A stretch of 64,000 bases of DNA. Origin: Deinococcales bacterium. GTDB taxonomy: Bacteria; Deinococcota; Deinococci; Deinococcales; JAAFIG01. Location: the NCBI GenBank assembly GCA_043778225.1, contig JAYWGM010000028.1, positions 1 to 64,000 of the forward strand, written 5' to 3'. Shown here piece by piece: positions 1 to 64,000 of the stretch (position 1 is its first letter; each line of letters opens with the position of its first letter). A program made the translations under genes and the position numbers. The notes beneath the pieces are model-generated. The model ran no database searches and was not told the DNA's origin. It saw only the letters and a list, made by a program, of their open reading frames with translations.

Positions 1-2
1 AT

Positions 3-1607
3 ATTGAAGATATTTCCGGATTACCAAGTGCCATTGCTACTGCCATGAATATGCCTGTTCATACCGAAGTGAAAGCCGAGCTTCTGGCTTTGCTGCAAAG
101 AAAAAAAGTGTTATTGCTACTCGACAATTTTGAGCATCTACAACTCGAATCGCCTCGTGGTTTCCTTCACGATTTACTCGAACGTTGTGCCAATCTCAAG
201 GTTTTAGCAACATCTCGAGTACCGCTTCAGGTCTACGGCGAATGGTTATTTGATTTGCAGGGTTTTGAGGCTACGGATTCGGCTGCCACACAATTATTTT
301 GGCAAACCGCCCAGCGTCACAATCCAAAACTCGAGTTAAACGACCAAAGCAGTGCTAGGGCAATTGTGCAACGCCTTGGCGGAATGCCCTTAGCGATTGA
401 ATTAGCCGCCTATTGGACGCGCTTATTTTCTCCTAAAGAGGTGCTGCATGAACTCGAGTCTGGCTTAAAACTCGAGACCAAAAGCATGGCTGTGCCGATG
501 CGCCAACGTGCCATTGAAATGATGCTTGAGCAAAGTTATAACCGCTTAACGACCTTAGAAAAAATGGCGCTACAAGGCATGTGCGTCTTTCGGGGCGGTG
601 CAACCTTGGAGGCGGCTCGAGTCGTGACCAACAGTAGTATTCAAGATTTGCAGTATTTGGTCGAAACAGGTTTGTTGCAAAAAAATAGTTTGGGGCGTTT
701 TAACCTGCACGAATTACTGCGTCAATACGTGCTGACTCGAGTTGATGAAGCTGACTTAAAGCACTTTCAAGAACGCCAAGAACTGTTTTTCTTAGAATTG
801 ATTTTTAAGTTCATAGATAGTGCCGAAAAGAACCACAAGACAATGTGGGCTGCTTTGACCCTCGAGTTTTCCAATATCGAACAGATTCTTGGTTTTTTTA
901 CGCGCTTTGATTTGCAAAACAAATTTACGCGAATTGCTGATATTTATATGGTTTTTTTACGCATCCGTGGTTTATTCTGGACTGCCCTAGATTTGATCCA
1001 AGCTAATCTCGAGAATCCAGATTTATCATCTGCCGTTGTTCAGCAAAACCAAGTGATGTTAGCCTGTATTTTGCAACGTACCTTTCAACTTGAAGCCTCG
1101 GCAACATGCTTTGAGCAAACCTTACCGCACTTAAAACCCACTGATGCCACATGGGGTTATGCGTGGCTGGCGTACAGCGAAACACTGTTGCGGCTTGGGC
1201 GGGCGCAAGAAGCTCTCACAACCTGTCAGAACGCGATTGTGGCATTTGAGAACACAGACTTATATTTTTATTTTATTCGCGCCAAAATTCTTTTGGCATA
1301 CGCTTTTTTGTACACAGAGCAATTTGATCAGGCAAAAACACATGCTCTTGAAACAATTCAAATTGCCAATCAAAACAATGTTAGTTATTTCTATGGCGAT
1401 TGGTACTGGGAAGTCGGTAAAATTTTTATTGCCCTGCAAGAACCAGACACCCTTAAATACGTCCAAGGTACTTTTGAATTTTACCAAGGCATCAACGACA
1501 CCTATAGTCTTCAATTTATTGCCAGAGAAGCCAAAAATCTATATCTTACCAACGGGCAAACACAGAATCATGATTGGGTAGATAACTACTTAGCCCAACT
1601 CGTTTAA
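3..1607 (+). CDS. NB-ARC/AAA ATPase + TPR regulator, 5'-truncated by window edge (paralog of 5317..7800)
   Basis: Frame is open from base 3 (IEDISGLPSAIATAMN matches LQDISGLPNAIASAMN in the paralog); Walker B LLLLDNFEHL, ATSR, LGGMPLAIELAA, LHELLRQY motifs. Confidence 0.85.
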   Translation: MEDISGLPSAIATAMNMPVHTEVKAELLALLQRKKVLLLLDNFEHLQLESPRGFLHDLLERCANLKVLATSRVPLQVYGEWLFDLQGFEATDSAATQLFWQTAQRHNPKLELNDQSSARAIVQRLGGMPLAIELAAYWTRLFSPKEVLHELESGLKLETKSMAVPMRQRAIEMMLEQSYNRLTTLEKMALQGMCVFRGGATLEAARVVTNSSIQDLQYLVETGLLQKNSLGRFNLHELLRQYVLTRVDEADLKHFQERQELFFLELIFKFIDSAEKNHKTMWAALTLEFSNIEQILGFFTRFDLQNKFTRIADIYMVFLRIRGLFWTALDLIQANLENPDLSSAVVQQNQVMLACILQRTFQLEASATCFEQTLPHLKPTDATWGYAWLAYSETLLRLGRAQEALTTCQNAIVAFENTDLYFYFIRAKILLAYAFLYTEQFDQAKTHALETIQIANQNNVSYFYGDWYWEVGKIFIALQEPDTLKYVQGTFEFYQGINDTYSLQFIAREAKNLYLTNGQTQNHDWVDNYLAQLV

Positions 1608-1613
1608 GTTTTT

Positions 1614-1658
1614 CGGCTCGAGAAACCTGTGGCGAAAAGCGGCGGGTTTCTCGAGCCG
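1614..1658. terminator. Long hairpin between convergent genes, probable bidirectional terminator
   Basis: cggctcgagaaacctg (1614-1629) / cgggtttctcgagccg (1643-1658), 15 of 16 Watson-Crick pairs. Confidence 0.55.
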
Positions 1659-1735
1659 TGATAGCTGGCAGATTAACTTTGCCCTGAAGCCTGCCTAGCA
1701 TAAACTTTGAAAACTTGCTTCTCGAGAAGTTGAGG

Positions 1736-4700
1736 CTAACGGTTCAGCAGCACACTCGAGGAATTGCCACCATTATTTGCGGTAATAACATCGAGTTTAC
1801 CATCACCATTCATATCAGCTACAGTTACAGAAACAGGACCCGAACCCGTGGTGTAATCCGATTTGGTTTGGAACGTACCATTGCCATTGCCGAGCAACAC
1901 ACTCGAGGTACTGTTGCCATAGTTTGCGGTAATAATATCAAGTCTGGCATCCCCATTAACATCAGCTACAGCCACAGAATAAGGATTTGCACCCGTGGTG
2001 TAATCTGTTTTGGCTTGGAAAGTACCATTGCCATTGCCGAGCAGCACACTCGAGGAATGACTAGACTGGTTTGCAGTAATAATATCAAGTTTAGCGTCAC
2101 CATTGACATCAGCTACAGCCACAGAAGCAGGATTTGTACCTGTAGCGTAATCTGTTCTGGCTAAAAATGTACCATTGCCATTGCCTAAAAGAACACTCGA
2201 GGAATTAACATCATAGTTTGCCGTGATGATGTCAAGTTTACCATCCCCATTCATATCAGCTACTGTCACAGAATAAGGAGTCGAACCCGTGGTGTAATTC
2301 ACTCTATTTTGGAACGTACCATTACCATTGCCGAGCAGCACGCTTGAGGAATTACCAGACTGGTTTGCGGTAATAATATCAAGTTTGGCATCACCATTCA
2401 TATCAGCCACAACCACAGAACGAGGAATTGCACCTGTACCATAATCTGTTTTGGCTAGGAAAGTACCATCGCCATTGCCGAGCAACACACTCGAGGAATT
2501 ACCATCATAGTTTGCAGTAATAATATCAAGTTTAGCATCACCATTCATATCAGCTACAGCCACAGAATAAGGTCTTGCACCTGTACTATAATCTGTTTTG
2601 GCTAAAAATGTACCATTGCCATTACCTAAGAAGACACTCGAGGAATTACTAGACTCGTTTGTGATAATAACGTCAAGTTTAGCATCGCCATTGACATCAG
2701 CTACAGCCACAGAAGCAGGATTTGCACCCGTGGTGCTATCCGTTTTAGCTTGGAAAGTACCATAGGTACTGTTACCCAAGAGGACACTCGAGGATTTACC
2801 ATCAGAGTTTGCCGTGATGATGTCGAGGTTAGCATCGCCATTCACATCAGCTACAGCCACAGAATAAGGTTGCGAACCCGTGGTGTAATCCGATTTGGCT
2901 TGGAATGTACCGTCGCCATTTCCTAAGAGGACACTCGAGGAAGCGACATTAACGTTTGCGGTAATGATGTCAAGTTTAGCATCCCCATTGACATCAGCTA
3001 CGGTTATAGAAAAAGGATTTGTACCTGTACTATAATCTGTTTTGGCTTGGAATGTACCATCGCCATTGCCGAGCAACACACTCGAGGAATTACCACCAAG
3101 GTTTGCCGTGATGATGTCAAGTTTGGCATCACCATTGACATCAGCTACAGCCACAGAACGAGGTTGTAGACCTAAACCATAATCTGTTTTGGCTTGGAAT
3201 GTACCGTCGCCATTGCCCAAGAGGACACTCGAGGAATTCCCACCGTTTGCGGTGATAATGTCTGGGTTGGCATCGCTATTAACATCAGCTACAGCCACAG
3301 AATAAGGATTTGCACCCGTTGTGTAATCCGAGTTAGCTCGAAAAGTACCTCTACCATTGTTAAGCAGCACACTCGAGGAAGAATCATTATTGTTTGCCGT
3401 GATGATGTCAAGTCTGCCATCCCCATTAACATCAGCTACAGCCACAGAATAAGGTCTTGCACCTGTACTATAATCTGTTTTAGCTAGGAACGTACCATTT
3501 CCATTGCCAAGCAACACACTCGAGGAATTACCATTATAGTTTGCAGTAATAATATCAAGTTTGGCATCCCCATTAACATCAGCTACAGCCACAGAATAGG
3601 GACTTGCACCCGTGTCGTAACGGACTGCATTTTGGAACGTACCATTGCCATTGCCTAAGAGGACACTCGAGAAACTATTAAGGTCTACCATGATAATATC
3701 AAGTTTGGTATCGCCATTGACATCAGCTATTTTCACAGAAGTATTAAAGTAGCCCGTGCTGTAATCCACTTTGCCTGCAAACGCAGCACCTCGAGCCGCC
3801 ACTTTTGCACGGTACTGCCAAGTTCGCATCCCCGCTTCACACGCCCCACCACCATTAGCATTGGTTAAGCCCAAAGTTTGGGCTGTGACCAACTCACCAG
3901 CCATAAAATCTACGGTCGGGTTAAAACCAAGCGTACTCGAGCCAGACCCACCATAGACACCAGTTTTCGTGCCAGTGAAACCACCACGCACCACCAAACT
4001 CGAGGCAGTCGCAGCACTCATGGTTTGGTCAGTCGTCACGCTGATATTCGCATCTCGAGCCACTGAATTTAAGTTTGCCGTTGGTGAAAACCCAGTGAAG
4101 TTAAAAGTATTGACTAAATAATCCAGTGGTGTACTTGCAGAACCAGCCGTGCGAAGCACACAACCACGTTTAACACTTGGGTCAGATAATAAACTCGAGC
4201 CTCCAAGCGCAAAGAGTTCAGTCGCAGAAAAACCAGTCTTACGGGTAACTGCACCACTCCCAGCCCCTTGTTCTTGCAAACTTTCAGAAACTCGAGTTGC
4301 TACTGGTGCATCAAACATGATAAAAGTCATGCTAAATCTATACCCAGTCGTGGCGCTGCTCGAGTTGCTAATTGGAATTTGAATCGCTATGTTCACCACA
4401 CCAGCATTGTTGGTATTGGCTAACAACGTTCTCGAGCTTGCGCTGTTTCTTGCCACATACCCATACGGCAATAAGTAATCACCGTTGGCTTGACTGAGTT
4501 CACCTGCGGTGTTGGCGGCTGACTCCAAAGAAGAAATTTCGATTTCAGTAAACAATTGTAAATCTGAGACATTGTTATTAACCGTAAATGGCACTAAACT
4601 GTTTGGTGGATTGCTTGGTTTTACTCCTCGAGCAAAAGCAATACCTGTTGGGTCGTTTGCTAGATAAATACTCGAGCCAGCAAAGTTATAGACATTTTTA

Positions 4701-5050
4701 AGGGCTGTGCCACCGATGTTGCCAGTTTTTTGATAGGCAATCAAGGTTAAATCGGTCAAATCGGTGCTAGGCAGTAGGTTATTGATATTAAACTGAGCGG
4801 TAATGTACTGCACTGTAGCCCCACTTAGGACACTCAAACTCGAGGGAGGATTAAAACTGATACTGCTCGAGGTTTGGATAGCTTGGAGTTGTAGACCGTG
4901 ATGCACCACAGCCGTGGCTTTATTGGTTTGGGAATCAAAAGTTAGCTCGAGTTTCCCAATGGCTTTGGGTGTATTTTGAACTGGGCTTGGGCTTTGTTGA
5001 CAGGCGATAAATGCAAGTGCCAGCAGTGGTAAAAATAATTTGTGTTTCAT
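1736..5050 (-). CDS. Surface lipoprotein with N-terminal conserved domain, Ig-like domain and 14 FG-GAP/VCBS repeats
   Basis: Lipobox FIAC; SPTAN...VARDANISVTTDQ Ig-like segment; repeated VADVNGDAKLDIITAN...SSSVLLGNGNGTF. Confidence 0.85.
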   Translation of the reverse strand: MKHKLFLPLLALAFIACQQSPSPVQNTPKAIGKLELTFDSQTNKATAVVHHGLQLQAIQTSSSISFNPPSSLSVLSGATVQYITAQFNINNLLPSTDLTDLTLIAYQKTGNIGGTALKNVYNFAGSSIYLANDPTGIAFARGVKPSNPPNSLVPFTVNNNVSDLQLFTEIEISSLESAANTAGELSQANGDYLLPYGYVARNSASSRTLLANTNNAGVVNIAIQIPISNSSSATTGYRFSMTFIMFDAPVATRVSESLQEQGAGSGAVTRKTGFSATELFALGGSSLLSDPSVKRGCVLRTAGSASTPLDYLVNTFNFTGFSPTANLNSVARDANISVTTDQTMSAATASSLVVRGGFTGTKTGVYGGSGSSTLGFNPTVDFMAGELVTAQTLGLTNANGGGACEAGMRTWQYRAKVAARGAAFAGKVDYSTGYFNTSVKIADVNGDTKLDIIMVDLNSFSSVLLGNGNGTFQNAVRYDTGASPYSVAVADVNGDAKLDIITANYNGNSSSVLLGNGNGTFLAKTDYSTGARPYSVAVADVNGDGRLDIITANNNDSSSSVLLNNGRGTFRANSDYTTGANPYSVAVADVNSDANPDIITANGGNSSSVLLGNGDGTFQAKTDYGLGLQPRSVAVADVNGDAKLDIITANLGGNSSSVLLGNGDGTFQAKTDYSTGTNPFSITVADVNGDAKLDIITANVNVASSSVLLGNGDGTFQAKSDYTTGSQPYSVAVADVNGDANLDIITANSDGKSSSVLLGNSTYGTFQAKTDSTTGANPASVAVADVNGDAKLDVIITNESSNSSSVFLGNGNGTFLAKTDYSTGARPYSVAVADMNGDAKLDIITANYDGNSSSVLLGNGDGTFLAKTDYGTGAIPRSVVVADMNGDAKLDIITANQSGNSSSVLLGNGNGTFQNRVNYTTGSTPYSVTVADMNGDGKLDIITANYDVNSSSVLLGNGNGTFLARTDYATGTNPASVAVADVNGDAKLDIITANQSSHSSSVLLGNGNGTFQAKTDYTTGANPYSVAVADVNGDARLDIITANYGNSTSSVLLGNGNGTFQTKSDYTTGSGPVSVTVADMNGDGKLDVITANNGGNSSSVLLNR
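1740..3770 (-). repeat. 14 tandem ~147-bp (49-aa) FG-GAP repeats
   Basis: 14 DxNGDxxxD(I/V)I units counted in the translation; high nucleotide identity between units. Confidence 0.85.
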
Positions 5051-5208
5051 TGTTCACCTTCCATAAAATCCAGGTTATTGAGAAAATCTGTCTCGAGTGG
5101 GTCGGTAACGTTGCTTGTACCAATGGGTAAACTGATTCCCGTTAAGGTCACATAATTCTGCACAGCCTCGAGCCTTGGAACAACATAATTTTGTTTATCT
5201 AGGTTCAT
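5047..5208 (-). CDS. Unannotated 53-aa peptide MNLDKQNYVVPRLEAVQNYVTLTGISLPIGTSNVTDPLETDFLNNLDFMEGEQ
   Basis: Strong RBS TAAGGAG 5 nt before ATG; its TGA overlaps the lipoprotein ATG (ATGA), indicating translational coupling. Confidence 0.75.
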   Translation of the reverse strand: MNLDKQNYVVPRLEAVQNYVTLTGISLPIGTSNVTDPLETDFLNNLDFMEGEQ

Positions 5209-5227
5209 ATTTACTCCTTATCTAAAG

Positions 5228-5281
5228 AGCATAAAAACTCGGGTGTATTTGGGCGTTATTTGGGCGTTATATCAGCGTTAT
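5228..5281 (-). promoter_or_regulatory. SARP/BTAD-type activator site plus -10 box
   Basis: GCGTTAT at 5253, 5264, 5275 (11-bp period), degenerate copy at 5242; TATGCT -10 (5233-5228) lies 8 nt from the last repeat. Confidence 0.65.
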
Positions 5282-5316
5282 TTGGCAGGATTCAAATGTG
5301 TGTTAATCTGCAAAAA

Positions 5317-7800
5317 GTGATTCAGACGCTCGAGTTACATCTTTTAGGTTCGCCTCGGCTGGCGGGTAAACCCTTGCTATTATCAAAATCAACCGCGTTG
5401 ATGGCGTATTTGGTAGTGCAGAATAAGTGGGTGGCTCGAGACGAATTGCTGTATTTGTTCTATCCCAATTCGAGTGAGACCGATGCTCGTAATAATTTAC
5501 GGCAGTTGGTGTTGCGTCTAAAGTCAGATTGGCTGGCTTTTGAAATTGACAGTAAAACCTCAAAAGTGCGCTTAATCGTGCAGTCAGATGTACAAGACTT
5601 CAAGACCGCCCTCGAGTCTAAAAACATAAGCCAAGCGGCAGCTTTTTCGGGTGTTCTACTCGAGGGTGTACACCTCTCCGATGCTCCAGATTTTATGGAC
5701 TGGCTCGAACTTGAACGCAACGCCTTGCAACTGGCATGGCAAAAAAACGCCTTGCAGTATGCTCGCCAAGCCAACCCCTTTGAGGCAGATAAAATCCTTA
5801 AACAGATTTTACAAAAAGATGCACTGTGCGAAGAAGCGGTGCAAATTTTTCTCGAGTGCGGTGAGCCAAGCCAAGCCAAATTGGTTTTTAAGCAGTTCAA
5901 AAAAGTGGCTTTAGAAATGGGAATACAACCACTTGCAAAAACCCAAGCCTTATTTGACCAACTGTCCGATTTTTCGCAAGTTATCACGGTTCATAATTTG
6001 CCGTTCTCGAGTACCCCATTTGTTGGGCGGGAACAACAATTGCAAGCGCTGCACAAAATTATCGAAAACCCGATGTCGCGTCTGATTACGGTCGTGGGTT
6101 TGGGTGGCATGGGCAAAACCCGTTTGGCACTACAAGCCGCCCACACTTGGCTTGAGGCTGGTTTTGATGGGGTCTATTTGGTGACACTCGCCGACCTGCA
6201 AGATATTTCTGGGCTACCAAATGCGATTGCCAGTGCCATGAATATCCCAATTTATACAGATGCCAAAACCGAAATTTTAAGTTTATTGCAGTCCAAACGG
6301 GTCTTGTTGTTACTTGATAACTTCGAGCATCTGACGCTCGAGACTCCACGTGGTTTTCTGCACGACCTACTCGAGCAATCCGCCAAAATCAAAGTTCTCG
6401 TGACTTCTCGTATTCCCCTGAAAATCTATGGTGAATGGTTATACGACTTGCAAGGTTTTGAAGCACAGGACTCGGCTGGCACACAATTGTTTTGGCAAAC
6501 CGCTCAACGCCATAATCCTAGGCTCGAGAAAACCGACCAAAGCAGTGCTTTACAAATTATCGAGCGGCTTGGTGGAATGCCTTTGGCAATCGAACTAGCA
6601 GCCTACTGGACGCGCTTACTCAGTCCAGCCCAAGTGCTGCATGAACTCGAGCTTGGCTTAAAACTGGAGACCAAAAGCATCGCCGTCCCCGAGCGCCAAC
6701 GCGCCATCGAAGTTATGCTCAGTCAGAGTTACGAGCGCTTAACAACTTCGCAACAAACGACGCTACAAGCCATGTGTGTCTTTCGTGGTGGTGCAACCTT
6801 AGAAGCAGCAAGGGCTGTTACAAGTAGCAGCTTGGAGGATTTGCAGCACCTGGTCGAGACGGGTTTACTGCAAAAAGATAGTCTTGAGCGTTTTGACCTA
6901 CACGAATTATTGCGCCAATATGTACTGACCCAAGTTCAACCAGCCGACTTAGCGCATTTTGGGCAAAAACAAGGGCAGTATTTTAGCGAATTGCTGCTTA
7001 GGTCAGTAAAAGTCATCGAAAAAAATTATACCTCAGGCGTGGCGGCTATCACGCTCGAGTATCCCAATATCGAAGTGATTTTAGGGTTTTTTACCCGCTT
7101 TGATTTAGAGCATGAATTTGCCCGAGTTGCCGATTTCTATTTGGTCTTCTTGCGGATTCGTGGCTTGTTCTGGACAGCGCTGGATTTCATAAGCGCAAAC
7201 ATCAACAATCCAGATTTGCCGCTTGGTGTGGTGCAGCAAAATCAAATCATCAAAGCCTGTATTTTACAGTGTACTTTTCAACTCGAGGCTTCTAAAAATT
7301 GCTTTCAGGAAACCTTGCCTACCCTCAAACCCTCCGACCCAACTTGGGGCTATGGGTGGCTTGGTTACAGCGAAACCCTTTTACTCCTTGGCGAGGCACA
7401 AGAAGCTCGAGTAACCTGTCAGCGTGCGTTTACCGCTTTTGAGACTACTGACTTATATTTTTACCTTCTACGGGTTAAAATTTTGACTGCCAATGCGTAT
7501 TTGTACAGTGAAGAACCAATAAACGCAAAAACTCAGGCACTCGAGGCGTTGCATATCGCCCAGCAATACGGCATCAGCTATAGTTATGGCAGTTGGTACT
7601 GGGAAGTCGGTAAGATATTTATTGCCTTACAAGAACCAGACACGCTTAAATACGTCCAAGGCACATTTGAATTTTACAAAGGCATCAACGATTTTTACAG
7701 CATTGAGTACATTGCCCGCGAAGCCAAGACCCTTTTTACTTCGAGCCGACAACTCGAGAATCACGATTGGGTCGAAAACTACTTGCGCCAGCTTGGATAA
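5317..7800 (+). CDS. AfsR/SARP-family regulator (wHTH + BTAD + NB-ARC + TPR)
   Basis: LHLLGSPRL...ALMAYL...RDELLYLFYP...ARNNLRQ N-terminus; FMDWLELER; HNLP..TPFVGRE; Walker A GLGGMGKTRLA; GTG start 7 nt after TAATCT. Confidence 0.85.
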   Translation: MIQTLELHLLGSPRLAGKPLLLSKSTALMAYLVVQNKWVARDELLYLFYPNSSETDARNNLRQLVLRLKSDWLAFEIDSKTSKVRLIVQSDVQDFKTALESKNISQAAAFSGVLLEGVHLSDAPDFMDWLELERNALQLAWQKNALQYARQANPFEADKILKQILQKDALCEEAVQIFLECGEPSQAKLVFKQFKKVALEMGIQPLAKTQALFDQLSDFSQVITVHNLPFSSTPFVGREQQLQALHKIIENPMSRLITVVGLGGMGKTRLALQAAHTWLEAGFDGVYLVTLADLQDISGLPNAIASAMNIPIYTDAKTEILSLLQSKRVLLLLDNFEHLTLETPRGFLHDLLEQSAKIKVLVTSRIPLKIYGEWLYDLQGFEAQDSAGTQLFWQTAQRHNPRLEKTDQSSALQIIERLGGMPLAIELAAYWTRLLSPAQVLHELELGLKLETKSIAVPERQRAIEVMLSQSYERLTTSQQTTLQAMCVFRGGATLEAARAVTSSSLEDLQHLVETGLLQKDSLERFDLHELLRQYVLTQVQPADLAHFGQKQGQYFSELLLRSVKVIEKNYTSGVAAITLEYPNIEVILGFFTRFDLEHEFARVADFYLVFLRIRGLFWTALDFISANINNPDLPLGVVQQNQIIKACILQCTFQLEASKNCFQETLPTLKPSDPTWGYGWLGYSETLLLLGEAQEARVTCQRAFTAFETTDLYFYLLRVKILTANAYLYSEEPINAKTQALEALHIAQQYGISYSYGSWYWEVGKIFIALQEPDTLKYVQGTFEFYKGINDFYSIEYIAREAKTLFTSSRQLENHDWVENYLRQLG

Positions 7801-7801
7801 T

Positions 7802-9532
7802 TTATGCCGTCTTGAACGGTAAATACTGAGGATACCAAAAGCGTGTTTGGGCAAATTCCTCAAGTTCGGGCAAAGTCTTCTTATACAGACTAAATTCAGC
7901 CGCCACACCATCTTGTACCGCACGCTGCATCACTCGAGCCGCGACATGAATACTGGCTTGGCGCAATCCCGAAATTCGTGGATAAACCCTGCCTGCCGCC
8001 AACGAATCGGCTGGCGTGTGTTCGCAAAGCGCGTAAGCTGCCTCGAGTACCATATTATCGGTAATTTCAGATGCCCTTGCCAAAATGCTGCCAAAGCCTA
8101 AGCCGGGGAAAATAAAAGCATTGTTGCCTTGCCCAATTGGGTAGGTCTTGCCATTCAGTTCGACATCAGCAAAAGGGCTGCCAGTCGCCACAATGGCTGC
8201 GCCATCCGTCCAGCGCAAGGCATCGGCAGGCAGCACTTCGGTATTGACAGTCGGGTTGGAAAGCGGGAAAATAATCGGGCGTGATGTATTCATTGCCACC
8301 GCCCGCACGATGTTTTCGCTAAAACAGCCGCCCTGACCCGATAGCCCAATCAAGGCGGTGGCTTTGGCGTTCTGCACTGTCTCGAGTAAGTTGGGCGCTC
8401 GAGTTCGGTCGTAATTCCAAGTCTCGAGCGTGGCTGGATCGTGGGCAAAGGGGTGCTTGTACTCCTCGAGTTGGCGGGTGTTTAAGAGTAAGCCCTTAGA
8501 ATCCAAAACCAGCACTCTGGCTCGAGCTTCGGAATCGGTTAAGCCATCGCGTTTCATACCCTCGACCAATGCCCACGCCACACCCGCGCCACCAGCCCCC
8601 GCTCCGTGAATCACAATCGTTTGGTCACGCAAATGTTCGTTTTTGATTTTACAGGCGTTGAGGATTCCAGCCAGTGTAACCGCCCCCGTGCCTTGGATGT
8701 CGTCGTTAAAGCTCGGCACGATTTTACGGTAACGCTCGAGAACCTTAAATGCCGTGTCCTTGGAAAAATCTTCCCATTGAATAATTGCTTTTGGATACCG
8801 AGCCGAGACATCGCGCACAAATTGGTCTATAAAGGCATCGTAAGCCTCGCCAGTCAAGCGCTTATGGCGCACCCCAAGGTACAACGGGTCAGCCAGCAAA
8901 CTCTCGCGGTCTGTACCAACATCTAAGCCGACTGGCAGGGTTTTATCTGGGGCAACGCCACCCGCACCGGTGTACAAGCTCAGTTTACCGATGCTGATTG
9001 CCATACCGCCAAAGCCTTGGTCGCCAATTCCTAAAATCGCGCTCGAGTCGGTGGCAACAATCATACGGACATCCTCGAGTGGGACGTTTTCTAGCGAAGC
9101 GGCGCAACGCTCAATCGTATCAGTAGAAACACTATAGCCACGTGGAAAGCGGTAAATATGGCTAAAAAGTTTGACGGCATCGCCGACAGTTGGGGTGTAA
9201 AGCAGGGGCAGCATTTCCTCGATGTGGTCTTCGAGCAGCGCATAAAAAAGCACTTCGTTGCGGTCTTGGAGGTTTCGCAAATAAATATGCTTTTCGATTG
9301 GTGCGTCATAAGCCTTAACCCGTTCGTAGGCTCTGGTTTTTTGTTCTTCTATGGTGTTGACGTGCGGTGGCAGTAGCCCTTCGATGCCTAAAAGCCGCCG
9401 TTCCTCGAGCGTAAAAGCGGTGCTTTTATTCATCAGAGGTAAGCGTAACAGGGTAAAACCAGTCACATTGACCTCGAGAAAGCGCTGACCAGCAGCGTCG
9501 CGTTTGACATCGTAAAAGCGTGAAATAGGCAT
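7802..9532 (-). CDS. maeA: NAD-dependent malic enzyme
   Basis: [53 protein letters not shown] motifs. Confidence 0.92.
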
Positions 9533-9846
9533 GGGTAAGTCTCCTTAGCGAACGTTTGTTAGAGCATACCCGAATTTTTGGTTCACGCGCCACCCACTCT
9601 CAACAATTCACCTTCGGCACTACTTGATGCGCGGTTAGATTAGTGAAAGGGTGATTTGGTCTTAGATTTGCGTTACTATAGAGCGTGCGGATTTAGTCAC
9701 ATGATTACTCTTTTAGCACAATAAATTCAGGCTCGCTTCAAACTTCTGATAACGCAATTGCTCGAGCAGGTGCAACAACATTGTCCAGCACAAAAAGATG
9801 GACAGGTTTTATTTGAGTTCAATCGTTTGTTTATGATTGCTTAGCT

Positions 9847-10629
9847 TTAGAACCGATATACAAAGCCTTTTCCACCATAGCAAAGCGCATGGTCTAAGTT
9901 GACGCAAATCCCATCTGCGTAAATGAATGGCTCATCAACTTCGTCAGCCTCAAGTTGGCAGAGTCTAAAAATTGGTGTATGTCCATGAACAATCTGGGTC
10001 GCCTCAAACTTTTCGGCAAAAGCTCGAGGAATTTCACTGGGTTCATGTGCAAACGCCAAGCGCGAACTGAAACGTTCCTCAAGTTCGTCAAGTACATCTA
10101 TGGTTGGCTGGTGCAAAATTTTTCGAATTGTGGTATTTATGGACTCAATACTGTCGCCATACTGCAAGTAAAACTCGCTATCCGCATGAATCAAGAGCGT
10201 ATTTTTAATTTTTAGCATAACTGGGCGATTCTTTAGCCACTCAAGATGGTATTCTCTGATATGTTCCAAATCTGATTGGCACCCTCCAGCATTGCGTAAC
10301 CACATTTCTTTGAAGGTCATACGTTCGCCATATTTCAATAGGTTTTTCCGTAATTCTTGTCCGAAGTAATAAGCCTCGAGCATGACAACATCATGATTAC
10401 CAAGCAAGGCAATCACTTCTCCACCTGCTTGACTGGCTTCTTGCTCGAGGCACATAATCAAGTCCAGCACACCAATGCCATTCTCTCCTCTGTCCATATA
10501 ATCGCCTAGAAATATCAATCTTGAGTTGCCAGCAATCCAATGGCTATTCAAGTCAATAATTTCTTCACGTTGTAGCAATAAAACTAATGGCTCAAGGCAT
10601 CCGTGAATATCTCCAATGACTATATTCAT
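9847..10629 (-). CDS. Calcineurin-like metallophosphoesterase
   Basis: GDIHG, GDYMDRG, LGNHD, HGHTP motifs. Confidence 0.88.
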   Translation of the reverse strand: MNIVIGDIHGCLEPLVLLLQREEIIDLNSHWIAGNSRLIFLGDYMDRGENGIGVLDLIMCLEQEASQAGGEVIALLGNHDVVMLEAYYFGQELRKNLLKYGERMTFKEMWLRNAGGCQSDLEHIREYHLEWLKNRPVMLKIKNTLLIHADSEFYLQYGDSIESINTTIRKILHQPTIDVLDELEERFSSRLAFAHEPSEIPRAFAEKFEATQIVHGHTPIFRLCQLEADEVDEPFIYADGICVNLDHALCYGGKGFVYRF

Positions 10630-10662
10630 TTTTGCTCGAGAATCTAAAGTCACTTTTAACCT

Positions 10663-11460
10663 CTATTTCAGCCCGCCCTCGAGTGTTTTGGTGACTCGAG
10701 ATTCAAAAATAATGTACAAAATCAGAATCGGCAAGCTGGTAATCATTGCCGCCGCTCCAAGTTTGCCCCATGCGTTAGGATCTTTGCGAAGCATTTCGGT
10801 CAGCGCAACTTGGACTGTCCACCATTGGGGATTATCCAAGACCACTTTAGGGTACAGCACTAAATTCCAGTGGGCGGCAAAGCCCAGCACGGCAGCAGCC
10901 GTCATTTCTGGGCGCAGGAGCGGGGCAACTATTTTGAGGATGATTTGTAGGTTACTTGCGCCGTCCAAGCGAGCCGCTTCAATAAATGTCCATGGCAGTT
11001 TGGCAATGCCGCTGTAGAGTAAAAACACAATAAACGGATTGGCGATAAACGGAAAAACCAAAGCGAGTGGGTTATTGAGTAAGCCTAAATCCTTCAAAAG
11101 TCCATAAATTGGAATCAGCATTAACTCGGTTGGAATCGAAAGCAACAGCAAATAAAGCGGCAAGAGCTTTGCCCCACTGCGAATTGCATAGGCGGCTGGC
11201 AAGGAAACCGTCAGTTGCAGCACCACCACCAAACTCGAGACAATTAAGCTCAAGATTAATGGACGAATCAGGGTATCAAAAGGCAACTTGGCAAAATTCT
11301 CGAGCGTAAAGCCAGTCGGTACACCACTGGTCTTAAAAATGGCATCGGGTGGCAAAAAAGCGCTGTATGCCAGCCAGACAATTGGCAGCAGCACAAAAAT
11401 CAGCACGATACCAACAATAATTTTGCCAAGCCAAGTGCCGGATAATGTCGCGCCTTTCAT
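10663..11460 (-). CDS. Carbohydrate ABC transporter permease (MalG-like)
   Basis: EAARLDGAS EAA loop; multiple TM helices. Confidence 0.88.
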   Translation of the reverse strand: MKGATLSGTWLGKIIVGIVLIFVLLPIVWLAYSAFLPPDAIFKTSGVPTGFTLENFAKLPFDTLIRPLILSLIVSSLVVVLQLTVSLPAAYAIRSGAKLLPLYLLLLSIPTELMLIPIYGLLKDLGLLNNPLALVFPFIANPFIVFLLYSGIAKLPWTFIEAARLDGASNLQIILKIVAPLLRPEMTAAAVLGFAAHWNLVLYPKVVLDNPQWWTVQVALTEMLRKDPNAWGKLGAAAMITSLPILILYIIFESRVTKTLEGGLK

Positions 11461-12314
11461 TGCTCACTCCCACGCAAGGCTCGAGCTTGCAGGGCTGCAA
11501 AAGTAAACGCTAAGACCAAGGCACACATCGAAAGGGCTGCGCCATAACCAAATTCAAATTTTTCAAAAGCGGTTTCGTACAAAAAATAGCCCAAGACTTT
11601 GGTGCTGCCAAATGGTCCACCTCGAGTTAAAAGATAAACTGCGGTATAGCTTTGTAGGGCGTACAATCCGCCAATCACCGCCAGAAAAGTCAGGCTTGGG
11701 CGCAGTAGTGGAATCACGATTTTCCAGCGCACTTGGCTTTCGGTTGCTCCATCCACACGGGCTGCCTCGAGCGTTTCTTGAGGGATTCCTTTTAGCCCAG
11801 CACTGACCACCAAAACCGCATATCCGATATTTTGCCAAATCGTAAATGCCCCAACCAGCGTTAGTGCTGCCCAGCCTTGGTCGCCCCATGGCAGCGCCAC
11901 TGCACCATTGGTGATGCTTGCAATAATCCCATAATCTGGTGCGTAAAGCGTGTACCAACCAATTGCACTTGCGCCAATTGTCCAGAGTCCAGGCAGAAAC
12001 AAAATGGCTTTAATGATGCGTTCAAAGCGTGTTCCCTCGAGTTCGATTGCAATGATGGCAGACAGAACCACAAAAATTGGTAGAACAAAGGCTGCCAAAG
12101 TCAGGGTCGTGACCAAACTGCGCCCAAGGTCGGGATCGGCAAACAACCGCGCATAATTGCCAAAACCAATCGCTTCGCCCGGCACAACGCCATCCCATTT
12201 GAGGCTCGAGATTTGCAACACTTGTAAAAGTGGGTACAGCACAAAAACTGCCAGCAGCGTCAGGCTAGGCACAACACCCCACCAACCGGGGGTCAGTACA
12301 AATCGGGGTTTCAC
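11457..12314 (-). CDS. Carbohydrate ABC transporter permease (MalF-like)
   Basis: GFGNY, EAARVDGAT, LTRGGP motifs. Confidence 0.88.
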   Translation of the reverse strand: MKPRFVLTPGWWGVVPSLTLLAVFVLYPLLQVLQISSLKWDGVVPGEAIGFGNYARLFADPDLGRSLVTTLTLAAFVLPIFVVLSAIIAIELEGTRFERIIKAILFLPGLWTIGASAIGWYTLYAPDYGIIASITNGAVALPWGDQGWAALTLVGAFTIWQNIGYAVLVVSAGLKGIPQETLEAARVDGATESQVRWKIVIPLLRPSLTFLAVIGGLYALQSYTAVYLLTRGGPFGSTKVLGYFLYETAFEKFEFGYGAALSMCALVLAFTFAALQARALRGSEQ

Positions 12315-12886
12315 AAACTAAAGCGCAGCCCAAACGAGGCTCGAGCCATACCGATGGTGTTGTAATCAAAACCCAACTCGAGCGCAAAAATATCCAAGTA
12401 ATAACGCGCCGCAAAGCCCAAATCAAAAGCATACACAGCGTTACTCAAAGACAGCAACGAAAAGCTGACAGTGGCGTAAAGCGGGTCAAAGTTAATGTTG
12501 ATAAATGGACCAAAAGCAACCTTAAACGAATTTAAGGTTGTGCCAAGATTGCGAAAATCAAAATCTACCCACAAACCAACCCCAAGTAAACCGCCAGAAA
12601 TTGAATTTAAGACCAGGGCTTTGGCTAACAGCCCAGTGTCTATACCCCCCGAATTAAAGTTATAGCCCAACCGAGCCGTTAAACTGACATCTATGGGCAG
12701 TGGCACAGCAATTGGAATTTCGTACTCGAGAGCCACCGACAAGGCTTGGTTACTCGAGAAAGAATAATTGACTCGAGCCGTTAAACCCGACTCAAGCACC
12801 AGACCAAGCGGTGCAGCCGACACGGGCAGCGACACCAACAAGACTAAAATAATGGGACGCAAAATTCGGGAATAAAATCCATTCAT
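12311..12886 (-). CDS. Hypothetical exported protein, possible small outer-membrane beta-barrel
   Basis: Signal peptide (VSA-AP), alternating amphipathic strands, C-terminal FGLRFSL; leaderless TATACT-N7-ATG. Confidence 0.6.
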   Translation of the reverse strand: MNGFYSRILRPIILVLLVSLPVSAAPLGLVLESGLTARVNYSFSSNQALSVALEYEIPIAVPLPIDVSLTARLGYNFNSGGIDTGLLAKALVLNSISGGLLGVGLWVDFDFRNLGTTLNSFKVAFGPFININFDPLYATVSFSLLSLSNAVYAFDLGFAARYYLDIFALELGFDYNTIGMARASFGLRFSL

Positions 12887-12962
12887 GGGATTCAGTATAC
12901 GATGCGATTCAAAAGAATAAATGTAAAAGAAAATCAAAAAACTCATGTAGGGTGTAAACACC

Positions 12963-12999
12963 AAAAAAACCAGACGCAAGAATTGAATTCTTGCGTCTG
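12963..12999 (-). terminator. Intrinsic terminator of the tRNA pair
   Basis: cagacgcaagaatt/aattcttgcgtctg inverted repeat followed by a T7 run on the minus strand. Confidence 0.8.
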
Positions 13000-13004
13000 T
13001 GTCG

Positions 13005-13079
13005 TGGTAGGCTCGAGCAGATTTGAACTGCTGACCCCTACAGTGTCAATGTAGTGCTCTACCCCTGAGCTACGAGCCT
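13005..13079 (-). tRNA. tRNA-Val(GAC)
   Basis: Cloverleaf with anticodon arm CTACA-TTGACAC-TGTAG, TTCAAAT T-loop and encoded CCA. Confidence 0.95.
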
Positions 13080-13091
13080 AAAAATGGGTTG

Positions 13092-13166
13092 TGGAGGCGT
13101 TGGGCGGATTCGAACCGCCGGATGAAGCTTTTGCAGAGCTTTGCCTTACCACTTGGCTACAACGCC
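13092..13166 (-). tRNA. tRNA-Cys(GCA)
   Basis: GGCGTTG acceptor, AAGCT-CTGCAAA-AGCTT anticodon arm, GGTTCGAATCC, U73-CCA. Confidence 0.95.
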
Positions 13167-13243
13167 GTGCCAAAACTCGGTTTCTCGAGCGGCGAGGAGT
13201 TTATCACCTGTTTAGCGATGTGTCAAACGGGTAAGCTGTTCAG

Positions 13244-14095
13244 ATGTTAGATGACCTCGAGACTGGACAAAACTTTGTGCGCTTAAACGGTGTGGATTTG
13301 TTTTACACCGACACTGGGCGCGATGATGCGGCAACAATTATTTATTTGCACGACCTTGGATATAACAGTTATAGCTTTGCAGAAATCTGTGGCGAATTAC
13401 TTTCTGATTACCGCGTCATTTATTTAGACCAGCGCGGCTGTGGCAGAAGCAGCGAACTCGAGGCGAACCCTGAGTTATTTACCATCGATGCAATGGTAGA
13501 CGACCTCGAAGCCTTGCGGGTACATCTGGGCTTACGGCGTTTTGTACCGCTTGGGCATGGTTTTGGGGCTTTGATTGGGCTCGAGTATGCACGGCGTTTT
13601 GCTGGGCATATTGACCGTGTGATTGCCGTCAACCCGTGGGTACATTTTCCAGAACTCTCGAGGGTATTGCTCGATGCTGCAAGTCGTTTAACAGAGCGTA
13701 GTCTTAGTGTCTCCGACGATTCTGAGGCTCGAGCCGAGGCGGCATTTGAATTAAGAAGCGATTTACTTTCGGTGCTGCATTTCCCAAATCCAGCTTCGCG
13801 CTTGCACCTTGAATTTGTGGACTCAGAATCGGGTTTATTTGGCAGTGGCTTGGTGCAAGAAGGTCTGGTTTTTAATCAACTCTGGGAGCTTGAGTACCCT
13901 TTATACTTTAGCGAGATTCAAACCCCAGTTTTTGTGATTGCTGGCATTGAAGACATCACCAGTTACCCCAGTCAGACCGATTGGTTGGTAGATTTATTGC
14001 AGTCAGAATTATATGAACTCGAGGCTGGGCACTACCCGTGGCTCGAGGATACCGAAGTTTTTGTCAGGGCTGTTGTTGAAGCCATGGAAAGTTAA
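13244..14095 (+). CDS. Alpha/beta hydrolase fold protein (proline iminopeptidase-like)
   Basis: DQRGCGRS, GHGFG elbow, AGHYPW; leaderless TAAGCT-N6-ATG. Confidence 0.8.
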   Translation: MLDDLETGQNFVRLNGVDLFYTDTGRDDAATIIYLHDLGYNSYSFAEICGELLSDYRVIYLDQRGCGRSSELEANPELFTIDAMVDDLEALRVHLGLRRFVPLGHGFGALIGLEYARRFAGHIDRVIAVNPWVHFPELSRVLLDAASRLTERSLSVSDDSEARAEAAFELRSDLLSVLHFPNPASRLHLEFVDSESGLFGSGLVQEGLVFNQLWELEYPLYFSEIQTPVFVIAGIEDITSYPSQTDWLVDLLQSELYELEAGHYPWLEDTEVFVRAVVEAMES

Positions 14096-14406
14096 AAATC
14101 TCGAGTCTCTAAAAGCACTCGAGTCAACAGGGTATCGCCTCCTTTTGTCTGCACCAGTGGATTTTGTAAACCTTTTGGGTGTCGAGTTACCTCCTTTCAC
14201 GTACTTTCTGAATTTAAGATTAAAGAAATAACCTGATTTTTACCTGACACGGTTTGCCTCGAGTCGCCAAAACCTGTACACTCGACTCACTTTGAAGATT
14301 TCCATGTGGCAACTTGATGCGATTCCGCCGCCAGCACCTTATTTTTGAAGGTGCAAGTCGTTTATTTATTTTTTCCAACTCGAATACTCGAGTCAAGGGG
14401 TGTCTT

Positions 14407-15771
14407 ATGGGTTTTATCAATTTAGTCACACATATTCCGGGCGAAAAGTCCAAACAACTCAATCAACGCCGCGCCAATGCGGTTTCCGGTGGTTTAGCCA
14501 TGGCAAATGGAATCGCCGTGGTATCTGCCCAAGGCAGCGTGGTTCAGGATGCTGATGGCAATACCTTGATTGACTTGGCAGGTGGCATTGGGGTGCTGGC
14601 GGTTGGGCATCGCCCAAAAAGTGTGACCGATGCCATTCATGCCCAAGTCGATAAATACCTGCATATGTGCAGCATCGTGGCAAATTATGAGCCATATGTT
14701 GAGGTTTGCGAAGCCCTCAACCGCTTAACGCCTGGCGATTTTGCCAAGAAAACGCTTTTGTCCAATGGCGGCGCGGAAGCGGTCGAGAACGCCGTTAAAT
14801 TGGCACGCAAGTTTACGGGCAGGGCTGGCGTGATTGTCTTTGAGGGCGCATACCACGGGCGCAGCAATTTAACCATGGCAATGACCAGCAAATGGGGCTT
14901 ATTCAAAAAAGGCTTTGGTCCGTTTGCCCCAGAGGTCTACCGTTTGCCACTGCCCAATATGTACCGCACACCAGTCGGAATCTCGAGCCAAGACTACTTG
15001 AATTGGGCTTGTAAAAACCTTGACGATGCCATGGTTAGCCACATTGACCCAAGTGCAGTGGCGTGTATTGTGATCGAGCCAGTCGTCGGTGAGGGTGGTT
15101 TTATTCCCGTCCCCAAGCAATTCTTAGAAAAAATCCGTGAAATCTGCACCCGAATTGGCGCGGTCATGATTGCCGACGAAATCCAAAGCGGTTCTGGGCG
15201 AACCGGTAAACTCTGGGCAATCGAACACTCGGGGGTTGTGCCAGATATGATTATCAGTGCCAAAAGTCTGGCGGCTGGACTGCCTTTAAGCGCCATCACC
15301 GGTCGAGCCGAAATCATGGACAGCCCCCACATTGGCGGGGTTGGCAGCACTTACGGCGGCAATCCATTGGCGTGTGTGGCGGCACTCGAGGCGCTAGAAT
15401 TATTACAAAGCAGCGATTTGCAAACTGGCGCGGCACACATCGAACAGACCGTGCGAACGATGTTTGAACCAATGATGCTCGAGTTACCCTGTGTTGGCGA
15501 TGTGCGCGGTATTGGCGGCATGATGGTCGTGGAATTCGTTAAAGACCAAATCAGCAAAGAACCGTGGACTGAACTTGTGCCAGATATTGCCAAGCGCTGT
15601 CTCGAGGGTGGTGTGGTGCTGTTGCGGGCGGGGCTGTACAGCAATTGCATTCGCTTTTTGCCACAACTCGACATTGAACCAGCCATGCTGCACGAAGCCC
15701 TGAGTGTCGTCCAAGGCGCAATTCGAACCGCTTATGCTGCCCAGAAACCCAAAGAACTTGTGGCTGCATAA
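14407..15771 (+). CDS. gabT: 4-aminobutyrate aminotransferase (class III PLP)
   Basis: DLAGGIG, GAEAVENAVK, YHGR, IEPVVGEGGF, ADEIQSG, AKSL, TYGGNP motifs. Confidence 0.88.
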   Translation: MGFINLVTHIPGEKSKQLNQRRANAVSGGLAMANGIAVVSAQGSVVQDADGNTLIDLAGGIGVLAVGHRPKSVTDAIHAQVDKYLHMCSIVANYEPYVEVCEALNRLTPGDFAKKTLLSNGGAEAVENAVKLARKFTGRAGVIVFEGAYHGRSNLTMAMTSKWGLFKKGFGPFAPEVYRLPLPNMYRTPVGISSQDYLNWACKNLDDAMVSHIDPSAVACIVIEPVVGEGGFIPVPKQFLEKIREICTRIGAVMIADEIQSGSGRTGKLWAIEHSGVVPDMIISAKSLAAGLPLSAITGRAEIMDSPHIGGVGSTYGGNPLACVAALEALELLQSSDLQTGAAHIEQTVRTMFEPMMLELPCVGDVRGIGGMMVVEFVKDQISKEPWTELVPDIAKRCLEGGVVLLRAGLYSNCIRFLPQLDIEPAMLHEALSVVQGAIRTAYAAQKPKELVAA

Positions 15772-15782
15772 CAAGGAAATTC

Positions 15783-16448
15783 ATGACCAATCTTCCTGTG
15801 CTTGTCTCGAGTAGTGACGGGCGCTTCAAAGTCGTCAACAGCAGCCTCGAGATGACCCAAGACCTCGAGCAGATTCAGCGTATCTCGTTTCCCGAACTCT
15901 CAGATGCGGACATCATGTCGGCGCACCATTTTGCTTCGCATATTCAGATTTTTCCGGCTGGACAACACGCCATTATCGACACGCTCAACAACAAAGTTGT
16001 GGCAAGCTCGAGTGACCTGATGCTCAAGTTAGACTTTAAGCATTATCAGCATTCTTTCTTTCCAGCCGTCGGAGATGGATTTTTTACGACCCACAACCAA
16101 AATGCTCACTGGTTATATGGCGCAGATATTGGGGTATTGCCCGAATACCGCAGTTTAGGACTCTCGAGTTTACTCTACAAAGCCCGTCAGGAACTTGTGG
16201 TGCGCTTAGGGCTGCATGGACATTATGCTGGGGCGATGCCAAAAGGCTATGGGGCGCTGCGGCTCGAGATGCCAATCGAAGAATACCTGCATCAAGTGAT
16301 TCGCGGTGAGCGTTTTGACCCTGTGTTAAGCATTCAACTCAAACGCGGTTACAGAATTTATGGGGTCATTCCAGACTATCTCGAGGATGCAAGTTGCGCC
16401 AATTACGGGATTTTAATTGTTTGGCGCAACAAGGCGGTGATGTGGTGA
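15783..16448 (+). CDS. GNAT-family N-acetyltransferase (YkwB-like)
   Basis: FPAGQ, VLPEYRSLGL acetyl-CoA motif, DPVLSIQL, DYLED..S.NY. Confidence 0.75.
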   Translation: MTNLPVLVSSSDGRFKVVNSSLEMTQDLEQIQRISFPELSDADIMSAHHFASHIQIFPAGQHAIIDTLNNKVVASSSDLMLKLDFKHYQHSFFPAVGDGFFTTHNQNAHWLYGADIGVLPEYRSLGLSSLLYKARQELVVRLGLHGHYAGAMPKGYGALRLEMPIEEYLHQVIRGERFDPVLSIQLKRGYRIYGVIPDYLEDASCANYGILIVWRNKAVMW

Positions 16449-17944
16449 TCGATTTACTTTTTACCAACGCCAAAATCTGGGTGGCTCGAGGACAAACCGC
16501 CAGCAGCATGGGGATTCAAGCTGGAAAAATTATTGCCCTAGACACACCAAATGCAGAGGCTCGAGAAACCATAGACTTAGCTGGTCTTGCCATTTATCCT
16601 GGTTGGAACGATGCCCATGTTCATGTTTGGAAAGTCGGGCATCTGCGGACTTCGATGCTTGATTTACGCGATGCCAGCACCCTTGAGGAAGTGTATCAAC
16701 TGGTGCATTCTCGAGCCAAAAGTCTCGAGTCCGGGCAATGGCTTTTGGGGCGCGGTTGGAACGAAGCTAAACTTGGCGGCAGCCCAACCCGAGCTATGCT
16801 CGACCGCGTTGCACCCAATAATCCCGTGGTACTGACCCGAACTTGCGCCCATATTCACAGCCTCAACTCGAGGGCGCTGGGACTGGCTGGTATTCACGAA
16901 AATACGATTGTGCCGCAGGGTGGCGAAATTCATCTCGAGAATGGAATACTGTTTGAAACCGCCCATGGGCTGGTCTTACAAGCCATGCCAGCTTTTAGCG
17001 TTGAGGATTGCAAAAAGTTTATTCTGGCGGGCTTAGATTGGCTTGCCCAGCATGGTATCACCAGTTGCACTGACCCAGCCGTAGACCCGATTTTACTCGA
17101 GGCATACCGTCAACTCGAAGCAGAAAACGCCCTGCCCATTCGGGTGAATCTGCTTTTTATTCGCCGTCCAGACGGTGGGGCGCACACCTATGCTTTGCCC
17201 GAAAAGTTTAACTCGGATTTTTTGCGGCTAGACAGCGTAAAATTCTTTGCTGATGGTGGTCTGAGTGGTGCGACGGCTGCTGTTAGTCTCCCCTATCAGA
17301 ACACCGATTTCCCAAGCCATGGGGTGTTGCGTTTTGAGACCCAAAACCTGTACCAACTGGCACTCGAGGCGCATCAAAACGGTTTTCGGATTGGCACACA
17401 CGCGATTGGCGATGTGGCATTGGACCAGATTCTGACAGTTTACGAGCGGTTATCAAAAACACCTTTTCCACAAATTCGCCATCGGATCGAACATTTTGGG
17501 CTGGCAAACCAAACTCACTTGACTCGAGCCAAAACGCTTGGTGTGATTGTCGTGCCGCAACCAATTTTTTTACATGAACTGGCTGGAAATTTTAGAAAAT
17601 ACCTACCGACAGAATTTATCGCACATTGCTATAACCTACGTGCGATGTTTGAGGCTGGCTTAACCACCGTCTTCTCGAGCGATGCCCCAGTCGTCAAAGA
17701 AGTCAACCCACTGATTGGGATTCATGCGGCTACCTTCGAGCCGTTTATGGCTGGCAATCAGGTTTCACTCGAGCAAGCTATCGAAGCCTTTACCTTAAAT
17801 GGTGCAATTGCCTCAGGTGACGAGTATAATCGTGGTACGCTAAAACTTGGTCAGTTCGCCGACTTTACGGTTTACGCTAACAGCAACGCCCCCGTTCTCG
17901 AGTGGGACCTCGAAAGCACTTGGGTTGGAGGGAAACAATTATGA
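16445..17944 (+). CDS. Metal-dependent amidohydrolase (YtcJ/Amidohydro_3)
   Basis: PGWNDAHVH, KFFADG, HAIGD, RIEH, SSDAP motifs; GTGA overlap with upstream stop. Confidence 0.88.
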   Translation: MIDLLFTNAKIWVARGQTASSMGIQAGKIIALDTPNAEARETIDLAGLAIYPGWNDAHVHVWKVGHLRTSMLDLRDASTLEEVYQLVHSRAKSLESGQWLLGRGWNEAKLGGSPTRAMLDRVAPNNPVVLTRTCAHIHSLNSRALGLAGIHENTIVPQGGEIHLENGILFETAHGLVLQAMPAFSVEDCKKFILAGLDWLAQHGITSCTDPAVDPILLEAYRQLEAENALPIRVNLLFIRRPDGGAHTYALPEKFNSDFLRLDSVKFFADGGLSGATAAVSLPYQNTDFPSHGVLRFETQNLYQLALEAHQNGFRIGTHAIGDVALDQILTVYERLSKTPFPQIRHRIEHFGLANQTHLTRAKTLGVIVVPQPIFLHELAGNFRKYLPTEFIAHCYNLRAMFEAGLTTVFSSDAPVVKEVNPLIGIHAATFEPFMAGNQVSLEQAIEAFTLNGAIASGDEYNRGTLKLGQFADFTVYANSNAPVLEWDLESTWVGGKQL

Positions 17945-18324
17945 GTTACGCAGCCAGTTTACAAACCTATTTAGAAGCCTGGAACGAACGCGATTCCAGC
18001 ATCCGCCTTGATAAATTAGCCAGTATTGTCCATCCGGGAGTACAGCTTTTTGACCCACTAGCCCATATGACTGGCGCAGTCGTGATTGCTAAGTTTATTG
18101 CCAAAGTTCACAGCAGCGTGGCTTTTGACCGCCTCGAGTTTACCTCTGGTTTTCAAAAACACGAACACGGTTTATGGGTGCGTTATGGCTGGGGAATGTG
18201 GTTACAAGAAGTCAATCGTATGGAATCCGAAGGCATGGATGTGGTGGAATTCGATAAATTCGGGAAAATTCGCCAGATTATTTCTTTTAGCGGCAAAATT
18301 CCTGATAAGTCTCGAGACGAGTAG
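17941..18324 (+). CDS. SnoaL/NTF2-like protein
   Basis: YLEAWNE.D, FDP, GMDVVEF...GKI..I..F pattern. Confidence 0.7.
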   Translation: MSYAASLQTYLEAWNERDSSIRLDKLASIVHPGVQLFDPLAHMTGAVVIAKFIAKVHSSVAFDRLEFTSGFQKHEHGLWVRYGWGMWLQEVNRMESEGMDVVEFDKFGKIRQIISFSGKIPDKSRDE

Positions 18325-18329
18325 ACACT

Positions 18330-18348
18330 TGTACAGCAAAGTTGTACA
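18330..18348 (+). promoter_or_regulatory. YefM-YoeB autoregulatory operator
   Basis: Two TGTACA palindromes (18330, 18343) overlapping the -10 box just before the antitoxin ATG. Confidence 0.6.
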
Positions 18349-18356
18349 GTACATAA

Positions 18357-18632
18357 ATGCGAACCCAAACTTCTTACAGCCACGCTCGAGCCAACCTCGC
18401 CCAACTGCTTGATACCGCCACAGACGACCGCGAAATCGTTGTGGTGCAACGGCGCGGCAAAGAAGACGTGGCAATGATTGCCTTGGACGAACTTGAACGA
18501 CTTTTAGAAACAGCTTATTTACACCGTAGCCCAGCCAACCTGAAGCGTTTTGAAGAATCCATAGCTCAATCCAAAGCAGGCAAAAGCATCGAATTAACCG
18601 TTGAACAACTGCGTGAACGCGTTGGCTTATGA
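18357..18632 (+). CDS. yefM: Phd/YefM antitoxin
   Basis: SYSHARANLAQLLD, ETAYLHRSPAN. Confidence 0.9.
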   Translation: MRTQTSYSHARANLAQLLDTATDDREIVVVQRRGKEDVAMIALDELERLLETAYLHRSPANLKRFEESIAQSKAGKSIELTVEQLRERVGL

Positions 18633-18895
18633 AAAAACGAAAAACCGTCTTCATTCCTAATTTTCTCGAGGACTTAGAATACTGGGTGTCTACGGATAGA
18701 AAAGTAGTGGTCCGAATTTTTAAGCTCATTGAAGCCATTGCTCGAGACCCATTTGTTGGCATTGGTAAACCAAAAGCACTCAAACACCAAGAAAATACCT
18801 ATTGGTCAAGACACATTGATGACGAACATCGTTTAGTTTATGAAGTTTCAGATACGCAAATCGAATTTCGTCAAGCACGGTATCATTACAAATAA
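18629..18895 (+). CDS. yoeB: Txe/YoeB toxin
   Basis: PFVGIGKPKALK, WSRHIDDEHRLVY, RYHY. Confidence 0.9.
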   Translation: MKKRKTVFIPNFLEDLEYWVSTDRKVVVRIFKLIEAIARDPFVGIGKPKALKHQENTYWSRHIDDEHRLVYEVSDTQIEFRQARYHYK

Positions 18896-18916
18896 AGTAT
18901 TCCAAGGAGGTTGACC

Positions 18917-19381
18917 ATGAATTCGACACAAACACTTTTACAACGAGCCGATATTGCTGTTTTCTCAGTAAATAATTCCTTGCAATTGATCATAGAAATC
19001 GCAACAAAAAAGAACACCGCTTCAGACTGGGCAGTGACACGTCGCCAAGATTTATTTGCTCATAAAGGATTGCCCAGCAGCCCATTTTTTATGTTGGTGC
19101 TACCAGACCAAATTTACTTATGGGTCAATGCAAACGAAGACCTGCAACAAAAACCAGATTATCAGCTCGAGACAACTGCTGTGCTTGGGACTTCTCTAGC
19201 GGCTGATTTACCAAGCATTAGTGAGTATGGACTAGCCATTATTACCCGTTCGTGGCTGAATATGCTGATCGTCGCTGATTTATCAGTTGCAGACTTCAAG
19301 CCAGATAAACTATGGCTGTTTAAATCGGGGCTTTACAATGCAATCAAACGTGGCTCAGTTGCATCTGATACTTACTTATGA
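18917..19381 (+). CDS. Hypothetical protein with PD-(D/E)xK-like signature
   Basis: AGGAGG RBS; ADIAV...IIEIATK; overlaps the downstream PIN gene. Confidence 0.6.
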   Translation: MNSTQTLLQRADIAVFSVNNSLQLIIEIATKKNTASDWAVTRRQDLFAHKGLPSSPFFMLVLPDQIYLWVNANEDLQQKPDYQLETTAVLGTSLAADLPSISEYGLAIITRSWLNMLIVADLSVADFKPDKLWLFKSGLYNAIKRGSVASDTYL

Positions 19382-19980
19382 TTGTGTATGTCGAATCAAA
19401 TTTTATTCTCGAGCTGGCATACTTACAAGAAGAACACGATTTTTGCATACAACTTCTTGAACTTGCAATTGCTAAAAAAATTCGGTTGGTTGTACCAAAT
19501 TATTGTGTAGCCGAGGCTTATCATTCTTGGGTGGTCAAATCGAACAAACGCCTTGACATCAACCGTAAAATCAGTGAAGAAATTAGGGAGCTAAGTCGTT
19601 CAAAACCCTATACGATTTCAGCCCAAGATTTGAATGGAATTGCACTCTTACTAGCAGAAAGTACCGAATCAGAAAAACAGCTTTTAGATCAAAGAATTTC
19701 TGAAATTCTTGTACATTCAACTTTAATTGCTTTTGAGCCAGCAACGATTGTTACTGCCACTGCTTCGCAAGTCAATTACGATCTATCCATTCAGGATTCG
19801 CTTGTTTTTGCGTCTGTTATGACCCATTTACAGAATAAATCTGGAGAATCGAAGTGCTTTATCACCAAAAATTCTAGGGATTTTGGGTCAACAGATGTTC
19901 TATCGCAATTCAATCAACACAATTGCAAAGTTCTTTTCAAGTTTCAAGCTGGTTTAGGCTATATTCAAAGTCAATTATAG
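19378..19980 (+). CDS. PIN-domain protein
   Basis: VYVESNF, QDSLVFAS, FITKNSRDF acidic PIN motifs. Confidence 0.75.
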   Translation: MIVYVESNFILELAYLQEEHDFCIQLLELAIAKKIRLVVPNYCVAEAYHSWVVKSNKRLDINRKISEEIRELSRSKPYTISAQDLNGIALLLAESTESEKQLLDQRISEILVHSTLIAFEPATIVTATASQVNYDLSIQDSLVFASVMTHLQNKSGESKCFITKNSRDFGSTDVLSQFNQHNCKVLFKFQAGLGYIQSQL

Positions 19981-19989
19981 GAGTCCATC

Positions 19990-21426
19990 ATGTATCAATC
20001 AGTTGCACGTCAAGCCCTTTTCGCTGGTGGTTGGCAGACACTCGAGAAAACTTTTCCTGTCATTAACCCATTCGATGGTAGCACCGTAGCCCAAATTGCC
20101 GACTGTGGCGAACTCGAAGCCAAAGAAGCCCTCGAGGCAGCCGTTACGGCATTCTCGAGCTTTAAGAATACCTTGGGGTTTGAGCGCAGTATCATCATGC
20201 AAAAATGGGCAGCCCTGATTCGTGCCAATGCCGAAGAAATCGCCAAAACCATGACCCTCGAAATGGGTAAGCCAATGCTCGAGTCTCGCGGCGAAAGTAT
20301 TTATTCTGCCACGGCAATCGAGTGGTACGCCGCCGAAGCCGAACGGATTGCTGGTGAGATTGTTCCAAGTCGCTTTGCCCAAAAACGGGCTTTTACCCGT
20401 CCTGAACCTGTGGGTGTGGTTTACGCCATCACCCCTTGGAATTTTCCTGCGGCGATGATTGCCCGTAAAGTTGCGCCCGCTTTAGCGGCTGGTTGCGTGG
20501 TGGTTCTTAAACCCGCCGAGCAGTCGCCGCTAACAGCCCTACTTTTGGCAAAGCTCTGGCTCGAGGCTGGAGCGCCAAAAGACACCTTCCAAGTGCTGCC
20601 CTGCCAAGACCCGATTAAGGTTTCTCGGGTTTTTATGACCGATGCTCGAGTTCGTAAAATTACCTTTACTGGTAGTACCGAAGTCGGCAAGCTGCTCTAT
20701 GCCCAAGCTGCACCAACCCTCAAACGAATGTCGCTCGAGTTGGGTGGTCATGCGCCATTTATTGTTTTTGATGATGCAGATGTGGTGGCAGCCGCCCTGA
20801 CGGTTTCTAATTCTAAATTTAGAAACGCAGGTCAGCAGTGTGTGGCAAGTAACCGTGTCTATGTTCACGAGAATCTGTCCTCGAGTTTTGAGGCAGCATT
20901 TGCCGCCCAAGCCAAGGGTTTTAAGCTCGGCAATCCGCTTGATGCCGACACCACGATTGGTCCGTTGGTGGATAAGGCAACCTTAGATAAAGTCCAAAGC
21001 CATGTGCAAGATGCCGTGGCAAAAGGCGCAAAAATTGTGACGGGCGGTCATGCGATTGGTGGACTTTTTTTTGAACCGACAATTTTATCTGGGGTCAACA
21101 CTTCGATGCAAATTCTGACCGAGGAAACCTTTGGTCCAGTTGCACCGCTTGTGCCGTTCTCGAGCGAAACCGATGCGATCACTTGGGCAAACAACACCGA
21201 ATACGGCTTGGCAGCTTATATTTGGACAAAGGACATCGGGCGGGCGTACCGAGTCGCCGAAAGTCTTGACTATGGAATTGTTGGAGTCAACGACGGCGTG
21301 CCAAGTGCCATGGCACCTCAAGCGCCATTTGGTGGCATGAAATACTCTGGTTTTGGACGCGAAGGTGGGCGTTGGGGTCTCGAGGCGTTTTTAGAACTCA
21401 AATACATCAGCATTACCCTGCCTTAG
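19990..21426 (+). CDS. gabD: NAD(P)-dependent succinate-semialdehyde dehydrogenase
   Basis: ITPWNFP, KPAEQ, FTGSTEVG, LELGGHAP, FRNAGQQCV, EETFGP, GREG motifs. Confidence 0.88.
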   Translation: MYQSVARQALFAGGWQTLEKTFPVINPFDGSTVAQIADCGELEAKEALEAAVTAFSSFKNTLGFERSIIMQKWAALIRANAEEIAKTMTLEMGKPMLESRGESIYSATAIEWYAAEAERIAGEIVPSRFAQKRAFTRPEPVGVVYAITPWNFPAAMIARKVAPALAAGCVVVLKPAEQSPLTALLLAKLWLEAGAPKDTFQVLPCQDPIKVSRVFMTDARVRKITFTGSTEVGKLLYAQAAPTLKRMSLELGGHAPFIVFDDADVVAAALTVSNSKFRNAGQQCVASNRVYVHENLSSSFEAAFAAQAKGFKLGNPLDADTTIGPLVDKATLDKVQSHVQDAVAKGAKIVTGGHAIGGLFFEPTILSGVNTSMQILTEETFGPVAPLVPFSSETDAITWANNTEYGLAAYIWTKDIGRAYRVAESLDYGIVGVNDGVPSAMAPQAPFGGMKYSGFGREGGRWGLEAFLELKYISITLP

Positions 21427-21441
21427 GCTATACTTGCTTTT

Positions 21442-22014
21442 ATGGTCAAGACTGCTTCGATAGCCGATTTATATACCTTTTCTGGCAAAGCAGAATTGGT
21501 ACACGGGAGGTTGTTGAAAATGTCACCGACTGGTTTTTTGCCTGGGTTTGCCGCCGATGAAATTTACTCAAGTCTTCGGGTTTTTGCTCGAGCTTCGCGG
21601 CTTGGCTATGCTATGGCTGACGGTAAAGGGTTCTTGGTGGATTTACCGAATCGAAAATCCTTTAGTCCCGATGCAGCATTTATTCGCGGAGCGCATTCGG
21701 GTATGAAATTTTTTGACCGCGCTCCCACTTTTGCGGTAGAGGTTCGCTCAGAACACGATTATGGCAAAACCAGCGAACGTGAAATTGCTGCAAAAATAGC
21801 CGATTACTTGGTGGCTGGTACATTGGCGGTCTGGGATGTGGATTTGTTGGCAATTGAAGTGGTTCGACTTTATACAGCCACCAATCCAATTGTGCCACAA
21901 GTGTTTACTCGAGGCGATCTTGCCCACGCCGCCGAGGCTGTTCCAAATTGGTCTATGCCAGTCGAGGAGCTATTTCCATACCATGTGCCGTTTAGCGAAC
22001 ATGACCTCGAGTAA
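21442..22014 (+). CDS. Uma2-family endonuclease
   Basis: ELVHG, SPDAAF, FAVEVRS, KIADYLVAG motifs. Confidence 0.85.
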   Translation: MVKTASIADLYTFSGKAELVHGRLLKMSPTGFLPGFAADEIYSSLRVFARASRLGYAMADGKGFLVDLPNRKSFSPDAAFIRGAHSGMKFFDRAPTFAVEVRSEHDYGKTSEREIAAKIADYLVAGTLAVWDVDLLAIEVVRLYTATNPIVPQVFTRGDLAHAAEAVPNWSMPVEELFPYHVPFSEHDLE

Positions 22015-22095
22015 TACAATTTGGTAAAAGGTGCTTCTCAAGTCGAGTCCGATACTGTATATTGACCGAGTTCAAAAAACTCAGGAGGTTTTTTC

Positions 22096-23391
22096 ATGAA
22101 ACTAAAGACAATGGTTATGCTTGGTGGTCTTGGCTTGGCGGCTGGTGCATTGGCGCTATCGCAAGTTGGCGCTCAAGGCAGCACAATTCGGGTTTTTGCG
22201 GGTTCGACTTTGCGCCCAGATTTGCTGCAACCAATTTTTGACCGCTTTGAAAAGAAAACGGGTACAAAAGTGCTGCTCGAGTTGGGCGGTGCAACCTCGG
22301 AGTTGCAAGGTCAATACCTGACCACCGTACTTGGTGCAAAAGACCCGAGCCTCGATGTGATGCTGATTGATGTCATTCGCCCCGCCCAATATGTGGCTCA
22401 AGGCTGGCTCGAGCCACTCGATAAATACTTTGGTGGCGATACTGACCGCAAAGAATTTATTGATGGCTATTTACCCGGTCCAATCAAAGCCGACACAATT
22501 GGCAACGAACTCTATGCTTTACCCGCCACCACCGATGTGCAGTTCTTGTACTACCGTAAGGATTTACTCGAGAAGCACAATGTGGCTGTGCCGCGCACCT
22601 GGGAAGACCTGACCGAAGCTGCCCAAAAAATCTTGGCTGCCGAAAAGAATCCGAATTTGCAAGGTCTTAACTTCCAAGGCGCACCGATTGAAGGCGCAGT
22701 CTGTATGTTCTTGCAGCCATTCTGGGCGGCGGGTGGGGAATTCTTACAAAATGGCAAAGTCAACATCAACAATGAATTTGGCAGAAAAGCCCTCAATCTT
22801 TGGGTGGATTCAATCAACAAAACCAAAATTTCACCAGCTTTGATGGCAGAAGTCCGCACCGACGATAGCCGCCGCATGATGCAGCAAGGCAACGTGCTGT
22901 TCGGCTTAAATTGGGCATATGCTTGGGCGCATTTCCAAGGCAACGGCGGACCAACCTCAGGACCAACCAGCGTCAAAGGTAACATTGGCGTAACCAAACT
23001 GCCGATTTTCAAAGGCACAACGGCTGCCACCAGCACCTGCCAAGGTGGTTTCCAATGGGGTATCTCGAGTTACGGCAAAAATAAGCAAAAGGCTTTTGAC
23101 CTAATTCGCTATATGTCCGACACCAAAGCCCAAGAAGAATTCAGCATCAAAGGCGGTTTCTTGCCAGTTCGTAAGAGCCTCTACAACAACAACAATGTGC
23201 TTCGTGCCAACCCCCATTACGATGACCTTTACCCTGTGGTCTTGAAAGCCAAGCCACGCCCAGTGACCGCCAATTACCCTAAAGTTTCGGAAATCATTCG
23301 CAATAACGTCAATGCGGTGGTGGCTGGTTCAAAAACCGTCAATGCTGCACTAGCCGAAATGCAAGCCGCACTCGAGCCACTGGTTAAATAA
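22096..23391 (+). CDS. Sugar ABC transporter substrate-binding protein
   Basis: Signal peptide, LYYRKDLL, PRTWEDL, AGGAGG RBS. Confidence 0.88.
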   Translation: MKLKTMVMLGGLGLAAGALALSQVGAQGSTIRVFAGSTLRPDLLQPIFDRFEKKTGTKVLLELGGATSELQGQYLTTVLGAKDPSLDVMLIDVIRPAQYVAQGWLEPLDKYFGGDTDRKEFIDGYLPGPIKADTIGNELYALPATTDVQFLYYRKDLLEKHNVAVPRTWEDLTEAAQKILAAEKNPNLQGLNFQGAPIEGAVCMFLQPFWAAGGEFLQNGKVNINNEFGRKALNLWVDSINKTKISPALMAEVRTDDSRRMMQQGNVLFGLNWAYAWAHFQGNGGPTSGPTSVKGNIGVTKLPIFKGTTAATSTCQGGFQWGISSYGKNKQKAFDLIRYMSDTKAQEEFSIKGGFLPVRKSLYNNNNVLRANPHYDDLYPVVLKAKPRPVTANYPKVSEIIRNNVNAVVAGSKTVNAALAEMQAALEPLVK

Positions 23392-23401
23392 GATCGTGGC
23401 T

Positions 23402-24331
23402 ATGCCGTCACCTTCTGCGCCCCGAATTTCTCGGGGCGTTACTTTCTGGCAACGCCTGACCACTGGGCAACTGGCTGAGCGGGAGTTTGGCTGGTTGCTT
23501 TTAGCCCCTTCGTTTGTGTTGCTGATTGGCATTTTTTTATACCCAATGGTCAATGTTTTGCTGTTGACTTTTCGGGTACAAGATATTGCCAACCCCGCGA
23601 TTGTTAATTATAACCTCGAGAATTACTCGAGGTTATTCCAAGACCAAAGTTTTATTGCTGCCTTTTGGCGCACCCTTTGGTTTGGAGTGCTGACCGTGAT
23701 TGGTTCGTTTTTGGTCGGCTTACCTTTGGCGCTCCTTGCCAATGTTAAAACTGGTTGGCGCTGGGTCGTGCGGATTGCGCTGCTCTTGCCATGGGCAATG
23801 CCTCAAGTGATTACTGGAACGATGTTTGCTTGGATGTTCAATACCCAATTTGGTCTGTTTAACGACCTCTTGCTGCGTGCCAACCTGATTGAACAACCGA
23901 TTCGCTGGTTGCTGCAACCCGATACCCAAGTGATTGCCTTTGTGATTACCACCATCTGGAAAACCTCGAGTTTTGTGGCTTTGATTTTGCTTGGCGGGTT
24001 ACAAAGCATCCCACTCGAACTCGAGGAAGCTGCCACAGTAGACGGCGCAAGCAGTTGGCAAGTTTTTTGGCGCATTACGCTGCCACTTCTTCGCCCCGCG
24101 ATTGCGGTTGCCTTAATTTTCCGCACCCTCTCGGCGCTTCAAGTTTTTGATATTCCCTATGCCTTTAAGCAAGTTGGGGCGCTCAATCTCGAGACTTTAG
24201 GGATGTACATTCAAAAAACCACGGTCGAATTTACCGATTTTGGCTATGGCGCAACCGCCAGTCTTGGCTTATTTGTCTTAGCGCTGGTCATCACCGCTAT
24301 TTATGTGCGTTGGATACGCCCAGAGGATTAA
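23402..24331 (+). CDS. Sugar ABC transporter permease
   Basis: LLPWAMP, WKTSSF, EAATVDGAS motifs. Confidence 0.88.
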   Translation: MPSPSAPRISRGVTFWQRLTTGQLAEREFGWLLLAPSFVLLIGIFLYPMVNVLLLTFRVQDIANPAIVNYNLENYSRLFQDQSFIAAFWRTLWFGVLTVIGSFLVGLPLALLANVKTGWRWVVRIALLLPWAMPQVITGTMFAWMFNTQFGLFNDLLLRANLIEQPIRWLLQPDTQVIAFVITTIWKTSSFVALILLGGLQSIPLELEEAATVDGASSWQVFWRITLPLLRPAIAVALIFRTLSALQVFDIPYAFKQVGALNLETLGMYIQKTTVEFTDFGYGATASLGLFVLALVITAIYVRWIRPED

Positions 24332-24334
24332 ATC

Positions 24335-25162
24335 ATGCAGCTTTTTTTGAATCGCGCCTTTGTTGTTTTTGCCTTGGTTTTATTGGTTGTCAATGGCGTT
24401 TACCCAATGGCATGGGTTTTTCTGACCAGTTTTAAGAACGACATCGAGTTACAAACCAGCCCGATTTCGTACCTCCCACAAAGCTGGGCGCTGACCAACT
24501 ACGAACAAGTTTTTGTCCAGCAGCCATTTTTACGCTATTTTTTCAACAGCATTTTTGTTGCCAGCCTCAGCACTTTTGTCTGTGTGACGATTGCCGCACT
24601 GGCGGGTTATGCAATTGCTCGAGTCAATCTGCCACAACGCCGCCTGATTCAAACCCTGATTGTGGCTGCCAGTATTTTTCCTGTGGTCAGTTTAATTGTG
24701 CCGCTTTACCAAATGATGCGTTCTTTTGGTTGGCTCGGCACATACCTAAGTTTAATCGTACCGTATGCAGCTTTTAGCCTACCCATCAGCATTCTGACTT
24801 TAACTGCCTTTTTTCAGGGCATTCCCAAAGACCTCGAGGATGCCGCGATGGTCGATGGTTGCTCGAGATTTGGCGCTCTGTGGCGAATTATTATCCCACT
24901 GGCTGCGCCCGGGGTTGCGACTGCCAGTATTTTAGCCTTTGTCAATTCTTGGAACGAATTTTTATTGGCAGTCACCTTTGCCAGTAACCAAGCTACCCGC
25001 ACTGTGCCACCCGCCGTGGCGCTTTACCAAGGCGAATTTAGTTTCCCATGGGGTATTATCAGTGCTGCCATCACGATTGCAATTATTCCAATCATCACGA
25101 TAATTCTGGTCTTTCAACAAAAAATAATTTCTGGACTAACCGCCGGAAGCGTTAAGGGCTAG
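24335..25162 (+). CDS. Sugar ABC transporter permease
   Basis: EDAAMVDGC, WNEFL, GLTAGSVKG C-terminus. Confidence 0.88.
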   Translation: MQLFLNRAFVVFALVLLVVNGVYPMAWVFLTSFKNDIELQTSPISYLPQSWALTNYEQVFVQQPFLRYFFNSIFVASLSTFVCVTIAALAGYAIARVNLPQRRLIQTLIVAASIFPVVSLIVPLYQMMRSFGWLGTYLSLIVPYAAFSLPISILTLTAFFQGIPKDLEDAAMVDGCSRFGALWRIIIPLAAPGVATASILAFVNSWNEFLLAVTFASNQATRTVPPAVALYQGEFSFPWGIISAAITIAIIPIITIILVFQQKIISGLTAGSVKG

Positions 25163-25227
25163 GAGGAAGGAGGAAAGAGAAATAAAACCGCGCCTTTCCT
25201 CTTTTATCTTTCCTTTATACTAAACCT

Positions 25228-25707
25228 ATGAACCTCGAGACCCGCCTAAAAAACCCAGACCTAGACGATTTTGAACGCGAACTGCTCGAGACGGTGCGCG
25301 ATTATGGTTGGCAAGTGACGATGATTCCCGAAGACGACGAAGGCAGCGCTTTTGCGTTCTCGGTGGGGTTTGAGGGGACTTTGCAGCACCCTGAAATTAT
25401 TCTTTTCGGTCTTAAACTCGAGACGATGCACAGCCTAATAAATCACATTGGTGACAAGATAAAGTCTGGCTCGAGATTCGTGCATGGGCAAGTAGCAACA
25501 GATATTCTTACAGGGTATGAAGTGATGTTTGTGAATGTTCCAAAAAGCCATTACCCCGAGTTTCTTGGCACAGCCCAATGGTTTTATAAATCGGACGAAT
25601 TTACGGTACTGCAAATGATTTACCCTGACAGACTGCACCGTTTTCCTTGGCATGAAAAAGCCAATCCAAGGTTTCTCGAGCAACAACCGATCCTTGGAGT
25701 AAGATAA
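25228..25707 (+). CDS. DUF4262-like protein
   Basis: YGW.V, FAFSVG, HPEIILFGL, QMIYPD...FPW pattern. Confidence 0.7.
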   Translation: MNLETRLKNPDLDDFERELLETVRDYGWQVTMIPEDDEGSAFAFSVGFEGTLQHPEIILFGLKLETMHSLINHIGDKIKSGSRFVHGQVATDILTGYEVMFVNVPKSHYPEFLGTAQWFYKSDEFTVLQMIYPDRLHRFPWHEKANPRFLEQQPILGVR

Positions 25708-25723
25708 TCCGAAGAGGTGAATC

Positions 25724-25981
25724 ATGATTGCAGAACAACCCGAACCTATAACAGCCGAAAACACGGCTTTGCAACAGCTTTTGCTCGAGAAAGACCTCGA
25801 GATTCTGCGCCTTCAAAGCCGTAATCAGTTTTTAATACAATTACAACAACTCGAGAAAATACGCCTTAAAAACCCAAAAGGTAAATTTACGCAACTCATT
25901 GGAATTGGTACAGGTATATACGGAAAGACCTCAGCAGAAATAGATGCTAACCTACGAACAGAGCGTGATTCATGGGATTGA
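25724..25981 (+). CDS. Putative antitoxin partner of downstream PIN toxin
   Basis: C-terminal L.GIG.GIY...ID..LR.ERDSW; overlaps the PIN gene. Confidence 0.6.
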   Translation: MIAEQPEPITAENTALQQLLLEKDLEILRLQSRNQFLIQLQQLEKIRLKNPKGKFTQLIGIGTGIYGKTSAEIDANLRTERDSWD

Positions 25982-26424
25982 TGGAGGATTTACAGCAAAA
26001 AATAACTTATTTTGATACCAGTATTTTTGTCTACAGTGTTGAAAATAATCAGGAATTTGGATCAATTTGTCAGGAACTCATGCTTGGACTGGAAAACAAT
26101 CAATTGAATGCAATCACCAGCGAATTAACACTTTCTGAGGCATTGGTATTTCCTTTTCGCAACGCACACCTCGAAACACAACGCAAATATCAAGAAATCA
26201 TTGAAACATCAGGCAGTTTACTTGTCGTGCCAATTGTTCGGCACATCCTCATACGAGCCGCCGAACTTCGGGCAGGTCAGCCGAGCCTCAAAACACCTGA
26301 TGCAATTCATCTTGCAACTGCCCTCGAGACTGGTTGCGAAGTATTTCTAACCAATGATACTCGAATCAAAAGCCCTGACCTCGAGATTATTACACTCTCG
26401 AGTTTAATTTCTAAGCCCTCTTAA
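25972..26424 (+). CDS. VapC-like PIN toxin
   Basis: YFDTSIFVY, SELTLSE, LKTPDAIHLATA, LTND motifs. Confidence 0.85.
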   Translation: MGLMEDLQQKITYFDTSIFVYSVENNQEFGSICQELMLGLENNQLNAITSELTLSEALVFPFRNAHLETQRKYQEIIETSGSLLVVPIVRHILIRAAELRAGQPSLKTPDAIHLATALETGCEVFLTNDTRIKSPDLEIITLSSLISKPS

Positions 26425-26461
26425 AGTTGCATCTCAATACTTCTTATTTGAAAGGTAATGT

Positions 26462-27586
26462 ATGTCTGAACTTGATTTTCTTTGGTTTTGCACCCTCCAG
26501 CACGATGGCGAGTTTCTTGGAACAAAAGAACTCCCGCCGCGCCAACCAACCCTTGAGAGTATCGCTAATCTGATAGACACGGCTGGCGAAGTTGGTTTCT
26601 CGAGTCTTTTAACGGCGACCAATTACCACAGTTACCACGAGAATTTTACAGTGGCAACCGCCGCTTTGGCGCGTAGCCGCAACGCTGGGTTGTTGGTGGC
26701 GGTTCGCACTGGAATGTTTGACCCTGCGATGTACGCCAAAATGGTAGCAACGCTGGCGAATCTCTTTCCTAATCGGGTGCGGATTAACATTGTGACCGGC
26801 TCGAGTCTTGCCGAAAATGCGATGTATGGCGATTACAGCCCGCATGAAATGCGCTATGAACGTACCCACGAATTTATGAAGTTGCTGCGCTTATTCTGGG
26901 ATTCGCCAAGCGCAATAAACTACGAGGGCAAGCACTACAAGTACACCAGCAGCATTCTCGAGCCTAAACCGCCATATCGCATCCCCTTGTACTTTGGAGG
27001 CGCATCCGAAGCCGCCATGCGAATCGCCGCCGAACTAGCCGATGTGTACTTACTGTGGGGCGAACCCAAAGCGATGATTCAAACCCGAATTGACCGCATG
27101 AACGAACTGGGTCTCGAGTATGGGCGCAAAGTCAGTTATGGGCTTCGTACTCATGTGGTGGTACGTGAAACCGAGTCCGAGGCAATCGCCGCCGCCGAAC
27201 GCATGATTTCTAAAATTGACCCACAAATACGCGCCAATTTCGAGAAGAGTTATGCCAAAGTAGACAGCACCGGACAAGGCAATCAAATTAAAATTCTACA
27301 AGCTGCCCTCGAGAACAACGACTTTTTTATTGAGGATAATTTGTGGGCTGGTGTTGGGATGGCTCGAAGTGGTGTGGGCGTGGCTATCGTTGGCAATCCA
27401 CAACAAGTCGCCGCCAAAATTCAAGGCTATGTGGACATGGGCATCAGCAATTTTATTTTCAGTGGCTACCCGCACTTGGACGAATGTCGCCGCTTTGGTG
27501 AGCTTGTGATGCCACTGGTGAAGGGCGCAAGTTTCTCGAGTGGCAACCGCAAGTTATTTGATGTGGATGTTGCCCCAACGATTTAA
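26462..27586 (+). CDS. Luciferase-like flavin monooxygenase (SsuD-like)
   Basis: LVAVRTG, INIVTG, YFGGAS, ADVYLLWGEP, FIFSGYPHL motifs. Confidence 0.82.
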   Translation: MSELDFLWFCTLQHDGEFLGTKELPPRQPTLESIANLIDTAGEVGFSSLLTATNYHSYHENFTVATAALARSRNAGLLVAVRTGMFDPAMYAKMVATLANLFPNRVRINIVTGSSLAENAMYGDYSPHEMRYERTHEFMKLLRLFWDSPSAINYEGKHYKYTSSILEPKPPYRIPLYFGGASEAAMRIAAELADVYLLWGEPKAMIQTRIDRMNELGLEYGRKVSYGLRTHVVVRETESEAIAAAERMISKIDPQIRANFEKSYAKVDSTGQGNQIKILQAALENNDFFIEDNLWAGVGMARSGVGVAIVGNPQQVAAKIQGYVDMGISNFIFSGYPHLDECRRFGELVMPLVKGASFSSGNRKLFDVDVAPTI

Positions 27587-27774
27587 CCACCCAGATAAAT
27601 CGGGCTTTCAAACATATTCTCGAGCCGATGCGATTCTGCACCTAACTCGAGAACTTGGTTATGAAGTCGTTGTAACGCCCCAACGTCTCCAGCGCGGAGG
27701 TCAGCAATAATCTCGAGAACACCATTGGTTGTGCCTTGAAGATGCTCGAGTAACGATTCTTGATTGTGGTTCAT
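27583..27774 (-). CDS. Small hypothetical protein (63 aa), last gene of the ilvBN unit
   Basis: GGAGG RBS, helical amphipathic sequence. Confidence 0.5.
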   Translation of the reverse strand: MNHNQESLLEHLQGTTNGVLEIIADLRAGDVGALQRLHNQVLELGAESHRLENMFESPIYLGG

Positions 27775-27797
27775 ATCTGACCTCCAGAAAAACGAAT

Positions 27798-28349
27798 TTA
27801 GGCTTTTGCCGAATGGAGCGGATGCTCGAGCGCGTTGCTGATGCCTTCGTAAACTTGGCTGCTAATATCGGCATTGCTGCCTCGAGACAATGCCACACGA
27901 CCTGTTCGCATGGTTTCGATGATTCCGAACGGACGCATCTGCTGGATAAACGCCGTGATTTTGCCTTCGTCGCCTGTCACTTCAAAAACATAGGATTTAG
28001 AGCCAACATCCACATTCCGAGCGCGGAAATCCTCAGCAATCATCCGAATCTCGAGCCGTGTTTCGGGTAGCACTTTGACTTTAAGAAGCACCAATTCGCG
28101 GTCAACAAATTTTTCATGGGCATGGTTAATAACCTTTAGCACATCCTCGAGTTTTTCGAGTTGGCGCTGAATCTGGTCTGCCATGAATTCGGGGGCTTCG
28201 GCAATAAAGGTCATTCTCGAGATACCTGTTTCTTCGGTTGCACCCACCGACAAGGAATCGATGTTGTACCCACGCCGCGCAAACAGGCTGGTGACTCGAG
28301 TCAGGACACGTGGTTCGTCTTTCAGAAATGCACTAAAAATATGTTTCAT
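27798..28349 (-). CDS. ilvN: Acetolactate synthase small subunit
   Basis: LFARRGYNIDSLSVG, ISRMT, DRELVLLKV, RTGRVALSRG; GGAG RBS before ATG 28349. Confidence 0.93.
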   Translation of the reverse strand: MKHIFSAFLKDEPRVLTRVTSLFARRGYNIDSLSVGATEETGISRMTFIAEAPEFMADQIQRQLEKLEDVLKVINHAHEKFVDRELVLLKVKVLPETRLEIRMIAEDFRARNVDVGSKSYVFEVTGDEGKITAFIQQMRPFGIIETMRTGRVALSRGSNADISSQVYEGISNALEHPLHSAKA

Positions 28350-28375
28350 CAATTCTCCAATCGTTATCGGGTTTT

Positions 28376-28471
28376 CGTAGGGGCGGGCAACCATACCCGT
28401 TAAGTGCGTGTATATGGTCAAGAGACCCTCGTGGTCGCCCTGCCACACATCGTTTTTTTCTTGCCCTACGG
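28376..28471. repeat. REP-like palindromic element between ilvB and ilvN
   Basis: CGTAGGGGCGGGCAA...GACCCTCGTGGTCGCCC...TTGCCCTACG, with GTAG-led termini in inverted orientation. Confidence 0.5.
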
Positions 28472-28484
28472 TTAAATCTGTTTT

Positions 28485-30182
28485 TTAGGCTGGAACGAGT
28501 TCTCGAGCCTCGAGAAATTTCGGATCGTCGTCAAGCATTTCATCGAGTCCTTTACCGGCAGGAACCATTGGGAACACATTGGCTTCTTGTGGCACACGCA
28601 CCTCGAGTACCGCAGGTCCGTCGACGTTTAACCAGTCCTGTATGGCTTTCTCGAGGTCACTTGGGTTATCGGCAGCAAATCCGGGGATTCGGTAAGCACT
28701 GGCTAAAATCGGGAAGTCTGGGTTTGAATCCTCGAGATACACTTCGCTATAGCGCTTGCTGTGGAACATTTCTTGCCATTGGCGAACCATGCCCAAGTAG
28801 CCGTTGTTAATAACGGCAAATTTTACTGGAATATCGTATTTGCGTAAAGTCGCCAGTTCTTGGATGGTCATTTGGCTCGAGCCATCGCCAGCAATACCAA
28901 TGACCCGCACACCTTTGGCATCTCCGCCGTCGTGTGCGCCAATCGCTACGGCTGCACCCATGGCGGCGGGTAAACAAAAGCCCATTGTGCCAGCCCCACC
29001 ACTATTACTCCATTTGCGTGGTTGCTCAAACGGGTGGAGTTGAGCCGTCAGCATTTGGTGCTGCCCAACATCTGAAACCACAATATCGTTACCATTGAGT
29101 TGGCTCGAGATCATCTTAATTGCTTCGGCTGCCCCCCATGTTGGGCGCTTGGGTTGTCTGGCTTGCCAGTCGGTCAGTTTTGTCCACCATTGGGGGGTCT
29201 CGAGGTGCGTGACTTGGTGCGTCAGGGCTTCAAGCGCCGCCGCCGCATCAGCATGAATCGGAATAAAAGCTGGAATAAGTTTGTTGTGTTCGGCGGTATC
29301 TATGTCTATATGGATAATCTGGGCATTCTTAGCAAATCGGCTGGTTTTTCCAGTCACGCGGTCATCGAAACGCATTCCAAGTCCAATCAGAACATCGCAC
29401 TGCGAAATGGCGCGGTTACTAGCAACACTGCCGTGCATTCCGGGCATTCCAAGCCATTGCGGGTCTGAGGCTGGGAAATTTCCGAGTCCCATCAAGGTAG
29501 TAATCACGGGCATTCCAGTCTTTTTGGCAAACTCGAGAATTTGCGGCGCGGCATCACATGAACCACCACCGACAATTAAAAGCGGTTGCTTAGCACTTTT
29601 TATCAGGGCAACGGCTTTGGCAATGATTTCTGGGTCTGGCTCGAGCCGTGGCGGTTTGGCGTGCGGTTGGACAATCTCAGCATTGGTTTGAGCTTGTTGG
29701 ACATCCTTAGGAATATCCACCAGCACCGGACCTGGACGACCCTCGAGCGCAATCGCAATGGCTTTGGCAACGGTTCTCGAGACATCATCAGCGTTGCGTA
29801 CCAAAAAATTATGCTTGGTGATTGGCATGGTGATACCAGTAATGTCTGCTTCTTGGAAGGCATCCGTGCCAAGAAGTGGACTTGGGACATTGCCTGTGAT
29901 GGCTAGAATCGGCAAGCTGTCCAGCATCGCATCGGCTAGAGCAGTCACAAGGTTAGTTGCGCCCGGTCCAGAAGTTGCCATGCAGACCCCAAGCCCACCA
30001 GTTGCCCTCGCGTAGCCTTCGGCAGCATGACCGCCGCCTTGTTCATGGCGCACCAGAATATGTTGAATTGGGCTGTCGTAAAGCGCATCGTACACAGGCA
30101 TGATTGCCCCGCCGGGATGTCCAAAAATATGGCGGACACCATGCGCTTCGAGGGTTTTTAAGAGGGCTTCTGAACCAGTCAT
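28485..30182 (-). CDS. ilvB: Acetolactate synthase large subunit
   Basis: FGHPGGA, RHEQGG, TSGPGATN, DAFQE, GMHG, RFDDRVTG, GDGS...NN TPP motif. Confidence 0.95.
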   Translation of the reverse strand: MTGSEALLKTLEAHGVRHIFGHPGGAIMPVYDALYDSPIQHILVRHEQGGGHAAEGYARATGGLGVCMATSGPGATNLVTALADAMLDSLPILAITGNVPSPLLGTDAFQEADITGITMPITKHNFLVRNADDVSRTVAKAIAIALEGRPGPVLVDIPKDVQQAQTNAEIVQPHAKPPRLEPDPEIIAKAVALIKSAKQPLLIVGGGSCDAAPQILEFAKKTGMPVITTLMGLGNFPASDPQWLGMPGMHGSVASNRAISQCDVLIGLGMRFDDRVTGKTSRFAKNAQIIHIDIDTAEHNKLIPAFIPIHADAAAALEALTHQVTHLETPQWWTKLTDWQARQPKRPTWGAAEAIKMISSQLNGNDIVVSDVGQHQMLTAQLHPFEQPRKWSNSGGAGTMGFCLPAAMGAAVAIGAHDGGDAKGVRVIGIAGDGSSQMTIQELATLRKYDIPVKFAVINNGYLGMVRQWQEMFHSKRYSEVYLEDSNPDFPILASAYRIPGFAADNPSDLEKAIQDWLNVDGPAVLEVRVPQEANVFPMVPAGKGLDEMLDDDPKFLEARELVPA

Positions 30183-30279
30183 GATTTTCTCCTGTGCAAC
30201 TTTGAATAATCTAATACCAAACGTACTATTTGACCTTTTTACCTTTTTACCTTTTTACCTAAGCCCTTTGTCTCGAGTG

Positions 30280-30306
30280 AAAAAAACCCCCGCTTGTGGC
30301 GGGGGT
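30280..30306 (-). terminator. ilv attenuator terminator
   Basis: ACCCCCGC-CACAA-GCGGGGGT followed by a T run on the minus strand. Confidence 0.9.
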
Positions 30307-30326
30307 CGCTTGGCTAAAATCTGGTA

Positions 30327-30386
30327 CTACGCCGCGACCCCCCTAGTTAGGGTTACGACTACTACAATAACAAACACGGTTTTCAT
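30327..30386 (-). CDS. ilv leader peptide MKTVFVIVVVVTLTRGVAA
   Basis: Val/Ile/Leu/Thr-rich 19-aa ORF; its 3' GGGGGTCGC can pair with GCGACCCCC of the terminator 5' arm (antiterminator). Confidence 0.88.
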   Translation of the reverse strand: MKTVFVIVVVVTLTRGVAA

Positions 30387-30451
30387 CTCGAGTAGAAGCG
30401 TATCAGTGGTATACCAAGCCTGTCAAGTGCCTGATGACCATGTTTTGTGTT

Positions 30452-31036
30452 TTACCTCGAGAGGTACTGGCTTGGCGTGGTAAAACGCAACATCAAATCT
30501 TTGGCTTTGTTAATGCCTATGCGTTGGCTGACCATCACAGGGACAGGGTTTTGACCTAGGGTTGCGAGGTACAGTTCGCTTTCAGAATCGGTTAAGTCCA
30601 ATCCGTAATGCTGCATTCCAATACCAAGTGCCGCGCAGAGTTTAGCCGGTCCATTGCAGAGTTTGGTTTGTAATTCTGGAATTCCACGGTTTTTGAGCAT
30701 GGTTGTGATTCCAGCAATGGGTTCTACAGCGCGGAACAACACCGAAGATGGCATAGACTCGAGTTCGATGCTGACATTAAAACAAAAGTGCTGTCGTGTT
30801 TGAAAAATGTAACTCATGCCAGCTTGTCCAAATAGAATCTGAGTGCGTTTGGTTTCTCCTGCCACCACATGAGCCGCAGCGTCCCCGATACCTAAGTAGG
30901 CTTCGGTTTCGACCACTCGAGCCAACAAAAAGGTTTGGTTGTCGCGTCGCACAATGTACTGCCCGAGTAGTTGCTGAGCAACTTCTACGGTATTTTGTTG
31001 AAAAAATGCTCGAGGTAAGGCTTTGGGTTCGTTCAT
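30452..31036 (-). CDS. mpg: DNA-3-methyladenine glycosylase (MPG/AAG family)
   Basis: VETEAY, D.AAH, VLFRAVEP, NGPAKLC.ALGI, RIGI motifs. Confidence 0.9.
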   Translation of the reverse strand: MNEPKALPRAFFQQNTVEVAQQLLGQYIVRRDNQTFLLARVVETEAYLGIGDAAAHVVAGETKRTQILFGQAGMSYIFQTRQHFCFNVSIELESMPSSVLFRAVEPIAGITTMLKNRGIPELQTKLCNGPAKLCAALGIGMQHYGLDLTDSESELYLATLGQNPVPVMVSQRIGINKAKDLMLRFTTPSQYLSR

Positions 31037-31114
31037 GGGTGACAAAAGCCTAGCACTTGCTGGTTAATACGTTGCCTTGAATTAAGAAATTAAGTCCTAT
31101 AAACGGGTTTCTTA

Positions 31115-31175
31115 AAAATCTCTACACGTCAAAAAATTTGTGTAGAGATTTTGTAGAGGTCTGGTTTTGCATACT
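31115..31175. promoter_or_regulatory. Operator-like inverted/direct repeat
   Basis: Perfect 13-bp inverted repeat AAAATCTCTACAC-N12-GTGTAGAGATTTT; TGTAGAG repeated at 11-bp spacing; CATACT at 31170. Confidence 0.5.
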
Positions 31176-31350
31176 GTCTTTCAAGAGCAAGCAAGGCAGT
31201 CAACACCACAGGCTCGAGTAGTAAAAGTCGTTAAGGAGTGATTATGAAAAAAGCCCCGCGTCCGATGTAAGTCATAACCACACATTCTTCGTATTTTCGG
31301 TCTAAATCTTTTCAGTTGAGGCTTTTAGCACAACACCTAAGGAGTAAATC

Positions 31351-31527
31351 ATGAAAAAGTTCTTTGCATTGGCACTCGTTTCGGCAAGTTTAATCGCAGG
31401 TATGGTTTCTTGCGGCAGCACACTACGAGTATTTATAGGTCAAGAAGAAAGTTCAACTGCTGCGGTTATACCTTGGTTAAGTTTAATCAAAGATTTTCTT
31501 GCAAAAACCAATCATGGAATGGCGTAA
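31351..31527 (+). CDS. Unannotated 58-aa putative lipoprotein (possibly a truncated remnant)
   Basis: TAAGGAG RBS; MKKFFALALVSASLIAGMVSC signal and lipobox. Confidence 0.5.
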   Translation: MKKFFALALVSASLIAGMVSCGSTLRVFIGQEESSTAAVIPWLSLIKDFLAKTNHGMA

Positions 31528-31943
31528 ATCCCATCACCTCGAGCCTCGAGCTTAAAGGTCGGCAAAGGCTTGTTCGCAGGTCCTTGCTTAACTGCCCCAG
31601 TCTCGAGGTCAAACACACTTCCATGACACGGGCAACCTAGGTCTGTGCCAACTGGCGCACCAACCACACAACCAATGTGGGTACAAACTCGAGAACGGGC
31701 AATCAGATGCACTTCGCCAATGCTCAAACCATCTTTTTGTGGCTTAGCAACTCGAGCAATCACGGCGGGATTGCCACCAAGGTCAAGATTGAGACTGCTG
31801 CCGACCCTTAGAAAATCCTCGAGTGTTCCAACTTTCACGCCAGTTAGCGCAAGGCTTGCCCCTGGATTTTCGCGCACTGGCAGACATCCCGTTGCACCAA
31901 CAAGGCTTAGCGCAATCAGTGCATCCCGTCTCGAGATATTCAT
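31512..31943 (-). CDS. Small Tat-exported Rieske [2Fe-2S] lipoprotein
   Basis: SRRDAL twin-Arg, ATGC lipobox, CTHIGC / CPCHGSVF. Confidence 0.9.
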   Translation of the reverse strand: MNISRRDALIALSLVGATGCLPVRENPGASLALTGVKVGTLEDFLRVGSSLNLDLGGNPAVIARVAKPQKDGLSIGEVHLIARSRVCTHIGCVVGAPVGTDLGCPCHGSVFDLETGAVKQGPANKPLPTFKLEARGDGIYAIP

Positions 31944-32193
31944 CGCTACAGTATGACAGATGTTCTGGGTTTTTTCTAAGTTTTTTGAAAACAAAGCCAA
32001 TCCTTCTCAATTTTGGTGACCAATTACACATTTACCTAAGAATTGTAATCTTGTGCTGTCAACAATGGCGTTTGGGACAATTCTCTGGTTGTTGCATCGC
32101 TTTGTAATTCGTATGCTCTATGCAATCTACCGAATCACATGGTTGAGGTCGTCTACCCAGCATTGCGTTGGGGTTTCTCGAGGAGGAAGGCTG

Positions 32194-33645
32194 GTGAGTA
32201 TGAGTATGGTCGAATCTGTGCGTGACCGTTTATTTCCTGATACTCCAGATGCGTCGGCAAAGCTATGGCTTACGTCGGCTGTGGTCTGGGGCGTGCTGGG
32301 TATGACATTTGGTGTCTTGATGGCAATTTTGTTTGTCTTTCCAGAATTTACCAAGGGTGTGCCGTGGTTATCGTTTAGTCGGATTCGTCCGTCTCACGTC
32401 AATACCGTGGTCATGTCTTGGGTTTCGATGGCAAGCATCGGCTCAATGTTTTATATGCTGCCGCGCTTACTCAAAACTGGCTTAGTCAGTGAACGCCTTG
32501 GTACAGCCGTTGGTTGGTCTTGGAACGCCTTTGCGCTGTGTATCCCGCTCACACTCCTGAATGGAATGTCCGAAGGGCGTGAATGGGCAGAGTTGGTTTG
32601 GTGGATGGATTGGTGGATGCTGATTAACCTCGGTTTGGTTGGGTATCTGACCTTTGCAACCGTCGCCAACCGCAAAGAACAGCAGCTCTATGTTTCAGTC
32701 TGGTATTGGATGGGTTCGATGGTCGGCATGACGATGGTTTGGATTGTCGGCAACCGCACTTTTGTACCACTTGATGGCTTAAACGATGCCATTGCCAATT
32801 GGTTTTATGCCCACGATGTACTGGGGCTTTGGATTACCACCATGGGCATTGGCATTATTTACTATTTATTGCCAAAACTGACGGCTGGCAAAAATGGCGA
32901 ACCGGGCAACCCAGTTTTTAGCCATAAACTGTCTCTAATCGGTTTTTGGGGAAATTTTGCTTTCTACACAGGTATTGGCGCACATCACATCATCCAAGCA
33001 CCCGTGCCAGAATGGTTAAAAGCCTTTGCGATTGCCTCGAGTGTCCTGATGAGCATTCCGGTCTACTCTGCCAGTGCTAATTTCTTTTTGTCCACCCAAG
33101 GACGCTGGGAAAACTTGGCTTGGAATTTACCATTGCGCTTTGTGACTTTTGGTTGGATTATGTACGCCCTCTCGAGCTTCCAAGGCAGTTTACAGGCGGT
33201 ACGTAGCATCAATTGGTATCAGCACTTTACGGGCATTGTCAGCGCTCACGCTCATTTAGCCATGCTTGGCGGTTTTAGCGTCGTGCTTTTTGCCAGCATT
33301 TATTACTGTATTCCACGGCTTTATAAAGTCGAATGGTACTCCAAAAAACTTGTGGTGGTGCATTTTTGGACGTTCACCGTTTCGTTTGTGATGTTCTTTT
33401 TGGTCTGGACAACCATGGGCTTTGTACAAGCCACCAGTTGGGTCATGGGTATCAATGTGCAGCAAACTGTACCGTTCTTGCAGCCATTTACCTTTACCCG
33501 CATGATTGCTGCCTTAGCAATGATTTTCTCGGTTTATATTTTTGCTTATAACGTGCTGCAAACCGTGCGTTCTGCCAAACGCCAAGAGGCTACTTCTCGA
33601 GTCCTCATTCCTTCAGGCGTTGCTCCTGCTGCGGCGGACGATTAG
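32194..33645 (+). CDS. ccoN: C-family (cbb3-type) heme-copper oxidase subunit I
   Basis: RIRPSH, EGREWAE, WFYAH, FYTGIGAHH, AHAH metal-ligand motifs; AGGAGG RBS before GTG. Confidence 0.88.
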   Translation: MSMSMVESVRDRLFPDTPDASAKLWLTSAVVWGVLGMTFGVLMAILFVFPEFTKGVPWLSFSRIRPSHVNTVVMSWVSMASIGSMFYMLPRLLKTGLVSERLGTAVGWSWNAFALCIPLTLLNGMSEGREWAELVWWMDWWMLINLGLVGYLTFATVANRKEQQLYVSVWYWMGSMVGMTMVWIVGNRTFVPLDGLNDAIANWFYAHDVLGLWITTMGIGIIYYLLPKLTAGKNGEPGNPVFSHKLSLIGFWGNFAFYTGIGAHHIIQAPVPEWLKAFAIASSVLMSIPVYSASANFFLSTQGRWENLAWNLPLRFVTFGWIMYALSSFQGSLQAVRSINWYQHFTGIVSAHAHLAMLGGFSVVLFASIYYCIPRLYKVEWYSKKLVVVHFWTFTVSFVMFFLVWTTMGFVQATSWVMGINVQQTVPFLQPFTFTRMIAALAMIFSVYIFAYNVLQTVRSAKRQEATSRVLIPSGVAPAAADD

Positions 33646-33653
33646 GGGTTTTT

Positions 33654-34577
33654 ATGTTAAATGCCAAAAATGCAATTATTGGAATGATGTTTTTACTGCT
33701 CGTGACTGGTGTCACCAGCCTTGTGGTGGTTGTTCCAGCCGCCACTTTTAACCCAGAACCAGCCATTGGTTTACGCAATTACACCGAAGCCGAATTGCGT
33801 GGACGCGAAGTCTTTAAGCGCGAGAACTGCTATGTCTGCCATAGCCAATTTGTACGCTTTCAAGATGAGGGCATGGGCAACACCTCGCAAGCCGGCGATT
33901 TTGCCTACGACAATTCAAATTTATTGGGGACACTGCGAAACGGTCCAGACTTGTCTTATGAAGGTGGCTTGTACCCCGACGAATGGCACATCGGACACCT
34001 CAAAGCACCGCGCTCTTATTTGCCGGGCAGCTATATGCCAAGTTACAGCTACCTCAATAACAACGACATCAAGGACTTGGTGGCTTACATTCAAAGCCTT
34101 GGCACACGCAACACCCGAGCTTGGGACACCAAAGATGTCAACATCCCCGAAAAGTACCGCAACCTCGAGTCTCCGCTTGGTCAAACGACCGCCAACATCG
34201 GGGCTGGGCGAGGTATTTATAACCAAAACTGCTCAGCTTGCCACGGCTTTGAGGGTCGGGCGGACGTGCCACTAGCAAAAATGTTTTATCCAAAACCAGC
34301 CGCCAATTTCCGTTTGCCGCGCTATAAAGACTTTACCGACGGTCATTGGTTTAACAAGGTGGCTCGAGGCGTACCCGGTACAAGAATGCCGCGCTGGGAC
34401 CAAATCCTTAATTCCGAGCAAATGTGGTACGTCGTGACCTACTTAAAGTCCTTAGCCCAAGACCAAGACCTTGTGCCAAAAGCTGGGCGCGAGAAATACT
34501 ACGACAAGAGCGTACTACAACCCGGCACAATTAAGAAAAAGTACGAAGGCGCTCCAAAAGCTGGCGGTGGTCACTAG
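33654..34577 (+). CDS. ccoO: cbb3 subunit II fused to a second c-type cytochrome domain
   Basis: CYVCHSQFVR, GTLRNGPDL, P...PGSYMP; second heme site CSACH with MP axial Met. Confidence 0.88.
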   Translation: MLNAKNAIIGMMFLLLVTGVTSLVVVVPAATFNPEPAIGLRNYTEAELRGREVFKRENCYVCHSQFVRFQDEGMGNTSQAGDFAYDNSNLLGTLRNGPDLSYEGGLYPDEWHIGHLKAPRSYLPGSYMPSYSYLNNNDIKDLVAYIQSLGTRNTRAWDTKDVNIPEKYRNLESPLGQTTANIGAGRGIYNQNCSACHGFEGRADVPLAKMFYPKPAANFRLPRYKDFTDGHWFNKVARGVPGTRMPRWDQILNSEQMWYVVTYLKSLAQDQDLVPKAGREKYYDKSVLQPGTIKKKYEGAPKAGGGH

Positions 34578-34847
34578 ATGCTTTTGCGCTCAGCTGTTTT
34601 CTTGGCTTTCTCGAGTTTAGCCTTGGCAGACCATGTTCCCGGTGTTGGCTTAAATTACAGTGGTACATGGGTGGTTCTGATTGCGGTTGGCGTGATTTTC
34701 TCGTTGCTGATTTTATCGTTTCTCTGGGCATTTTTGGATGGACAATTTCACAATTCCGAACAGGTAAAATTTGCAGTGGCTGCGCCTGACGACAGTTTTA
34801 TTCCCAGCATTGAACGTCCAAAAGAGGTGAGTTATGGCTCAAAATAA
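34578..34847 (+). CDS. ccoS: CcoS-like cbb3 assembly protein with N-terminal extension
   Basis: TM helix followed by FLWAFLDGQF. Confidence 0.6.
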   Translation: MLLRSAVFLAFSSLALADHVPGVGLNYSGTWVVLIAVGVIFSLLILSFLWAFLDGQFHNSEQVKFAVAAPDDSFIPSIERPKEVSYGSK

Positions 34848-34989
34848 CGATGACCAGCACGACGACCACACCCACGAAATCGCTGGGGTGCGGGTTGGCG
34901 AAAAAAATGTACCAACTTCGGTGATTGCTGTTTTTATCTTTGTTGCATTTATCGCCCTGATTTCTTGGATTGCACCACAGGGGTTTTAA
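34834..34989 (+). CDS. Unannotated 51-aa single-TM protein resembling the CcoP N-terminal segment
   Basis: GAGG RBS; MAQNNDDQHDDHTHEIAGVRVGEKNVP + TM; TAA overlaps the next ATG. Confidence 0.65.
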   Translation: MAQNNDDQHDDHTHEIAGVRVGEKNVPTSVIAVFIFVAFIALISWIAPQGF

Positions 34990-35993
34990 TGAAAAAACTT
35001 TTATCCCTATTGCTTTTCTCGAGCCTTGCCGCCTGTAGTCTGCCGAGCGATGCCAATAATCCAGCCAAAGAAGCTGCCAAAAAAGGTGTTTTATATATTC
35101 GTGAAGGCGAAAAGCCACTCGAGTTAAAACCCGAAGAAGGCGCATACGACTGGAAATACCCCAAGTACCCAGAAGATTACAAAGTTGACTTGAGCAACCG
35201 CGACCAAAACAACGCCACCTATATGTCTGGGCGCGAAATCACTTATCGTGCCAAAACCGACGGGCAACACAAAATGGACACCGCTCTTGCCGAAGCTGGT
35301 TCGTATGCCGGTCCATGGCTCGAGGGCGAGGACACTTTACTTTTGCCAGTTGCCAATCCCAATATCATCCTTGGTGATGCTTTGATTAAAACCTTGGGGG
35401 CAGAAATTACCAACGAGATGATGCCAGCGCTCGAGGAAAGCCCATTCCAAGCCTTTTTGAAATTGCGTGAACTTGGTAAAGATGCAGAAGGTAAGCACCG
35501 CACCGTCACGATTTCCTTAACTGGTGTGACCAATCCCTCGAGCGGACAAGCCGAAGTTGCCGAATACGATGTCCAACTTGATAAAGAGGCGCTATGGAGC
35601 ATTACCTATGCGCTCTATCGCAAAATTCAGCCCGATTTTAGTTTGCGAATTGGCACAAAAGACAATCCTAAGGCGAAAGTAGATGGGGCTTTAATTTATG
35701 GCAACTGCAATATGTGCCACGGCTCAGACGGTTGGGGTTTAGGAAAAAGTGGTCATAAGTTGCAGCCACATCCAGCCAATTTCCATGAGCCACGGCGTTT
35801 ATTTAATCGCTCGGATACAAAACTGCGTGAAGTTCTCAAGCATGGTGTCTATGGAAGCGCCATGCCACCATGGAATGATAAGCTCTCGGAAGCCGAGATT
35901 AACCATGTGGTGGCATACATCCGTTCTTTTTCGTACACCCTCGAGCCACCAGTTTTGAATGTCAAGCCACGTTTTAAGGGAGGTCAGCCATGA
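34989..35993 (+). CDS. Lipoprotein c-type cytochrome
   Basis: LAAC lipobox, CNMCH, SAMPPW. Confidence 0.85.
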   Translation: MKKLLSLLLFSSLAACSLPSDANNPAKEAAKKGVLYIREGEKPLELKPEEGAYDWKYPKYPEDYKVDLSNRDQNNATYMSGREITYRAKTDGQHKMDTALAEAGSYAGPWLEGEDTLLLPVANPNIILGDALIKTLGAEITNEMMPALEESPFQAFLKLRELGKDAEGKHRTVTISLTGVTNPSSGQAEVAEYDVQLDKEALWSITYALYRKIQPDFSLRIGTKDNPKAKVDGALIYGNCNMCHGSDGWGLGKSGHKLQPHPANFHEPRRLFNRSDTKLREVLKHGVYGSAMPPWNDKLSEAEINHVVAYIRSFSYTLEPPVLNVKPRFKGGQP

Positions 35994-36039
35994 ACCTGAT
36001 ACTCAAGGCAAAATACCCGATTCTCAAGGGAGGTCAGCC

Positions 36040-36693
36040 ATGATTGACCGCAGAAGCATCATCAAGGGCATCACCATTCTGCCCTTATTGGCGGTGGCTG
36101 GTGGAATCGGTACGGCGCTTTTGTCGTACTTAAAACCAACTTGGAAACCTCTTGCATTGCCAGTCACCGAAAAACCACTCAATAAAGACAAAGTAATTGG
36201 TACACTCGAGGAATTTGATAAGGATTATGCCTTTAAGGAGTTTATTTTTACGCAAATCACGGTCGAGTACACGGCTCGAGGACGGGCTGCGACCGATATT
36301 TTGGGCTATGCGGTGCGTGTCCCGAACGACAAATTAGCCGCCGCCGATGTCGGTGTTGGTCCGAGCGGCTTGCGGCGTGGTTACGGCGAAACAGATTACA
36401 ACGGTCAGAAGTACAGCATCGTGGTGGTCTCGAGAATTTGCGCGCACTTGGGTTGTATTTTTGAGTATCACCTCCCAGCCGAGGTTTGTAGCGGCTTTAA
36501 TTATTGTGGTGGTTCAACCCCGATGTTTTCTTGTCCATGCCACTTATCGGTCTATGACCCAGCCCAAAAACAAGATGTGGCGGGGGCTGGCACATTGCCG
36601 GGCAAGGTTGTTTCCGGTCCTGCACCACGCACCCCGTTCCCATTTGATTTTGAGATTAAAGGCAATGAAATTATTGTCAAGAGCTACGGTTAA
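36040..36693 (+). CDS. Rieske iron-sulfur subunit of a Rieske/cytochrome b complex
   Basis: DRRSII Tat anchor, CAHLGC, CPCHLSVY, GPAPR. Confidence 0.9.
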   Translation: MIDRRSIIKGITILPLLAVAGGIGTALLSYLKPTWKPLALPVTEKPLNKDKVIGTLEEFDKDYAFKEFIFTQITVEYTARGRAATDILGYAVRVPNDKLAAADVGVGPSGLRRGYGETDYNGQKYSIVVVSRICAHLGCIFEYHLPAEVCSGFNYCGGSTPMFSCPCHLSVYDPAQKQDVAGAGTLPGKVVSGPAPRTPFPFDFEIKGNEIIVKSYG

Positions 36694-36704
36694 GGAGGAA
36701 TACT

Positions 36705-38015
36705 ATGGCAGCCCCAGCAATTCCCGCAAAAAAAGCTGTTCCCAATATCGGGCAGAAAGTTGCCCAGTGGTGGACAAAAAGCGCTCGCAACTTAGATTTA
36801 TTCGATGAAAACCAAACCGATAAAGTCTTAAACGACCCATGGTATATGCTCGGCGGAATGGCGTTGCTGTTTTGGTATATCACCATTGCAACTGGTACAG
36901 TGCTGATGTTTTATTATGTGCCAGACACGTATCAGGCATGGCGCAGTGTGCGTGGCATTTTTGAAGGCGAACAGGGATTTTGGATTGCCTTGATTCGCAA
37001 TATGCACAAATACGGCGCGGATGCACTGATTATTGCCCTGACGATGCGAATTTATCGAATGTACTTTCGTGGTGAATTTAAGAATTATAATCAGCTTTCC
37101 TATATCGTCACGATTATTGGCTTGTTGTTAGCGATGTTCAGTGGTTTAACGGGTTACCTACTGATTTGGAATCAACGCGCCCTTTGGGCAACCAAAGTCT
37201 TTGCGACTTTCCCAACCTTTATTGACGATTTCCATAACATCCCAACCATTAAAGTCTTTATGCCTCTGGTGGCTGGTCTGCTCGAGAACACCCTCTCGAG
37301 CCTCAAAATTGGCGCTTTAACCGCCAACTTTATGTTGGCTGGACAAAGCATTGGACCTGCCACCCTGACCCGTTTTTACAGCGCTCACTTTATGCTCTCG
37401 ATTTTAGCCATTTTAGCCATCGAAGCCTATTTTGCCCGTAAAGGACGCGGTGGAAAAATCGGCGAAGCGGCGGCTGGCGGCGGCGCTGGACGTTTTAAGC
37501 GGATTAACTTGCCGTGGTTTGCCGTGGTCTTTTGCTTTGTGGTGCTGGTTGTGGTTTCGATTTGGGTACCTGTCGATACGGGCAGCCCCGCCAACTACAA
37601 CGTCACACCAAATCCGATTTTGTCCGACTGGTACTTTTTAGGCTTATACCAAATGATGAAATGGTGGCAACCTGCCGTGGCGACCTTGCAAACAATCCTT
37701 CTACCGTTGGTGGCTTTTGTGGTGGTCTTTTTGGATTACAGCCCCGAACGCAACCCATGGAAACGCCCATTCTGGACAATGGTTGGTATTTATGGCTTGG
37801 TATCGTGGTTGGCATTTAGCATCCTGATTATTCTGAACATTGCCGACATTAAACGCGACCCGCCTTACGTCTATTTGGTGAGCATGATTATGCTTGGCGC
37901 TGGGGCAATTTGGCACTGGGTATTTATGGCGGGAGAACGCAAGAAGCGTCTTAAACTCGAGGCTGAAAAAGCCGCCAAAGCCGCAATTGCGGCTGTTCCG
38001 CAAGCTGCCGATTAG
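36705..38015 (+). CDS. Cytochrome b (unsplit) retaining only heme bL ligands
   Basis: IRNMH101, TRFYSAH228, Qo-like SDWYF; the +14 positions are R115 and Y242. Confidence 0.85.
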   Translation: MAAPAIPAKKAVPNIGQKVAQWWTKSARNLDLFDENQTDKVLNDPWYMLGGMALLFWYITIATGTVLMFYYVPDTYQAWRSVRGIFEGEQGFWIALIRNMHKYGADALIIALTMRIYRMYFRGEFKNYNQLSYIVTIIGLLLAMFSGLTGYLLIWNQRALWATKVFATFPTFIDDFHNIPTIKVFMPLVAGLLENTLSSLKIGALTANFMLAGQSIGPATLTRFYSAHFMLSILAILAIEAYFARKGRGGKIGEAAAGGGAGRFKRINLPWFAVVFCFVVLVVVSIWVPVDTGSPANYNVTPNPILSDWYFLGLYQMMKWWQPAVATLQTILLPLVAFVVVFLDYSPERNPWKRPFWTMVGIYGLVSWLAFSILIILNIADIKRDPPYVYLVSMIMLGAGAIWHWVFMAGERKKRLKLEAEKAAKAAIAAVPQAAD

Positions 38016-38025
38016 GGGTGTAATC

Positions 38026-38328
38026 ATGAAAGGAAGCACTTGGTTATTTACGATCGCCACATTTGTGGGCGGCATCCTTGTGTTCTCGAGTGGTTATGCC
38101 GAAGTCCTGCGTTACCTCAATAGCCCGACTTGGACGGGTCTAGCAATGATTGCTTTTTGGTTGGCACTGCTGATTTTCTTTGTGGTCACACTTGGGTTTA
38201 TTATGTACGCTGTCGATCGCAAAGCGGGTAATGTTAAAGTTAAAATCGCATTTTTTGAACGGCTACTTGGTCATGATAAAGATGCCAAATTGCCAGAGTC
38301 TCGAGAAAGTAACAAGGAGAATTCATGA
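38026..38328 (+). CDS. Small 2-TM membrane protein of the respiratory operon
   Basis: Two hydrophobic helices; RBS GGGG; co-oriented and overlapping the next gene. Confidence 0.65.
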   Translation: MKGSTWLFTIATFVGGILVFSSGYAEVLRYLNSPTWTGLAMIAFWLALLIFFVVTLGFIMYAVDRKAGNVKVKIAFFERLLGHDKDAKLPESRESNKENS

Positions 38329-38693
38329 AAACAATCATCGCCATTCTGATGGTGCTAGGAGCGCTGGGCTTGACACCCCTAACCATCGGTGCGTTTGCCC
38401 ACGCCAACCCCGACTTTGGGGCGGTGGACAGCACTTTGGTGACCGAAAACCCGTACATTGTGCGCGAAGATGGAGCGCCAAGTATCCCCGCTTTTGCGGT
38501 TAGTTTGGTTAAGTTTATCCGCGACACCGAAGGTGCAATTTCTGGAGCGCTGCTGCCAAACCTTAAATCTTTCCCGTTTGAACGTGGCTTTGCCTACATG
38601 GGACTGACGGTTTTGCTGACCGCCATTGCTTCGGCACTGCTGGCGGATACACGCAGTCAAACGCTGGTCAAGCCCGGCAGGAAGGTGGCATAA
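38325..38693 (+). CDS. Small membrane protein of the respiratory operon
   Basis: AAGGAG RBS; N- and C-terminal TM segments. Confidence 0.65.
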   Translation: MKTIIAILMVLGALGLTPLTIGAFAHANPDFGAVDSTLVTENPYIVREDGAPSIPAFAVSLVKFIRDTEGAISGALLPNLKSFPFERGFAYMGLTVLLTAIASALLADTRSQTLVKPGRKVA

Positions 38694-38694
38694 G

Positions 38695-39882
38695 ATGGCA
38701 GGTTATAGCGCAGACCAAGCACCAACCTCGAGAGACAAAGGCTTTGATGCTGGTTTAGACAGCCTGCATAAGGGTATTGTCTCAATCGATAAAGCCATCA
38801 ACAAGGTTATCCCCGAAGAATTTAATCCATTTTATTACCTTGGTGGCATCACTAATGTCTTGTGGGTTTTACTTGTGCCATCGGGTATTTTTTTGTGGTT
38901 TTACTATAAGCCGACCACCACCGAAGCCTTCTCGAGTGTCGATTACTTAACTGTTCAGGTCTTTTTTGGTGGCGTGATTCGCGGTATTCACCGTTATGCT
39001 GGCAATGGCATGATTTTACTGGCAATTCTGCATATGTTGCGTAATTTTTTTACTGACCGCTACCGAGGTTTCCGCGATATTCCTTGGGTTTCTGGGGTTA
39101 TTTTATTGTTCTTGACTGGTTTTATCGGCTTGACTGGCTACTTATTGGTCTGGGACCAACGCGCCTTGGTGATTACGGAAGCACTGGTGCAGATTTTACG
39201 CAGCTTTGACTTGGTGATTGCTGGCTTTGGTACTTGGTTGGCACAAGGCTTAATCGGCGGCGATGAACCCAATAACCTGACGCTGGCACGAATGTTATTT
39301 TTGCACGTCGGTCCTGCTGTGTTGGTCTTTTTCTTCTTGTGGGTGCATTACTTGCGCTTACACCGACCAAAAATCTGGCCTCCAGCTTTTGTGACCCTTT
39401 TGACGATTGGCGCAGTATTGTTGGCGGCTGGTCTGTTGCCACTCGAGAAAACTTTGCCCGCTACACAACCGATTGCGGCAGGACAAGCTGCCATTGTTTA
39501 CGATATTTTTTATCTGTTGCCCGTTTTGGCGCTCTCGAGCATCAGCGCTCCTTGGATTTTGGCGATTTTATTGGTGCTGTTTGGCGTGATGTTTATTTTG
39601 CCATGGCTACCCGCCAAAAAGCATCGCTATGTCAATGTGGCAACCGTCACCCCAGAAAACTGCACTGGCTGCCAACTGTGCGCCATTGACTGCCCATTTG
39701 ACGCAATCATCATGGTGCCTGGTGCAAACCCGAATCCACGCTATACAGAATTGGCTGTGGTCAACGATGATAAATGTGCTGAATGTGGTATCTGTGTTGG
39801 GGCTTGCCCATTCCATGCAATCAATCTCCCGCTTATGGACGAATACGCGATACGCGATAAGGTGGTGGCGTTACTTAAATGA
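38695..39882 (+). CDS. Di-heme cytochrome b fused to a 2x[4Fe-4S] ferredoxin domain
   Basis: H99/H113 and H204/H218 pairs; CTGCQLCAIDCP and CAECGICVGACP. Confidence 0.88.
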   Translation: MAGYSADQAPTSRDKGFDAGLDSLHKGIVSIDKAINKVIPEEFNPFYYLGGITNVLWVLLVPSGIFLWFYYKPTTTEAFSSVDYLTVQVFFGGVIRGIHRYAGNGMILLAILHMLRNFFTDRYRGFRDIPWVSGVILLFLTGFIGLTGYLLVWDQRALVITEALVQILRSFDLVIAGFGTWLAQGLIGGDEPNNLTLARMLFLHVGPAVLVFFFLWVHYLRLHRPKIWPPAFVTLLTIGAVLLAAGLLPLEKTLPATQPIAAGQAAIVYDIFYLLPVLALSSISAPWILAILLVLFGVMFILPWLPAKKHRYVNVATVTPENCTGCQLCAIDCPFDAIIMVPGANPNPRYTELAVVNDDKCAECGICVGACPFHAINLPLMDEYAIRDKVVALLK

Positions 39883-40367
39883 ATCTAGCATCCGATACAA
39901 CCCAACCCAATGTGCTTTCCCACAATGGCAAACCTAAGTTGCTTGGTTTTGTCTGTGAATGGAGCTTAGGACGAACTGACCACATCCATGAGGACGGCAC
40001 AGTCAAAGGCATGGAACACATCAAAACCCTGAAAATTCCGTGCAGTGGCTTTGTCAAAACCGAATGGGTGACAGTGGCTTTTGAAAACGGCGCTCAAGGT
40101 GTTTTTGTGCTTGGTTGCCCACTGGGCGATTGCCACTTTAACGAAGGTAATTTTATTATCAATGGGCGGCTCGAGCAACACACCGGACGGATGGTCAATC
40201 GTAAAATTATTGATGATTCTGGGCGGGTTGCCGAATTGTACTTGGGTGTGACTGGCAACAATGATTTCTTTGGTCAACTCGAGGACTTTACTAAGTACAT
40301 TGCTGCCATGCCACCGCTTGTCGTGGCAGCTAAAAAACCACGGGCGGCAGCTGCCAAAAAGGAGTAA
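39879..40367 (+). CDS. MvhD/FlpD-like [2Fe-2S] protein
   Basis: GFVCEW, IPCSG, GCPLGDCHFNEGN cysteine pattern of the MvhD family. Confidence 0.85.
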   Translation: MNLASDTTQPNVLSHNGKPKLLGFVCEWSLGRTDHIHEDGTVKGMEHIKTLKIPCSGFVKTEWVTVAFENGAQGVFVLGCPLGDCHFNEGNFIINGRLEQHTGRMVNRKIIDDSGRVAELYLGVTGNNDFFGQLEDFTKYIAAMPPLVVAAKKPRAAAAKKE

Positions 40368-40371
40368 GCAC

Positions 40372-40575
40372 ATGGAAGAGGCAACCCTAAACAATAAAAT
40401 CCTCGAGACCAGTGGTGAATCTGGTTTGGCGGTGCGTCCAGAACTTGAGCAAGTCGCAAGTACAGAAAAAGACTCCCGAGGTGTTGGTTACATTATGAAT
40501 TGGGTCAGCCTAATTTTGTTGTTTGTGATTTCGATGATTGCGATTGCTTGGTTTGGACCTTTTAGCGAAGTTTAA
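40372..40575 (+). CDS. Small C-terminal-TM protein ending the respiratory operon
   Basis: AAGGAG RBS; single TM helix. Confidence 0.6.
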   Translation: MEEATLNNKILETSGESGLAVRPELEQVASTEKDSRGVGYIMNWVSLILLFVISMIAIAWFGPFSEV

Positions 40576-40658
40576 TAACCTCTTCCAAAGGTCTGTAAAA
40601 AAGCTCACAAAAAACGTTAAACTATAGGGCGACTCGACAATGGGTCGCCCCAAACGTT

Positions 40659-41465
40659 ATGGCACGCTCAATTGCACAACCAGAACCGCTCGAGCCATCC
40701 AACGCGATGGGCAGTTCGCACATGAGCCAAATTGAAGTGGTCTCGATTAGTTCGTATATTCGACTCGAGAAAGGGCGATGGAAAGGAAAACCGGTTTTGG
40801 TTAAACGCCTAAAAACCTCGGTACTGAATCATCACGAGATTCTTGAGCGCTTTGAACGCGAAGCTGACGTTCTCGAGCGCCTTGACCACCCCAATATCCC
40901 AGCCCTGATTCACCGCGAAAAAGGGTTGCTGATGCGCCAATATATCGAGGGCAACACGCTCTATCATTATCTGAGTCAAGCCACCATAGACTTGAAATCC
41001 ACGCTACATATTGCCAGAGGTTTACTCTCGGCGCTGGTGCATTCTCATGTCCGCGAGATTTTGCATCTCGATGTCAAACCTGCCAATATCCTGCTCAGTG
41101 CTGACCGACGGGTGCATTTGATTGATTTTGGCTGTGCCAAAGACCTGACTTTGGACAGCATTACCCACCAAGAAGCCCGACTTGGCACACCGCATTACAT
41201 GGCACCAGAACAATTTAAGGGCATCCGCGATGACCAACGCAGCGATATTTACAGTGTTGGGGCAGTGATGTACGAATGCCTGATGGGGCAGCCACCGCAC
41301 AAAGACCCTTTTGCTTGGTTATCTGGGCGTGGGGCATTGCCCAAAGCCATGCCCACCAATAAACCGCTTGCCACCATAATCCTCAAAGCCATTCAGCGTA
41401 ACCCAGACAACCGTTATGAAGAAGCGCTCGATATGCTCGAGGCGCTAGAAGCCATCGAGGACTGA
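40659..41465 (+). CDS. Hanks-type Ser/Thr protein kinase
   Basis: RFERE, HLDVKPAN, DFG, GTPHYMAPE, SDIYSVG motifs. Confidence 0.9.
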   Translation: MARSIAQPEPLEPSNAMGSSHMSQIEVVSISSYIRLEKGRWKGKPVLVKRLKTSVLNHHEILERFEREADVLERLDHPNIPALIHREKGLLMRQYIEGNTLYHYLSQATIDLKSTLHIARGLLSALVHSHVREILHLDVKPANILLSADRRVHLIDFGCAKDLTLDSITHQEARLGTPHYMAPEQFKGIRDDQRSDIYSVGAVMYECLMGQPPHKDPFAWLSGRGALPKAMPTNKPLATIILKAIQRNPDNRYEEALDMLEALEAIED

Positions 41466-42370
41466 TGAAACGACTTGCACTTTGTGTCACTTTACTGGCT
41501 GGTATTGCCGTTTCGCAGCCCACCTCTCCCCTACCAAGCGGCGCAGTGCTTATTTCGAGCAAAAGTATATTGGGAATTCTCGAGCAAGATTTATGGTACA
41601 AAAGTGGCACTCTAAAAATTCGCGGCAGATTATTTTTGCCCAGTGGCGCATCTCGAGTGGCTGGCGTTGTCTATAACCACGGTGGAATTAGTGGCTTATC
41701 AAATCTAGCCGCTACACGCTGCCGCGAATTGGCTATGGCTGGCTTTGCAGTTTTTGCCTCGAGTTACCGTGGTGAAGATGGTTCGGATGGTCGGATTGAA
41801 GTTGCCAAGGGCGAAGTGGATGATGTCTTGGCGGGTTACAACTGGTTCAAAACCCATCCTCGAGTTGACCCAAAACGGATTGCCCAATTTGGCACAAGTC
41901 ATGGCGCATTAATTGGCTTACTTGGCAGTGCCAGAGACTCGAGTTTTCGCAGTTTGGTCTTTGCGTATGGTGTGGCGGACATTAGCGCTTGGTATGAGCA
42001 TTTGGTACGCACCAACCAACTGAGCAACGACCAACTGACCAAAGATATTTATGGCAAAGGACCGACCGATAAACCGCAAAGTTTTGCGATTCGCATGGGC
42101 TTGACCGCCGTGCCAAAATTATCTGCCTCCATGCCAGTGTTGATTGTTCAGGGCGGCAAGGATGTAGTTGTGCCACCCGAACAAGCCAATGCCTTACAAG
42201 CTGCACTCGAGACACACCGAAAACCAAGTATCTTAAATATATATCCAAACAGCGAACATGGCTTTGTGATTACCCAAGAAGCGGCAGCTAAAAAAAGTAA
42301 AATCGCGGGACTCGAGGCAAAGCAAGCATGGACGGATATTAAAAAGTTTTTGCTCGAGACGACAAGATAA
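41465..42370 (+). CDS. Exported S9-like alpha/beta hydrolase
   Basis: Signal peptide, HGG, GTSHG nucleophile, D.VVP, HGF. Confidence 0.8.
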   Translation: MKRLALCVTLLAGIAVSQPTSPLPSGAVLISSKSILGILEQDLWYKSGTLKIRGRLFLPSGASRVAGVVYNHGGISGLSNLAATRCRELAMAGFAVFASSYRGEDGSDGRIEVAKGEVDDVLAGYNWFKTHPRVDPKRIAQFGTSHGALIGLLGSARDSSFRSLVFAYGVADISAWYEHLVRTNQLSNDQLTKDIYGKGPTDKPQSFAIRMGLTAVPKLSASMPVLIVQGGKDVVVPPEQANALQAALETHRKPSILNIYPNSEHGFVITQEAAAKKSKIAGLEAKQAWTDIKKFLLETTR

Positions 42371-42378
42371 GGGGGAAA

Positions 42379-42888
42379 ATGTACAGCAAATCCGACTCTG
42401 TATTTGGAAAGCTTGAACGACACGGACAAACTTGGGTTGGTAGTTATTGGTTTGACGTTTTAGAAAAAGACATCGAAATCAATTTAGACTACAGCGACGA
42501 AAATTCTCCGAGCAAACAAGAAAGAGAAAGTTTTTTGAGCTTCAAAGCTCAAATTGACAAGATATTTTTGGCAATCCAAAAAGCCTTATTTCATTTTCTG
42601 ATAGAGAACACTGAACATTATCGGCAGCAGCACGACATAGAAGACCAAGAAATTGTTGTTCCAGAAATAAAAAACATCGCCGAAATTTGGGAAAGCCTCG
42701 AGATTATTCGCATAGAAATTGACTCCCATAATTATCAAAACACTTGTATCACCATGATTTGCGATTTCAAATGGGATGCAGAACATGGACTTGATATTGA
42801 CTTCTATAACAATCAAATTGGCATTTCAGGTGGCGGCGTACATTGGGATGATAAAGCGCACTACGACTCTGACGGTAATCCAAATTAA
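42379..42888 (+). CDS. Acidic hypothetical protein (immunity-protein-like)
   Basis: CDFKWDAEHGL motif; AT-richer than neighbours. Confidence 0.55.
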   Translation: MYSKSDSVFGKLERHGQTWVGSYWFDVLEKDIEINLDYSDENSPSKQERESFLSFKAQIDKIFLAIQKALFHFLIENTEHYRQQHDIEDQEIVVPEIKNIAEIWESLEIIRIEIDSHNYQNTCITMICDFKWDAEHGLDIDFYNNQIGISGGGVHWDDKAHYDSDGNPN

Positions 42889-42955
42889 CGAAGCATAGCA
42901 ATCACTCCACACTCGAGAAGGTGCGTTCTGATGTAGCTATCAATACAACACTTTT

Positions 42956-42997
42956 ATTACTTAGTCGGCTAAGTTATTAGTTAGCCGACTAAGTAAT
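42956..42997. promoter_or_regulatory. Probable MarR operator pair
   Basis: Perfect 17-bp inverted repeat ATTACTTAGTCGGCTAA-N8-TTAGCCGACTAAGTAAT; each half contains TTAG-N4-CTAA. Confidence 0.7.
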
Positions 42998-43017
42998 TTG
43001 GCAAAGGAGAAAAAATC

Positions 43018-43428
43018 ATGACCCAATCCAATCCAACACCCAACATTTGGATACTTTCGCTCATCGGTGGCATCATCGCAGCCGTCCTGAACACCGTTAT
43101 TGCACTGATTGCTCCAAGCATCCTCGGGCAAGACATTCTTATCCCAAACCGCAGCACCAACATCCTCGAGCCATTGCCACTTTTTGCGGTGATTGCCGCC
43201 AGCTTAGTTCCAGCTTTTGCAGCCGCCGCCGTGCTGCTTGGCTTGCAAAAATTTACAAAGAACCCCATCGGTATTTTCCAGATTACAGCCATTATACTGA
43301 CCGTTTTATCGCTGTTTCCATTGGCTACGCTGAACATCAGTCTTGGCATAAAAATCGCCCTTGGTTTAATGCACATTGTCGCTGCTGCGAGCATCGTCGG
43401 GACATTAACTCGACCCAAAGCAGCCTAG
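43018..43428 (+). CDS. Four-TM membrane protein (DUF6069-like)
   Basis: Four hydrophobic helices, LGLMHIVAA; AAGGAG RBS. Confidence 0.65.
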   Translation: MTQSNPTPNIWILSLIGGIIAAVLNTVIALIAPSILGQDILIPNRSTNILEPLPLFAVIAASLVPAFAAAAVLLGLQKFTKNPIGIFQITAIILTVLSLFPLATLNISLGIKIALGLMHIVAAASIVGTLTRPKAA

Positions 43429-43437
43429 ACTACAAGT

Positions 43438-43890
43438 GTGCAACACAGCAACCTTGGCTATGGCATTGTGCAACTCTGTCGCGCCCATCGCGCCCTAGCA
43501 GGGGGGTTGCTCAGTACACTTGGATTGCACCCAGGACAAGAAATTATTCTGATGCAACTCTGGCAACAAGACGGACTGAACCAGACCCAACTGACTCAAC
43601 TCCTCAACGTCCAAGCGCCTACCGTCAGCAAAATGCTCCAACGCCTCGAGCAAACTGGCATTCTTGAACGCCGCCCTTCGAGCCTTGACCACCGCATCAT
43701 GCAAGTCTGGCTGACCCAAAGTGGAAAAGACCTCGAATCAAAAGTGGCTGCCATCTGGACAGAACTCGAGACCCGAACCACCGAGCATTTAAGCCATGAA
43801 GAACGCACTGTGTTTGAAGCAACCTTGAGTAAAATTGTTGTGGGTTTGCGCCAACCAAACTTTGGCTGTTCTGAAACGATCCAAGAATAG
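43438..43890 (+). CDS. MarR-family transcriptional regulator
   Basis: GLHPGQ, TVSKMLQRLE..G, D.R...V.LT..G. Confidence 0.9.
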   Translation: MQHSNLGYGIVQLCRAHRALAGGLLSTLGLHPGQEIILMQLWQQDGLNQTQLTQLLNVQAPTVSKMLQRLEQTGILERRPSSLDHRIMQVWLTQSGKDLESKVAAIWTELETRTTEHLSHEERTVFEATLSKIVVGLRQPNFGCSETIQE

Positions 43891-43949
43891 TTGGTGCAGG
43901 GCTTTTTTTCGCTCGAGTTGGTGGGCAAGAAGCAGCAAATTTGGGTTTC

Positions 43950-45464
43950 TTATTTGCGGATTCGCACCAAGTCGTTGAGGACTCCATCCAGACCATTGGT
44001 GACTGTTAGCGTTTGCACTTTTTCGATGATTCGCTCGAGTGCCTCGAGTTCTTTGAGGCGCAATGCCACAGGGTTGTCTTCCATCACTTTGGCAGTATTT
44101 AACAAATTTCGCGTGGCAGCCGTTTCTTCACGGCGACGAATCAAGTTGGCTTGGGCAGATTTTTCGGCTTCGACCACTTTGCTTAAAATGGTTTTCATTT
44201 CGCCTGGCAAAATAATGTCTTTGATACCGACATTCTCGAGTTGCAAACCCAGATTCTCGAGTTTAGAACGCACAATTGCTGCAATATCCAAATCCAGTGC
44301 GGTTTTATCCTCGAGTAAGCTGTCTAAGGTGCGTGTGCCGATGACACCACGCAAAGCAAATTGCAATTCTTTATACAAAAATGCCACAAAATCGGTCAGT
44401 TGGGCAAAGGCTTTGAGTGGCTCGAGAACACGGTAGCCAGCCGCGAGGTTAATCCGCAGCGCAACTTTATCCTTGGTCAGAATTTCTTGCCCGCTGACTT
44501 CGAGGGTTTGTAAACGCAAATCGGTGGCAGCCACCCGAACACTGCGACCTGTTTTCCAAAAGGTGTGCAGTCCGACTTCTAAGGCAGACTCGAGTTTGCC
44601 ATCCAAAAACAGCGCACCTTGGTGATATTCTGGCACAAGCGCATACTCAATCAGTGGCTCAAGCGGCGTGCCTTTGGCAGCTTTGGCAAGCGCAAGCGGC
44701 ACGTTCAGGTTAGCGGTCTCGAGCATTTCAACTCGAGTAGCCGCATCGAGCATCAAAAGCGTATTGCTGTTGGGCGCAAAAACCGCCACAATTGCCGCAC
44801 TGCGGCGAACGATGGCAATTTCAGTATCGCCCAATTCAAGTCGGGTCAATTGCACCAACCACGCTGGATTGGCTGCCAAAATCGCTTCGGCAAGCGGCTT
44901 TGGCAGTGGCATCGCCACACCTTGTAGCGCCACTACAATTTCCTCGAGTCCACGCCAGTAAATACGGCGCTGCCCACTTTGCACCAAGTCTTGTACCACT
45001 CCGCCGCGAGTCACGACTGCAAATTGCAAGGCAGCAGGGGCAACTTCGACAAAAAATTTATTCAGCACAACTTTATTTCGCACTTGTGCCAAACGCATTC
45101 CAGCCTCGATCATCAAGCCATGTTCGATTTTGAATAGCTCAATTTGCATGGCAGCAAAACCTTTCCAGTACAAAACTTGGCTGTTTGGCGCAACCACCTC
45201 AAGAATTTCATCGCCTCGAGAAACCAGTGCCACTTCAAGTGCGCCCGTTTGCACCACCGCAAAGTGCTTGTTGACCACATCGGAACGCCGCTCGAGTAAA
45301 AAATTGGTCAGTTCGTGTTCAAATCGAGTCTCGAGGGCAAAACGCTGGACAGCATAACCTGTGCCATAAACTGTATTCGCACCAGCCTCGAGAATCCGAA
45401 CAAAACGCCCATGACGGGTCAGAATACCTTTTTCCGTGTCTTTAATCGCAAAATTTTGAATCAT
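43950..45464 (-). CDS. Slipin-family SPFH/band-7 protein with repeated N-terminal beta domains
   Basis: DLR...EVSGQEILTKDKV.LRIN, QFALR, KDIILPGEMK, RREETAATR, LRLKELE; GAGG RBS before ATG 45464. Confidence 0.88.
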   Translation of the reverse strand: MIQNFAIKDTEKGILTRHGRFVRILEAGANTVYGTGYAVQRFALETRFEHELTNFLLERRSDVVNKHFAVVQTGALEVALVSRGDEILEVVAPNSQVLYWKGFAAMQIELFKIEHGLMIEAGMRLAQVRNKVVLNKFFVEVAPAALQFAVVTRGGVVQDLVQSGQRRIYWRGLEEIVVALQGVAMPLPKPLAEAILAANPAWLVQLTRLELGDTEIAIVRRSAAIVAVFAPNSNTLLMLDAATRVEMLETANLNVPLALAKAAKGTPLEPLIEYALVPEYHQGALFLDGKLESALEVGLHTFWKTGRSVRVAATDLRLQTLEVSGQEILTKDKVALRINLAAGYRVLEPLKAFAQLTDFVAFLYKELQFALRGVIGTRTLDSLLEDKTALDLDIAAIVRSKLENLGLQLENVGIKDIILPGEMKTILSKVVEAEKSAQANLIRRREETAATRNLLNTAKVMEDNPVALRLKELEALERIIEKVQTLTVTNGLDGVLNDLVRIRK

Positions 45465-45483
45465 ATAAAACCTCTGGGGTGAA

Positions 45484-45560
45484 AGCGACCATGCCCGATA
45501 GCGACCCAGCCCGTCAGGTGCATCTTTAGGGTCAAGAAGGTGCGTGCTTATGGTCAAGAA
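45484..45560 (-). ncRNA. Two nested copies of a ~38-nt structured RNA element in the slipin leader
   Basis: Outer TCTTGACCAT...GCACCT[inner TCTTGACCCT...GGTCGCT]ATCGGGCATGGTCGCT; the inner copy is 35/40 identical to 45892-45930. Confidence 0.7.
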
Positions 45561-45562
45561 AG

Positions 45563-45590
45563 GGTTAAAAGGTTAAAAGGTTAAAAGTTA
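45563..45590. repeat. (GGTTAAAA)3 short tandem repeat
   Basis: Direct reading; a related (ACCTTTTT)3 lies at 30233-30256. Confidence 0.7.
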
Positions 45591-45850
45591 AGGGCAGAAC
45601 AGTTACTTTTTCCCTTTTTCTTCTTGCCAACCTTATCTCGAGTATTTCGAGTTTCGCATGAGCTTTTGGGCGCGTGTTCACTGGCTTGAAGGCGGCTCGA
45701 GCCGACGTTCACTCGAGGGTGGCGGTTCAGGTGGGCGAATCGGTGCTTTGTGCCGATAGGAGACTCGAGGCTTTTGGCTGTACACCCTTAAAGGGCAAGC
45801 AACTCGAGACAAAGCTGGTGGTGCTTGGGTCAACGATTTTGCTTATCGTT

Positions 45851-45960
45851 TGGTGATTTATGGGAGTCGAACCCATTACCGTCAGTTTATAAGCGACCCT
45901 GCCCGCGAGGTGCGTCTTAGGGTCAAGAAGACTGATGCTCTAACCAGTTGAGCTAAAACC
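45851..45960 (-). ncRNA. tRNA-like RNA A with 44-nt anticodon loop
   Basis: D arm AGCTCAACTGGTTAGAGC, stem TCAGT/ACTGA, T arm ATGGG-TTCGACT-CCCAT, short 5-bp acceptor, A-CCA end. Confidence 0.8.
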
Positions 45961-45961
45961 T

Positions 45962-46066
45962 TGGTAAAAGATGCAGGATTTGAACCTGCTTGCCCGTTTG
46001 GGCGCTCGAACAGTCGTTTGTGCGACTGCAACCCGAGTGCGTTTATCCAGTATCCGCCAATCTTTT
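45962..46066 (-). ncRNA. tRNA-like RNA B (Leu-like, long variable arm, no canonical anticodon loop)
   Basis: AAAAGAT/ATCTTTT acceptor + ACCA, GCAGG-TTCAAAT-CCTGC T arm, GCCC-AAAC-GGGC variable arm, CAGTCG/CGACTG extension. Confidence 0.8.
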
Positions 46067-46067
46067 G

Positions 46068-46150
46068 TTTGATGAAAGGAATCGAACCTTTGACCTCTCG
46101 AGTGGTCAGTCAAATGACCAGCCAAGCGCTCTACCCCTGAGCCACATCAA
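46068..46150 (-). ncRNA. tRNA-like RNA C with extended anticodon stem
   Basis: TTGATG/CATCAA acceptor, GCTCAGGGGTAGAGC D arm, AAAGG-TTCGATT-CCTTT T arm, TGGTCA/TGACCA extension; no CCA. Confidence 0.75.
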
Positions 46151-46360
46151 TTTATCTTTGTGCGATATGCAAGGTAAGCAGGGCTTATTTGCATCAGCGA
46201 GGCTATGCAAACCTCTGACCACGGCACGTGATGCAAAAAGTGTACTCGAGAAGTCAAAAAAGTCCATGACTGATTTGGCTTACGCCAATGTGCCAATCGT
46301 CACGTTTAGCAAGCTGGTTTTTTCACGTCTGACAGAGGTAGTATACCGTATACTCGAGCC

Positions 46361-49111
46361 ATGCTTGAACGATTTTTTAGCTTGTTGGCTTGCAGCATAG
46401 GCTTGGTGGCTTGTCAGGACAAACCAATTTTAATTGTCAATCCGCCAGACAACAGCAGCCCAGCCTTACTTTGGTCAAATGCTGCCACATGGGGCGGGAG
46501 TGTACCAAGCGACAACAGCAGTGTGGTCATTCCAGACGGCAAACGCATTGTTTTAGATGTCAATGCCAATGTCAAAAACATTACCGTACTTGGAACGCTC
46601 GAGTTTAAGGACACCAACCTCAATCTTCAAACCGATTATATTGCTGTCCATGGTGCAATGCGCTTAGGCAGTGCGATTAACCCATTTGCCTCCAGAGCCA
46701 CCATTACCTTAAAAGGCAGCAATACCGAAGACATCATGAAGATGGGGTCTCGAGGTATTTTGGTGATGGGCGGCGAATTGTCGGTCTACGGCACAGCCCC
46801 CAAAGTTATCTGGACTAAATTAGCCGACCACAGCGCGGCTGGAGCTTTAAGTCTGAGTTTACTCGAGAATACAGCTTGGAAAACTGGCGACCAGATTGTG
46901 ATTGCACCGACCGATTTTTACAACGATGGAAATTTCCAAAAATCCCCAGAGACCGAAATGCTCGAGGTACAAAGTGCCAACGGCTCGAGTATCGGCTTAA
47001 AAAATGCTTTAAGTGGGGCGCGTTGGGGTAAATTGCAGTATGCCACCGAAAGCGGCATGAGTTTGAGTCAAGGCAGTATTACGCTGCCAAGTACATCGGC
47101 TCGAGACACGGGTGGCACTACCATTCCAACAGTGCTGGATGAACGGGCAGAAGTTGGCAATGTCAGCCGCAACATTGTGATAGAAGCTGCCGACGACAAC
47201 CTCTGGAAAGAACAAGGATTTGGCGCTCAGGTCATGATTATGGGCGAAACTGCCAAGACCCATCTCGAGGGCATCGAACTACGGCGGGTTGGGCAAGCTG
47301 GCAAATTTGGGCGTTATCCGGTGCATTTTCATAATTTAAGTTACGACAGCACGGGCAAGGAATTAGCCGATGCAAACGCCACCCTCAAAAACTCGAGCAT
47401 TTGGAATTCAAGTCAACGTTGTGTGGTGATTCATGGCTCGAACGGTGTTAAAGTGCAAAATAATATTTGCTACAACATCAAAGGTCATGCAATTTTTCTC
47501 GAGGATGCAGTCGAGCGGCGCAACTTAATCGAAAATAATCTGGTATTGCGGGTACGCGAGCCTAAAAAAGCCCAAGCACTTTTGAAGCACGAAATTGGCG
47601 AAGCCTTTGGCGGTACGAGTTCTGGCTTTTGGATTGTTAATCCTGACAACACGCTGCGTGGCAATGTCGCCGCCGATGTTGTTGGGCATGGGTACTGGTT
47701 GGCTTTTCCAAAGACCACGCTTGGAGTCAACAACAACGTCAAGCTCAATCCGTACGCTGACCAAGGAAAAATCATAGGCGCTCGCCCTGAAAGAATGCCG
47801 TTTGGGATTTTTGAAAACAACGTGGCGCACAGCATCCAAGACAATGGTGTGTTTATAGATGCCGCTCCAACCGATGCTCGAGACGCAAGTGGCAACCAAA
47901 TTGGCGAAACCGAAGGCGCAAAGTATGTCCCCATGCAGGGAGGTAAAGACTGGGATTACGATTTTAGCAAGTGGGAACGCTTTACTTTGGCTAGAGTCAC
48001 GACCTATAAAACAGGTTCGTACTGGGGCGGTGGTGGCGGCATCTGGAATCGTAACAGTTACCCCAATTTTCTCGAGTGGGTTTCGGCAGACCATCAGGGC
48101 GGTTGGTTCGCTGGGGCTGGCGACGATGGCTTAATTGCCCGTAGCCTGATGGTTGGCACAAGCCTCAATATTGGTGTGGCTCGAGCCAGCACCCAGCCTT
48201 TGGCAGCCTTAGCGAGTTATCACAGCACTTTTGACATGACCCAAAACATTATCCTCGAGTTTCCATTTGCCCAAGGCACGGAAAACAACCCAAGTGGTGT
48301 ATTTATGACTGCCGATTATTACATCACACCAGTAGACAAAGGCTTAAAACGCAATCCAGACAACAAGTTAGTCAATGCTCACCCCGGACGACGTGTACAG
48401 CCTTTTACAACCGAAAACTGGGCTTTGGCTGGCGCACTTTGGGATTACAACGGCTATTGGGGGAAGGCAGGCAATTATTGGGTTTATGACCAAGCCTTCT
48501 TTACATCTGGCACAAGCTGCACCCAAGTTGCACCAGTCGGCAAAAACGGCGCAAGTTGTGTTGGTCCATACTATGGCATTGGCGATTTTGTAACCAATTT
48601 TGACACCGACCGCTACGGTTTTAAGCACCCCATAGAAGCTACTCGAGTTGACTCGAACGGCACAACTTTGGACACTTGGAGTGTGGGCGACGGCAATACT
48701 GCCCCAAAATTGGGCAATATGCGCCATTTTGCAGCCGTCAAGAATGGGCGCTTTATGCTGCGTTTTCCTAAGCGCTCGGGTTCTGGGTACGAAATTCCAC
48801 AGCGTTTTGAATCCACCGTGGATAACTTTCTGAGTGCCAGCGACGAAACTTTATTGGCGGTACAGTTTGATGGCACAAAAAACCCAAGCATTAGCCTCGA
48901 GAACGGCACAGAGACTCGCGCAATCAACTCGAGTGGGATAAATCTGGCAGCCGTAACAGCCGACTCGAGTGGCAAAACCTTTTTCTTTGACCGTGGCAAT
49001 AACTTACTTTGGCTGAAATTAAAAGGTGGGCTGACCAAAAACCCCAATTGGAATCAAGACCCGAAATCCAACGACCAGTTGTATCAATCTATGCGGCTCG
49101 AGATTAAGTGA
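46361..49111 (+). CDS. G8-domain / parallel beta-helix lipoprotein (TMEM2/CEMIP-like)
   Basis: LVAC lipobox; WSNAATW G8 start; DERAEVG..SRNI, GRYPVHFH, RCVVIHG, GHAIFLED motifs. Confidence 0.82.
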   Translation: MLERFFSLLACSIGLVACQDKPILIVNPPDNSSPALLWSNAATWGGSVPSDNSSVVIPDGKRIVLDVNANVKNITVLGTLEFKDTNLNLQTDYIAVHGAMRLGSAINPFASRATITLKGSNTEDIMKMGSRGILVMGGELSVYGTAPKVIWTKLADHSAAGALSLSLLENTAWKTGDQIVIAPTDFYNDGNFQKSPETEMLEVQSANGSSIGLKNALSGARWGKLQYATESGMSLSQGSITLPSTSARDTGGTTIPTVLDERAEVGNVSRNIVIEAADDNLWKEQGFGAQVMIMGETAKTHLEGIELRRVGQAGKFGRYPVHFHNLSYDSTGKELADANATLKNSSIWNSSQRCVVIHGSNGVKVQNNICYNIKGHAIFLEDAVERRNLIENNLVLRVREPKKAQALLKHEIGEAFGGTSSGFWIVNPDNTLRGNVAADVVGHGYWLAFPKTTLGVNNNVKLNPYADQGKIIGARPERMPFGIFENNVAHSIQDNGVFIDAAPTDARDASGNQIGETEGAKYVPMQGGKDWDYDFSKWERFTLARVTTYKTGSYWGGGGGIWNRNSYPNFLEWVSADHQGGWFAGAGDDGLIARSLMVGTSLNIGVARASTQPLAALASYHSTFDMTQNIILEFPFAQGTENNPSGVFMTADYYITPVDKGLKRNPDNKLVNAHPGRRVQPFTTENWALAGALWDYNGYWGKAGNYWVYDQAFFTSGTSCTQVAPVGKNGASCVGPYYGIGDFVTNFDTDRYGFKHPIEATRVDSNGTTLDTWSVGDGNTAPKLGNMRHFAAVKNGRFMLRFPKRSGSGYEIPQRFESTVDNFLSASDETLLAVQFDGTKNPSISLENGTETRAINSSGINLAAVTADSSGKTFFFDRGNNLLWLKLKGGLTKNPNWNQDPKSNDQLYQSMRLEIK

Positions 49112-49112
49112 T

Positions 49113-50849
49113 TTAGGGATAGACATTGGCATTGGTGGCTGCGCCCATACTGCCCATTTGGGCGGGTGGGCAAACACCGCCAGGAGCGCCAAAGTTGCCC
49201 AGTAACCCAGCTATTAGCGTGTTGTTGCTGGCAGAAAAAACCATATGGCCAGAGGCTAATGAATAAACCCCGCCACCAATCGCATCGCCACCGTTACCGC
49301 CATTGGTGGCTTGAACAAGACATTGGGTTGGTGAGGAAACCGAATTAAAACCAGTCCCACCATTGCCGCCCCAAGCCAAATTATCTTTGATTTCTGAAGC
49401 AATGATTTTTAAGGCACTGCTCGAGGTTGCCGCACTATAAATGCCAGCCCCATAGGCATGACCGCCATTTTGACCCGCCACACTCAGCGATCCATTCGCC
49501 CCGTTGCTCCCTGTAGCCGTGTTATTGCTGATTTGGCTGTACTCAATACTCAAAGCCCCATTGGTGGTGCTAAAAATTCCGCCGCCTCGAGCCACTAAAA
49601 GCGCAGCAGGCAGACCAAGAACCGCAGTTGTGCCTTTGACTTGGTTTGAAGTTATTTTCATCCCAATCAAGCGCGTGGTGGTATCAACTAAAATTCCCGC
49701 CCCACCAAAGTTAGTGCCATTGTGGGTGAGTCTGCCATCTTTAATTGTAAAACCACCCAGCACCACAGTTTTTCCAGTGCCTGTGGTCTCGAGAACCCGA
49801 GAAGCAAAACTTCCAGACAGTGACACATTCGCCCCGCCATACAACCCAATGGACTTATTGATCACCAGTGGGCTACCAACCCCGATGGTGGTATCAAAAC
49901 AAATGCCATCCCCTTGGGTCGCATTGGCAACAGCATTGGTCAGTGCGTTCACACCCGACACAATTATATTCACGGCTGGCACGGTTAAATGGGTGCTGAC
50001 GGCATCTGAACCTATTCCGCCCAATTTACCCGCCACCCTAAGGTCATGAATAAATTTGAGGTTCGTAGTGGTATCACCACACGCCTGTCCACCCAGCATC
50101 GTGACTTTACGAGTGCCGCTCGGCACAGCACTTAAACCCGCCACTGTCCCCGCAATCTGTTCCTCGAGACTCTGGACAAGTTCGTTGACCCCGCCTTCGG
50201 AAAATAAAAAAGTCAGGCTAAAACCATATGTACCAGAAGTTTGGTTTGGCACACTCAGGGAAAGGGTGACTGTGGCTGTTTCGTTTGGGGCAATGGTTCT
50301 TGGATTGCTGTCCAAGTTCGTATCGCCAACCCGTTGCTGCATTAAATAACCAAATCCAAGCGGGTATTCGCCAACCCCAAGGGCAGCCCCAGCTTCGGTG
50401 GCTCGAGTATTGATTTCACTTTGATTAAAAAGTTGTAAATCGGCGGCATTTGAATCCACTGTACTCGCATTGCAATCCATACCGTGACTCGACACGATGG
50501 CTCGAGGGTTAGGCGTAGTTGCACCACCAAAATTAACAATCGCTTTGAGGGCTGTACCATCGGCATTACCAGATTTGTGATAGGCATGAAGCAGCAGATT
50601 ATTGAGGGTTGAGTTGGTGTTGTTGGTGAACCGAAAACTGCGTCGTAAATAGCGCAAGCCCTTGGTCATGTCATCGCAGACTGCCACGGCTGCCAGTGGC
50701 ACAAAACTCAAGGCGGTATCGGGCAGGACTGCCGCTTGGGTCAAGACATTGGACATTGGTAACTCGAGTGCGCCAAGTGTTTGCGGACTCGGTTGTGGGT
50801 TTTGCTGACAAGCCAAGAGACCAACAAAAAGAACAATCAACCGCTTCAT
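49113..50849 (-). CDS. Surface lipoprotein with Gly-rich beta-helix-like C-terminus
   Basis: LLAC lipobox; N-terminal domain homologous to 1736..5050; GGGIFS/GAGIYS/GGGVYS repeats. Confidence 0.7.
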   Translation of the reverse strand: MKRLIVLFVGLLACQQNPQPSPQTLGALELPMSNVLTQAAVLPDTALSFVPLAAVAVCDDMTKGLRYLRRSFRFTNNTNSTLNNLLLHAYHKSGNADGTALKAIVNFGGATTPNPRAIVSSHGMDCNASTVDSNAADLQLFNQSEINTRATEAGAALGVGEYPLGFGYLMQQRVGDTNLDSNPRTIAPNETATVTLSLSVPNQTSGTYGFSLTFLFSEGGVNELVQSLEEQIAGTVAGLSAVPSGTRKVTMLGGQACGDTTTNLKFIHDLRVAGKLGGIGSDAVSTHLTVPAVNIIVSGVNALTNAVANATQGDGICFDTTIGVGSPLVINKSIGLYGGANVSLSGSFASRVLETTGTGKTVVLGGFTIKDGRLTHNGTNFGGAGILVDTTTRLIGMKITSNQVKGTTAVLGLPAALLVARGGGIFSTTNGALSIEYSQISNNTATGSNGANGSLSVAGQNGGHAYGAGIYSAATSSSALKIIASEIKDNLAWGGNGGTGFNSVSSPTQCLVQATNGGNGGDAIGGGVYSLASGHMVFSASNNTLIAGLLGNFGAPGGVCPPAQMGSMGAATNANVYP

Positions 50850-50853
50850 GGAT

Positions 50854-51789
50854 TTATGCTAACACTTGCTGTAAAAAACTTGGGTCATAATTACCACCAG
50901 AGACAATACACACGGTTTTACCCCTTGGCGTAAACACCCCAGAGCGAATTGCCGCCGTGGTCAGTGCGCCGGTTGGTTCAACTGCCAGTTTGGTCTCGAG
51001 AAACAAATGGCGCATGGCTTCAAGAACCGCATCTTCGGATACAGTCATCATATCGTCCACCAAGCTCGAGATGATTTCGTAATTCAACACGCCAAGCCCT
51101 TGGGTTCGCACCCCATCGCAGATGGTTCTTGTCACCAGACTGGCATCCCACGAACGGCGCTCTTTGGCATAAAACGATTCTTTGGCATCAGCCGCCAATT
51201 CTGGTTCGACCCCAATCACTTTGGTTTTGGGCGATAGCGCTTTAATCGCCACCGCGATTCCAGCCAGTAGTCCACCGCCACCAACACAAACCAGAACCGT
51301 ATCCACATCGGATAAATCCTGCACAATCTCAAGTCCGATTGTGCCTTGCCCGGCAATCATTCTGGCATCATCGAATGGCGCGATGTACTCGAGACCACGT
51401 GAATCCCGAAGATTCATGGCGACCTGCATCCGCAAATCCGAGGCATTTGGGCAACGCACGATTTCTGCTCCCCAAGCGGCTGTTCGGTCTACTTTAATTT
51501 GTGGGGCATTGTGTGGAATTACAATTGTGCTTAGAATACCGTGCATAAAAGCTGCCGCCGCCACACCTTGGGCATGGTTGCCGCTCGAGTCTGCCACAAC
51601 ACCCATAGCCCTCGTTTCGGCACTCAGGCTCGAGATGGCATTGTATGCACCACGGAACTTAAAACTGCCCGTGACTTGCAGATTCTCGGGTTTGAGCCAG
51701 ATTCCAGCCTCGAGCGGTAAGAGTGGGGTATGCCGCGCCACACCCACAATTCGAGCGGCTGCCGCTTGCACATCGGATAAGCCCACCAT
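50854..51789 (-). CDS. PLP-dependent threonine/serine dehydratase family
   Basis: KPENLQ.TGSFKFRGA, SSGNHAQG, GQGT, GGGGL, SGGN motifs. Confidence 0.88.
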   Translation of the reverse strand: MVGLSDVQAAAARIVGVARHTPLLPLEAGIWLKPENLQVTGSFKFRGAYNAISSLSAETRAMGVVADSSGNHAQGVAAAAFMHGILSTIVIPHNAPQIKVDRTAAWGAEIVRCPNASDLRMQVAMNLRDSRGLEYIAPFDDARMIAGQGTIGLEIVQDLSDVDTVLVCVGGGGLLAGIAVAIKALSPKTKVIGVEPELAADAKESFYAKERRSWDASLVTRTICDGVRTQGLGVLNYEIISSLVDDMMTVSEDAVLEAMRHLFLETKLAVEPTGALTTAAIRSGVFTPRGKTVCIVSGGNYDPSFLQQVLA

Positions 51790-52913
51790 CAGATTCGGTA
51801 CTCCGTGAATGGTGCAGCATCGGGTTGACCATCACTGACGTGTAGGGTGCGCGTCTCGAGGTTCATAATCACGCCACAAATCGTGGCAACGCGGTCTTCA
51901 GGCGGTTCTTCTTGGTTTGGATAACGACAAATTCCGTCGGGGTCGTCGTCGCGGTCAGATAAAAATTCCTTAAAATCCTCAAGTTTTAACGGGCGGCGAT
52001 TCTCGAGCAATTCGGTCATGCGTTTTTGTCGGTGATAACTGTGCGGACGACGCTCAGATGGCGGCTCGACTAAGTTCATGCTTTTTGGGTCTAAAAAGTG
52101 ATTGGTATGCGCCATACTGCCTAAATTGCACGAGACGGTACGAATACCATGTGGCGCAGTTTCAAAATCAATCACTTGGTCGGGTGCATGACCCACCATA
52201 AAATTGGTACTACAGGCTTTTGTGCCATCATCTATAACGGCTCGAGCCGCTTCAAGACTGGTGGAACGCAAAATTTCCCAGCAACGTGCATGGGTTGGTC
52301 GGGCAATTCGCGCCCAGTCGTCGTCCATGCTGGTCAAGCCACTGATACACAAGCCCAGTCCAGCACTGTTTAGCCCAAGTTTTGATGCAAAAATACCAGC
52401 TTCGGTAAAACCCAACGTCTCGAGACCATCAAGGTGCTTAGTGTGCAGCAGCGCCCCTTTAACGCCTTCAATCCAATCCCAGTTTTGACCAATGGTTAAT
52501 TGCCCGCTTGCCGTGGCTTCAGGCAGCGCCGCAAACAAAGTACAACCATCCGGGCGACGATGCTCTGGGCTGGCAGTCACTCGGGTCAAACCCGCATTCT
52601 CGAGACCGACCGTGCCGTATTGGTAATACAAAATCTCGTAACGCGCATTGAGGGCAGCAATCTCAAAAAAATTACGCCCAGAGCTTTGAGAAATGCCGCG
52701 CATCCCTTCAGAATAGGCTGGCGAAAACTTCTCGAAGTGCCGTGCTACCTTGGCTGCCATTGAAAGGGTTTGTTCTCGAGTCAGCTTAGCTTCTTTTTCA
52801 AAACGGTAAAAATACAACTCGAGGTTGTACTCGATTAAATCTTTGAGGGCTTCGCCGTGCTGCTGCCCCTGCTCGAGCGGTGTGCCAGAAAGTTCTACCA
52901 GTCTAAAGGTCAT
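51789..52913 (-). CDS. C45 autoproteolytic acyltransferase/peptidase
   Basis: LNARYE, DG/CT processing site, GQNWDW, HTNHF. Confidence 0.82.
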   Translation of the reverse strand: MTFRLVELSGTPLEQGQQHGEALKDLIEYNLELYFYRFEKEAKLTREQTLSMAAKVARHFEKFSPAYSEGMRGISQSSGRNFFEIAALNARYEILYYQYGTVGLENAGLTRVTASPEHRRPDGCTLFAALPEATASGQLTIGQNWDWIEGVKGALLHTKHLDGLETLGFTEAGIFASKLGLNSAGLGLCISGLTSMDDDWARIARPTHARCWEILRSTSLEAARAVIDDGTKACSTNFMVGHAPDQVIDFETAPHGIRTVSCNLGSMAHTNHFLDPKSMNLVEPPSERRPHSYHRQKRMTELLENRRPLKLEDFKEFLSDRDDDPDGICRYPNQEEPPEDRVATICGVIMNLETRTLHVSDGQPDAAPFTEYRI

Positions 52914-52966
52914 GCTCTGAGCATACCGAATTTTCAGACTCGAGAAGTAATACAAATGGCGTAAAG

Positions 52967-54874
52967 TTATAGGGCTTCGCACCACTCCAAGACTCGAGGG
53001 AAAGAAACAGCTTCGCAGCTTCCGAAAAGCGCATTTTTCGAGAGTTTGGCTCGAGTCGTTTTGGGGCTGGTCATGCCGCATAAAAATCGTGCCAGTTGAC
53101 GCGGCTCGGATAAGGCATCTGGGTTAGCTTGGACAAGGGCTTTGATGCTTCTTGGCTCGAGAATTTGCTCGAGCCTCGGGCTGGATTGGGCTGGTGGCAA
53201 TCGGATTTCTTGCCCAAGGCAGTAGCTACATTGACCACAGTTTTGCACGTCAATGTCGCCAAAATAATTGGCTAAAGCATCGGTGTAGCAATGCTGATTC
53301 TCAAAAAACTTTGGGATGCTGTGCAAGCGTTCTAAATCGGCTTGTTCGCGTTTGGCAAAGCGTTGCTCGAGACTGGCAACCAGTTTGGGGATGTGGCTAA
53401 ATTCTTTGACTCGAGTGAATTGATTGATAACATTGGAAACTTTTAATTCAACAAGTTTTTGCTCGGATAAATAATTGAGAGCAGTCACGATTCGCTCTCG
53501 AGGTTGGGCTATTTTTTCGCTTATCACACGTGGCTCGAGGGTCAGCCAATCGCGCCCCATTTTGCCATTTTGTAAGACTGTCTCGAGAAAATCATAGCGC
53601 TCACCGCTAAATCTGGTCATGATTGTTTTGAGCGGTGTTAAGAATTTGAGGGCATATGTTTCGTATTGTGGTGTGCCTTGGTACAACATATCCTCGAGTT
53701 CCAGATAAGTGATCGCTGTTCGCAGCACAAGCGGGCGCAAATCGGTCTCGCCAGATAAATTGTAAAGGTTGACGAGCATCTGTTCTGGCTGTGCCGCAAA
53801 GAAGCTCACAAGGCGCGTCAGGGCATCGGCGCTTGGCGTATCGCCATAAATAAATTGCTCGAGGGTTGCAGCATCCTCTAGGCTGCCAAACATCATGCCG
53901 ATGGCTGGCAAATCATCGCGCCCAGCCCGTCCGACTTCTTGGGCATAGCCCTCGAGACTTTTGGGCAGTTGATAATGATAAACGCCACGCACATTGGCTT
54001 TGTCTATGCCCATGCCAAAGGCAATGGTTGCCACGACAATTGCATTTGGAGTGGTCATCCACCAGTGCTGCACGTCGGAACGCAGTTCGTCAGGCAGACC
54101 AGCATGATAGGCTCGAGCCTCAAGACCAGAGGCAATCAAAAAATCGGCAACCCGTTCAGCATCTCGCTGCAAGGTCGCATAAACAATACTTGTCCCGATA
54201 TTTTGTTGCAGCGCTTTGAGTAACGCCGCATCTCGAGCCGCCAGTTTGGTTGGTTGCGCCAAAAGTTGCAGATTATCGCGGCGAAAACCAGAAATCACGG
54301 CTGCCGAATTAGGAATCTTAAAAGCCTCGCAAATGTCTTGCACCACACTTGGCGTGGCTGTGGCGGTCAACGCCAAAATTCGTTCCGCCCCAATATCTTC
54401 GGCAACTCGAGCCAGTTTTAAGTAGTCTGGACGGAAATTATGCCCCCACTGAGAAACACAGTGGGCTTCATCCAAAGCAAACAGCGCAATTTTGGCGGAC
54501 TTTATTAAGGCATAAAATTGTTCGTTGTTAAAGCGTTCAGGCGAAACATAGAGGATTAAACTTTCGCCGTTTCGGATTGCCGCATTGACCCGCAAAAGTT
54601 CCTCGCGCCCCAAACTCGAGTCGAGTCGAGCCGCCGCAATTCCCAAGGCTTGCAAGGTCTGGACTTGCTCGCGCATCAAAGCCAGAAGCGGCGAAACCAC
54701 AAGCGTGATTCCCTCGAGCATCAGGGCTGGCAACTGATAACACAAAGACTTGCCACCACCCGTTGGGAAAACTGCCAAGGCGCGGTTAGAGGTAAACAGA
54801 TGATGCAGCACGGCTTCTTGCCCAGCCCGAAATTTTGAATGACCGAATTTTAGCAACGCCGTCTCGAGGTTCAT
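52967..54874 (-). CDS. recQ: RecQ-family ATP-dependent DNA helicase
   Basis: PTGGGKSLCYQ, DEAHC.SQWGHNFRPDY, ATIAFGMGIDK, QEVGRAGRD, Zn-binding CGQCSYC. Confidence 0.9.
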   Translation of the reverse strand: MNLETALLKFGHSKFRAGQEAVLHHLFTSNRALAVFPTGGGKSLCYQLPALMLEGITLVVSPLLALMREQVQTLQALGIAAARLDSSLGREELLRVNAAIRNGESLILYVSPERFNNEQFYALIKSAKIALFALDEAHCVSQWGHNFRPDYLKLARVAEDIGAERILALTATATPSVVQDICEAFKIPNSAAVISGFRRDNLQLLAQPTKLAARDAALLKALQQNIGTSIVYATLQRDAERVADFLIASGLEARAYHAGLPDELRSDVQHWWMTTPNAIVVATIAFGMGIDKANVRGVYHYQLPKSLEGYAQEVGRAGRDDLPAIGMMFGSLEDAATLEQFIYGDTPSADALTRLVSFFAAQPEQMLVNLYNLSGETDLRPLVLRTAITYLELEDMLYQGTPQYETYALKFLTPLKTIMTRFSGERYDFLETVLQNGKMGRDWLTLEPRVISEKIAQPRERIVTALNYLSEQKLVELKVSNVINQFTRVKEFSHIPKLVASLEQRFAKREQADLERLHSIPKFFENQHCYTDALANYFGDIDVQNCGQCSYCLGQEIRLPPAQSSPRLEQILEPRSIKALVQANPDALSEPRQLARFLCGMTSPKTTRAKLSKNALFGSCEAVSFPRVLEWCEAL

Positions 54875-54918
54875 AAAAGCAGTCTATCCTGCGCTTTGAA
54901 GTGGTAGAGTCATTACGG

Positions 54919-55944
54919 ATGCAACGTAATCTTCGCCTTACCCTCGAACCTTGGAGTCCGGAATACGACACCAGTCTTCATGCCGACCCAAACGAAACCA
55001 AATCGCTCGAGGATGTCGAACTTGAAGTTGAATTTAGCCTCTGGGGCAAGGTTCGCCCTGCCGATTACCGCGTGGATTTTAGCCAATTGTTTTTTATAGA
55101 TGGGCGGCGCAGACTGGAAGGGCGGGTCTGGAACACCCTCGAGAAGGGAATTATTGCACCCGGTTTACTTGGCACTTTGGCGGTTGGTGCAGTCACCACC
55201 AAGCACGACACGCTGACCCCAGCCAAAGTCGTGGACCGAGTTCTCGAGCGAATTTTGATTTTGTCGGGCGGCACGGGAGAGGATTTAATCATTGAAAACC
55301 GTGGTCACGAATACGGGCGGCTCGAGTACCGTTACGAAGCCCTGAACGACACCCAAAACCTCGAGAATGCCCTAATTCAGCGTTTGCAATTTTTAATGCG
55401 CGATGCCGAAGATAAACTGGCGGCTGGTTTAGCGCTCGAGAAGGCGCTTTTGATTTTGGATGGTCCGTTGCAACGCCGCGCCCCAGACCGCAGCCTAGGC
55501 TATGTCAAAACGATGCACACCTTGTATGTCTCGGGGGCAGAACTCGAGGTTTTACGCCAACTCGAGAAAGGCGAACGCACCCCAATTTTTCGGATTGGCA
55601 GCCGAATTTTGCCGCGTTATTCGTGGTACATCCGACTCGAGGACACGCCAGAGTATATTCAGCCCTTTGCGGGTTTGGTGCGGCTCGAGGTGCGCGACAG
55701 CATGGGTTTGGAGTGGGCAAAAGAAATTGCCGATTGGAGTTGCCGAATTTTACCGCGTTACAGCGCCAAAGCCTTCCGAGACCCCAGAGCGCCGCAACAA
55801 TTGATGCCGATTGCTTTTCTCGAGTCGGATTTGGGTCGGCGCATGGGCGACATGAGTATTATCCGCCGTAGAATCCAAGCCCACTTAAAAGGACTGAATG
55901 CTCGAGAAGAAGATAGGCTCGAGGCTCGAGAAGTCAGTAATTGA
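54919..55944 (+). CDS. nurA: NurA-like nuclease
   Basis: FIDGRRR, DGPL, GYVKT, GERTP.F, SWY.RL, DPRAPQQL; upstream of herA. Confidence 0.8.
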   Translation: MQRNLRLTLEPWSPEYDTSLHADPNETKSLEDVELEVEFSLWGKVRPADYRVDFSQLFFIDGRRRLEGRVWNTLEKGIIAPGLLGTLAVGAVTTKHDTLTPAKVVDRVLERILILSGGTGEDLIIENRGHEYGRLEYRYEALNDTQNLENALIQRLQFLMRDAEDKLAAGLALEKALLILDGPLQRRAPDRSLGYVKTMHTLYVSGAELEVLRQLEKGERTPIFRIGSRILPRYSWYIRLEDTPEYIQPFAGLVRLEVRDSMGLEWAKEIADWSCRILPRYSAKAFRDPRAPQQLMPIAFLESDLGRRMGDMSIIRRRIQAHLKGLNAREEDRLEAREVSN

Positions 55945-55958
55945 GTCACCTCTCAGGC

Positions 55959-56073
55959 ACTCCCCCCGCAGCGAAGCTGCGACCCCCTCTTCGAGGGGGT
56001 TCAAAACCTTAGAGCCTTGAACTTAAACCCCCTCGAAGAAGGGGAAACGCGAGTACAACAAGCGTGGGGAGTT
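55959..56073. repeat. Composite palindromic element between nurA and herA
   Basis: CCCCCTCTTCGAGGGGG and CCCCCTCGAAGAAGGGG hairpins inside ACTCCCC...GGGGAGT termini. Confidence 0.55.
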
Positions 56074-56091
56074 CCCACAAATTGGAGAAAC

Positions 56092-57897
56092 ATGAATTCA
56101 GCAATTCAATCCGTCGGCATGGTACTTGGCACAAAAGACAGCGCTCCGCTCGAGTTTTGGGTTGGGGTCAACGAAGGGCAGATGTTGCAACTCGATGATT
56201 TTGTGGTGGTCAAGACCAAAAAGCCGCTCGAGGGAACAAACGATGTTATTTCCTTTTATGGCGTGGTGGACAGTGTGCGAAAACTGCACGAAGGCGTACA
56301 GTTTGATTCTGATACCCGCCTAGCGATCGAAGGAACAATTCCAGTCAATGTCAGTTACGCCGCCCATGTGATTGTGACTCGAGTTGAACCCGAAGAATTT
56401 GTGCCACCACATCCCGGCGACGAAGTTTGGCACGCGGTTGGCGAAGAACTGAAAATGGCGCTTTACCAAGACCGCATGGAGTCGGTCACACCCGCCGGTG
56501 TGCTGCGGAACGGTCAGCCGGCTTACCTCAATTTTGCTTTTTTGAACGGCGAAAACGGCGCACACGTCAATATCTCGGGCGTGTCTGGCGTGGCAACCAA
56601 AACCAGTTATGCGCTTTTTTTGTTGTACAGCATTTTTAACTCAAATGCCCTTGGACTCGAGAAAAGTAATTCTCGAGCCGTTATTTTTAACGTTAAAGGC
56701 GAAGATTTACTTTTCCTAGACCAAGAAAACAATAAATTCAGAGACCGCGAAGCCAAACAAAGCGCGGCTCGAGGTTTAGCCACCGACCGCTATACGGTTT
56801 GTGGCTTGCCTGCCACACCTTTTACCGATGTCCAGTTTTTAGCTCCCAACATTGGCACAGAAGGCGTGATTACCCACGGGGCTTCACAGCGAGGACAGGG
56901 GATTACGCCCTACCTCTGGACACTCAAACAATTTGCCCTCGAGCGGCTATTGCCGTATTGCTTTACCGACCGCGACGGCAGCCTCAATCTAGGGTTTTTG
57001 ATTGGTCAAATCGAAGAGCGCTTGGTCAAACTGGTCTCGAGCCAAGATGCCAGCGCCCCGCATATTTTGGTAGACGACTGGTCTCGAGAAGACATTGCCG
57101 AGATAGACGACTCTATCGAATTTAATCAGATCGGCAAAGCAAAATTAACCAGTTTTACGCAGTTAATCGCCTACCTCGAGTACAAGCTGATAGACCAAAA
57201 CGATGGCGAAGGCGACCCGCGCTGGGCTGGCAAGCAACCATCTGGCACACGTCAGGCTTTTGTGCGCCGTTTACGTGGTGTGGTCAAGCACCTCAATCCG
57301 CTCATTCGTGGCGATTTAGATTCGGCTCGAGCCGCCGCTTACCGCCCAGACCCAATGCGAAACCAGTTGAGTGTAGTGGATATTCACGGCTTGCACAGCC
57401 ACGCCCAGATGTTTGTGGTCGGCGTGATTTTGAAGCAGCTTTTTGAAGACAAAGAACGCAAAGGGCGCACGCCATATGTTTTTGTGGTGCTGGATGAGCT
57501 TAACAAATACGCTCCGCGAGATGGCGAAAGCCCAATCAAAGATGTGCTGCTCGATATTGCCGAACGTGGGCGCAGCCTTGGGATTATTTTAATTGGCGCA
57601 CAGCAAACGGCTTCTGAAGTTGAACGGCGGATTGTATCTAACGCCAGCATTCGTGTGGTCGGGCGCTTAGACCCCGCCGAAGCCGAACGCCCAGAGTACC
57701 GCTTTTTACCAGCCGCTTTTAGAATGCGCTCTGGGATTTTGCAACCTGGCACAATGATTGTGAGTCAGCCCGAAGTGCCAAGCCCCGTAATGATAACTTT
57801 TCCGTTTCCAGCATGGGCAACTCGCCGCGATGAGGTTAAGGATTTACCAACCACAAGGGAAGAATCTGAGAAAGCGGCGGCTGATTGGTTATCGTAA
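56092..57897 (+). CDS. herA: HerA-like ATPase
   Basis: N-terminal HAS domain, variant Walker [27 protein letters not shown]...AQQ. Confidence 0.85.
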
Positions 57898-57922
57898 CTC
57901 GAGAATCGTGTACACTAATTGT

Positions 57923-58183
57923 ATGAACGCCATTACTACCCAAGAAGCAGTCAAAGACCTTGAAGCCTTGGTGCGTTCTGTGATTCAAGGCATTGAACCT
58001 ACCATTGTCATTGCTAAAGATGGTTCAAAAGTTGTGGTCATGCCAATGGAAGAATACAATTCGCTGAGCGAAACAGATTATTTACTCTCTAACCAAAAAA
58101 CCGCCACCAAACTCCGCCAAGCGCTCGAGCAAGTGGCGAGTAACCAAGTGGTTAGTAAAACCTTAGCCGAACTTGATTTATGA
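57923..58183 (+). CDS. yefM: Phd/YefM antitoxin
   Basis: VVVMPMEEYNSL.ET.YLL; TGTACA at 57909. Confidence 0.85.
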   Translation: MNAITTQEAVKDLEALVRSVIQGIEPTIVIAKDGSKVVVMPMEEYNSLSETDYLLSNQKTATKLRQALEQVASNQVVSKTLAELDL

Positions 58184-58437
58184 ACTTTGTTTTTACCGAC
58201 GATGCTTGGCAAGATTATTTGTGGTGGCATGGTCAAGATATTGTGATTTGGCAACGAATCAACAGCCTCATAAAAGAATGCTCGAGAACTCCGCACCAAG
58301 GAATAGGAAAGCCAGAACCCTTAAAGCACGACCTCAAAGGCTATTGGTCAAGACGAATTACCAAAGAGCATCGTTTGGTGTACACGTTTAACAACGAACG
58401 GCTGCTGATTTTATCGTGCAAAGGTCATTATGATTGA
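58180..58437 (+). CDS. yoeB: Txe/YoeB toxin
   Basis: GIGKPEPLKHDL.GYWSRRIT.EHRLVY, KGHY. Confidence 0.9.
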   Translation: MNFVFTDDAWQDYLWWHGQDIVIWQRINSLIKECSRTPHQGIGKPEPLKHDLKGYWSRRITKEHRLVYTFNNERLLILSCKGHYD

Positions 58438-58512
58438 ATTTCTAGCTCGGGCAGCACAGAGATAGCACTATCTTTTGCATCTCTTAAACTTTCGTTTGGC
58501 ATTTGGTGGGTT

Positions 58513-59301
58513 TTAACTAGGTTCAAAATTAATCACTTCAACCCACAATTTGCGAAACTCATCAGGCTTTACTTTTAACGCTTTCATTTTTGGCGAAGCA
58601 GCAATTATTTGCAAAAGTAGTGAATCAGATGGATTAGCTAATGTTGCTTCCATCACTTCCGAAACCTGAGATTCTCGAATTGATATTTTTGCGAGCTTTT
58701 TTCTAGGTACGACATACTCTTCACATAGCTTTCGTGAAAGTTTTTTAACGTGATCATCATTTGAAGTATTTTTCAATTGATTAAACAACTTTGTGATTTC
58801 AGAAACATCGGAAATTGTAAGATCAACCTTTTTTACAGCAAATAAACTTAAATCTAAGTCTGGCATTTTGATTTTTTCTTCATCTGAAATAGCCTCGCAG
58901 ATGTCGGATATAAAGAAGTGTTCAGGATTAAGTAATACATAAGCCCATTTTCCGCCCAAAAGCACCCCTAAGCACATTTTCTCATGCCTTAAATAGCTTT
59001 GCATTTGCTCAATGTGCTTATTGATTTTTGTAATTTCTGTAGGTTTTTTTAGGTCTAAAAACCATCGATTTTCATTTCTACCTACTAAAAAATCAACTTT
59101 TATTATCGTTGTACCTATACGAATTGCATATTGTGAAATCACAGACGTTTTATCATACCCCAAACACTGCAAAAGCGTTTTACCGCGTCCCCAACCTGAT
59201 AATGGCAACTCGACAGTCATACTAAGCTCGCGTTCGCTGACAATCTCGTGAGCATCTATACTTTCAAAAAGACGTTCAAAGTAATTCTTCACTGATGACA
59301 T
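58513..59301 (-). CDS. AT-rich hypothetical protein with HsdR-N-like nuclease fold
   Basis: LGY...Q/EY...KVDF...DLKKP...Q..SY pattern. Confidence 0.5.
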   Translation of the reverse strand: MSSVKNYFERLFESIDAHEIVSERELSMTVELPLSGWGRGKTLLQCLGYDKTSVISQYAIRIGTTIIKVDFLVGRNENRWFLDLKKPTEITKINKHIEQMQSYLRHEKMCLGVLLGGKWAYVLLNPEHFFISDICEAISDEEKIKMPDLDLSLFAVKKVDLTISDVSEITKLFNQLKNTSNDDHVKKLSRKLCEEYVVPRKKLAKISIRESQVSEVMEATLANPSDSLLLQIIAASPKMKALKVKPDEFRKLWVEVINFEPS

Positions 59302-59658
59302 AATGAGCTAATTATATCCCCAATTCGTACACATAAGGACTCAACAACTACCTTTTCAGACTATCTCGAGCTTTTGCTTATGCCACGGCTTGGCTTGCCC
59401 AAGGGTCGTGCAGCACTTCCGTAGGTTCTCATAGCAGTGCCAGTTATCAAACTTATGGCTTGCTCGAGAATGGCTAGACCCTCGTCTATTTCAGAGTCGC
59501 TGATGGTTTGCAATTCTAAAGACTCCACCCATGTCTGGACGCTGCACGATATTCATCGATAAATACGGATTAAGCAGCTATTGGCGATTTCCCAAAACTG
59601 ATCATTCATGGGCTAGTTTAAGGAAAAACTCGAGGATTTACGAGTGCCTTGCACCCAC

Positions 59659-59691
59659 GCGACGCTGATGCGACGCTAGTCGTTATATACT
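59659..59691 (+). promoter_or_regulatory. Direct-repeat activator site plus -10 box of a leaderless promoter
   Basis: GCGACGCT at 59659 and 59670 (11-bp period), 8 nt, TATACT, 7 nt, ATG. Confidence 0.55.
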
Positions 59692-59698
59692 TTGCTTC

Positions 59699-61576
59699 AT
59701 GAAAAAGATTCTGTGTGGATTGCTGTTTTTTCTCTTCTCGAGCGCTTCGGCATTTAATTTGCTACCACCAGTTCAAAATCTCGAGGTGGCTCGAGCCGCC
59801 CAGAGTCCCGCCAATTCTTGGACAATTTTGGTCTATTTGCACGCCGACCATAACCTCGACCCAAGCAGTGTCGTGGATATGCAGGAAATGCAGAAAATTG
59901 GCTCGAGCAACACCTTTAATATCGTGGTACAGTGGGATAGAAGCGAAGTTTCTGGGGTGCAGCGCGGTCTGGTTGGTCAGGGCAAATTTAATGTGGTACA
60001 AAAAATGCCCGAGCTAAATTCCGACGACCCCAAAGTGCTTGCCGATTTTGTTTCGTGGGGGATTCAAAAATATCCAGCCCGACGTTACGGCTTAATCATG
60101 TGGGACCACGGCGGACAATGGGATGGCGGCTTTGGTGGCGACGAAACCAGTAAAGGAAACGGCTTGAGTGTGGCGGATATGCGCCGTTCGATTCAAGCTG
60201 GATTAGCCCAAAGCCAACAAAAAAAGCTTGAGTTTTTGTCGTTTGACACCTGTTTGATGGGCGGTCTCGAGTTACTTGGCAGTTTTGCTGACCTAGCAAA
60301 TATTTACATTGCCAATCCAGAACTCGATTTTGGCGATGGTTGGGAATACACCAACACCTTTGGATATTTAAAAAATAACCCAAGTGTGCCAATGAATCTT
60401 TTTGCTGCTAAAGAAAACGAATACTGGGCGAAACACCACAGTATTGATGAAGCCGATATTTTGTACCGCGCCCACACCGCTTATGACTCGAGCAAACTGC
60501 CAGCCCTACTCACTGCCAGTAAAAGTTTCTCGAGCGCCCTGACCAACGTCTGGAAAAGCGAAACCGACAAACTCGCCACCCTTCGCAGTAAAGTTCTCGA
60601 GTACAACATCGATACCGACGAACCACGCGCTCCAAAAAACTATGTGGACTTAGGTCATTATGCTGCCCTGATTGGAAAAACCACTTCGGATGCTGCCCTA
60701 AAAACGGCGGCTGCCAATTTACAAACCGCAATCAAAAATTCGGTCTTAGCCAAAACCTTGGGTAAAAACAATCAAGCCGCCAGTGGCATCAGCATTTGGA
60801 TGCCAGCCGACAACAGCGAACTGCCCGAAGAAAGTGTCCTGACAGCTTACTCAAGCCTTTATAAAGTCAGCGATAGCGGTTGGAATGATTTTCTCGGGAC
60901 TTGGTTTGGCACAGTTGAGCAAAACCAAGAAGCCCCAACCCTCGAATTGCTCGAGAGCCGAAATTTGACTTCACCCAATGCTAATCGTCCTGCCGAAGTC
61001 GATTTTCGGGTGGCTGGCACAGATTTAGATGGTGTCTATGCCAGCATCGGGCGCGAAGTCGGCACAACCTTTAATCTGTACGGCGATTTATTCTTTGACC
61101 GAGCCGAAGAAGGCGAATTTACCGCCGAGTGGGATGGCAGTCTAATTTACTTGTCGGACGGTAAAAACCGCGATTTGTTCACTGGTTTTTTCCAAGATGT
61201 CGGCGATACGCTGCTGGCGGCGACGGCTCAGTATTCTGAACCCAGAGACCTCGAAACCACGCCAGTAATTGTCTTGATGAACGCCGAGACACTGCGGATT
61301 ACCGCCATGCTCGATGATTCTGGCTCGAGTCCACGAGAAATGACCGCCAAGCCGGGCGCGACCCTCGAGTTTGAGTATTTACGCTACGACAGCATAGACG
61401 ACGAAGACCCCGATTTTGCTGCCACGGGTGGCAAAGTGATCATTCCGGCGGCGGGCATAAAAGCCCTAAGAAGCAGTTTATCACCTGCCCCAAAAGGCAA
61501 CTATGTGCTGCTTTTTGGTGTGACCGACTGGGCTGGCAACGAACAAAATGACGAAGTAGCCGTCCGAATTCCATAA
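59699..61576 (+). CDS. Secreted clostripain-related (C11) cysteine peptidase
   Basis: Signal peptide; WTILVY..AD.NL, WDHGG, FDTCLM catalytic motifs. Confidence 0.85.
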   Translation: MKKILCGLLFFLFSSASAFNLLPPVQNLEVARAAQSPANSWTILVYLHADHNLDPSSVVDMQEMQKIGSSNTFNIVVQWDRSEVSGVQRGLVGQGKFNVVQKMPELNSDDPKVLADFVSWGIQKYPARRYGLIMWDHGGQWDGGFGGDETSKGNGLSVADMRRSIQAGLAQSQQKKLEFLSFDTCLMGGLELLGSFADLANIYIANPELDFGDGWEYTNTFGYLKNNPSVPMNLFAAKENEYWAKHHSIDEADILYRAHTAYDSSKLPALLTASKSFSSALTNVWKSETDKLATLRSKVLEYNIDTDEPRAPKNYVDLGHYAALIGKTTSDAALKTAAANLQTAIKNSVLAKTLGKNNQAASGISIWMPADNSELPEESVLTAYSSLYKVSDSGWNDFLGTWFGTVEQNQEAPTLELLESRNLTSPNANRPAEVDFRVAGTDLDGVYASIGREVGTTFNLYGDLFFDRAEEGEFTAEWDGSLIYLSDGKNRDLFTGFFQDVGDTLLAATAQYSEPRDLETTPVIVLMNAETLRITAMLDDSGSSPREMTAKPGATLEFEYLRYDSIDDEDPDFAATGGKVIIPAAGIKALRSSLSPAPKGNYVLLFGVTDWAGNEQNDEVAVRIP

Positions 61577-61670
61577 GCCGAACGAGGGCAGGCAATGCCA
61601 GCCCTCGAGAATCAAATTTTGGTGGGTTTTATGGTCGTCGCGTTTCTTACAAATGTGATGCTTTGAACAC

Positions 61671-63275
61671 CTATGGTGCGTCTATCGCTCGAGCCGCATT
61701 TAACAATCCAGCCCCACATTTCTCGAGCGGGCAAACCTCGAGCGCGGTGCGTGAAGCTCCAGCCAGAATTTTATTTTTAATCTCGAGCGGTGTCGCACTT
61801 GGGTTTATGGCTTTGAGCATCGCGGCAACCCCACTTACCCAAGGCGCAGCAAAAGACGTACCCATAAATAGGTTATAACCAAAGCCATCTGCGCCACTCG
61901 AGTTAAACGAAGCACTTTGGGTCACACCGGGCGCAACCAAACTGACCCAAGCACCCGGCACACTAAAATCTGAGGCAAAGTATTTTGTGCCATTCCATTT
62001 GACACTGCCAACGGCAATAATCGGTAACTCGAGGCTGTAGGCGGCTGGGTAATTTGGCACTGTGCCTCTGTTCCCCGCCGAGGCAACCAGCACGATTTTG
62101 GCTTGGGTCACAGCTTCTATAACTTGCTTAACAATACTCGAAGGTTGCTGAGTTCCCAGCGAAAAGTTAATCACATCTGGGGCTTGACTAATCGCATAGC
62201 AAAGACCTTCGATGACATCTATGCCTTTACATTTTGTGGTTTCATCGCAGACTTTGACGGGCAAGATTTTTGCTCCATCTGCGCCATTTGGTCCACTCTG
62301 ATTATTATTTCGAGCAGGCAGCACCCCAACTTGCCAAAATTGGGTGAAGTTCGTGCCAATTTCTGAATCCCGCGCCGCAATAATGGCGGCGACTGCCGTA
62401 CCGTGTCCGACTAATTTTCCAGTGGCATCTTTGGCATTATCGCCAGTGTCGGACTCGAGTTCAATTGCCAAGTTGGTGCGTTCGGTGGTGAAATTTTTTC
62501 CTGCTAACAGATTGGAGTCTACAAGATTAAAAAGATTCCTAAAATCGTAATGTTTAGAAACTCCAGTATCCAGTACCGCCACTCGAGGGGAGCGGTTTTG
62601 CATATTGGGCAGGAGGGTTTTCCAGTGCGTATAAGCGCGATCTAGCTCAAGGGTGGTAAATTCGTTTTTATGTTCTACGGTAGGTCCTGAATCGGAATAA
62701 CTTGCTCCTGTGCTAATTGTGTGTGGATTTGCTTCAAGAGTTTCAGGTATGTCACTGGCTGTGTCTACCGCTCGAGAAGTGCTGCCTTGTTGCTCGAGAA
62801 CAGCTAGGGTTTTACTACAAATACCTGTTGTTGAAGGATCGGCTGGTTTGAAGTCTACTAGGGTCATGCCTCCACGTTGAGCAGCCTGTGTGGCTTTACC
62901 TAAGTCCAGATTTTCCCTAAAAGTTACCAATGCTTGGTCTGCGAAATAATTATCTGGACTCGCAAGGATGTTTAAGTCTTTGCTACTTGCGAAGTCTTGA
63001 GGCGAGTTGGTTACAACAACATCATAAGAACCTGCTTGTATGTTTGGTGCTTTCACTTTTAGTTCTGTGGTTTGAAACGAATTAACACTGACTGTTTGAT
63101 TGCCAATCATAACTATGGAACTGCTCGAGAAACCTTTCCCAGTAATAATAATTTCTTCTAATGGTGCAACGAATCGGGGTCGTACTTTCTGAATCTCGAG
63201 TAGGGCAGGCGGACTTGTAGGATTACAAGCAACACAGAATGCTAGGGTACTGAGGAATAGTAAAAAGCGTTTCAT
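61671..63275 (-). CDS. S8 subtilisin-like lipoprotein with IPT/TIG domain
   Basis: CVAC lipobox; VAVLDTG, HGTAVA, ASAGN, GTSFAAP triad. Confidence 0.9.
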   Translation of the reverse strand: MKRFLLFLSTLAFCVACNPTSPPALLEIQKVRPRFVAPLEEIIITGKGFSSSSIVMIGNQTVSVNSFQTTELKVKAPNIQAGSYDVVVTNSPQDFASSKDLNILASPDNYFADQALVTFRENLDLGKATQAAQRGGMTLVDFKPADPSTTGICSKTLAVLEQQGSTSRAVDTASDIPETLEANPHTISTGASYSDSGPTVEHKNEFTTLELDRAYTHWKTLLPNMQNRSPRVAVLDTGVSKHYDFRNLFNLVDSNLLAGKNFTTERTNLAIELESDTGDNAKDATGKLVGHGTAVAAIIAARDSEIGTNFTQFWQVGVLPARNNNQSGPNGADGAKILPVKVCDETTKCKGIDVIEGLCYAISQAPDVINFSLGTQQPSSIVKQVIEAVTQAKIVLVASAGNRGTVPNYPAAYSLELPIIAVGSVKWNGTKYFASDFSVPGAWVSLVAPGVTQSASFNSSGADGFGYNLFMGTSFAAPWVSGVAAMLKAINPSATPLEIKNKILAGASRTALEVCPLEKCGAGLLNAARAIDAP

Positions 63276-64000
63276 GATTTTACTCCTTGTTGCGATAAGT
63301 AATTGTTGATTTCTGCATGGTATGCCATAAAAGACTCGTTGGCTGCGAATGGTTTAATTTGCTCGAGCCAGACAGTAGAATCTGTTTTAAGAACTTGACC
63401 TACTTCAAGTAAGTTGAGTAGTGCCAATAATTGATTTTCTGAATCGTGTAAAGAGTTAGCTTTTTCAAGTGCCAATTCATAATGCTCTTTAGCAGTTGTA
63501 TAATCTGCACGATAATAATGAGTTACACCAATGTTTAGGTGCGCTCGAGCTTCAGCCCACGGGTCGTGAAGAACTTGATTTAGGTGCAAGGATTCTTCAT
63601 ATGATTTGAGTGCTTTTTGAAAGTTTGCGTTTCGAGTATGAAATTCCCCTAAATTATTAAGCGTGCGAGCCATTCGGGTTTCATCACCTAGTTTTTTAAA
63701 CAACATAAAACTACGTTGATGTATCTCTTCTGCTCGAGGATGATTGCTGTGCGTATAAGTCACAGCTAAATTCATTAAACTATCAGCTATTTTCACATCT
63801 TCCTCGAGCGCTTGGCGGATGCTTAGGCTGGCTTCAAAGGCTTGTGCTGCTTCAACAAATTTCTTCTCGAGCCTATAAATCGTGCCTTGGATATTGAGCG
63901 CATCAGACCGTGCCAATTGGGCAGCGCTGTAACTTAGCCCCTCGAGTGCCGTAAATGCTTGATTGACCAAGACTTGCGCTTCCTCGAGTCGGTGCATTTT
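63272..64000 (-). CDS. TPR-repeat protein, 5'-truncated by window edge
   Basis: Repeated A.SL.NL/G helices; ORF runs to the window end; ATGA overlap with the S8 gene. Confidence 0.75.
   Translation of the reverse strand, partial: KMHRLEEAQVLVNQAFTALEGLSYSAAQLARSDALNIQGTIYRLEKKFVEAAQAFEASLSIRQALEEDVKIADSLMNLAVTYTHSNHPRAEEIHQRSFMLFKKLGDETRMARTLNNLGEFHTRNANFQKALKSYEESLHLNQVLHDPWAEARAHLNIGVTHYYRADYTTAKEHYELALEKANSLHDSENQLLALLNLLEVGQVLKTDSTVWLEQIKPFAANESFMAYHAEINNYLSQQGVKS

Follow-up and report, generated by a model that had tools for sequence, protein, structure and literature searches.

Two paralogous cytochromes b, one lacking the inner-haem histidines and one fused to a ferredoxin domain, in a conserved Rieske/cytochrome b gene module from a Deinococcales bacterium

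Reviews describe the known bc1 and b6f complexes as homodimeric, with a single kind of cytochrome b that carries four His per copy. Electron transfer between the two halves has been addressed with engineered bc1 complexes carrying fused cytochromes b, in which a Qo site can be served only by the N side of the opposite half. These cross-inactivated dimers are reported to function through bL–bL transfer (PMC4330944, PMC4152375), and a review states the same (PMC7908018). A Rieske/cytochrome b core proposed to be wired to a cytoplasmic Fe-S chain is found in two anammox complexes, Kuste4569-4574 and Kustd1480-1485, for which quinol bifurcation to a low-potential acceptor was put forward (PMC12954380). 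In that account each anammox complex is modelled as a homodimer that contains both b haems; its NAD(P) reductase parts (Fe-S/FAD) are separate subunits, and multihaem c proteins belong to it as well. In Melainabacteria, petB/petC-like genes adjoin a type C oxygen reductase in a “complex III/IV” operon described in PMC6349859, which cites Soo et al. 2017 for it.

Here we describe a gene module that resembles each of these systems in part. The window, that is, the whole stretch analysed, comprises positions 1 to 64,000 (64,000 nucleotides) of the forward strand of contig JAYWGM010000028.1 from a Deinococcales bacterium (GCA_043778225.1). As in canonical bc1/b6f complexes, the module encodes a Rieske protein and a c-type cytochrome, and its cytochrome b fold retains the bL ligands and a PEWY-type motif, which reads SDWY in cytochrome b-1; its best matches among solved structures are cytochrome b6 and subunit IV. 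Unlike them, it contains two cytochrome b paralogues, of which b-1 has no bH ligands and b-2 has no helices G/H and bears predicted Fe-S clusters. The engineered fusions are laboratory mutants, whereas this module would be natural, ancient and widespread, and would carry an Fe-S chain in addition. Compared with the anammox complexes as described, the module has no flavoprotein, its ferredoxin is fused to a cytochrome b, it ends in an MvhD-like protein, and one cytochrome b is without bH ligands. The melainabacterial operon is very probably the same gene cluster: Melainabacteria-named b-1 homologues exist, and metagenome loci of Melainabacteria type hold the full module. The description of that operon in PMC6349859 annotates only a cytochrome b6 and a Rieske protein; there it is silent on two cytochromes b, His loss, a ferredoxin fusion or MvhD. 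Our literature search found no published description of a two-cytochrome-b module, and no paper pairing “SDWY” with “cytochrome b”.

All genes of the operon lie on the forward strand, and the upstream part encodes an oxidase. The first ORF (32053..33645) is a CcoN-like, divergent cbb3-type (C-family) haem-copper oxidase subunit I, which matches Pfam COX1 with 227 bits and NCBIfam ccoN with 247 bits, below the cut-off of 583. Among metagenome loci with room, 31 of 33 have a CcoN-like gene on the 5' side of the module, and such a gene is present in 15 of 40 genome loci. It is followed by a CcoO (FixO) protein fused to a c-type cytochrome domain (33654..34577; Pfam FixO and Cytochrom_C/Cytochrome_CBB3, similar to NCBIfam PRK14486) and by an 89-aa membrane ORF with one hydrophobic segment (34578..34847). 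The latter matches no Pfam family, is weakly conserved among related loci and is possibly a small oxidase subunit. The monohaem cytochrome c at 34965..35993 is membrane-anchored or a lipoprotein, with Pfam Cytochrome_CBB3/Cytochrom_C matches at its C-terminus. A gene occupies this position in all three locus groups. The cytochrome is likely the acceptor of the Rieske electron.

The Rieske [2Fe-2S] subunit (35959..36693) has a twin-arginine-like N-terminus and a single hydrophobic segment (residues 32-58), predicted to be its one membrane helix. Its translation contains the CxH...CxxH boxes typical of this subunit in the bc1/b6f superfamily, as CAHLGC and CPCH. As its HMM scores fall under the curated cut-offs (Pfam Rieske, E 0.008 only; TIGR01416, 28.7 bits and E 1e-6 against a cut-off of 97.4 bits), we regard it as a divergent member of the family. 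Cytochrome b-1 (36705..38015; 436 aa; Pfam Cytochrome_B and Cytochrom_B_C) comes next. Between b-1 and b-2 lie two small membrane ORFs without a match in the NCBIfam search. sm100 (38026..38328; 100 aa, starting at the ATG after the b-1 stop) has two hydrophobic segments, predicted to be membrane helices, and weak homologues in the corresponding position of many loci, scoring 22-34 bits outside the Deinococcales group. sm122 (38325..38693; 122 aa) has hydrophobic segments at its N- and C-terminus and is recognisable in Deinococcales loci only.

The preliminary description of this DNA held that b-1 keeps H101 and H228, has R115 and Y242 in place of the two bH ligands and is altered in helix C. 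All of this was upheld by phmmer and profile-profile alignments. Aligned to cytochrome b6 chains, H101 falls opposite the first helix-B His, R115 opposite the second, and H228 opposite the first helix-D His, while the W..G of b6 helix C reads Y..T. The profile-profile alignment of b-1 with b-2 pairs H101 with H99, R115 with H113, H228 with H204 and Y242 with H218; D308 in the SDWY of b-1 pairs with D270 in the YDIFY of b-2. Residues were counted over the window protein and the locus ORFs after removal of b-1 and b-2 ORFs shorter than 330 aa. The bL ligands H101 and H228 are present in 141/141 b-1 proteins, as is the Qo motif LSDWYF. At position 115, 131 of them have R and 10 have K; at position 242, Y (102), F (32), L (6) and W (1) occur, but never His. 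A database protein outside this set, P0047, has His in the 242 column and retains R at 115. The AlphaFold2 model of b-1 (mean pLDDT 80.8) shows an unsplit, full-length protein with eight long helices. b-1 is thus a cytochrome b with a strongly conserved quinol-oxidation (Qo) face and the outer haem bL, but without ligands for the inner haem bH. Decay in a single genome is excluded as the origin of the His losses, which are kept across homologues. A second haem bound through other ligands is very unlikely, since 38 of the 141 proteins have F or L at position 242 and all have R or K at position 115.

For cytochrome b-2 (38695..39882), the description of a four-His protein with YDIFY at the PEWY position, a C-terminal 2x[4Fe-4S] domain and an overlap with an MvhD-like gene also stood. 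The ATG at 38695 is a likelier start than the TTG at 38626, since homologues of about 395 aa cover 94% of the longer ORF. H99, H113, H204 and H218 are all present in 129 of 129 b-2 proteins, set against a bH His pair in 0/141 b-1 proteins. The complementary losses whose conservation in homologues had been the check on the preliminary description are therefore strongly conserved, and the joint residue pattern of b-1 and b-2 is far beyond chance. b-2 fits the four-His, two-haem pattern of the bc1/b6f superfamily and b-1 does not. The acidic D270 is also invariant (129/129) and is the only residue of the PEWY motif that is kept, so a working P-side quinol site may persist in b-2; such a site would weaken the complementary picture of the two proteins. 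The b6f type has cytochrome b6 and subunit IV as split chains and haem cn bound covalently to a Cys. Here b-1 is unsplit, b-2 is a single chain of helices A-F, and the b6 “FYCLGG” position reads WYMLGG in b-1 and FYYLGG in b-2, with M and Y at the haem cn Cys.

The C-terminus of b-2 carries two CxxCxxCxxxCP motifs and matches Pfam Fer4, Fer4_7 and other families above their cut-offs, as expected of a ferredoxin domain. Seven of its eight Cys are present in 129/129 proteins and the eighth in 128/129. In the AlphaFold2 model of this b6-like protein, the six transmembrane helices (A-F only) have pLDDT >90 and the ferredoxin domain, which is poorly modelled, 40-60; Foldseek matched the model to cytochrome b chains over about 300 columns. 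As helices A-F and then a basic stretch precede the ferredoxin domain, this topology places it on the cytoplasmic side. b-2 thus combines both haems and a relaxed Qo motif with a fused cytoplasmic 2x[4Fe-4S] domain.

The last gene (39879..40367) overlaps the b-2 stop by 4 bp. Its product, without a hydrophobic segment and predicted to be cytoplasmic with one [2Fe-2S] cluster, belongs to the MvhD/FlpD family (PF02662, 73 bits against a cut-off of 22.3). It aligns with the solved MvhD chain 5odc_D (E 3.3e-15), C26, C55, C80 and C85 lying opposite Cys. C26, C80 and C85 are present in 128/128 proteins and C55 in 127/128, the remaining one being an unreadable X. The ferredoxin domain and the MvhD-like protein match consecutive parts of the HdrA2 model (571-640 and 644-771), the same order as in the HdrA2 C-terminus. 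In 22 of 33 longer relatives (693-726 aa), b-2, ferredoxin and MvhD form one polypeptide, and in the other 11 no MvhD match follows the ferredoxin domain. In some fused relatives, such as P0252, the MvhD-like stretch has no Pfam or phmmer match; in P0252 it has apparently lost the four Cys, and the [2Fe-2S] cluster would therefore be dispensable in at least one branch. The module differs from Mvh-Hdr and HdrA2 systems in that the part upstream is a membrane cytochrome b. Neither HdrA nor a hydrogenase was found among the 53 ORFs of the window, in line with the preliminary description. In the genome, which is 89% complete, there is no PF00374 match for a [NiFe]-hydrogenase large subunit and no HdrA-like protein was found, with only short generic HdrA2-model matches outside the locus. 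The usual association of MvhD with Mvh hydrogenase or HdrA is thus not seen in window or genome. No redox gene is conserved within 5 kb downstream of MvhD in any lineage of the related loci, and a gene for a FAD/NAD(P)-binding Fe-S subunit is absent from the window operon and from the conserved families downstream of MvhD.

The module is not confined to one genome: relatives were matched at least 144 times in species-representative genomes and are encoded by at least 527 stretches of metagenome sequence. The block that runs from Rieske through b-1, the small membrane ORFs and b-2-ferredoxin to MvhD was found in 159 loci, wherever the contig reaches. Its holders are Deinococcales MAGs, CSP1-3/Sysuimicrobiota, Armatimonadota-labelled MAGs and Melainabacteria-type metagenome contigs, and the neighbours are usually cbb3-type oxidase genes. 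Among loci with room, b-1 lies upstream of b-2 in 57/57 genome loci and b-2 downstream of b-1 in 51/51 metagenome loci, so the two are apart in none of 108. MvhD is directly 3' of b-2 in 71/71 genome and 50/51 metagenome loci, and Rieske is present in 52/52 and 54/54. The distance matrices of b-1 and b-2 correlate with r = 0.965, a value reached in 0 of 2000 permutations, and the two proteins diverge at equal rates, which speaks against decay; between groups, b-1 proteins share 41-43% identity and b-2 proteins 38-43%. Such synteny and co-divergence are what any operon would be expected to show. The only PF00033 matches in the 89% complete genome are the b-1 and b-2 genes.

Strict synteny, equal rates, the lack of another cytochrome b and the b-2-ferredoxin-MvhD fusions together support a single machine. 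Our preferred reading, in which we place a little less than even confidence, is that Rieske, MvhD and the genes between them specify a single Rieske/cytochrome b complex, with a b-1:b-2 heterodimer as its membrane core and a cytoplasmic port. The heterodimer would be obligate, with two paralogous cytochromes b in place of a homodimer. Menaquinol would be oxidised at the Qo site of b-1. The first electron would pass through Rieske and cytochrome c to the cbb3-type oxidase, and the second from bL of b-1 across the dimer interface to bL of b-2 and on to the sole bH. Because no other cytochrome b was found in the genome, a b-1 homodimer would leave bL as a dead end. The bH of b-2 would be a junction, expected still to serve a Qi-type quinone site, so that the Q cycle would run obligatorily across the dimer; it would also exchange electrons with the three-cluster Fe-S chain, the port.

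In Hdr systems MvhD has an electron input role, and typical [4Fe-4S] potentials lie below that of bH. Entry of electrons through the port is therefore at least as plausible as exit, and, as ferredoxin and MvhD also mirror the HdrA2 order, we lean slightly towards input from a low-potential cytoplasmic donor over output. The preliminary interpretation is supported in part: the complementary losses stand as conserved features, and the heterodimer, bL–bL transfer and haem-to-cluster contact are inferences. Its further claim, that electrons take the Fe-S route instead of a normal Qi site, is in our judgement the less likely half, because this is the only complex III, lies in an oxidase operon, and exit alone would need a high-flux cytoplasmic acceptor, none being encoded nearby.

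In that exit-only form, the main reading of the preliminary interpretation, there would be no working Qi site, and all low-potential electrons from quinol bifurcation would leave bH of b-2 by way of the two [4Fe-4S] clusters and MvhD, ending on a cytoplasmic acceptor, for which ferredoxin, a disulfide, or NAD(P)+ through a further partner are candidates. Low-potential reductant would be produced, and the oxidase branch would bear the cost. We consider this reading improbable, although it shares the architecture of our preferred reading (residues, synteny, b-2 topology), half of the N-side haem and quinone machinery is gone, and a closely similar function has been proposed for the two anammox complexes with Fe-S chains and an NAD(P) reductase (PMC12954380). 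With the sole cytochrome b system found in this aerobe's genome placed in an oxidase operon, half of the respiratory electrons would have to go to a high-flux acceptor, yet no flavoprotein or other acceptor gene is conserved beside the module in any of the three groups, and the 89% complete genome yielded no HdrA-like protein. By typical values, transfer from a menaquinol-type bH to ferredoxin-type clusters is also uphill and would need unusual potentials.

The operon could instead encode two enzymes side by side: a b-1 homodimer that works with Rieske and cytochrome c as a single-haem quinol:cytochrome c oxidoreductase, and a separate b-2-ferredoxin/MvhD complex that independently joins the quinone pool to cytoplasmic Fe-S centres. 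The latter would resemble Qmo/Hdr-type systems, which combine a dihaem cytochrome b with Fe-S modules. With D270 and both haems, b-2 could react with quinol alone, and b-2-ferredoxin-MvhD fusion proteins do occur in other lineages. Against this arrangement, which we regard as quite unlikely, bL would lead nowhere in a b-1 homodimer and yet its ligands are invariant, b-1 and b-2 never part company in the loci with room, and a canonical cytochrome b for the ordinary job was not found in the genome. Slightly less probable still is an ordinary cross-dimer Q cycle with ferredoxin and MvhD off the main path, as a structural cap, an assembly element or an N-side redox sensor. The 11 longer relatives without an MvhD match, the P0252 stretch and the lack of an encoded partner near the module would fit such a role, but the cluster Cys are near-invariant in both domains. 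Their retention across groups of only about 40% identity looks like the pattern of working clusters.

The physiological role of electron transfer between the halves of bc1/b6f dimers is a long-standing question, and to our knowledge this transfer has been probed only with engineered asymmetric mutants. If the natural complex is real, one half without the inner haem would make transfer between the halves obligatory and directly testable. Rather tentatively, we propose a natural, obligately asymmetric complex III in several phyla, in which bL–bL transfer would be the sole low-potential route and the single bH would be coupled through ferredoxin/MvhD to a soluble low-potential carrier. If so, one machine would join the menaquinone pool, cytochrome c/oxygen and cytoplasmic ferredoxin-level redox chemistry, operating as quinol-based bifurcation or its reverse, and would parallel, in respiration, the ferredoxin-to-b6f link discussed for cyclic electron flow. 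The putative asymmetric complex is encoded in the non-photosynthetic lineage that is sister to Cyanobacteria. In aerobic Melainabacteria the module seems to be the “complex III” that has gone unexamined, and it would therefore bear on the evolution of b6f-type complexes and of aerobic respiration near the cyanobacterial root. Its Fe-S tail suggests that low-potential redox carriers in the cytoplasm are connected to the quinone pool in a new way.

Cytochrome b-1 and cytochrome b-2 belong to a single tightly packed gene row on the + strand, from 32053 to 40367. The row begins with a divergent cbb3-type oxidase subunit I (32053-33645) and a CcoO-cytochrome c fusion (33654-34577), followed by an 89-aa membrane ORF, a monohaem cytochrome c (34965-35993) and a Rieske protein with CAHLGC and CPCH boxes (35959-36693). 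Cytochrome b-1 (36705-38015) is separated by two small membrane ORFs (38026-38328 and 38325-38693), both absent from the preliminary description, from cytochrome b-2 (38695-39882), which carries a C-terminal 2x[4Fe-4S] domain. An MvhD/FlpD-like gene (39879-40367) closes the row with a 4 bp overlap with b-2; all of these genes are on the + strand. Although a TTG at 38626 would open a longer b-2 ORF, translation probably starts at the ATG at 38695, since homologues are about 395 aa long and cover 94% of that longer frame.

Other genes of the window surround this row. A second small Rieske-domain gene (31512-32000, - strand, 162 aa; Pfam Rieske E 2.6e-10) diverges from the oxidase gene. It encodes an RR-containing N-terminus and a lipobox-looking Cys, and its counterparts in related loci were confined to L003-L005, the three Deinococcales loci closest to the window. 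Downstream of MvhD lie a Ser/Thr protein kinase and an alpha/beta hydrolase (S9/DLH-like) at 40659-42370 (+), a pair kept 3' of MvhD only in Deinococcales loci. The GABA transaminase-like and succinate-semialdehyde dehydrogenase-like genes at 14314-15771 and 19990-21426 (+), near sugar-type ABC transporter genes, have no relation to the cytochrome b finding.

Alignment of b-1 with solved cytochrome b6 chains placed H101 at the first helix-B His, R115 at the second and H228 opposite the first helix-D His, and the helix-C W..G of b6 becomes Y..T. When the b-1 and b-2 profiles were aligned with each other (probability 100%, 265 columns), H101 paired with H99, R115 with H113, H228 with H204 and Y242 with H218, and D308 of the b-1 SDWY motif paired with D270 of the b-2 YDIFY motif. 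The residue claims of the preliminary description thus hold at the coordinates it gave. From the b6 alignment and the residue pairing, b-1 retains the outer-haem (bL) ligands and none for the inner haem bH, while all four haem His are kept in b-2.

The pattern is general among the relatives. Each residue count includes the window's own protein, and ORFs of <330 aa (b-1, b-2) or <100 aa (MvhD) were removed beforehand. H101, H228 and the LSDWYF motif are each found in 141/141 b-1 proteins. At position 115, 131 of the 141 have R and the remaining 10 have K, and position 242 is Y in 102, F in 32, L in 6 and W in 1. The four His and D270 of b-2 are present in 129/129 proteins, as are seven of the eight ferredoxin Cys, the other being found in 128/129. 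C26, C80 and C85 of the MvhD-like protein are kept in 128/128, and C55 in 127/128 with one X. In an alignment of 47 sequences, T301 to L312 of b-1 form a run of invariant residues in the quinol-oxidation (Qo) region. The Qo motif of b-2 varies around its fixed Asp (PLDVFF, VYDIFY, PVDWFY and others). On the N-side of b-1, F33, D34, E35, R118, K126, E240 and R266 are invariant; the acidic N-terminal FDE motif (residues 31-35) and the charged residues are retained despite the loss of the cytoplasmic-side haem. The Fe-S module might dock on these N-side residues.

Two other readings of b-1 were considered. A second haem might be bound through other ligands; we rejected this, as F or L frequently occupies position 242. 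Alternatively, b-1 might be a decayed gene or pseudogene. The complementary losses are conserved in homologues, the first check that the preliminary description proposed: bH His are replaced in b-1 of the relatives, next to b-2 proteins that uniformly keep four His. Database homologues of b-1 with 41-46% identity, named as Melainabacteria, Vampirovibrionales, Fimbriimonadaceae and Armatimonadetes, carry the same replacements as the window protein. The exception is the database protein P0047, which has His in the 242 column, yet R at 115. The distance matrices of b-1 and b-2 correlate with r = 0.965 over 47 paired sequences, a value reached in 0/2000 permutations, and between-group identities are almost equal for the two proteins, so b-1 is under the same constraint as b-2. 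Decay was rejected, as the residues are conserved and the two evolutionary rates are equal. The matched divergence shows co-inheritance of b-1 and b-2, not contact between them.

AlphaFold2 models were built from 47-row alignments. The b-1 model has eight long helices (mean pLDDT 80.8), and that of b-2 has helices A-F with the cd and ef helices at pLDDT >90 and a ferredoxin domain at pLDDT 40-60. Foldseek aligned b-2 with cytochrome b chains of bc1 complexes over about 300 columns, and its first four helices with b6. In b-2, helix F is followed by a basic stretch and then by the ferredoxin domain, and no hydrophobic segment was found in the window's MvhD-like protein. By topology homology and the positive-inside rule, we infer that the ferredoxin domain and MvhD are cytoplasmic. 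In complex predictions with b-1 residues 20-420, b-2 residues 20-395 and three haems, with a 47-row alignment for each protein, the pair scored 0.44, 0.44 and 0.48 against 0.28 for one unrelated-protein control. We give these scores no weight for or against the pairing, and any pass would have leaned on solved cytochrome b homodimers.

Longer relatives of b-2 link the ferredoxin domain to MvhD. We found 33 proteins of 693-726 aa (P0244-P0276) with a complete b-2-ferredoxin part made up of cytochrome b helices A-F and 2x[4Fe-4S], and in 22 of them a region matching the window's MvhD lies downstream in the same polypeptide; Pfam FlpD was detected in 4 of 6 proteins scanned from the set of 33. 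Such fused b-2-ferredoxin-MvhD polypeptides are evidence that MvhD is positioned on b-2 near the membrane. The MvhD-equivalent stretch of P0252-type proteins has no match and seems to be devoid of Cys. Past the MvhD region, by our reading, the longer proteins extend into one more hydrophobic helix and then about 130 aa of C-terminal domain that could be assigned to no family and has two conserved Cys; one of the 33 proteins is named Chloroflexota. Each of the four conserved Cys in the window's MvhD falls opposite a Cys of the solved MvhD 5odc_D (E 3.3e-15). Consecutive stretches of the HdrA2 model are matched by the window's ferredoxin domain and MvhD, every match scoring below the model cut-off.

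In the mechanism that we infer, the dimeric core would be a heterodimer of b-1 and b-2. Quinol would be oxidized at b-1, and the low-potential electron would pass from bL of b-1 to bL of b-2 and on to bH of b-2, which would be in contact with the Fe-S chain. In a b-1 homodimer the bL haems would have no onward path, although their ligands do not vary. The key bL-bL step is feasible because cross-inactivated engineered bc1 dimers function by such transfer, according to the available text of two reports (PMC4330944, PMC4152375); the available part of a review also gives bL-bL transfer in engineered dimers (PMC7908018).

The preliminary description let the Fe-S centres take the place of a normal N-side quinone (Qi) site. 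A Qi-type site is instead expected in b-2, as the complex is the only complex III of the cell and lies within an oxidase operon; b-2 would retain this site, and the Fe-S chain would be a cytoplasmic port on bH. A route with exit only is disfavoured because it needs a high-flux acceptor, and none is encoded with the module. In Hdr systems MvhD has an electron input role. This role and typical potentials would favour electron entry through the port, whereas an anammox precedent, as far as the available text of PMC12954380 goes, would favour exit.

As had been noted, no Hdr or hydrogenase gene is present among the 53 ORFs of the window. The genome (4.03 Mb, 89% complete) gave no PF00374 match for a [NiFe]-hydrogenase large subunit and only short generic matches to HdrA. 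It contains NuoF, two NuoD-type genes and two CCG-domain proteins, none of them tied to the module. The MvhD-like gene is its sole FlpD match, and b-1 and b-2 are its sole Cytochrome_B matches. Clustering of 1420 ORFs within 5 kb downstream of MvhD in related loci gave no shared redox partner, only lineage-specific neighbours. These are a Ser/Thr kinase and hydrolase in the Deinococcales group, and polyprenyl synthetase, a cupredoxin-like protein and RadC-like proteins in the CSP1-3/Armatimonadota group. Among the CSP1-3/Armatimonadota loci (L017-L079), polyprenyl synthetase follows the module in 51 and a small cupredoxin-like lipoprotein in 22.

The complex is a member of the Rieske/cytochrome b superfamily, although b-1 does not carry the four His by which this superfamily is recognized. 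It is b6-like in sequence but unsplit and without the haem-cn Cys, and so is not a b6f complex. The Melainabacterial complex III/IV operon very probably has this module as its 'complex III', annotated in the available portion of that paper as petB/petC only (PMC6349859). Open-access papers and bioRxiv gave no account of a natural two-cytochrome-b core, of the absent haem ligands or of the ferredoxin/MvhD tail, and 'heterodimeric cytochrome b' in the open-access literature referred only to cytochrome bd, NADPH oxidase b558 and engineered fusions.

Synteny was assessed in 79 loci from species-representative genomes, drawn with a b-2 profile, and 80 metagenome loci, drawn with a Melainabacteria-type b-1 profile; mechanical ORFs of both sets were scanned with the window's proteins. 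In the genome loci, MvhD is next after b-2 in 71/71 (at least 500 nt downstream), b-1 is upstream of b-2 in 57/57 (at least 2500 nt upstream), Rieske is present in 52/52 and CcoN in 15/40. In the metagenome loci, b-2 follows b-1 in 51/51 (at least 2300 nt downstream) and MvhD follows b-2 in 50/51, the miss being L091 with a short and weak b-2 match; Rieske is present in 54/54 and CcoN upstream in 31/33. Several CSP1-3 loci have the cbb3-type oxidase genes after MvhD, not before Rieske. Many Melainabacteria-type b-1 proteins (L102-L159) are 590-670 aa long, with a long, poorly conserved C-terminal extension and extra hydrophobic stretches.

The loci nearest to the window come from uncultured 'Deinococcales bacterium' MAGs (b-2 identity 74-95%), and others from Candidatus Sysuimicrobiota genera and Armatimonadota-labelled, 'Bacillati bacterium ANGP1' and 'Bacillota bacterium' MAGs. 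A look through sequence clusters for cultured carriers turned up MAG names only. Against 120 other Deinococcota genomes of four other families, the best matches listed for the b-2 profile, beyond which there were 187 more, reach at most 123 bits, in the cytochrome b part only, compared with 561 bits for the window's own b-2 gene. No b-2-ferredoxin fusion is among them; they are ordinary cytochrome b instead. On these matches, the module is foreign to the sampled rest of Deinococcota. Since the window's lineage is without an ordinary cytochrome b such as the listed matches carry, the comparison suggests that a horizontally acquired operon replaced the usual complex III of the phylum in this lineage.
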